From Flavobacteriaceae bacterium (GTDB taxonomy: Bacteria; Bacteroidota; Bacteroidia; Flavobacteriales; Flavobacteriaceae), in the NCBI GenBank assembly GCA_965224465.1, contig OZ245049.1:5130001-5162000 (forward strand): DNA of 32,000 nt, written 5' to 3'. Shown piece by piece: positions 1-32,000 of this stretch. The notes below the pieces were generated by a model, which was given only the letters and a program-made list of their open reading frames with translations, ran no database searches and was not told where the DNA came from. A program made the translations under genes and the position numbers. The first letter of the stretch is position 1; each line of letters starts with the position of its first letter.

Positions 1-162
1 TCTTATAACCGATTTTAAAACGCATGCCTAAATACTGCTATATAAAACAAATCAGTATCAAAAAACAGAACGATAGTTAAGTCTATCCACCCCTTTTTTC
101 GCCTAGCTAAAATAAAAATTATGTCCATTTCTAAGCCGTCACTTCTAAATGTATTTAGTATT
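1..162 (-). repeat. Intergenic repeat family, copy D (inverted orientation, cut by the window edge, distal half diverged)
   Basis: The reverse complement of 60-162 reads aatactaaatacatttagaagtgacggcttagaaatggacataatttttattttagctaggcgaaaaaagg..cgttctgtttttt. This aligns with the left and central parts of the copies at 2973, 15585 and 29296. The distal part (1-60) shares only the atcggtta motif. Confidence 0.7.
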
Positions 163-429
163 AGATTCGTACAAGGATATCAGTACGCTGCTTTATAGAG
201 GGAATGTGAGGTTTTTAAAGCTGCTTTATCTAAAATAGTTGCAAGGCAGCTGTACAAACATCAAAGAATTTAAAATAAAAGCATAAAAAGTATTGAATGC
301 ATTCATTGATTTATAGCGAGTATTGCACAAAAGAGTCCTTTAATAGGAATAGGATCCTTTATTTCACCCATCATCTTACATTTTTAACAAAAAAACACAC
401 CTAATGCCACGATAATCAAAACAGTTTAT

Positions 430-437
430 TATTTTTG
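430..437 (+). promoter_or_regulatory. Bacteroidota-type -7 promoter box (TATTTTTG)
   Basis: Exact match to the TAnnTTTG consensus, 20 nt upstream of the ATG at 457. Confidence 0.5.
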
Positions 438-456
438 CCAAAACAAATATTAAAAA

Positions 457-1302
457 ATGGCAACAACACAACAATTACAAGATTTTTCACAACAAGTTCG
501 AAGAGATATTCTTAGAATGGTACACGCTGTACAATCAGGGCATCCAGGAGGGTCTTTAGGTTGTACTGAGTTTTTAACAGTTTTATTTCAAGAGGTAATG
601 GATCACGATCCATCTTTTAATATGGATGCGAAAAACGAAGATGTATTTTTCTTGTCAAATGGTCATATTTCACCTGTTTTATACAGTGTGTTAGCACGTA
701 GTGGATATTTCCCAGTAAGTGAATTGGCAACGTTTAGATTGTTAAACACCCGTTTACAAGGACACCCAACTACGCATGAAGGATTGCCTGGTGTGCGTAT
801 TGCATCGGGATCTTTAGGACAGGGAATGAGTGTTGCTATTGGAGTAGCAGAGGCTAAAAAATTGGATGGAGATACTAAGACTGTGTATACATTGCACGGT
901 GATGGTGAATTACAAGAAGGTCAAGTTTGGGAATCAGCAATGTATGCTGCAGGAAAAAACGTAGACAATTTAATTTGTACTATAGATTATAATAAAAAGC
1001 AAATTGATGGCCCTACAGATCTCGTAATGCCTATGGGTGATTTAAGAGCGAAATTTGAAGCTTTTGGTTGGATTGTTTTGGATGTTGATAAAGGAAACGA
1101 TATTGAGGCTATTAAAAAAGGATTGTCAGAAGCTAAATCTAAAACAGGAAACGGAAAACCTGTATGTATTTTATTACACTCAGAAATGGGGAATGGGGTA
1201 GATTTTATGATGGGAACACATGCTTGGCATGGAAAACCACCAAGTGATGATCAGTTGGCATCTGCTTTAGCTCAGAATCCTGAGACATTGGGAGACTATT
1301 AA
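457..1302 (+). CDS. Transketolase, N-terminal (thiamine-diphosphate-binding) subunit of a split transketolase
   Basis: 281 aa. Contains SGHPGGSLG near the N-terminus and a GDGELQEG Mg/ThDP-binding motif. Its length matches the N-terminal half only. Confidence 0.9.
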   Translation: MATTQQLQDFSQQVRRDILRMVHAVQSGHPGGSLGCTEFLTVLFQEVMDHDPSFNMDAKNEDVFFLSNGHISPVLYSVLARSGYFPVSELATFRLLNTRLQGHPTTHEGLPGVRIASGSLGQGMSVAIGVAEAKKLDGDTKTVYTLHGDGELQEGQVWESAMYAAGKNVDNLICTIDYNKKQIDGPTDLVMPMGDLRAKFEAFGWIVLDVDKGNDIEAIKKGLSEAKSKTGNGKPVCILLHSEMGNGVDFMMGTHAWHGKPPSDDQLASALAQNPETLGDY

Positions 1303-1326
1303 GAAATTAGAAAATAAACATATACG

Positions 1327-1357
1327 AAGCTCTCTGTCATTGATAGAGAGCTTTTTT
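1327..1357 (+). terminator. Rho-independent terminator after the transketolase subunit
   Basis: 9-bp perfect stem AAGCTCTCT/AGAGAGCTT with a 9-nt loop, followed by a T-run. Confidence 0.8.
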
Positions 1358-1441
1358 AACGTATTTTTTTAAAGAAATACGCTGTATTTTGTAAGTAAAC
1401 CATTATTTTTACGAACAAAGAAAGATTAAATTTTAAAATAT

Positions 1442-2578
1442 ATGAAAATAGGTATTGTGTGTTATCCAACATTTGGAGGGAGTGGGGTAGTGGCAACAGA
1501 ATTAGGAATGGCTTTGGCAGAAAAAGGGCATCAGGTTCATTTTATCACTTATAAACAACCTGTACGTTTAGATTTTATTAGCGATAATATTCATTTTCAT
1601 GAAGTTTTTGTGGAGGAATATCCCCTGTTTCAGTTTCAGCCATACGAATTGGCTTTATCTAGTAAAATGGTGGAAGTTGTAGAAATGCATCACTTAGAAA
1701 TACTGCATGTACATTATGCAATTCCTCATGCATATGCGGCTTATATGGCCAAACAAATGCTCGCAGAAAAAGGGATTTCTGTAAAGGTAGTTACCACGCT
1801 ACACGGTACAGATATTACGTTGGTTGGAAGTCATCCTACCTATAAAACGGCGGTAGAATTTAGCATTAACAATTCGGATGTTGTAACCACGGTTTCTGAT
1901 AGTTTAAAAAGAGATACACTGCGCTTGTTTGATATTAAAAAAGAAATTAAAGTTATTTATAATTTTATAGACTTTGAAAAATACCCTAAAATTACAGATG
2001 CAGAGTGCAAACGGAATTCAATTGCTAAAAATAACGAACGTATTATTTCACATGTTAGTAACCTGAGAGAAGTGAAACGTCCATTGGATGTGATTAAAAT
2101 TTTTTCAAGGATAGAAAAAGCCATTCCTTCTAAATTATTGGTGATTGGAGATGGACCTGCTCGCGAGTCTATGGAATGTTTGACAAAAGAGTTGGGGCTG
2201 TCAGAAAAGGTGTTGTTTTTAGGGAATAGTAATGAGGTAGGAAAACTATTGTGTTATTCTGATTTGTTCTTGTTACCTTCAGAAACCGAGAGTTTTGGTT
2301 TGGCGGCATTGGAAGCAATGGCAGCTAGGACACCGGTAATTTCAACAAATTCAGGAGGTTTACCAGAAGTAAATTTTCATGGTAAAACAGGATACCTCAG
2401 TGATATTGGAGATATAAAGGACATGGCAGATAATGCCATTTTTATGCTGAAAGATGAGGAGCGTTTGGCTGCATTTAAAATAAGGGCTTTTGAAAATGCG
2501 CAAAGATTCTCACTTCAAAACGTACTTCCTAGCTATAAAAAAATATACAAGGATGTGATTGGGGAAGATTGTGACTAG
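1442..2578 (+). CDS. bshA: GT4 glycosyltransferase, N-acetyl-alpha-D-glucosaminyl L-malate synthase (bacillithiol biosynthesis)
   Basis: The N-terminus MKIGIVCYPTFGGSGVVATELGMALAEKGHQVHFIT closely resembles characterised BshA. A C-terminal E-x7-E type GT4 motif (SETESFGLAALEAMA) is present. Confidence 0.8.
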   Translation: MKIGIVCYPTFGGSGVVATELGMALAEKGHQVHFITYKQPVRLDFISDNIHFHEVFVEEYPLFQFQPYELALSSKMVEVVEMHHLEILHVHYAIPHAYAAYMAKQMLAEKGISVKVVTTLHGTDITLVGSHPTYKTAVEFSINNSDVVTTVSDSLKRDTLRLFDIKKEIKVIYNFIDFEKYPKITDAECKRNSIAKNNERIISHVSNLREVKRPLDVIKIFSRIEKAIPSKLLVIGDGPARESMECLTKELGLSEKVLFLGNSNEVGKLLCYSDLFLLPSETESFGLAALEAMAARTPVISTNSGGLPEVNFHGKTGYLSDIGDIKDMADNAIFMLKDEERLAAFKIRAFENAQRFSLQNVLPSYKKIYKDVIGEDCD

Positions 2579-2793
2579 TTTTAGCCCTTTACAATTGTCT
2601 GACGAACCTTGAGGTGTATTTGAAATTTGTACGCACTTTTATTCGTAAAAATCACTGGACTTATAAGACGCAAATAATAAGTACCTGTTTCTATTGCTGT
2701 GTGTTTGATTGCATTCAGCATGTTAATTTTTATGCGTTCTTAATCTGCATTAGTTTTTTTGTGAACACAAATTTAGTTTGCTTTTCCTATGGA

Positions 2794-2845
2794 GATACCA
2801 AATGTATTTCTATATGGAAGTGTACATCGGTCATTTGGATGTGTT
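2794..2845 (+). repeat. Internally deleted mini-derivative of the intergenic repeat (both termini joined)
   Basis: gataccaaatgtatttc..aagtg matches the left terminus and tacatcggtcatttggatgtg matches the right terminus of the full-length copies. About 105 bp of internal sequence is missing. Confidence 0.6.
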
Positions 2846-2972
2846 TTGGCTATGGAACCCATTTGTTTTTGTGAAATCGTATCATTATATTAAATTATTT
2901 TCCACAAGGTAAAAGTTAAAATAGCTTGTAAAAAAGAAACAATATAATGCGGCATTATAAGGTTAAATACGA

Positions 2973-3135
2973 GTTATACCAAATATATTTTCAAGTGACG
3001 ATTTAGAAATGGAATTATTTTTTGTTCTAGCTAGGCGGAAAATCTAAGGATAGCCTTTATCGTTCTATTTTTTAAGAACGCTAGAACGTAAAATAAACTA
3101 TTTACATCGGTTATTTTGGATTGTAATTGATATTA
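2973..3135 (+). repeat. Intergenic repeat family, copy A (full length)
   Basis: Aligns over its whole length with 15585-15738 and 29296-29450. Shared blocks are gttataccaaata, gacg(a/g)tttagaaatggaattatttttt, taggcg(g)aaaat, aacgctagaacgtaaaataaactattta(c/t)atcggt and attttggatt. Confidence 0.85.
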
Positions 3136-3156
3136 GCCCTCTAGTAGAGGACAGGT

Positions 3157-4224
3157 TTAGCAATTGTAGTAATCTAAAGAAGCAACCATGTTTTCTTTTG
3201 TTACATGGCAATCTATTACAAAATCTTCTATTGCTTTTAAGAGCACAAATTTCACTTGATTTCCTACATTTTTTTTGTCGTGGATAAGCATTTCTAAAAT
3301 GGCTTCGTACTCAGAAGTTTCAATATGTACACGACCGTATATTTGTAAGACATGGTGTTTTATGGATTCAACGTCATCTATTGGGAAACCTAATTGTTTA
3401 TAGGAAATGTAAGCAGCACAGACCATTCCTATAGCAATGGCTTCTCCATGTGTTAAGGATTCTTTACTGTCCGAATCTAAGAAATAGGACTCAATGGCAT
3501 GACCGAGAGTATGCCCGTAATTAAGTACTTTTCTCAAGTGTCCTTCTTTTGGATCTTTTAAAACTACCTTGTTTTTAATTTCTATCGATGGGTGAATTAG
3601 TTTTTTGAGTGCATCGATTTCTAAAGATTCATAATTCTTGATAGTTTCCCATATCTGAATATCAAATGTAAGTCCGTATTTGATGATTTCTGCCAGTCCA
3701 GATCTGATTTCTCTTTCTGGCAAAGTTTCTAAAAAACAGGGATCTATAAGAACCATTTCAGGATAAGAAAATAAACCAATTTGATTTTTGAGTACGCCTA
3801 AGTCAACACCTGTTTTTCCTCCTACAGACGCATCTACCATACTAAGTAAGGTAGTAGGGATATTTACAAACCAAATACCACGTTTAAAGGTAGAAGCTAT
3901 AAAACCTCCCATATCTGTAATTACACCGCCTCCAAGGTTTATCAGTAAACTTTTTCTATCTGCTCCTAAATCTGTAAGTGTCCCCCACAGTCCCATGCAA
4001 GTGTCTAGGTTTTTATGAACTTCACCAGATTCTATTTCTAGCATTTCAATTTCGCAATGTGTTTCTAGCTGAGCCAATAAAATAGGGGCACAATGTTCAT
4101 GTGTGTTTTCGTCAACAAGAATAAAAATTTTTGAAGGGGTATTTTCAAGAATAAACGCATTTAATGCGCGAAATGAATACTCATTAAAGTGGACATGATA
4201 ATTATCAGATAAAATTGACTGCAT
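3157..4224 (-). CDS. aroB: 3-dehydroquinate synthase
   Basis: 355 aa. Contains the nucleotide-binding GGGVITDMGGF motif and the metal-binding HTLGHAIE motif typical of AroB. Confidence 0.9.
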   Translation of the reverse strand: MQSILSDNYHVHFNEYSFRALNAFILENTPSKIFILVDENTHEHCAPILLAQLETHCEIEMLEIESGEVHKNLDTCMGLWGTLTDLGADRKSLLINLGGGVITDMGGFIASTFKRGIWFVNIPTTLLSMVDASVGGKTGVDLGVLKNQIGLFSYPEMVLIDPCFLETLPEREIRSGLAEIIKYGLTFDIQIWETIKNYESLEIDALKKLIHPSIEIKNKVVLKDPKEGHLRKVLNYGHTLGHAIESYFLDSDSKESLTHGEAIAIGMVCAAYISYKQLGFPIDDVESIKHHVLQIYGRVHIETSEYEAILEMLIHDKKNVGNQVKFVLLKAIEDFVIDCHVTKENMVASLDYYNC

Positions 4225-4283
4225 TTTTACGAATTTAGATGCAAATTAAGGCTAAAAAATCGAATTATTAAAGCCTTACGTAT

Positions 4284-4291
4284 TATCTTTG
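4284..4291 (+). promoter_or_regulatory. -7 promoter box (TATCTTTG)
   Basis: Exact TAnnTTTG match, 22 nt upstream of the GTG start at 4313. Confidence 0.45.
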
Positions 4292-4312
4292 TAACATCTA
4301 AATTTTACCGAA

Positions 4313-5479
4313 GTGAAAAACATATTTAACAACACAAAAACAGCATTTGCCTTAAAGACTGATAGTCAGTTAGAAAGAGCGTATTTTTTGTTTGGAATGA
4401 TTAAGCGAGAACCCTTAGTGAAAATAGGGACGGCATTGACTAAGTTTGCTTTGAATGCAAGGTTACCAGTAGAAAGACTTATAAGGGCAACAGTGTTTGA
4501 TCATTTTTGTGGTGGGGTTACTGAAGAAGATTGTATGCCGAATATAAATAAAATGTATACTAAAAATGTACATTCTATCTTGGATTATTCAGCAGAAGGA
4601 AAAGAAGTAGAAGAACAGTTTGATTTTGCAATGTATAAAACCCTCAATACTATTGTATATGCTAAAGAGAATAAATCAATTCCATTTGCGGTATTTAAAC
4701 CTACAGGTTTTGGTAAATTAAGTTTGTATCAGAAGGTGTCTGAAGGAGAAAAATTAGATGCTCATGAGGAGGTAGAATGGAAACGTATAGTAGAACGTTA
4801 CAATACGGTGAGTAAGGCTGCAGAAAAAGCCAATGTGCCATTACTTATAGATGCTGAAGAATCTTGGATGCAGGATGCAGCAGATCAATTGATAGAACGC
4901 ATGATGGAAAAATACAATACAGAGCGGGTGATTGTGTTTGGAACCTTGCAATTGTATCGTTGGGATCGTATGGATTACTTAAAAGGATTGTACGAAAGAG
5001 CGCAAAATAAAGGCTTTAAAATTGGGATGAAATTAGTGCGCGGAGCTTATATGGAAAAAGAACGTGAGCGTGCAGAAGAATATGGCTATAAAGATCCTAT
5101 TTGTGCAAGCAAAGAAATTACAGATGCCAATTACAATGCGGTGCTTTCTTATATGTTTGAACATCTTAGAGATATGGCTATATTTTCTGGGACTCATAAC
5201 GAGGATAGCTCTAAATTAATGATGGATTTGATTGATAAACATGGATTGTCTGTGAACGATCCTCGTTTGTGGTTTGGTCAATTGTTCGGTATGAGCGATC
5301 ATATTAGTTATAATTTGAGTGAGCGCTCCTTTAATGTCGCTAAATATTTGCCATTTGGTCCGGTAAAAGATGTGATGCCTTATTTGATTAGACGTGCAGA
5401 AGAAAACACCTCTGTAGCAGGGCAAACAACTAGAGAATTAGACTTGATTAGCACGGAACGAAAACGAAGAAAAATGTAA
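4313..5479 (+). CDS. Proline dehydrogenase (monofunctional PRODH family)
   Basis: 388 aa. PRODH-like blocks are present (LVRGAYMEKERERA, YLPFGPVKDVMPYLIRRAEENTS). The start is a GTG as given by the ORF track, so the exact start is uncertain. Confidence 0.8.
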   Translation: MKNIFNNTKTAFALKTDSQLERAYFLFGMIKREPLVKIGTALTKFALNARLPVERLIRATVFDHFCGGVTEEDCMPNINKMYTKNVHSILDYSAEGKEVEEQFDFAMYKTLNTIVYAKENKSIPFAVFKPTGFGKLSLYQKVSEGEKLDAHEEVEWKRIVERYNTVSKAAEKANVPLLIDAEESWMQDAADQLIERMMEKYNTERVIVFGTLQLYRWDRMDYLKGLYERAQNKGFKIGMKLVRGAYMEKERERAEEYGYKDPICASKEITDANYNAVLSYMFEHLRDMAIFSGTHNEDSSKLMMDLIDKHGLSVNDPRLWFGQLFGMSDHISYNLSERSFNVAKYLPFGPVKDVMPYLIRRAEENTSVAGQTTRELDLISTERKRRKM

Positions 5480-5505
5480 TAAATACAGGTTGAAAATTTT
5501 AAAAA

Positions 5506-5533
5506 AGTTGAAGTGAAAACTTCAACTTTTTTG
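5506..5533 (+). terminator. Rho-independent terminator after the proline dehydrogenase gene
   Basis: Stem AGTTGAAGT/ACTTCAACT with a GAAA loop, flanked by an A-run upstream and a T-run downstream. Confidence 0.8.
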
Positions 5534-5788
5534 TTTTTTTAAATTCTTAAAAGCACCTATTCTCTTTTGTTTTGAAAAGTAAACGGAAAATTTTTATTGG
5601 TTGATTATTGCTGTTTTGATTGGAGGGAAGTGGTTTTATGCGGGTGTTATTTTGAGAAAATATCCTAAAATAATTAAGAATAAATACCATGGACTTGTTA
5701 TTTACAAGGAATATAGTTGTTATTTCATGTATTTTGTATGATATGCGTCATTATTTCATTTTTATTCAATTTATAATAATAAATAGAT

Positions 5789-5796
5789 TACTTTTG
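5789..5796 (+). promoter_or_regulatory. -7 promoter box (TACTTTTG)
   Basis: Exact TAnnTTTG match, 20 nt upstream of the ATG at 5816. Confidence 0.5.
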
Positions 5797-5815
5797 CACA
5801 TCAAAAAATTAGAAG

Positions 5816-7588
5816 ATGCAATCTATTAGAAACATCGCTATTATAGCACACGTCGATCACGGGAAAACTACATTGGTTGATAAAATTATTGATCAAGCAA
5901 AAATTCTTGATGATAGGAAAGTAAGAACTGAATTATTATTAGATAGTAATGATTTGGAAAGAGAACGTGGTATTACCATTTTATCTAAAAACGTTTCTAT
6001 AAATTATAAGGGTATAAAAATCAATGTAATTGATACTCCAGGGCATGCCGATTTTGGTGGCGAAGTAGAACGAGTATTAAAAATGGCTGATGGTGTATTG
6101 CTTTTAGTAGACGCATTTGAAGGGCCAATGCCACAAACAAGATTTGTACTTGGAAAAGCAATCGAATTAGGATTAACTCCTATTGTTGTGGTAAACAAGG
6201 TAGATAAGGAAAACTGTACACCAGACATCGTTCACGAAAAAGTGTTTGATTTAATGTTCGCATTGGATGCATCAGAAGAACAATTAGACTTTACGACTAT
6301 TTATGGTTCTGCTAAAAATGGTTGGATGAGCACTGATTGGAAAGATCCTAAAGAAGATATTACGGATTTGTTAGATGCTGTATTGGAAACAATTCCAGAA
6401 GCACCATATAGAGTTGGGACTCCTCAAATGCAAATTACATCATTAGATTTCTCTGCATTTACAGGACGTATTGCTATTGGTCGTGTATTTAGAGGAGATT
6501 TAGAAGAAAATAAAGATTACATGTTGTGTAAAGCTGATGGTGTTACTAAGAAAGTACGTATCAAAGAATTACACGTGTTTGAAGGGATGGGTAAAGTCAA
6601 AGTTTCAAAAGTTCGTAGTGGAGATATTTGTGCTATTACAGGGATTGAGGGATTCGAAATTGGTGATACCATTGCTGATCTAGAAGAACCAGAAGCATTG
6701 CCTCGTATTAAAGTAGATCAACCTACAATGAGCATGTTATTTACCATTAATAATTCTCCATTCTTTGGGAAAGAAGGAAAATTTGTAACGTCTCGTCATT
6801 TACGTGATCGTTTGTTCAAAGAAACTGAGAAAAACTTAGCATTGCGTGTAGATACTACAGATAGTGAAGATAAATTCATGGTTTTTGGCCGTGGAGTTTT
6901 GCACTTGTCAGTATTGATCGAAACCATGCGTAGAGAAGGATATGAATTACAAGTGGGACGTCCACAAGTAATTATTAAAACAATAGACGGTGTTAAATCT
7001 GAACCAATTGAAACATTGGTAGTAGATGTACCAGAACATTCTTCTAGTAAAGTAGTAAATTTAGTTTCGTTACGTAAAGGTGATTTATTAGTGATGGAAC
7101 CAAAAGGAGATTTACAACATCTAGAATTTGAAATTCCTTCTCGTGGATTGATAGGTTTGCGTAATAAAATTTTAACTGCAACTTCAGGTGAAGCGATCGT
7201 AAATCATACATTTTTAAAATTCGGCCCTTATAAAGGTGATTTTAATGATGTAGTAAACGGAGCATTGATATCTGCTGAAGCGGGAAGAGCAACTGCATAT
7301 TCTATCGATAAATTAGGAGATAGAGGTATCTTCTTTATTGATGTGAATCAAGAAATATACAAAGGACAAGTTGTAGGAGAAAACAACCGTCAGGACGATA
7401 TTGCGATCAATTTGACAAAAGGTAAAAAATTGACAAACGTTCGTAAATCAGGAACAGATACTGCTGTAAATATTGCACCTAAGAAAGATTTTTCTTTAGA
7501 GGAATGTATGGAGTATATTAAAAATGATGAATACTTAGAAGTGACTCCTGCTAGTTTGAGAATGCGTAAAATCAACTTTATTAAATAA
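5816..7588 (+). CDS. typA: Translational GTPase TypA/BipA
   Basis: 590 aa. Contains G1 [10 protein letters not shown]3 DTPGHADF and G4 NKVD motifs, with EF-G-like domain order and the TypA-type C-terminal region. Confidence 0.93.
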
Positions 7589-7633
7589 ATAAGATTTTCT
7601 AACATATTCAAAGTTTGCATAGCAAATTTTTTC

Positions 7634-7668
7634 AAAAAAACTTCAATTGAAAGATTGAAGTTTTTTTT
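7634..7668 (+). terminator. Rho-independent (bidirectional-looking) terminator after typA
   Basis: Reads aaaaaaaCTTCAATtgaaagATTGAAGtttttttt. Confidence 0.8.
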
Positions 7669-8449
7669 ATACCTCTAATTGAAACATAATTCTCTCCTAA
7701 GGAAGAGGGTTTTGATTGTTATTTATTCCAGTCTATTTTCGGGATTTCTGTTTGAGAAAACACCAGGCATGAATTGTACATTTACAAAATGTTTTATCTC
7801 AAATGCTAGGAGGAAAGGAGTGCTATCACGGTTCGTGTATGAGTGCGATTAAAACACTACATTACACGGCGTCTAAATAGTTGAAATAAATAATTAGTGA
7901 TTTTTAGAATCAAAAGAAGTTGTTAGACAAATAGAACATATAATGTCAATATTTCCGAATAAAAGTTTTAAAGGATCATTAAAATGTTTTTTTAAGATTT
8001 TATGAAAGGGGGGCTTCAGAATATTCTCCCAAAGATAATATTATTTAGGAAACATGCCTCGTTCTTTTGGGTGAGGTTGTTGATTAAAACGAGTGTTTTG
8101 CTATAGTCTTTAACGGATTGAAGACAGTATTAGAATTACAGGTCTTCTGAAATATAAATAGAATATCTTAACATAAAAGAGAGCAGTTTCACTGTAGTCA
8201 CACGGGATGTAATCCGATTGGCATTGTTGAAATTGATGATTAGTAAGAACTTTGACTCTGCCTCTTTGTGTTAATTTACTTTATAAATTGTGGCTGGTTA
8301 ACCAACTATATAGTTGGGCGTATCTACTGTTTGAGAATGATGGCTTGTGTTTTGATAGATGCATCTAAATTACTCCTTTATTTTACATATAATTCCCCTA
8401 GGACTGGTCTCTAAAAATAAAATAATCTTTCGAAAACAGATTTCATATT

Positions 8450-8560
8450 CTCATATTTAAGTTTTTGATTTGGAAATGGAAGAATTATTTTTTATATTTG
8501 ACTGTAGTAAGCAATCACATTTATAAAACAAGAAGTGTTTTATCGGTTGTATTGAAAACC
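8450..8560 (+). repeat. Possible degenerate, shortened copy of the intergenic repeat
   Basis: aagtttttgatttggaaatggaagaattatttttt resembles the left module and gttttatcggttgtattg resembles the right terminus. The central hairpin region is absent and the match is weak. Confidence 0.35.
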
Positions 8561-8606
8561 CCATACTAATTAATCCCTAATCCCTACCCCCATACCCTAG
8601 TAAGTA

Positions 8607-9110
8607 ATGAAATTTAACAGACTAAAAAACAGCATGCTAGCTTTAGTGTGCCTGCTATCTATCTCATGTACAAATGAGACAACAGATTCCGAAATCATAG
8701 ATGAAACTCAAAAACATTTAAATGTAGGTACCTATACTTCATTTGAAAGTGATGTCTTAAATTTAATAAATGTATATCGCATTTCAAAAAAAATTCCACC
8801 TTTAATAAGATTAGAGTTAGTTTCATCCATTTCTAAGAATCATACCCTTTATATGATAAAAGCTCAAGAGCTAAGTCATGATTATTTTAACAAACGATAT
8901 TTAGAATTGGCATCTAAGGTGCAAGCAACTCTTGTAGGTGAAAATGTTGCTGTTGGATATGCTACTGCAAAAGGTGTGGTAAATGGTTGGATTGCTAGTG
9001 ATGGACATCGAGCTATTATCGAAACCGAAGCATTTACTCATTTTGGTATTTCAATTAAATCGGATAAACAAGGAATGAATTATTTTACAAATATTTTTAT
9101 AAAACGATAA
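8607..9110 (+). CDS. CAP/SCP (PR-1-like) domain lipoprotein
   Basis: 167 aa. Has a signal peptide with a lipobox-like LSISC, and CAP-domain blocks (GENVAVGY, GWIASDGHRAII, THFGIS). Confidence 0.7.
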   Translation: MKFNRLKNSMLALVCLLSISCTNETTDSEIIDETQKHLNVGTYTSFESDVLNLINVYRISKKIPPLIRLELVSSISKNHTLYMIKAQELSHDYFNKRYLELASKVQATLVGENVAVGYATAKGVVNGWIASDGHRAIIETEAFTHFGISIKSDKQGMNYFTNIFIKR

Positions 9111-9113
9111 AAT

Positions 9114-9281
9114 ATGAATTTAGATTTGAAAAAAAACACAGCTAATAATTCGGTGTCTTTAGTTTGTGAGAAGTCAGATAAAAGTCAGATTATTAATATG
9201 GAAGAAGTAAAAATTAATACCTTGATTCCTGAATTTGAATATAACAATTCGAAAAAAGAGACCGTGAGGTATTCATTGTAA
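9114..9281 (+). CDS. Hypothetical 55-aa small ORF immediately after the CAP-domain gene
   Basis: My own translation is MNLDLKKNTANNSVSLVCEKSDKSQIINMEEVKINTLIPEFEYNNSKKETVRYSL. The ATG lies 3 nt after the upstream stop. I recognise no motif in it. Confidence 0.25.
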   Translation: MNLDLKKNTANNSVSLVCEKSDKSQIINMEEVKINTLIPEFEYNNSKKETVRYSL

Positions 9282-9833
9282 TATAATATTCCTGACTTCC
9301 TTTATGTTTTTACTTTATAAAAGAAAAACAGCCGTAATGTACTTGTGTTTTAAACGTCGTCCCCACGAAAATTTATAATGCAAGCATTACGACTGAAATT
9401 ACTTTTTTATATGATAAACATATAAAGAAGTAATACGGCAAAGATACTAGAATAACAGTAAGTATGCAAATTTAATCTAATTCCTTTTTTGATTTTTTTT
9501 TAGGATTTTAAAACCGATACAAATCATGTATAAGTCTACTAATGTGCTGGTAATGTGTGTTTAGTGATCGATTTGTTGTGCTGTTAAAATGTGGATGTTT
9601 TAAAAAAGACTTTAGGTGACATTTTTTAATTGTTGATTTTGTAAACATTTAATGCATAGTACCTCTTTTTAGAAGTCTTTTTTGAACATAAGAAATTACA
9701 GTTTTAAAGGAAAATCTGTATATAACATGCCTTAATGTATTTTTTTACTATCTTGTACACACTAACTAACCCCTAGGAATTAACGTTTTGTGAAATTTTC
9801 ATATAAGATTAATTCCTGTTTATTACCTGTTTT

Positions 9834-12800
9834 ATGTTCAAGAAATCATTTTTTGTATTCGTTATTCTTGTTTTTTTTATTCCTAATTTTTTGTTTTCAC
9901 AAACAGTTCTTAAAGCAGGTGATCTTGTTTTTTTAGGGATTAATGCTGATGGTCCTGCTTCAAATCATGTGGTTTCTGTACTGTTTTTAGTTGATGTTGC
10001 TGCTGGTACAGAAATATCATTTACCGATATAGGATGGGATAGTGTTAATTCTAAGTTTAAAGCGGGCTTGGGACTGGGTGATTATTTTTTTAGATATACT
10101 ATAGGAACTGCTGTGAATCGTGGTACAATACGTAAAATCGCTTTGAGTTTTTTGGGACACCCAAGAGGCGTTTATGATCCTGTAACTATAGGTGTTGATG
10201 AGCGTAAAGGGGATCAACTATTTGCTTTTCAAGGGGGCTGGGGAAACCCAAGACTTATTACGGGACTAACAACCTTTGTAGATAGCAATACATCGGATAA
10301 CCTTTGGGATGGATCTGCTACCAGCCTATATAATTCGGGCTTACCAAGTGGTTTATCAAATGGAGATACCGCTATTAGATTGCATGTTGGAACTTTACAT
10401 AAAGACAATTGGCAGTTTAATTGTAATTTGATGACAGGAGGAGAGACGATATCAGGAAAACCTGTAGATATCCGTGCTGCTGTTTACAATGTATCTAATT
10501 GGGATTCTTCAAATACAGTTACGTATGATCCGAAAGGAAACACCAGTTGTTCTTATAATGTGTATTGTGAAGCCGCTGTACTTACTAGTTTTAGCACTAT
10601 AGAAAATCCTTGTTATGATCAAGAAATAACAATCACTATTGTTGGGGACTTAAATGAAGCTACGGAATGGCAAATTCTTAAAGGTTCATGTTCAGGAACC
10701 ACAACTGTTATCGGTACAACCTCTAGCAATACTTTTTCTTTTAATATTACAGAAAGTAATACCTATGCTGTTCGACCTTCTGGTGGATGTGCTTTTTCTG
10801 GAAGTCCATGTTTTGAAAAGGAAATAAAATTAGAAACGGTTAAACCAATCGTAAAAATAAAAAATAATAAGGTAGAATTAGGCACTGATGGAAAAGCTTC
10901 AATAACAGTTTCAGACATTAATAATGGAAGTTCGGACAATTGTTCTATTGCAACAATGTCTTTGGATATAACGGAATTTGAGTGTTCAAATTTAGGTGAT
11001 AATACAGTGATTTTAACGATAAAAGATTCATCTGGAAATGTGCAGACGAAATCGGCGCAGGTTACTGTTGAAGATAAAATATTACCTGTAGCAATCGCCC
11101 AAAATATAACAGTTCATTTAGATGCCACAGGAAACGTGAGTATTACACCAGCTGATGTAAATAATGGAAGTACAGACAATTGTGCTATTGCTTCTATGAG
11201 TCTTAATAAAACAAGTTTTGATTGTACAAATTTAGGCGTAAATACGGTGATTTTAACGGTGAAAGATGCTTCTGGAAATTCAAATGTTGCAACTGTAACT
11301 GTAACGGTAAAAGATACTATTCCCCCTTCCATAATTGCCAAGGATATTTCTGTATATATTTCTGCTGACGGTAGCGTAACGGTAAATCCTTCTGATGTTG
11401 ATAATGGCAGCGCAGATAATTGTGGAATTGCAAGCAGAAGTTTGAGTAAAACTACGTTTAGCTGTGGAGATATAGGTGAGAATACCGTGATTTTTTCTGT
11501 AGAAGATTCTACGGGGAATACGCTGACTGCAAATGTAAAAATCACAGTTTTTGATGCTCTAAAACCTACAGTAAAAACAAAAAATATCACGGTAGAATTA
11601 GGCACTGATGGAAAAGCTTCAATAACAGTTTCAGACATTAACAATGGAAGTTCGGACAATTGTTCTATTGCAACAATGTCTTTGGATATAACGGAATTTG
11701 AGTGTTCAAATTTAGGTGATAATACAGTGATTTTAACGATAAAAGATACATCAGGGAATGTGCAGACGAAATCGGCGCAGGTTGCTGTTGAAGATAAAAT
11801 ATTACCTGTAGCAATTGCCCAAAATATAACAGTTCATTTAGATGCCACAGGAAACGTGAGTATTACACCAGCTGATGTAAATAATGGAAGTACAGACAAT
11901 TGTGCTATTGCTTCTATGAGTCTTAATAAAACAAGTTTTGATTGTACAAATTTAGGCGTAAATACGGTGATTTTAACGGTGAAAGATGCTTCTGGAAATT
12001 CAAATGTTGCAACTGTAACTGTAACGGTAAAAGATACTATTCCCCCTTCCATAATTGCCAAGGATATTTCTGTATATATTTCTGCTGACGGTAGCGTAAC
12101 GGTAAATCCTTCTGATGTTGATAATGGCAGCGCAGATAATTGTGGAATTGCAAGCAGAAGTTTGAGTAAAACTACGTTTAGCTGTGGAGATATAGGTGAG
12201 AATACCGTGATTTTTTCTGTAGAAGATTCTACGGGGAATACGCTGACTGCAAATGTAAAAATCACAGTTTTTGATGCTCTAAAACCTACAGTAAAAACAA
12301 AAAATATCACGGTAGAATTAGGCACTGATGGAAAAGCTTCAATAACAGTTTCAGATATTAATAATGGAAGTTCGGACAATTGCTCTATTGCAACAATGTC
12401 TTTGGATATAACGGAATTTGAGTGTTCAAATTTAGGTGATAATACAGTGATTTTAACGATAGAAGATACATCGGGAAATGTGCAGACGAAATCGGCGCAG
12501 GTTACTGTTGTAGATGAAATATTACCTGTAGCAATCGCTCAAAATATAACAGTTAATTTGGATGCCACAGGAAACGTGAGTATTTCGGCAGCGGCTTTAA
12601 ATAATGGAAGTTCAGACAATTGTTCTATTGCTTCTATGAGTCTTAATAAAACAAGTTTTGATTGTACAAATTTAGGCGTTAATACGGTGATTTTAACGGT
12701 GAAAGATACTTCTGGAAATTCAAATGTTGCAACTGTAACTGTAACGGTAAAAGATGCTATTCCCCCTTCCATAATTGCTAAGGATATTTCTGTATATATT

Positions 12801-15575
12801 TCTGCTGACGGTAGCGTAACGGTAAATCCTTCTGATGTTGATAATGGCAGCGCAGATAATTGTGGAATTGCAAGCAGAAGTTTGAGTAAAACTACGTTTA
12901 GCTGTGGAGATATAGGAGAGCATACCGTGCTTTTTTCTGTAGAGGATTCTACGGGGAATACGCAGACTGAAAATGTAAAAATCACAGTTTTTGATGCTCT
13001 AAAACCCATTGTAAAAACAAAAAATATCACGGTAGAATTAGGCACTGATGGAAAAGCTTCAATAACAGTTTCAGATATTAATAATGGAAGTTCGGACAAT
13101 TGCTCTATTGCAACAATGTCTTTGGATATAACGGAATTTGAGTGTTCAAATTTAGGTGATAATACAGTGATTTTAACGATAAAAGATACATCAGGGAATG
13201 TGCAGACGAAATCGGCGCAGGTTACTGTTGAAGATAAAATATTACCTGTAGCAATCGCCCAAAATATAACAGTTCATTTAGATGCCACAGGAAACGTGAG
13301 TATTACACCAGCTGATGTAAATAATGGAAGTACAGACAATTGTACTATTGCCTCTATGAGTCTTAATAAAACAAGTTTTGATTGTACAAATTTAGGTGTA
13401 AATACGGTGATTTTAACGGTGAAAGATACTTCTGGAAATTCAAATGTTGCAACTGTAACTGTAACGGTAAAAGATACTATTCCCCCTTCCATAATTGCTA
13501 AGGATATTTCTGTATATATTTCTGCTGACGGTAGCGTAACGGTAAATCCTTCTGATGTTGATAATGGCAGCGCAGATAATTGTGGAATTGCAAGCAGAAG
13601 TTTGAGTAAAACTACGTTTAGCTGTGGAGATATAGGAGAGCATACCGTGCTTTTTTCTGTAGAGGATTCTACGGGGAATACGCAGACTGAAAATGTAAAA
13701 ATCACAGTTTTTGATGCTCTAAAACCCATTGTAAAAACAAAAAATATCTCGGTAGAATTAGGCACTGATGGAAAAGCTTCAATAGCAGTTTCACACATTA
13801 ACAATGGAAGTTCGGACAATTGTTCTATTGCAACAATGTCTTTGGATATAACGGAATTTGAGTGTTCAAATTTAGGTGATAATACAGTGATTTTAACGAT
13901 AAAAGATACATCTGGGAATGTGCAGACGAAATCGGCGCAGGTTACCGTTGTTGATAATATACCTCCTGCCGTGATTGCCAAACAGAATATAACTGTTAGT
14001 TTGGATGGCACAGGGAAAGCGAGTATTACACCAGCTGACGTAAATAATGGAAGTACAGACAATTGTACTATTGCCTCTATGAGTCTTGATAAAACAAGTT
14101 TTGATTGTTCTAATTTAGGTAAAAATCAAGTGAGGCTTTCTGTACAAGATACTGCTGGAAATTCAAATTCTGTAAATGCAATTGTAACGGTTTTAGATAT
14201 GATTATGCCCACCATTCAATGCATCACCGATCAAACGGTCTCCTTTTCTAAAAGTTGTAATGTTTCTTTAAAGGATTATACAAAGCAGCTTACATACACA
14301 GATAATTGCCTACAAGGAATAAAAATCACTCAAACACCTGTACATGGAACTTTAATACAAGAAGATACAGAGGTTGTTATTACGGTGACTGATGGCAGTG
14401 GAAATACAAATACGTGTAGATTTATGGTTTTCACTAAAGATACAACAGCTCCAGAAATAACCTGTCCTGTAAATCTTAGGATTGGATTAAATTCAGCGTG
14501 TAATATTCAGGTGCCAGATTTTAAAAGTGTTGTAAATGTGATTGGTTTTTGCGATTCAAATGTAAGTCTTACACAGCTACCTAAAGTAGGTACTGTTATC
14601 GATGAGAATACAAAAATTGTAATTACTGCTACAGATGATAGTGGTAATACGAATAGCTGTAGTTTTCTGTTAATAGTTGCAGATGTCCTAGCTCCAGTTC
14701 CCGCCGTTGCCATATTGCCTATAGTAACTGGGGTTTGCCAAGCAAGTGTAACTGATGCGCCGTTGGCTATAGATAATTGTCAAGGTATAATTGTTGGGAC
14801 GACCTCTAGTGCTCTAAATTTTGATGCGCAAGGAAACTATACCATTACTTGGAAATACGATGATGGTGTTGGTAATATAGCATGGCAAACTCAGAAAATA
14901 GTAATTAAGGATCAAGTATTGCCGATTGTTAAAGTGAAAGATTTTAAAGTTGTAAACGCGGGTGAGGATGTCTTTATAAGCGTGGAAGATATAGATAATG
15001 GTAGTTCTGATAATTGTGCTATTAAATTCATGAAACTGAGTAATACTGATTTTTCGTGCTATCCTATAGGTGATTATGCGGTTACTTTAATCGTTGAAGA
15101 TATTAGTGGGAATATAGAGGAAGCTACTGCAATTATAAGTATTGATGGAGATGATTTAGATCATGATTTAATTCCGGATAGTTGTGACGGAGATATGGAT
15201 GGTGATGGTATAATTAATAGTGAGGACAACTGTCCGACCATACCTAATACGGATCAGTTAGATATTGATAACGATGGGATTGGAGATGTTTGTGATTCAA
15301 ATGATTTGGTGTTTTCTAAAGGGTTTTCACCCAATGGTGATGGTTTAAGAGACTATTTTATAATACAAAATGTAGTGAATTACCCAAAGAGTACACTTCG
15401 TGTTTACAATAGAAACGGAAATTTAGTTTTTAAAACAAATCAGTATAAGAATGATTGGAATGGACGTTTAAATGGTGTAGGCAATAATCAACTTCCAGCA
15501 GGTGCTTATTTTTATAGTTTTGATAAAGGGACGAATCAGGTGCCAGTTCAAGGTTGGGTATATATTAATTATTAA
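9834..15575 (+). CDS. Giant T9SS-secreted adhesin-like surface protein. Domain order: signal peptide, unknown N-terminal domain, about 15 Ig-like DNC modules, HYR-like modules, TSP3-type Ca-binding repeats, type-B T9SS C-terminal domain.
   Basis: 1913 aa. N-terminal hydrophobic signal FFVFVILVFFIPNFLFSQ. About 80-aa modules recur with the motif D(I/V)NNGS(S/T)DNCxIA..SL. Cys-framed HYR-like modules follow (TAPEITCP..C..TDDSGNTNSC). DxDxDG repeats are present (DSCDGDMDGDGIINSEDNCP..DIDNDGIGDVCD). The C-terminus FSPNGDGLRDYFIIQN...GWVYINY matches the gliding-motility / type-B T9SS sorting domain. Confidence 0.9.
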   Translation: MFKKSFFVFVILVFFIPNFLFSQTVLKAGDLVFLGINADGPASNHVVSVLFLVDVAAGTEISFTDIGWDSVNSKFKAGLGLGDYFFRYTIGTAVNRGTIRKIALSFLGHPRGVYDPVTIGVDERKGDQLFAFQGGWGNPRLITGLTTFVDSNTSDNLWDGSATSLYNSGLPSGLSNGDTAIRLHVGTLHKDNWQFNCNLMTGGETISGKPVDIRAAVYNVSNWDSSNTVTYDPKGNTSCSYNVYCEAAVLTSFSTIENPCYDQEITITIVGDLNEATEWQILKGSCSGTTTVIGTTSSNTFSFNITESNTYAVRPSGGCAFSGSPCFEKEIKLETVKPIVKIKNNKVELGTDGKASITVSDINNGSSDNCSIATMSLDITEFECSNLGDNTVILTIKDSSGNVQTKSAQVTVEDKILPVAIAQNITVHLDATGNVSITPADVNNGSTDNCAIASMSLNKTSFDCTNLGVNTVILTVKDASGNSNVATVTVTVKDTIPPSIIAKDISVYISADGSVTVNPSDVDNGSADNCGIASRSLSKTTFSCGDIGENTVIFSVEDSTGNTLTANVKITVFDALKPTVKTKNITVELGTDGKASITVSDINNGSSDNCSIATMSLDITEFECSNLGDNTVILTIKDTSGNVQTKSAQVAVEDKILPVAIAQNITVHLDATGNVSITPADVNNGSTDNCAIASMSLNKTSFDCTNLGVNTVILTVKDASGNSNVATVTVTVKDTIPPSIIAKDISVYISADGSVTVNPSDVDNGSADNCGIASRSLSKTTFSCGDIGENTVIFSVEDSTGNTLTANVKITVFDALKPTVKTKNITVELGTDGKASITVSDINNGSSDNCSIATMSLDITEFECSNLGDNTVILTIEDTSGNVQTKSAQVTVVDEILPVAIAQNITVNLDATGNVSISAAALNNGSSDNCSIASMSLNKTSFDCTNLGVNTVILTVKDTSGNSNVATVTVTVKDAIPPSIIAKDISVYISADGSVTVNPSDVDNGSADNCGIASRSLSKTTFSCGDIGEHTVLFSVEDSTGNTQTENVKITVFDALKPIVKTKNITVELGTDGKASITVSDINNGSSDNCSIATMSLDITEFECSNLGDNTVILTIKDTSGNVQTKSAQVTVEDKILPVAIAQNITVHLDATGNVSITPADVNNGSTDNCTIASMSLNKTSFDCTNLGVNTVILTVKDTSGNSNVATVTVTVKDTIPPSIIAKDISVYISADGSVTVNPSDVDNGSADNCGIASRSLSKTTFSCGDIGEHTVLFSVEDSTGNTQTENVKITVFDALKPIVKTKNISVELGTDGKASIAVSHINNGSSDNCSIATMSLDITEFECSNLGDNTVILTIKDTSGNVQTKSAQVTVVDNIPPAVIAKQNITVSLDGTGKASITPADVNNGSTDNCTIASMSLDKTSFDCSNLGKNQVRLSVQDTAGNSNSVNAIVTVLDMIMPTIQCITDQTVSFSKSCNVSLKDYTKQLTYTDNCLQGIKITQTPVHGTLIQEDTEVVITVTDGSGNTNTCRFMVFTKDTTAPEITCPVNLRIGLNSACNIQVPDFKSVVNVIGFCDSNVSLTQLPKVGTVIDENTKIVITATDDSGNTNSCSFLLIVADVLAPVPAVAILPIVTGVCQASVTDAPLAIDNCQGIIVGTTSSALNFDAQGNYTITWKYDDGVGNIAWQTQKIVIKDQVLPIVKVKDFKVVNAGEDVFISVEDIDNGSSDNCAIKFMKLSNTDFSCYPIGDYAVTLIVEDISGNIEEATAIISIDGDDLDHDLIPDSCDGDMDGDGIINSEDNCPTIPNTDQLDIDNDGIGDVCDSNDLVFSKGFSPNGDGLRDYFIIQNVVNYPKSTLRVYNRNGNLVFKTNQYKNDWNGRLNGVGNNQLPAGAYFYSFDKGTNQVPVQGWVYINY
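10842..14200 (+). repeat. In-frame tandem array with a 720-bp period, about 4.7 copies. Each unit is three diverged 240-bp (80-aa) modules.
   Basis: The string ggtagaattaggcactgatgg recurs at 10871, 11591, 12311, 13031 and 13751, an exact 720-bp spacing. Units are almost identical. The fifth unit decays after about 13945. Confidence 0.97.
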
Positions 15576-15584
15576 GCATGCCTG

Positions 15585-15738
15585 TTATACCAAATACATT
15601 TCCAAGTGAGGGTTAGAAATGGAATTATAGCTAGTCGGAAAATGGATGGATATCCATATCTATTGTTCTGTTTTTCAACAACGCTAGAACGTGAAATAAA
15701 CTATTTATATCGGTGATTTTGGATTTTAGTTGGTATTA
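15585..15738 (+). repeat. Intergenic repeat family, copy B (full length, small internal deletion)
   Basis: Starts 10 nt after the adhesin stop codon. Collinear with copies A and C. Lacks the ttttttgtt segment present in A and C. Confidence 0.85.
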
Positions 15739-16116
15739 TAAAACTGATACAGGTTATTTAATAAGACTTCACCCAATATCAATGTTGTTTTTAAGAAAGT
15801 AAATAGATACTTTATGTATGAAAAAGCAGGATAACGCTTCTTAACAACTAAGGTTCGTGTGGTTCGTAGCTTCTAGCTTACACAAGCTGTTTCCGATGCC
15901 AATTCAAAAGGTGCTGTTATCGGATTTATATGGCAGAAATATAAAGGGTTACTATTTATTTTGATAGGCGGAAGTTGTTTTTAGAATTGAACGTGTCAAT
16001 CTCTTGTCTTAAATAAATAATCTATAGATAAGAACAACAACCAGCGACAAACCAATGTTTAGGGGTGTTTGTGAAAATTTATTTTCAAAAAAAATAGTTT
16101 TTTAAAGATAATAGTC

Positions 16117-17622
<1,506 letters not shown>

Positions 17623-17646
17623 TTTTAAGTTTTTTTAAGAGATATA

Positions 17647-17675
17647 AAGTCATCCATTTGGGTGACTTTTTTTTT
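17647..17675 (+). terminator. Rho-independent terminator after guaB
   Basis: Stem AAGTCATCC/GGGTGACTT (one G-U pair) with an ATTT loop, followed by T9. Confidence 0.75.
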
Positions 17676-17683
17676 CGATAAGG

Positions 17684-17700
17684 CCAAATATTTTTGCAAG
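17684..17700 (+). repeat. Intergenic repeat copy E, left fragment (split by the IS66 insertion)
   Basis: Reads ccaaatatttttgcaag. It continues at 19689 as tgacggtttagaaatagaattatttttt, and together the two parts match the left module of the family. Confidence 0.65.
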
Positions 17701-17728
17701 GTAAGCATGCGGTCAAGTACATCTATGT

Positions 17729-19192
17729 TTATACGTTTTTCCAATTACCAGGAAGAAGTTCATATAGTTTATTTGCTTTATGTTCTTGGATTCTGTCCAA
17801 TACATTTTCAAGCCAAGTATAAGGATTAATACCATAAGCTTTGCAGGAAGCAAAAAAGGAATACATCATTGCAATATTTTCTGCAGCATTGTGAGAACCT
17901 GCAAATAAGTAATTTTTACGACCTAAAGCTAATGGCCTGACCGCATTTTCTATATTGTTATTGTCTATCTCAAATTTGCCATCCAAGACGTATCTATTTA
18001 GATTTTCATAAATATTCATGGTATAGGCTATTGCCTTACCTATTGCGCTTTTAGGTAATACTTTATAACTATTTTCTTCTAACCATATTTTTAATGCATC
18101 CAAAATAGGTACAGCATATAATTGTCTATACCTTTTTAGAATGCCCACTTCTACTTTCCTATCTCTAGCTTTTTCTTCAATCTGATATAGGAGTTGTATT
18201 TGTTTTAAAACGTGACCAGCTCTATCTTTATCGTTATCTAGGGCTTTCTCAAAATACCTTCTTGCATGTGCCATACAGCCCAAAAGTGTTATTTCTCCTT
18301 TTGTTTGAAGTATTTGGTAAACTTTGTAGCCATCCGTCTGTAAGATTCCTGTAAAGTTTGATAAAACGCGTTCTGGAAGTTTACGGCTACGTCCTTGATC
18401 ATACTTAAATAGTACAAGCTTGTTTTGTGGATTTCTGAAAAGCCACATATAACCTTGATGTAAAGCCTTTACTTTATGACTATCCTGTACTTTTATAGGT
18501 GATTCATCTGCTTGTAAATAATCTGTATTTTCTAAAACTTGAGATTCTAAGGCTTCAAAAAGAGGACGTATCAATTTACAAGTTCCGTTAAACCAATCTC
18601 CCATAGTAGAAGCGCTAATTATTAAGTTTTGGCGCTTTAGAATTTGAATTTGTCTGTAAAAAGGTAGATGATCTATAAATTTTGAAACACAAACATAAGC
18701 TAACATTCCTGCCCCTGCATTAGATCTTGGAATAGGGAGACTGGGTAAATCTGCAATTAAAACCCCTTGTTTATACGCATATTTTGGTCTTATAATCTGA
18801 CGTACATAGATATTTGCGGGATTGTACTCCAATATTTCTGTAATCTCTTCTCCTATTTTCTTTGCGCCATGTTCTTTATCTAGGGGTTCTATAATCTCCG
18901 TTACTCTAGGTAAGTGAGCAGGTAAAATCATACGAATTGGCTTCTTCTTTTCTTTCTTATTGAGCTTTCTAGTATATGTAATCGTTTTTTCTTTTTCTTC
19001 TACTTGATCGCATGCAGAAGTCCCTGTAAATAAATCTATTTGCGCATCAATACTAGGGATAAAACGTTCCGTTTTCCTTCCAAAAAGAGCTCGTTGTAAC
19101 TGATCTAATTGAAACTTTAAATCTGCGTTGTCAGAGCAAACTTTATCGTACTTTTCTTTTGAAACATATTCCACCTCAAGCGTTCTATCCAT
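17729..19192 (-). CDS. tnpC: IS66-family DDE transposase (TnpC/Orf3)
   Basis: 487 aa. Has an N-terminal coiled-coil/leucine-zipper region followed by LFGRKTERF, and IS66-like catalytic blocks (ADESPIKV, QTDGYKVY, CMAHARRYF). Confidence 0.9.
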   Translation of the reverse strand: MDRTLEVEYVSKEKYDKVCSDNADLKFQLDQLQRALFGRKTERFIPSIDAQIDLFTGTSACDQVEEKEKTITYTRKLNKKEKKKPIRMILPAHLPRVTEIIEPLDKEHGAKKIGEEITEILEYNPANIYVRQIIRPKYAYKQGVLIADLPSLPIPRSNAGAGMLAYVCVSKFIDHLPFYRQIQILKRQNLIISASTMGDWFNGTCKLIRPLFEALESQVLENTDYLQADESPIKVQDSHKVKALHQGYMWLFRNPQNKLVLFKYDQGRSRKLPERVLSNFTGILQTDGYKVYQILQTKGEITLLGCMAHARRYFEKALDNDKDRAGHVLKQIQLLYQIEEKARDRKVEVGILKRYRQLYAVPILDALKIWLEENSYKVLPKSAIGKAIAYTMNIYENLNRYVLDGKFEIDNNNIENAVRPLALGRKNYLFAGSHNAAENIAMMYSFFASCKAYGINPYTWLENVLDRIQEHKANKLYELLPGNWKNV

Positions 19193-19260
19193 AGTAGAAA
19201 GATACGCTTTTTAAGCTGAAATATCACTATTAAAACCAAGTAATACCAAGGAGTTACCTG

Positions 19261-19602
19261 TTAAAATCTCTTTCTTTTTTTGATGTTTAAAATACTAATT
19301 CCATCAATTAACATAACTGTACTAGTGTAGTCTAAAATAATCAAACTTGTGTCAATATCATATTCAGAAAGTTCAAATGTACCTTCTTCTAATCGTTTGT
19401 AATAAAGAACAAACCCTCCTCCTGCCCAATGTAATAATTTCATTTTGTTTCGCCGCTTATTTATGAAAATAAAAACCGAACTACTTGTGGGTACTTGATC
19501 AAAAGCAGTCAATATAAGACCACTCAGACCGTCAAAACTTTTTCGCATATCTGTACTTTCACTGTACAAATAAAACTTTTGGGAACTTGATAAATTGAAC
19601 AT
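19261..19602 (-). CDS. tnpB: IS66 Orf2-like accessory protein (TnpB of IS66, unrelated to IS605 TnpB)
   Basis: 113 aa. Contains the typical DMRKSFDGLSGL motif near the N-terminus and LYYKRLE..F further on. Confidence 0.88.
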   Translation of the reverse strand: MFNLSSSQKFYLYSESTDMRKSFDGLSGLILTAFDQVPTSSSVFIFINKRRNKMKLLHWAGGGFVLYYKRLEEGTFELSEYDIDTSLIILDYTSTVMLIDGISILNIKKRKRF

Positions 19603-19680
19603 GTTATAGGTTGCTTTTATGAATTACAAAGCAAAAACTATTCATTTAGATGTGCAATATGTAGGACGCCGTATGCTTAC

Positions 19681-19717
19681 TTTGCAAGTGACGGTTTAGA
19701 AATAGAATTATTTTTTA
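19681..19717 (+). repeat. Intergenic repeat copy E, right fragment (includes the duplicated TSD at 19681-19688)
   Basis: tttgcaagtgacggtttagaaatagaattatttttt matches the family's left module. Homology ends at the miaA 3' end. The miaA stop codon (19708-19710) and its last two Lys codons lie inside the matching sequence. Confidence 0.65.
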
Positions 19718-20619
19718 GAAGTGTTTTTATCAATAAATAAACGTATTTCTTCAAAATCTACATCGGAATCAAACCAAGTAATTGTGGGGTCTTTTTTAAA
19801 CCAAGTAATTTGGCGCTTTGCAAAACGACGGGTGTTTTTCTTAATCTCTTCAATTGCAAATTCCAATGATATTTCTCCGTCAAAATGCAAGAATAATTCT
19901 CTATATCCAACGGTTTGAAGTGCGTTTAACGACTTGTATTTGTGCAATGTTCGTGCTTCTTCTAGCAGTCCGTTTGCTATCATAATGTCTACGCGTTGAT
20001 TGATGCGATCATACATTAATTGTCTGTCGCTACGCAATCCTATTTGTACACTGTTAAAATTCCTAGGAGTTTTTGGTTTATTTTTAAACGAACTATACGT
20101 TTGTCCACTACCAATGCATACTTCTAAGGCACGGATTAGTCTGTGTGGATTGTCTAGTGCGATGTTATGGTATGATTCGGGGTCAAGCTTTAATAATTGC
20201 TGCTGTAAGGTTTGTATCCCTTTTTCTTCTAAGTCTGTTGTTAGTTGTATTCTTATTTCAGGAGCAACATCTGGGAAATAGTCCAAGCCTTTCAAAACTG
20301 CATTTACATACAATCCACTTCCGCCTACCATTACAACACTGGAATTGTCCTTGTGTAAATCGGTGATTTTAAGCAAGGCATCTCTTTCAAAACCACCGAC
20401 ACTATAATTTTCAAATACAGACCTGTTTTGAATAAAATAATGTGGAACAGCGGCTAATTCTTCCGCATTGGGAACAGCGGTTCCGATGGACATTTCTTTA
20501 TAAAATTGACGTGAATCACAAGAAATAATAGCGCAGTTTAAATGCTGTGCTATTTGTATACTTAAAGCAGTTTTTCCGATGGCTGTAGGGCCAACAACGG
20601 TAAATAAATGTTTAGTCAT
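19708..20619 (-). CDS. miaA: tRNA dimethylallyltransferase
   Basis: 303 aa. Has the P-loop VVGPTAIGKT and MiaA blocks (DSRQFYKEMSIGTA, GGSGLY, RRFAKRQITWF). Confidence 0.93.
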   Translation of the reverse strand: MTKHLFTVVGPTAIGKTALSIQIAQHLNCAIISCDSRQFYKEMSIGTAVPNAEELAAVPHYFIQNRSVFENYSVGGFERDALLKITDLHKDNSSVVMVGGSGLYVNAVLKGLDYFPDVAPEIRIQLTTDLEEKGIQTLQQQLLKLDPESYHNIALDNPHRLIRALEVCIGSGQTYSSFKNKPKTPRNFNSVQIGLRSDRQLMYDRINQRVDIMIANGLLEEARTLHKYKSLNALQTVGYRELFLHFDGEISLEFAIEEIKKNTRRFAKRQITWFKKDPTITWFDSDVDFEEIRLFIDKNTSKK

Positions 20620-21433
20620 GGTTTAGTTTTTCGCCACAGTTGTAGCAATAATCGGCATGGTCAAAATGATTTTCAGAACTGCACTCAGGGCAGCTTTGAG
20701 TGTTGGTACTTATAGCGTCTTGTTTGGTTATTTCGGAAGTGACAATACCTGTAGGTACGGCAATTATACCATAGCCTAGAATCATTACAATGCTCGCAAT
20801 AAATTGCCCTAAAGCAGTGTGAGGAGCAATATCTCCATAACCTACAGTAGTTAATGTGACGATTGCCCAATACATACTTTTAGGAATGTTATCAAAGCCA
20901 TTTTCTGCACCTTCCACCAAATACATGACCGTTCCTAAAATAATTGTCAATACAATCACGGCAAATAAAAACACTAATATTTTTGCTTTACTAGCTTTTA
21001 AAGCTTGAATTAATTTGTTAGAAGCACCCAAATAACGAGCAAGCTTTAAAATCCGAAAAACACGGAGTAGGCGCAATGCTCTTAAAGCAATTAGCACATG
21101 CCCTGCGCCAAATATTAAAGATAGATATTTAGGAATCGTAGCTAAAAAATCAATAATGCCATAAAAGCTAAAAATATAATGCCAAGGTTTTTTAATAGAA
21201 ATAATGCGAAGAATATATTCTATAGTAAACAGAATGGTTACTACCCATTCTGCGGTATTTAAAAAGTTATGGTAATTTGCATCAATACTTTGAACACTTT
21301 CGAGCATCACTAATATGATGCTTAATAAAATGATAAAAATAAGCAGCACATCAAAGCGTTTTCCTGCTTTGGTGTCAGCCTCATAAATGATTTCGTGGAG
21401 TTTAGATTTCCACAAGCTATTTTTTTTTGTCAT
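20612..21433 (-). CDS. Voltage-gated-type (6TM) K+ channel with a C-terminal CxxC..CxxC zinc ribbon
   Basis: Has an S4-like segment LRALRLLRVFRILKLARYL and the selectivity filter TLTTVGYGD. The C-terminal tail is CPECSSENHFDHADYCYNCGEKL. Its stop overlaps the miaA ATG (ATGACTAA). Confidence 0.85.
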   Translation of the reverse strand: MTKKNSLWKSKLHEIIYEADTKAGKRFDVLLIFIILLSIILVMLESVQSIDANYHNFLNTAEWVVTILFTIEYILRIISIKKPWHYIFSFYGIIDFLATIPKYLSLIFGAGHVLIALRALRLLRVFRILKLARYLGASNKLIQALKASKAKILVFLFAVIVLTIILGTVMYLVEGAENGFDNIPKSMYWAIVTLTTVGYGDIAPHTALGQFIASIVMILGYGIIAVPTGIVTSEITKQDAISTNTQSCPECSSENHFDHADYCYNCGEKLNHD

Positions 21434-21436
21434 AAA

Positions 21437-22516
21437 TTAAAATCGAACAATTTTTCCTACACGGTTACTTTGTAGGTATTTTTTGATAATCAATCTGTTT
21501 TGATCATTGTTTTTTAGTGGCGTAATCATCGTATGTAAAATGTCTATTTTTTCAATTTGATGTGCCAAATCCACAAAACAATAACCTATTAGGATGTCAT
21601 TTTCGATTAAAATTACTGATTTTTCTCCAATTGTACGTCCTTTATCAATCAATAAAAGGTTGGGATTGGAAAATTGGACTTTTTTATATTGTTTTATATG
21701 GCTGATGTTAAACTGGGGAGCCTTTGCAGCAAGCTCTTGAACGTAAATTAATTGCAGCAAGAGTTGGTAACCTGTTTGGTCGTAACTAATAGAACTTACA
21801 TCACGTTGAATACGCTTTGCATTTTTACTGTCTTTTAGAAATAATTGATTTACAGCTCTCTGTATGTTTTTTCCTTTGCCTATATATTGTATTGTTCCGT
21901 CAGCTGTATGGACGTAAAACACACCTTTTGTCTTCGGTAATTCAAGCAATAATTTTTGTAGCTTTGGTGCTAGGTTTTGTTTTATTTCTGGATGTATAGA
22001 CCCTGAAACAATTTCTTTATGAACATCTTTTTGTAAGAGTAGTTTAAATAATTGTACCGTAGCAAGTGCATCTCCGTCTGCTCTGTGTCTGCTGGATATA
22101 GGGATTCCTAAAGATTTGCATAGGCGTCCTAGTTTGTAAGATTCTACTTCTGGAATTAAGGTCTTACTTAGTTCTACTGTACATAAGGACTTTCGGATAA
22201 AATCATAACCCAATCGTGTGAATTCGGTTCGTAAAATTCGATAATCAAAAGTAGCGTTGTGCGCTACTATTACACAGTCTTGAGTGATTTCTACAATTCG
22301 TTTTGCTACCTCGTGAAATTTTGGTGCATTGCGAACCATTTTGCTGTTTATTCCCGTTAGTTGTACTACAAAAGGTTGTATTTCACGCTCTGGATTTACC
22401 AAGCTTACAAAATTATCAATCACCGTATGACCGTCAAATTTATAAATGGCTATTTCCGTAATTCCTTCTTCGTTGAATTTCCCCCCTGTGGTTTCTATGT
22501 CTAATATTGCGTACAC
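21437..22516 (-). CDS. DnaQ-like 3'-5' exonuclease fused to a GIY-YIG-like nuclease domain
   Basis: Exo I is LDIETTG, Exo II is VAHNATFDYRIL and Exo III is HRADGDALAT. The C-terminal half contains GVFYVH..IQYIGKGKNIQRAVNQ, which resembles GIY-YIG. Confidence 0.75.
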   Translation of the reverse strand: MYAILDIETTGGKFNEEGITEIAIYKFDGHTVIDNFVSLVNPEREIQPFVVQLTGINSKMVRNAPKFHEVAKRIVEITQDCVIVAHNATFDYRILRTEFTRLGYDFIRKSLCTVELSKTLIPEVESYKLGRLCKSLGIPISSRHRADGDALATVQLFKLLLQKDVHKEIVSGSIHPEIKQNLAPKLQKLLLELPKTKGVFYVHTADGTIQYIGKGKNIQRAVNQLFLKDSKNAKRIQRDVSSISYDQTGYQLLLQLIYVQELAAKAPQFNISHIKQYKKVQFSNPNLLLIDKGRTIGEKSVILIENDILIGYCFVDLAHQIEKIDILHTMITPLKNNDQNRLIIKKYLQSNRVGKIVRF

Positions 22517-23173
22517 TTAAATATAATTTCTAGTTCCAAAAATAGCACTTCCTACACGTACCATAGTACTTCCACAATTTATGGCTAGTGGATAATCACC
22601 GCTCATCCCCATAGATAATGTGTCAAAATTATGGATGGGTGCAAGCTGATTGTAAAGTGCTTTTAATACTTCAAATTCTGTTTTTACTATCGTAGTATCT
22701 TCTGTAAAACTTGCCATCCCCATAAAACCTTTGATTTGGATATTTTCTAAAGATTTAAATTCGTCAGATAGTAGCAGGTTTGCAACTTGATCTGTTGGTA
22801 TTCCAAATTTAGTATCTTCGTCGGCAATTTTTATTTGAAGTAGGCAAGAGATTGTTCTTCTGTGCTTTTTGGCTTGTTTGTTTATTTCCTTTAAGGTTTT
22901 TATACTATCTACTCCGTGAATCAAATCTACAAAATGAGCCATATACTTTACTTTATTGCGTTGTAAATGTCCTATCATGTGCCATTTGATATCCTTTGGT
23001 AATTCCTCAAATTTGGCGACCATTTCTTGAATTTTATTTTCTCCAAATACACGCTGACCAGCTTTGTAAGCCTCTAAAATATCACTTGCAGGTTTGGTTT
23101 TAGACACCGCTACAAGTAATATGTTATTGGGGATTTCTTTTCGAATACTCGCAAGATTTGCTTCAATACTCAT
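22517..23173 (-). CDS. yggS: YggS-family pyridoxal-phosphate homeostasis protein
   Basis: 218 aa. Contains VAVSKTKP (PLP lysine) and HMIGHLQRNKVKY, with a C-terminal VRVGSAIFG. Confidence 0.9.
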   Translation of the reverse strand: MSIEANLASIRKEIPNNILLVAVSKTKPASDILEAYKAGQRVFGENKIQEMVAKFEELPKDIKWHMIGHLQRNKVKYMAHFVDLIHGVDSIKTLKEINKQAKKHRRTISCLLQIKIADEDTKFGIPTDQVANLLLSDEFKSLENIQIKGFMGMASFTEDTTIVKTEFEVLKALYNQLAPIHNFDTLSMGMSGDYPLAINCGSTMVRVGSAIFGTRNYI

Positions 23174-23228
23174 ACCTTATAATGTTGTTTTTTTTCGAAG
23201 TCAAAGATACGGTAAAAATATGAGCTTT

Positions 23229-24473
23229 TTACTGCGCTTTCATTTCAAATATGGTGAGCCCACTTCGTAATTTTGGTTCGATATATGTGCTTTTGGGGGG
23301 CATTTTTAAATTTTCATCTGCAACAGCCTTAAGCTGAGTTGTAGAGACGGGGAATAAACCAAATCCAACCTTGTATTTTCCAGAATCTACCTGGTTTTTG
23401 AGTTGTTGGTCGTCAAATTTTGCAGGCATGCATTTGATACGCGTATTGATACTTAAATCCTCAATTCCCAGGATGGGCTTTAGGATGGTTTTATAAATAA
23501 TATGTGGATCCAAATCGGATTTGGCATTGTTGATTTTATAATCCATATTCCGTAAGTATAAGGAATAATATTCACCGTCCAAATACATGCTAAAATGGTG
23601 TTTTTTTGTTGGTTTATAACGTTGCTGTCTACGGTTTTCAATGCGATACGTGACTTTTAATGCAGCTAAAAATGCTGATTTACTCAGCCCGTTAAGATCC
23701 TTTATCAAACGATCAAAAGCAGTGATTTGTAAATTGGCATCTGAAATTAAATAACTCATAAAAAAATTATAGTCCTCTTCTCCAGTATGGTTTGGGTTTT
23801 CAGATTTTAATTTTTTTGCTAAAAAATTGGAAGAAGCACTTCTGTGATGTCCGTCTGCGATGTATATGCAATCCATCTGTTCAAATTCTTTTTCGATGCT
23901 AAAAATATCTAGATCGTCATCTATAATCCAAAATTTATGCGTCCTTTTTGTGTGTGTTGTAAATTCGTATTCGGAGCGTTTACTGGCGTATTTTGTGTAA
24001 ATACGATTGATAAGATTGCTGTCTGGATAGGTGAGGAGTACAGGTTCTGCGTTAAACCCAGTAATGTTTAAGTAATTTCCAAAAAGCTCCTCTTTGTGTT
24101 GTATGGTGTCTTCGTGTTTCTTAATCACATTATTTTGATAATCCTCCACATTTGCTACGGCTATTATTCCCCAAAATAAATCGTCTTCAAAAGTCTTTTG
24201 ATGTAAGTAATAACTGGGTTTATCATCTTTAAGATAAATGTTCTCTTGCTTGAATTCTTTGTATTTTTCTGCAACAAGTTTGAACCGTTCTTCTCCTGAA
24301 TATTCAATATTATCTGTGTATCCAGGCTTTATGACATGTAAAAAAGAATAGGGATTAAAATCTAAAGACGCATTCAATTCATCTTCTTTATAGGCCTCGT
24401 AGGATCGGGAAGTAGCGAGTGCAGCTTTGTCGCGTGTAGGGCGTATTGCTCTAAAAGGTTTTATAATAGCCAT
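23229..24473 (-). CDS. DUF1015 family protein
   Basis: 414 aa. The N-terminus MAIIKPFRAIRP and the block IADGHHR are characteristic of DUF1015. It lies next to serA/serC, as is often seen. Confidence 0.75.
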   Translation of the reverse strand: MAIIKPFRAIRPTRDKAALATSRSYEAYKEDELNASLDFNPYSFLHVIKPGYTDNIEYSGEERFKLVAEKYKEFKQENIYLKDDKPSYYLHQKTFEDDLFWGIIAVANVEDYQNNVIKKHEDTIQHKEELFGNYLNITGFNAEPVLLTYPDSNLINRIYTKYASKRSEYEFTTHTKRTHKFWIIDDDLDIFSIEKEFEQMDCIYIADGHHRSASSNFLAKKLKSENPNHTGEEDYNFFMSYLISDANLQITAFDRLIKDLNGLSKSAFLAALKVTYRIENRRQQRYKPTKKHHFSMYLDGEYYSLYLRNMDYKINNAKSDLDPHIIYKTILKPILGIEDLSINTRIKCMPAKFDDQQLKNQVDSGKYKVGFGLFPVSTTQLKAVADENLKMPPKSTYIEPKLRSGLTIFEMKAQ

Positions 24474-24502
24474 AAGATTCTCGTATTTGAGTATGTGTAT
24501 CC

Positions 24503-24510
24503 CAAAGGTA
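24503..24510 (-). promoter_or_regulatory. -7 promoter box (TACCTTTG on the - strand) for the DUF1015-yggS-exonuclease-channel-miaA gene string
   Basis: The + strand reads CAAAGGTA. This is an exact TAnnTTTG match on the - strand, 30 nt upstream of the start at 24473. Confidence 0.45.
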
Positions 24511-24662
24511 CAATGAAAATCACCTATTTTTAATAAAAAAAACGTTTTCGTAAAGATTTAGAAATTCCTTAATAATTGTTTGTTTGTCTTAAGAAAATGA
24601 TTCCGTAATGCAGTTTTTTTTCTTTAATCTGTACGTTCTAGCACTTAGAAGTCTTTTTTCTG

Positions 24663-24693
24663 AATAAAAAGAGCCACTTGTACAAGTGGCTCT
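24663..24693 (-). terminator. Rho-independent terminator after serA
   Basis: Perfect 24-nt palindrome AGAGCCACTTGTACAAGTGGCTCT (24670-24693), followed on the - strand by a T-run. Confidence 0.85.
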
Positions 24694-24715
24694 TTTAAAT
24701 AGATGTGATTTTTAT

Positions 24716-25666
24716 TTAAGTAAGAATCTCAATAATTTGATCTGCTAATTCAGTACCTATTCTATTTTGAGCTTCTCCTGTAGCAGCTCCAATATGTGGT
24801 GTAAGTGATAGGTTTGGATTCATTAATAATTGAACTTCTGGTTGCGGCTCATTTTCGTAAACATCTAAAGCTGCAGAGGCAATATGTCCAGATTCTAAAG
24901 CCTGTACAAGTGCCATTTCGTCTACAACTCCTCCACGAGAAGCATTTACGAGGACAGCTCCTTTTTTCATGAGTTCAAATTCTTGTGTTGAGATAACGTA
25001 TTCTTCTTGAGCTGGTACGTGTAGCGTGATAAAATCAGCTTCTTTCAATACGTCTTCTTTTGAGATGGTAGCTACGTTAAAAAATAAAGATTGGTCATCA
25101 AAAAATGTTACTTCTAGGTTTACTTGATCAATAAAAGGATCAAAAGCAATCACTTTCATCCCAAGTCCAAGTGCTATTTTTGCAGTGGCTTGACCAATAC
25201 GTCCAAAGCCTAAAACACCCAATGTTTTTCCTCTAAGTTCTACACCTCCAGCAAATGCTTTCTTTAATCCCTTAAAATTAGCATCGCCTTCTAAAGGCAT
25301 ATTTCTATTAGAAACATGTAAGAAACGCGCCATTCCAAATAAGTGTGCAAACACCAATTCAGCTACTGAATGTGAAGAAGCAGCAGGTGTATTTATTACT
25401 TTTAAACCTTTTTTTCGAGCGTATTCAACATCTATATTATCCATTCCAACGCCTCCGCGTCCTATCACTTTTAATGATGGACAACCGTCTATGATATCCT
25501 GGCGTACGGTAGTGGCACTACGTACTAAAATTACATCAATTTGATGTTTGTTTATGTATTTAATGAGTTGGTCTTGTGAAACCGTTGTTAATATTACTTC
25601 GAAACCTGCATTTTCCAATGCAATTACACCACTTGTGGCTATTCCGTCATTTGCGAGTACCTTCAT
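24716..25666 (-). CDS. serA: D-3-phosphoglycerate dehydrogenase (short form)
   Basis: 316 aa. Has the NAD-binding motif GVLGFGRIG and 2-hydroxyacid dehydrogenase blocks. It starts 10 nt downstream of serC. Confidence 0.85.
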   Translation of the reverse strand: MKVLANDGIATSGVIALENAGFEVILTTVSQDQLIKYINKHQIDVILVRSATTVRQDIIDGCPSLKVIGRGGVGMDNIDVEYARKKGLKVINTPAASSHSVAELVFAHLFGMARFLHVSNRNMPLEGDANFKGLKKAFAGGVELRGKTLGVLGFGRIGQATAKIALGLGMKVIAFDPFIDQVNLEVTFFDDQSLFFNVATISKEDVLKEADFITLHVPAQEEYVISTQEFELMKKGAVLVNASRGGVVDEMALVQALESGHIASAALDVYENEPQPEVQLLMNPNLSLTPHIGAATGEAQNRIGTELADQIIEILT

Positions 25667-25676
25667 AGTTTTTATT

Positions 25677-26744
25677 TTAAACTTGTTCTTCTAATTGTTT
25701 CATAGTAGCTACCAATACTTGGATGCTTTCGATAGGCATAGCATTGTAAATACTTGCTCTGTAACCACCTACAGAACGGTGTCCTTTTAATCCACTGATC
25801 CCTACTTTGTTCCACATTTTGTCAAATGTTTCTTGTTTGCTTTGGTCTGTTAAGTTAAATGTAACATTCATCAACGATCTGTCTGCTACGGCAGCATAGC
25901 CTTTGAATAATGGATTTCTGTCAATCTCATTATATAAAATGGCTGCTTTTGCTTCGTTTAATTTTTCGATGGCTTCTAAACCTCCTAATTTTTTAACCCA
26001 CTGTAATGTTAACATAGATACATATACAGGGAATACAGGTGGTGTATTAAACATGCTGTCTTTGCTAATATGTACTTGGTAATCTAACATTGCAGGGATT
26101 TTACGTCCTGTTTTTCCTAAAATCTCATCTTTTACGATGACCAAGGTAGTTCCTGCGGGGCCCATATTTTTTTGAGCTCCAGCATAAATTAAATCAAATT
26201 GAGTAAAATCTATTTTCTTAGAAAATATATCAGAACTCATATCACAAACTAATAAGGCATCTGTTTTTGGAAACTCTTTTAATTGAGTGCCGTAAATAGT
26301 ATTATTCGATGTTACATGTACATAATCTACATCAGTCGGAACAACGTAATTTTTTGGAATATAATTAAAACCTTTGTCTTTAGACGATCCCATTATAACT
26401 ACTTCTCCTAAAGCTTCTGCCTCTTTTATTGCTTTAGAACTCCATGCACCAGTGTCTAAATATGCCGCTTTTCCATTTACTTTCATTAAATTATACGCGG
26501 ACATTAAAAACTCTAAACTTGCACCGCCTTGTAAGAATAATACAGAATACCCTTCAGGTAATTCCAATAATTCTTTCACCAAACTGCGAGCAGTTTCCAT
26601 TACCTCTACAAAATCTTTACTTCTATGAGAAATCTCAATTAACGATAAATCCAAACCGTTAAAATTTACGACTGCTTCTGATGCCTTTTTTAATACTTCT
26701 TGTGGCAAAATACAAGGGCCTGCACTAAAATTGTGTTTTTTCAT
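25677..26744 (-). CDS. serC: Phosphoserine aminotransferase
   Basis: 355 aa. N-terminus is MKKHNFSAGPCILPQEVL. The PLP-lysine region is GAQKNMGPAG. Confidence 0.92.
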   Translation of the reverse strand: MKKHNFSAGPCILPQEVLKKASEAVVNFNGLDLSLIEISHRSKDFVEVMETARSLVKELLELPEGYSVLFLQGGASLEFLMSAYNLMKVNGKAAYLDTGAWSSKAIKEAEALGEVVIMGSSKDKGFNYIPKNYVVPTDVDYVHVTSNNTIYGTQLKEFPKTDALLVCDMSSDIFSKKIDFTQFDLIYAGAQKNMGPAGTTLVIVKDEILGKTGRKIPAMLDYQVHISKDSMFNTPPVFPVYVSMLTLQWVKKLGGLEAIEKLNEAKAAILYNEIDRNPLFKGYAAVADRSLMNVTFNLTDQSKQETFDKMWNKVGISGLKGHRSVGGYRASIYNAMPIESIQVLVATMKQLEEQV

Positions 26745-26841
26745 AAAATGATTAGATAAAATTGTTTAGTTGTGAAATTTTACTATTGCAAAGTTTAACA
26801 AAAAAAAGGAAATCTACACCATATATTAGTTAAAAAAAGTA

Positions 26842-27900
26842 TCACAATTTTATCAAAAATTCAATAGTATCTACCCTATCCGCATAATCCCATAATTGAG
26901 GGTTCTGTGTGTCTCCGAAATCGATATAGTTGTTGTCAATTGACTTATTTACAATGCATTGTATGTTTTTTGACTGGGATTCTAAAGTCTCTGCAAGTGC
27001 TCCTATATCGTTGTAGTACTCATAAAAAAGTGTCGCTATAGGAGATCCAAAACTAGATTCTTCTTTTAATACCAAAAAACCGTTGTCTTTCAATTTAAAG
27101 AGGCTCATCAGATAGACTGCTTTGTTATAATCGTAGTTATTTGCGTATTTATCGTAATAAATAATGTCTTTATGCTTAAACATTGCCTCAAAAAAAGCAT
27201 CAAAATTGTAGTTTATCGGGACATATAATTTTGAAACAGATCTGCAACCCAAACCAAAATATTGAAAAATATCATCACCCAATGCTTCTAATTCTTTGGG
27301 TGTTTCTTTTCCCGTTAATATGGCTACAGAATTCCTGTTTTTTCTGATAATATTTGGATGTTTTCCAAAATAATAATCAAAATAACGGGATGTATTGTTG
27401 CTTCCTGTTGCAATTACGGCGTCAAAATTTTCTAGTTTCTGTTCTGTAAAAGTGATTTTCCCTTTAAAAGATGGCTGTATTTGCTCTAAATATTTGGCGA
27501 ATAGAGGCAGCATTTGCTTGTCGTTAGATGATAGTTTAACCAAAGCGTTGTGCCCCGTAATTAATACAGATAAAAAGTCGTGAAAGCCTACTAGTGGGAT
27601 GTTTCCAGCCATAATAATAGCCACTGTTTGTGGCTTCTTTGCTGTAATAGTATAATTTTCCAGCCATTTGTCTAAGTTATTCTTTGATAAGGCGTTGCTC
27701 CAGCCTTCTATTGCAAAAAGTACATTGTTGATCGTATACCAACTGTTTTGCTCGCGGGCGCGTTTTATTTGCATGTGAAATGCATCAAAAAAGAGATCGT
27801 TGTGTGGAATTCCTTCTTGTTGTTTGATTTCTTTTTCAGTAAATTGACTTAAAAAATTTCCGAGCGCAGTAAAGGCTTCAATTCGTTGGTCCAAATTCAT
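26842..27900 (-). CDS. LuxC-like acyl-CoA reductase family protein
   Basis: I trimmed the start to the Met of MNLDQRIEAFTALGNF (codon 40 of the track ORF). The upstream 39 codons overlap the divergent promoter region and the ferredoxin start. Overall it resembles flavobacterial acyl-CoA reductases. This family call comes from memory of those proteins. Confidence 0.65.
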   Translation of the reverse strand: MNLDQRIEAFTALGNFLSQFTEKEIKQQEGIPHNDLFFDAFHMQIKRAREQNSWYTINNVLFAIEGWSNALSKNNLDKWLENYTITAKKPQTVAIIMAGNIPLVGFHDFLSVLITGHNALVKLSSNDKQMLPLFAKYLEQIQPSFKGKITFTEQKLENFDAVIATGSNNTSRYFDYYFGKHPNIIRKNRNSVAILTGKETPKELEALGDDIFQYFGLGCRSVSKLYVPINYNFDAFFEAMFKHKDIIYYDKYANNYDYNKAVYLMSLFKLKDNGFLVLKEESSFGSPIATLFYEYYNDIGALAETLESQSKNIQCIVNKSIDNNYIDFGDTQNPQLWDYADRVDTIEFLIKL

Positions 27901-27923
27901 ATCGATTGGAATAAATTTTAGTT

Positions 27924-27931
27924 TATATTTG
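27924..27931 (+). promoter_or_regulatory. -7 promoter box (TATATTTG) for the ferredoxin gene
   Basis: Exact TAnnTTTG match, 25 nt upstream of the ATG at 27956. Confidence 0.5.
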
Positions 27932-27933
27932 TG

Positions 27934-27941
27934 CAAATTTA
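27934..27941 (-). promoter_or_regulatory. -7 promoter box (TAAATTTG on the - strand) for the acyl-CoA reductase gene
   Basis: The + strand reads CAAATTTA. It is separated by 2 bp from the oppositely oriented + strand box, and lies 34 nt upstream of the start at 27900. Confidence 0.45.
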
Positions 27942-27955
27942 ATTTAAATAATATT

Positions 27956-28303
27956 ATGGCAATAATTATTACTGACGAATGTATAAATTGTGGCGCCTGT
28001 GAACCAGAATGTCCCAATAATGCAATATATGAAGCCGCTGAAAATTGGAAATTATCAGACGGAACCTCTTTAACAGGAAATGTGGTATTACCAAACGGAA
28101 ACGAATTTGATTCGGATCAAGAACAAGAGGCAATTGAAGATGATGTTTATTTTATCGTAGCAGATAAATGTACGGAATGTATTGGATTTCATGACGAGCC
28201 GCAATGTGCAGCAGTTTGTCCTGTTGATTGTTGTGTCCCAGACGAGGAGAACGAAGAAACAGAAATACAATTGACCGCAAAAAAAGAATTTTTGCACAAA
28301 TAA
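27956..28303 (+). CDS. 4Fe-4S dicluster ferredoxin
   Basis: Has two cluster motifs, CINCGACEPECP and CTECIGFHDEPQCAAVCP. I trimmed the start to MAIIITDE because the track's upstream alternative start falls inside the promoter box. Confidence 0.88.
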   Translation: MAIIITDECINCGACEPECPNNAIYEAAENWKLSDGTSLTGNVVLPNGNEFDSDQEQEAIEDDVYFIVADKCTECIGFHDEPQCAAVCPVDCCVPDEENEETEIQLTAKKEFLHK

Positions 28304-28471
28304 TCCCCACAGGTGGAGACGTACATATATTATGTCTTCACCAAAAGGAAGGATTCAGAACATCTATCGATAAACAATACATTTATTTAGATAGAATACA
28401 TTGTTTTTGTATCGCTTAAATATCGCTTGTGTACTGTGCGTAAGAACTTCATAAAGGCATGAGTCCATTTC

Positions 28472-28488
28472 ATTATTATTATTATTAT
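28472..28488. repeat. (ATT)5 microsatellite just upstream of cutC
   Basis: Reads attattattattattat and ends 8 nt before the ATG at 28496. Confidence 0.9.
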
Positions 28489-28495
28489 AAAAATC

Positions 28496-29188
28496 ATGAT
28501 TTTCGAAATTTGTACAGATTCATTGGCAGGTGTAGTCGCTGCTCAAGAGCAAAAATGCAAGCGTATTGAATTATGTGCTGCCTTGTCCGTTGGTGGGTTG
28601 ACGCCTAGTATTGGGTTGGTAATCCAATGTGTAGGTTATGGGGATATAGAAATTCATGCAATGATACGTCCTAGAGAAGGTGATTTTGTGTATCAGAACG
28701 ATGAAATTTCTGTGATGAAAAACAACATTCAACAATTGGCTTTAGCAGGTGTTAAAGGTGTTGTTTTTGGCGTGTTAAATGATGATGGAACTATTGCAAC
28801 TGTAAATTTTAATTTATTAAAGTTGGCAAAATCATTGGGTTTAGAAGTTACTTTTCACAGAGCATTTGATTTTGTTAAAAACATGCATGTTGCGATTGAA
28901 GTTTTGATTGCTTATGGATTTGATAGAATTTTAACGTCTGGATTGGCTGAAACAGCAGAAATAGGATTGCCTGTTCTTGAAAAATTGCAAGCAAATTATG
29001 GAGGTCAGATTCAGATTATGGCAGGAAGTGGTGTAACTGTTTTAAATATTCAAAAATTTGCAGATATAGGAATTGAACAGGTTCATTTTACTGCTAGAAA
29101 ACCTGTTTCTAAATCTACAAAATTGGATATGGGAACAAAAATGGAAGTGGATATAGAAAAAATAAAAAACATGGTTTCTATATTTTAG
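28496..29188 (+). CDS. cutC: CutC-family copper homeostasis protein
   Basis: 230 aa. N-terminus is EICTDS..A..A...GA.RIELC, and the block HRAFD is present. Confidence 0.85.
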   Translation: MIFEICTDSLAGVVAAQEQKCKRIELCAALSVGGLTPSIGLVIQCVGYGDIEIHAMIRPREGDFVYQNDEISVMKNNIQQLALAGVKGVVFGVLNDDGTIATVNFNLLKLAKSLGLEVTFHRAFDFVKNMHVAIEVLIAYGFDRILTSGLAETAEIGLPVLEKLQANYGGQIQIMAGSGVTVLNIQKFADIGIEQVHFTARKPVSKSTKLDMGTKMEVDIEKIKNMVSIF

Positions 29189-29230
29189 TGCTTTATTAAA
29201 TAGTAGAGGTGTATTGTGTCTCTTCTCATA

Positions 29231-29271
29231 AAAAAAAATCCGTTAAATAGTTTATTTAACGGATTTTTTTG
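29231..29271. terminator. Bidirectional Rho-independent terminator
   Basis: A8, then stem ATCCGTTAAAT/ATTTAACGGAT (11 bp, 5-nt loop), then T7. Confidence 0.85.
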
Positions 29272-29295
29272 ATGTTTAAAATATTCTTATTGGAC

Positions 29296-29450
29296 TATAC
29301 CAACTACATTTCCGACGGTTTAGAAATGGAATTATTTTTTGTTTTAGTTAGGCGAAAAATCTAAGGATATCCTTAGATATGGTTCTGTTTTTCAACAACG
29401 CTAGAACGTAAAATAAACTATTTATATCGGTCATTTTGGATTGTAATTAT
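29296..29450 (+). repeat. Intergenic repeat family, copy C (full length)
   Basis: Collinear with copies A and B. Contains the perfect palindrome CTAAGGATATCCTTAG (29361-29376). Ends 16 nt before the stop of the convergent MFS transporter gene. Confidence 0.85.
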
Positions 29451-29465
29451 AAGTGTTTTGAAGCT

Positions 29466-30875
29466 CTATGTATTTAAGTTGTTTTGCTTGTAGCCTTTTA
29501 AACCATAAAAAATCAAATAGGCCATTCCTAGAATTGGGATGATAAAGGATGTTTGTACATCTACATGTTCTATAATTACACTCTGTATCATAGGTAAAAA
29601 TGCCCCCCCTACAATTGCCATGATTAGTAAAGACGAACCTTGCGAAGTATATTTTCCTAGGTTGCTAATGGCTAAAGTGAATATATTTGAAAATCCAATG
29701 GAGAAAAATAATCCAGTACTGATAATTACAATAAATGCCAAAGGTCCTTTTGCTAATACGGCAATCACAAGAAGTACTAAGTTGATAGAAGAAAAGATCA
29801 CCAATGATTTTGCTGGTTTACCTTTACTCATTATAAATGCGCCAAAACACAAGGCGATGAATACTAGGTACATGGCTATTTTACTGAATTCAATAGGAGA
29901 GAACGTAAAAGAACCTTCGTGAAATTTAATTCCTGTAATTACATACATCATCATAAATACACCTAAGCCTACAGCGATCATAGATGCGTATTTTTTGACT
30001 TTTGTGATCGAATCATTTAAAGCAAAACTAGCCATCAAACGTCCTATCATTAACCCTCCCCAGAAGAAAGAAAGAAAATAACTCGCATCTTCTTCAGAAG
30101 CACCCACTATTTTATCATCTTTTAAATATTCTACAATCCAACTACCAATAGCTACTTCAGATCCTACATAAAAGAAGATAGCCAAAATACCAAGGGTTAA
30201 ATGTTTGTGTTTAAAAACAGCAGCTCCTGTTCCAACGGTTTCTTTATTTTGGAACGAAGGCATTTTACTCATTTTAACTACTATTGCTAGAATAAAGAAA
30301 ACAATTCCATAAGCTAAATATGTTTTACTGATGGAAAATGCAGTCAGTTCACCGTCAGAAAATACTTTGTAAATAAGGATGGTTCCAATAATAGGTCCTA
30401 AGGTTGTTCCCAAAGAGTTTAATCCTTGAGCTAAGTTTAAACGACTGCTTTCTGCACCTTTCTCTCCTAGAATAGTGGCATAAGGGTTGGCGCAAATTTG
30501 TAACATGGTTACACCAGAAGCAAGGATAAATAACGAACATAAAAAGGCGTAATAAGAATGTACATGTGCGGCACCAAAAAAGCTCACACAGCCTATTCCA
30601 CAAACAACAAGACTGATGGCCATTCCATTTTTATACCCAATTTTATTGATTGGGTCTCTTCCTTTTGTAGATGATATTAAATAGTATATTAAGGAAATAA
30701 TAAAAAAGGCTCCGAAAAACGAAAATTGTATGAGTGATCGTTGTGTAGGAGATAAGCTGAAAATGCCTTTAAAGGTATTGATCAGGATATCGTTCATTAC
30801 TGTAATAAATCCCCACATAAAAAAAAGGGAAGTCAACAGTGAAAATGACTTTGAATAATTGTTTTGAGTAGACAA
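29466..30875 (-). CDS. MFS sugar:H+ symporter (FucP/GluP-like)
   Basis: 469 aa with about 12 predicted TM segments. The N-terminal block FFMWGFITVMNDILI is typical of fucose/glucose-galactose permeases. Confidence 0.8.
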   Translation of the reverse strand: MSTQNNYSKSFSLLTSLFFMWGFITVMNDILINTFKGIFSLSPTQRSLIQFSFFGAFFIISLIYYLISSTKGRDPINKIGYKNGMAISLVVCGIGCVSFFGAAHVHSYYAFLCSLFILASGVTMLQICANPYATILGEKGAESSRLNLAQGLNSLGTTLGPIIGTILIYKVFSDGELTAFSISKTYLAYGIVFFILAIVVKMSKMPSFQNKETVGTGAAVFKHKHLTLGILAIFFYVGSEVAIGSWIVEYLKDDKIVGASEEDASYFLSFFWGGLMIGRLMASFALNDSITKVKKYASMIAVGLGVFMMMYVITGIKFHEGSFTFSPIEFSKIAMYLVFIALCFGAFIMSKGKPAKSLVIFSSINLVLLVIAVLAKGPLAFIVIISTGLFFSIGFSNIFTLAISNLGKYTSQGSSLLIMAIVGGAFLPMIQSVIIEHVDVQTSFIIPILGMAYLIFYGLKGYKQNNLNT

Positions 30876-31252
30876 GGTTATTGAGTTTTAATTGATTTAT
30901 AAAATTGTTTAAATACGGGCATAAATATACTTTATATAATCAAAATGAGTGTTGTTTTTTATCCGAATAACAGGGGGGAATCGTTTAACGTAGCTAAAGT
31001 CAAGACGGAAGTCCTGTTTGCTGTGTTTTAAAAATCAATGTAGAAGATTTTTTAAGGGTTGTTATTGTTGTTTATTTAAAATTTGTAACGGTCGGTAGAA
31101 TTATAGAATGCCTTTTTATAGTACGCATTCGTTTTAATTTTAAGTCTGTAAACATAGGAGAGCAACGTGTATATTTAAGCCTGATATTTAGAAGTCAGAT
31201 GCGGAATATTGTAAGGGATAAAATCAAATTAGAATAATACAATTGTAAAGCT

Positions 31253-31260
31253 TATATTTG
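31253..31260 (+). promoter_or_regulatory. -7 promoter box (TATATTTG) for ychF
   Basis: Exact TAnnTTTG match, 20 nt upstream of the ATG at 31281. Confidence 0.5.
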
Positions 31261-31280
31261 CACCGCAAAAAAATATATTT

Positions 31281-32000
31281 ATGAAGGCAGGTATTGTAGG
31301 ATTACCGAATGTTGGAAAATCAACATTATTTAATTGTTTGTCAAATGCAAAAGCGCAAAGTGCGAATTTTCCATTTTGTACAATAGAACCTAATATTGGA
31401 GTAGTAAATGTTCCAGATCCTCGTTTGGAAAAATTGGAGGAGTTGGTAAATCCAGAACGTGTATTACCTGCAACTGTAGATATCGTAGATATTGCAGGTT
31501 TGGTAAAAGGAGCGAGTAAAGGGGAAGGACTTGGAAATCAGTTTTTAGGAAATATTCGTGAAACAGATGCAATTATTCACGTTATACGTTGTTTTGATAA
31601 CGATAATATAATTCATGTTGATACCACTATAGATCCTGTTAGAGATAAGGAGACTATTGATATAGAATTACAATTAAAGGATTTAGATACGGTAGAAAAA
31701 AAACTTGAAAAAGTTAAAAGAGCGGCTAGAACTGGAAATAAAGAAGCGCAAGCAGAAGAAGTAGCTTTAACAAAAGTGAAAACGAGTTTAGAAGCTTCGA
31801 TTTCTGTGAGAGCTATTGAACTGACAGAAAAAGAACGTGAAGAATATATTGCACCTTTACAGTTAATTACAGACAAACCGGTATTGTATGTTTGTAATGT
31901 AGATGAGAAATCTGCTGTAGATGGGAATGCTTACGTTGAAGCTGTAAAAGAAGCCGTAAAGGATGAAAATGCAGAAGTAATTATTTTGGCGGTCGGAACA
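31281..32000 (+). CDS. ychF: Redox-regulated ATPase YchF (5' partial, runs off the window end)
   Basis: Not in the ORF track because no stop lies within the window. My translation is MKAGIVGLPNVGKSTLFNCLSNAKAQSANFPFCTIEPNIGVV...DIAGLVKGASKGEGLGNQFL. The frame is open for all 240 codons to position 32000. Confidence 0.93.
   Translation, partial: MKAGIVGLPNVGKSTLFNCLSNAKAQSANFPFCTIEPNIGVVNVPDPRLEKLEELVNPERVLPATVDIVDIAGLVKGASKGEGLGNQFLGNIRETDAIIHVIRCFDNDNIIHVDTTIDPVRDKETIDIELQLKDLDTVEKKLEKVKRAARTGNKEAQAEEVALTKVKTSLEASISVRAIELTEKEREEYIAPLQLITDKPVLYVCNVDEKSAVDGNAYVEAVKEAVKDENAEVIILAVGT

Follow-up and report, generated by a model that had tools for sequence, protein, structure and literature searches.

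The window analysed here, a stretch of 32,000 nucleotides from a Flavobacteriaceae bacterium (contig OZ245049.1), harbors several copies of an intergenic repeat which is very probably a MITE, that is, a non-coding element that is about 159 bp long, has TIRs of 11 bp and would be cut and pasted by a transposase encoded elsewhere into T-W-A trinucleotides, thereby duplicating 3 bp. This assignment is based on the features by which MITEs are defined: the element is small and of uniform size (the range for prokaryotic MITEs being about 50-800 bp), its TIRs exceed the usual minimum of about 10 bp, it is bounded by a target-site duplication, it has no conserved ORF and hence no coding capacity, it is dispersed in multiple copies, and at a single locus a precise empty site is available. 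By its TWA targeting and its fold-back structure it represents a Tourist-like, unnamed MITE family and is thus an example of a well-known kind of element; a named description of the family was not found in the literature. A sequence-only reading of the same DNA had proposed a dispersed, non-coding intergenic family, and in this general point it was right, as indicated by the profile matches and by copies that at least four further assemblies carry at unrelated loci.

Repeat finding within the window linked the segments 3022-3128, 15625-15731 and 29342-29448 and returned an inverted match at 95-161. Similarly, an nhmmer profile made from eight full copies matched positions 2975-3138 (E 2e-48), 29296-29448 (E 2e-47) and 15586-15738 (E 2e-42), all on the + strand, in agreement with the three collinear long copies described previously; on the minus strand the profile matched positions 162-57 with model positions 2-106 only (E 3e-19). 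A 23-base core which is present in all four long copies, expressed as the pattern TTAGAAATGGA-N(2-20)-TAGYTAGKCGRAAAA, occurs four times in the window, compared to 0.00 occurrences expected from shuffles. The confirmed inventory consists of three full and two partial copies. The first full copy (2974..3135, + strand; element proper 2977-3132, 156 bp) is enclosed by direct TTA trinucleotides at 2974-2976 and 3133-3135 and is located between a gene for a GT4 glycosyltransferase and the aroB stop codon, at a distance of about 21-22 nt from the latter; its predicted RNA fold has a free energy of -36.9 kcal/mol (z -3.6). The second (15585..15738, + strand; element 15588-15735, 148 bp) has suffered a 10-bp internal deletion, has direct TTA on either side (15585-15587 and 15736-15738), and begins 10 nt 3' of the stop codon of a gene encoding a 1913-aa T9SS adhesin. 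The third (29298..29452, + strand) is full-length with a decayed 3' terminus (TTGTAATTATAA) and a duplication that is not intact (CTA / GTG); it resides between a terminator-like hairpin downstream of cutC and the stop codon of an MFS transporter gene, 16 nt from this stop. The distances to stop codons are as they had been claimed.

Some of the neighboring sequences deserve mention in their own right. The hairpin next to the third copy (AAAAAATCCGTTAAATAGTTTATTTAACGGATTTTTTT) is accompanied by A and T tracts and is situated between the convergent cutC and MFS genes, at about 29215-29260 in the window and about 5311-5368 in the related locus L006; it is kept in relatives, which the surrounding intergenic DNA is not, and looks like a bidirectional intrinsic terminator. 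The 1913-aa surface protein upstream of the second copy (9834-15575) possesses a CHU_C type IX secretion sorting domain and HYR/Ig-like repeats, and bases 10842-14215 of its gene are composed of 240-bp units arranged in 720-bp super-repeats of 94-98% identity; at the corresponding position, next to the IMPDH gene, relatives carry DJ-1/PfpI and cyclase genes. Downstream of aroB, where the window has the first copy, two related JGI metagenome contigs have an (AACCAAC)n microsatellite that extends to the contig end (L009 1-108 and L010 1-49).

The copy at the left edge of the window (57..163, minus strand) covers model positions 2-106, or the first two-thirds of the element, with its 5' end at 160 and TAA preceding it at 163-161. 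It had been thought to span positions 1-162, to be cut by the window edge and to have a diverged distal half. The inverted copy as such is real, but in bases 1-56 no similarity to the 3' half of the element was detectable (score 18; null mean 17), and therefore the copy is truncated, or forms a junction with something else, rather than being cut by the window. Immediately after it, a minus-strand ATG at 27-25 opens an ORF (MRFKIGYK...) which runs off the left edge. The upstream neighbor of the transketolase gene is different in relatives, where a CAT-family acetyltransferase is encoded on the other strand, and the stretch 1-56 may accordingly belong to the native intergenic sequence or, alternatively, to the inside of a longer element.

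The second partial copy is a 5' fragment that is split by an insertion sequence. Its left piece (17684..17700, + strand; CCAAATATTTTTGCAAG) ends with the 8 nt that constitute the target duplication of an IS66-family element, and its right piece (19681..19716, + strand; nhmmer E 3e-4), in which 19681-19688 repeats TTTGCAAG, corresponds to consensus positions of about 9-49. Removal of the IS66 element joins 17684-17700 to 19689-19716 and restores a 5' fragment of about 50 nt, which ends at the miaA stop codon (19708-19710) and reaches a local alignment score of 63 against a null maximum of 36, a value attained by 0 of 1000 shuffles; the IS-split partial copy proposed earlier is thus real. The IS66-family insertion sequence itself (17701..19680, minus strand, 1980 bp) has TIRs of the sequence GTAAGCATGCGG/CCGTATGCTTAC, and the 8 bp duplicated around it, TTTGCAAG, are located at 17693-17700 and 19681-19688. 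It encodes TnpB_IS66 (19261-19602, minus strand) and a DDE_Tnp_IS66 transposase (17729-19192, minus strand), with Pfam E values of 9e-87 and 2e-29, has no tnpA ORF, and is accompanied by a second, slightly different IS66 transposase copy in the same genome. We also considered this IS66 element as the mobilizer of the repeat and rejected it, since its ends (GTAAGC...) and its 8-bp duplication are different. In relatives (L006 16739-17833) a 294-aa Exo_endo_phos gene is located between miaA and the IMPDH gene, where the window (17623-19707) has the MITE fragment and IS66 instead; as the fragment extends precisely to the stop codon of miaA, this suggests an element-associated deletion or else a gain in the relatives. 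A further difference in gene content was observed at 20612-22516 of the window, where genes for an RNase_T protein and an ion channel are adjacent and only 3 nt apart; in relatives (L006 11958-15834) a 652-aa DUF3857/transglutaminase-like gene lies between them.

Two additional derivatives had been suggested. A 52-bp mini copy, originally placed at 2794-2845, can be delimited as a possible internally deleted derivative at 2796..2853 (+ strand), with a 5' TIR-like part (TACCAAATGTATTTCT) and a part resembling the 3' end (TACATCGGTCATTTGGATGTGTTTTGGCTA). The TIR-like 16-mer has three mismatches, the score of 23 is equaled by 21 of 1000 shuffles, the nhmmer E value is 8.7 and the candidate has no TWA flanks, so that it is suggestive only. 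It sits in intergenic DNA specific to the window, where it is overlapped by an 86-aa GTG-start ORF (2614-2874); this ORF has no Pfam match, is wholly contained in an intergenic stretch of about 400 nt absent in relatives, and is probably spurious and not a gene. The weak degenerate copy reported at about 8450-8560 had to be dropped: it gave no nhmmer match at E<=10, and its local score of 32 is that of the background elsewhere (30-31). Accordingly, the apparent preference of six of seven copies for one orientation is reduced to four of the five confirmed copies, which is not significant. All three truncated copies, namely the two in the window (57-160, and 17684-17700 with 19689-19716) and one in the related locus L020, have kept only the 5' half.

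The ends of the element were determined from an alignment of nine full copies from the window and from other genomes. The similarity among them begins exactly at TACC and stops exactly at GGTA, and beyond these ends the flanks of the copies are unrelated to each other. The consensus of 159 bp reads TACCAAATACATTTCCAAGTGACGGTTTAGAAATGGAATTATTTTTTGTTTTAGCTAGGCGAAAAATCTAAGGATAGCCNTAGCTATCGTTCTATTTTTNAACAACGATAAAACGTAAAATAAACCATTTATATCGGTNATTTTGGATTGTAATTGGTA; the six copies from MAGs and metagenomes are exactly 159 bp long, and the three window copies are 148-156 bp long. The termini TACCAAATACA...TGTAATTGGTA form an 11-bp TIR that matches at 10 of 11 positions in the consensus (the reverse complement of the 3' end being TACCAATTACA). 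In the sequence-only reading the motifs ATACCAAAT and ATCCAAAAT were regarded as termini; as these are internal, the inverted repeat was judged to be weak, and both the target-site duplication and the palindromic nature of the whole element were overlooked. The trinucleotides flanking the nine full copies are TTA/TTA in three cases, TAA/TAA in three, CAA/TAA in one and decayed in two; hence, the 3-bp duplication is perfect in six of nine copies, and a seventh copy deviates by a single mismatch. Since TTA is the reverse complement of TAA, it is by the middle base that a direct repeat can be distinguished from a prolonged inverted repeat. In each of the seven copies that can be read, the two sides share this base, which shows that the trinucleotide is a target-site duplication, the opposite of an extension of the inverted repeat.

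The entire element is an imperfect palindrome with a consensus structure of 55 pairs in three helices. In the alignment 94% of the cells are paired, compared to 37-50% if the partners are slid by 1-3 columns, and folds of single copies have z values of -3.5 to -4.3, as RNA or as DNA. The ORFs of at least 20 aa that touch the element (37 aa; 43 and 28 aa) are incidental, boundary-crossing or copy-specific, and no ORF is conserved across the copies, consistent with the original statement that there is none inside. The pairwise identity of the copies is 76-94%, within and between genomes alike, and there are no near-identical pairs and thus no sign of very recent activity. Some substitutions are diagnostic for the genome, e.g. 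GCTAGAAC in the window versus GATAAAAC in the NORP MAGs.

Evidence for movement of the element comes from a comparison of filled and empty sites. In the MAG NORP150 a copy (locus L001) is bordered by genes for an MBL-fold/rhodanese protein and for a rhodanese, and this intergenic region has 265 nt, compared to 104 nt in NORP129, an ENA assembly and JAESRX01. The filled site reads ...GAAA CAA [159 bp] TAA CTCCC..., and the orthologous empty sites (L013 in NORP129, L016 and L017) read ...GAGT TAA TTCCC... or ...TAATCATTCC.... If the element and one triplet are deleted from the filled site, the remaining sequence aligns without gaps at the insertion point to all three empty sites. Such a precisely alignable empty site is available for this one insertion; the other cases of presence and absence concern diverged intergenic DNA. 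At the locus L004 the flanking histidine-kinase gene has no homologue of more than 70% identity besides the query, and the element is present in every assembly of that population. With regard to the window, three relatives that are syntenic with its 13-32 kb part have no copy in 21 kb. The MFS-cutC intergenic region, which has 277 nt in the window, has 101 nt and no element in L006 and L007, and the copy near aroB is also absent in relatives, where the intergenic region has 176 nt (L020 and L022) as opposed to 578 nt in the window. The intergenic DNA around the window copies is too diverged from that of the relatives for a base-level alignment of empty sites; judged by this comparison of sequences, the window copies are lineage-specific insertions.

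Copies of the element were identified in other genomes as well, and a confinement to the window, which would have pointed to local duplications, was therefore not observed. A scan of a genome collection yielded five copies at unrelated loci, four of them on four contigs of the MAG NORP150 and one in the MAG NORP129. A metagenome scan with a pattern for the left end yielded one full copy on a 91-kb JGI contig (Ga0209395_1000202) and one chance match; another metagenome pattern scan had 0 matches. In the MAG JAESRX01 and two ENA assemblies (L020-L022) a degenerate partial copy corresponding to the 5' half is located just 3' of the transketolase gene, between its stop codon and its terminator (L020 10856-10934, also in L021 and L022; model positions 3-83, E 5e-8), a site which is empty in the window (1302-1442). 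A scan of the related loci for TIR-like 16-mers recovered only the known copies and a few matches with two or three mismatches that have no nhmmer support. No match was obtained in plasmids and phages by blastn, and scans of viral contigs gave 0 matches. One Logan contig breaks off after the first 29 nt of the element, as is usual where a repeat breaks an assembly. By protein identity the host organisms belong to one clade (87-94% among each other, 72-84% to Lutibacter), and the family is so far limited to this Lutibacter-related clade of marine Flavobacteriaceae.

For movement of the element, a transposase provided in trans would have to cut it out, paste it at a T-W-A trinucleotide and duplicate the 3 bp. 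This enzyme might be an IS5 / PIF-Harbinger-type DDE transposase, which we infer with moderate confidence only from the 3-bp TWA duplication, the hallmark of a group whose target specificity is TWA (or TNA / ANT). An autonomous partner, i.e., a transposase gene between matching ends, was not found in the window and about 290 kb of related loci, and thus the attribution is drawn from the duplication alone. Termini starting with GG are common in the IS5/PIF-Harbinger-type group, and those of the present element start with TACC, not GG. In one study GG-start termini are reported for ISL2EU only (PMC4482050).

Commonly, Tourist MITEs and PIF/Harbinger elements of eukaryotes, to which the bacterial IS5 family is related, are short in their non-coding forms, possess TIRs and a 3-bp 5'-TWA-3' duplication, prefer AT-rich non-coding DNA and fold back, and the present element resembles them in these respects; the duplication of 5'-TWA-3' by Tourist and PIF/Harbinger elements is documented in PMC4482050 and PMC2213677. 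In contrast to these eukaryotic elements, the present one has a bacterial host and TACC termini, and a transposase of the Harbinger/IS5 type with matching ends was not encountered here; furthermore, the common target of bacterial IS5 members is 5'-ANT-3', not TWA (PMC4482050). MITEs are known from Bacteroidota, such as the IS982-derived MITECca01 of Cardinium (PMC9769881) and those of P. gingivalis (PMC4596501), and an automated census of 46,051 Bacteroidota genomes arrived at 81,380 distinct MITEs (PMC11602168). Compared by class and not by sequence, MITECca01 and the P. gingivalis MITEs are of the same phylum and the same kind, being non-autonomous, TIR-bounded, present in multiple copies and expanded in a lineage-specific fashion. 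MITECca01 has about 240 bp and a parental IS, ISCca4, whereas the present element has 159 bp and its parent was not found in the window and about 290 kb of related loci.

Imperfect intergenic palindromes of 100-160 bp also occur in Proteobacteria as ERIC/IRU and Correia (NEMIS) elements. The present element is from another phylum, differs in sequence and has an 11-bp TIR, as opposed to the 26-bp TIRs and the promoter, IHF and RNase III features of Correia. ERIC/IRU and Correia elements duplicate TA, not TWA. The RNA hairpins of ERIC and Correia elements, when co-transcribed, can affect mRNA stability or processing. More generally, MITE transcripts are known to form stable secondary structures (review PMC10969869).

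By analogy with these elements, the present copies, which lie 10-25 nt past stop codons and beside intrinsic terminators, may plausibly influence mRNA 3' ends. Most likely, the copies persist by stops and terminators because insertions are tolerated there. As the palindrome extends over the whole element, a transcript reading through it would carry a long hairpin of about 55 bp, by which copies 10-25 nt past stop codons probably alter the structure of the 3'-UTR, mRNA stability or read-through. It might be speculated that the element functions primarily as a structured RNA, be it as an sRNA gene or as a cis element of the 3'-UTR or terminator-like type, and that selection on the hairpin instead of transposition explains both its conservation and its position. 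In line with this, the element folds strongly (z -3.6 and -4.3 for the + strand, compared to -3.0 and -3.9 for the minus strand), four pairs are altered on both sides, which is reached by 13 of 500 shuffles, and G-U mispairs exceed A-C mispairs on the + strand (17 versus 8 column states, p = 0.054). The G-U excess and the four compensated pairs are compatible with selection at the RNA level but do not establish it. If only singleton changes are considered, the ratio of G-U to A-C is 10 to 7, which is not significant; moreover, the copies occur in both orientations relative to the neighboring transcription units, being in sense orientation behind the adhesin gene and at L001 and L004, and in antisense orientation to aroB and the MFS gene and at L002 and L005. 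There is no U-tract after the hairpin, the terminator scan does not flag the element, and no Rfam match was obtained. TIR, duplication and empty site show that the element has spread as DNA, and an RNA function would be at most a secondary role of the MITE; a structured RNA as the primary identity therefore appears quite improbable to us. A joint reading would combine both aspects: the element would be the bacterial counterpart of Tourist MITEs, moved by a PIF/Harbinger-like (DDE_Tnp_4-type) transposase of Flavobacteriaceae with strict TWA targeting, and the hairpin of 55 bp would have been recruited as an RNA module of the 3'-UTR or next to terminators. This would account for the clustering of the copies just past stop codons and beside terminators, but in this full form we consider it unlikely.

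The remaining explanations are less probable still. A palindromic, multi-copy intergenic element near gene 3' ends is reminiscent of REP/REPIN or BIME sequences that are moved by a RAYT (IS200/IS605-like tyrosine/HUH) transposase. Elements of this kind are mobilized without target duplication, in contrast to the 3-bp duplication and 11-bp TIR found here, the unit of 159 bp is not built of 20-40-nt REPs, and no RAYT-like gene was noticed in the window, for which a subset of the ORFs was scanned and the rest annotated by synteny; by unit size and duplication the element does not belong to this group, and we give such an origin very little credence. The same degree of doubt applies to a diverged member of the Flavo-1 motif (RF01705), which is likewise a dispersed intergenic motif across the Flavobacteriaceae without fixed orientation to transcripts (PMC9723704) and has a weak local resemblance in sequence. 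On the L004 copy, Flavo-1 is the best sub-threshold Rfam match, with model positions 13-65 aligning UAGAAAUGGAAUU to UuGaAGcGGAAau, and in F. psychrophilum its matches are sense or antisense to transcripts, as would be those of a DNA repeat (PMC9723704). The match has, however, 13.8 bits compared to a gathering score of 42, with an E value of about 2 in a search of 171-211 nt, and is therefore no membership; on the window copy it is absent at E<=10. Its alignment has several non-canonical pairs, and the local structure clashes with the long-range pairing supported by the alignment of the copies. In addition, Flavo-1 has 76 nt, the element 159 nt, and the structures differ. At the gathering score, Rfam 15 had 0 matches in the 32-kb window and five related loci, and permissive scans returned only noise; the repeat is thus absent from Rfam, in keeping with the earlier view that it is no recognized named family. 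The resemblance of the 5' arm to Flavo-1, which is below threshold (13.8 bits), is located at L004 1891-1940. Independently of the family described here, the Flavo-1 matches of F. psychrophilum, sense or antisense to transcripts, are often outside them (PMC9723704), which raises the question of whether Flavo-1 itself may be a DNA-level repeat and not an RNA. Finally, four copies within 32 kb might be taken for local segmental duplications or for chance similarity confined to the region; the unrelated flanks, the copies at other loci in other genomes, the expectation of 0.00 for the core pattern and the empty site refute this, so that practically no weight is left to it.

The value of identifying the repeat as a MITE is mostly practical and will not surprise specialists for mobile elements. 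For annotation, the family accounts for most of the unexplained intergenic similarity in the window as well as for contig breaks in metagenome assemblies of the clade. For strain typing, the element marks recent genome change: close relatives have it inserted at different sites, and one fragment is located at a rearranged, IS66-hit locus where relatives have an extra gene. If the TWA duplication could be tied to a bacterial Harbinger/IS5-like transposase, the family would provide a clear-cut case of a Tourist-like MITE in prokaryotes. Should the hairpin influence the 3' ends of mRNAs, this would have a bearing on gene expression in the Flavobacteriaceae, a family in which post-transcriptional control is poorly known.
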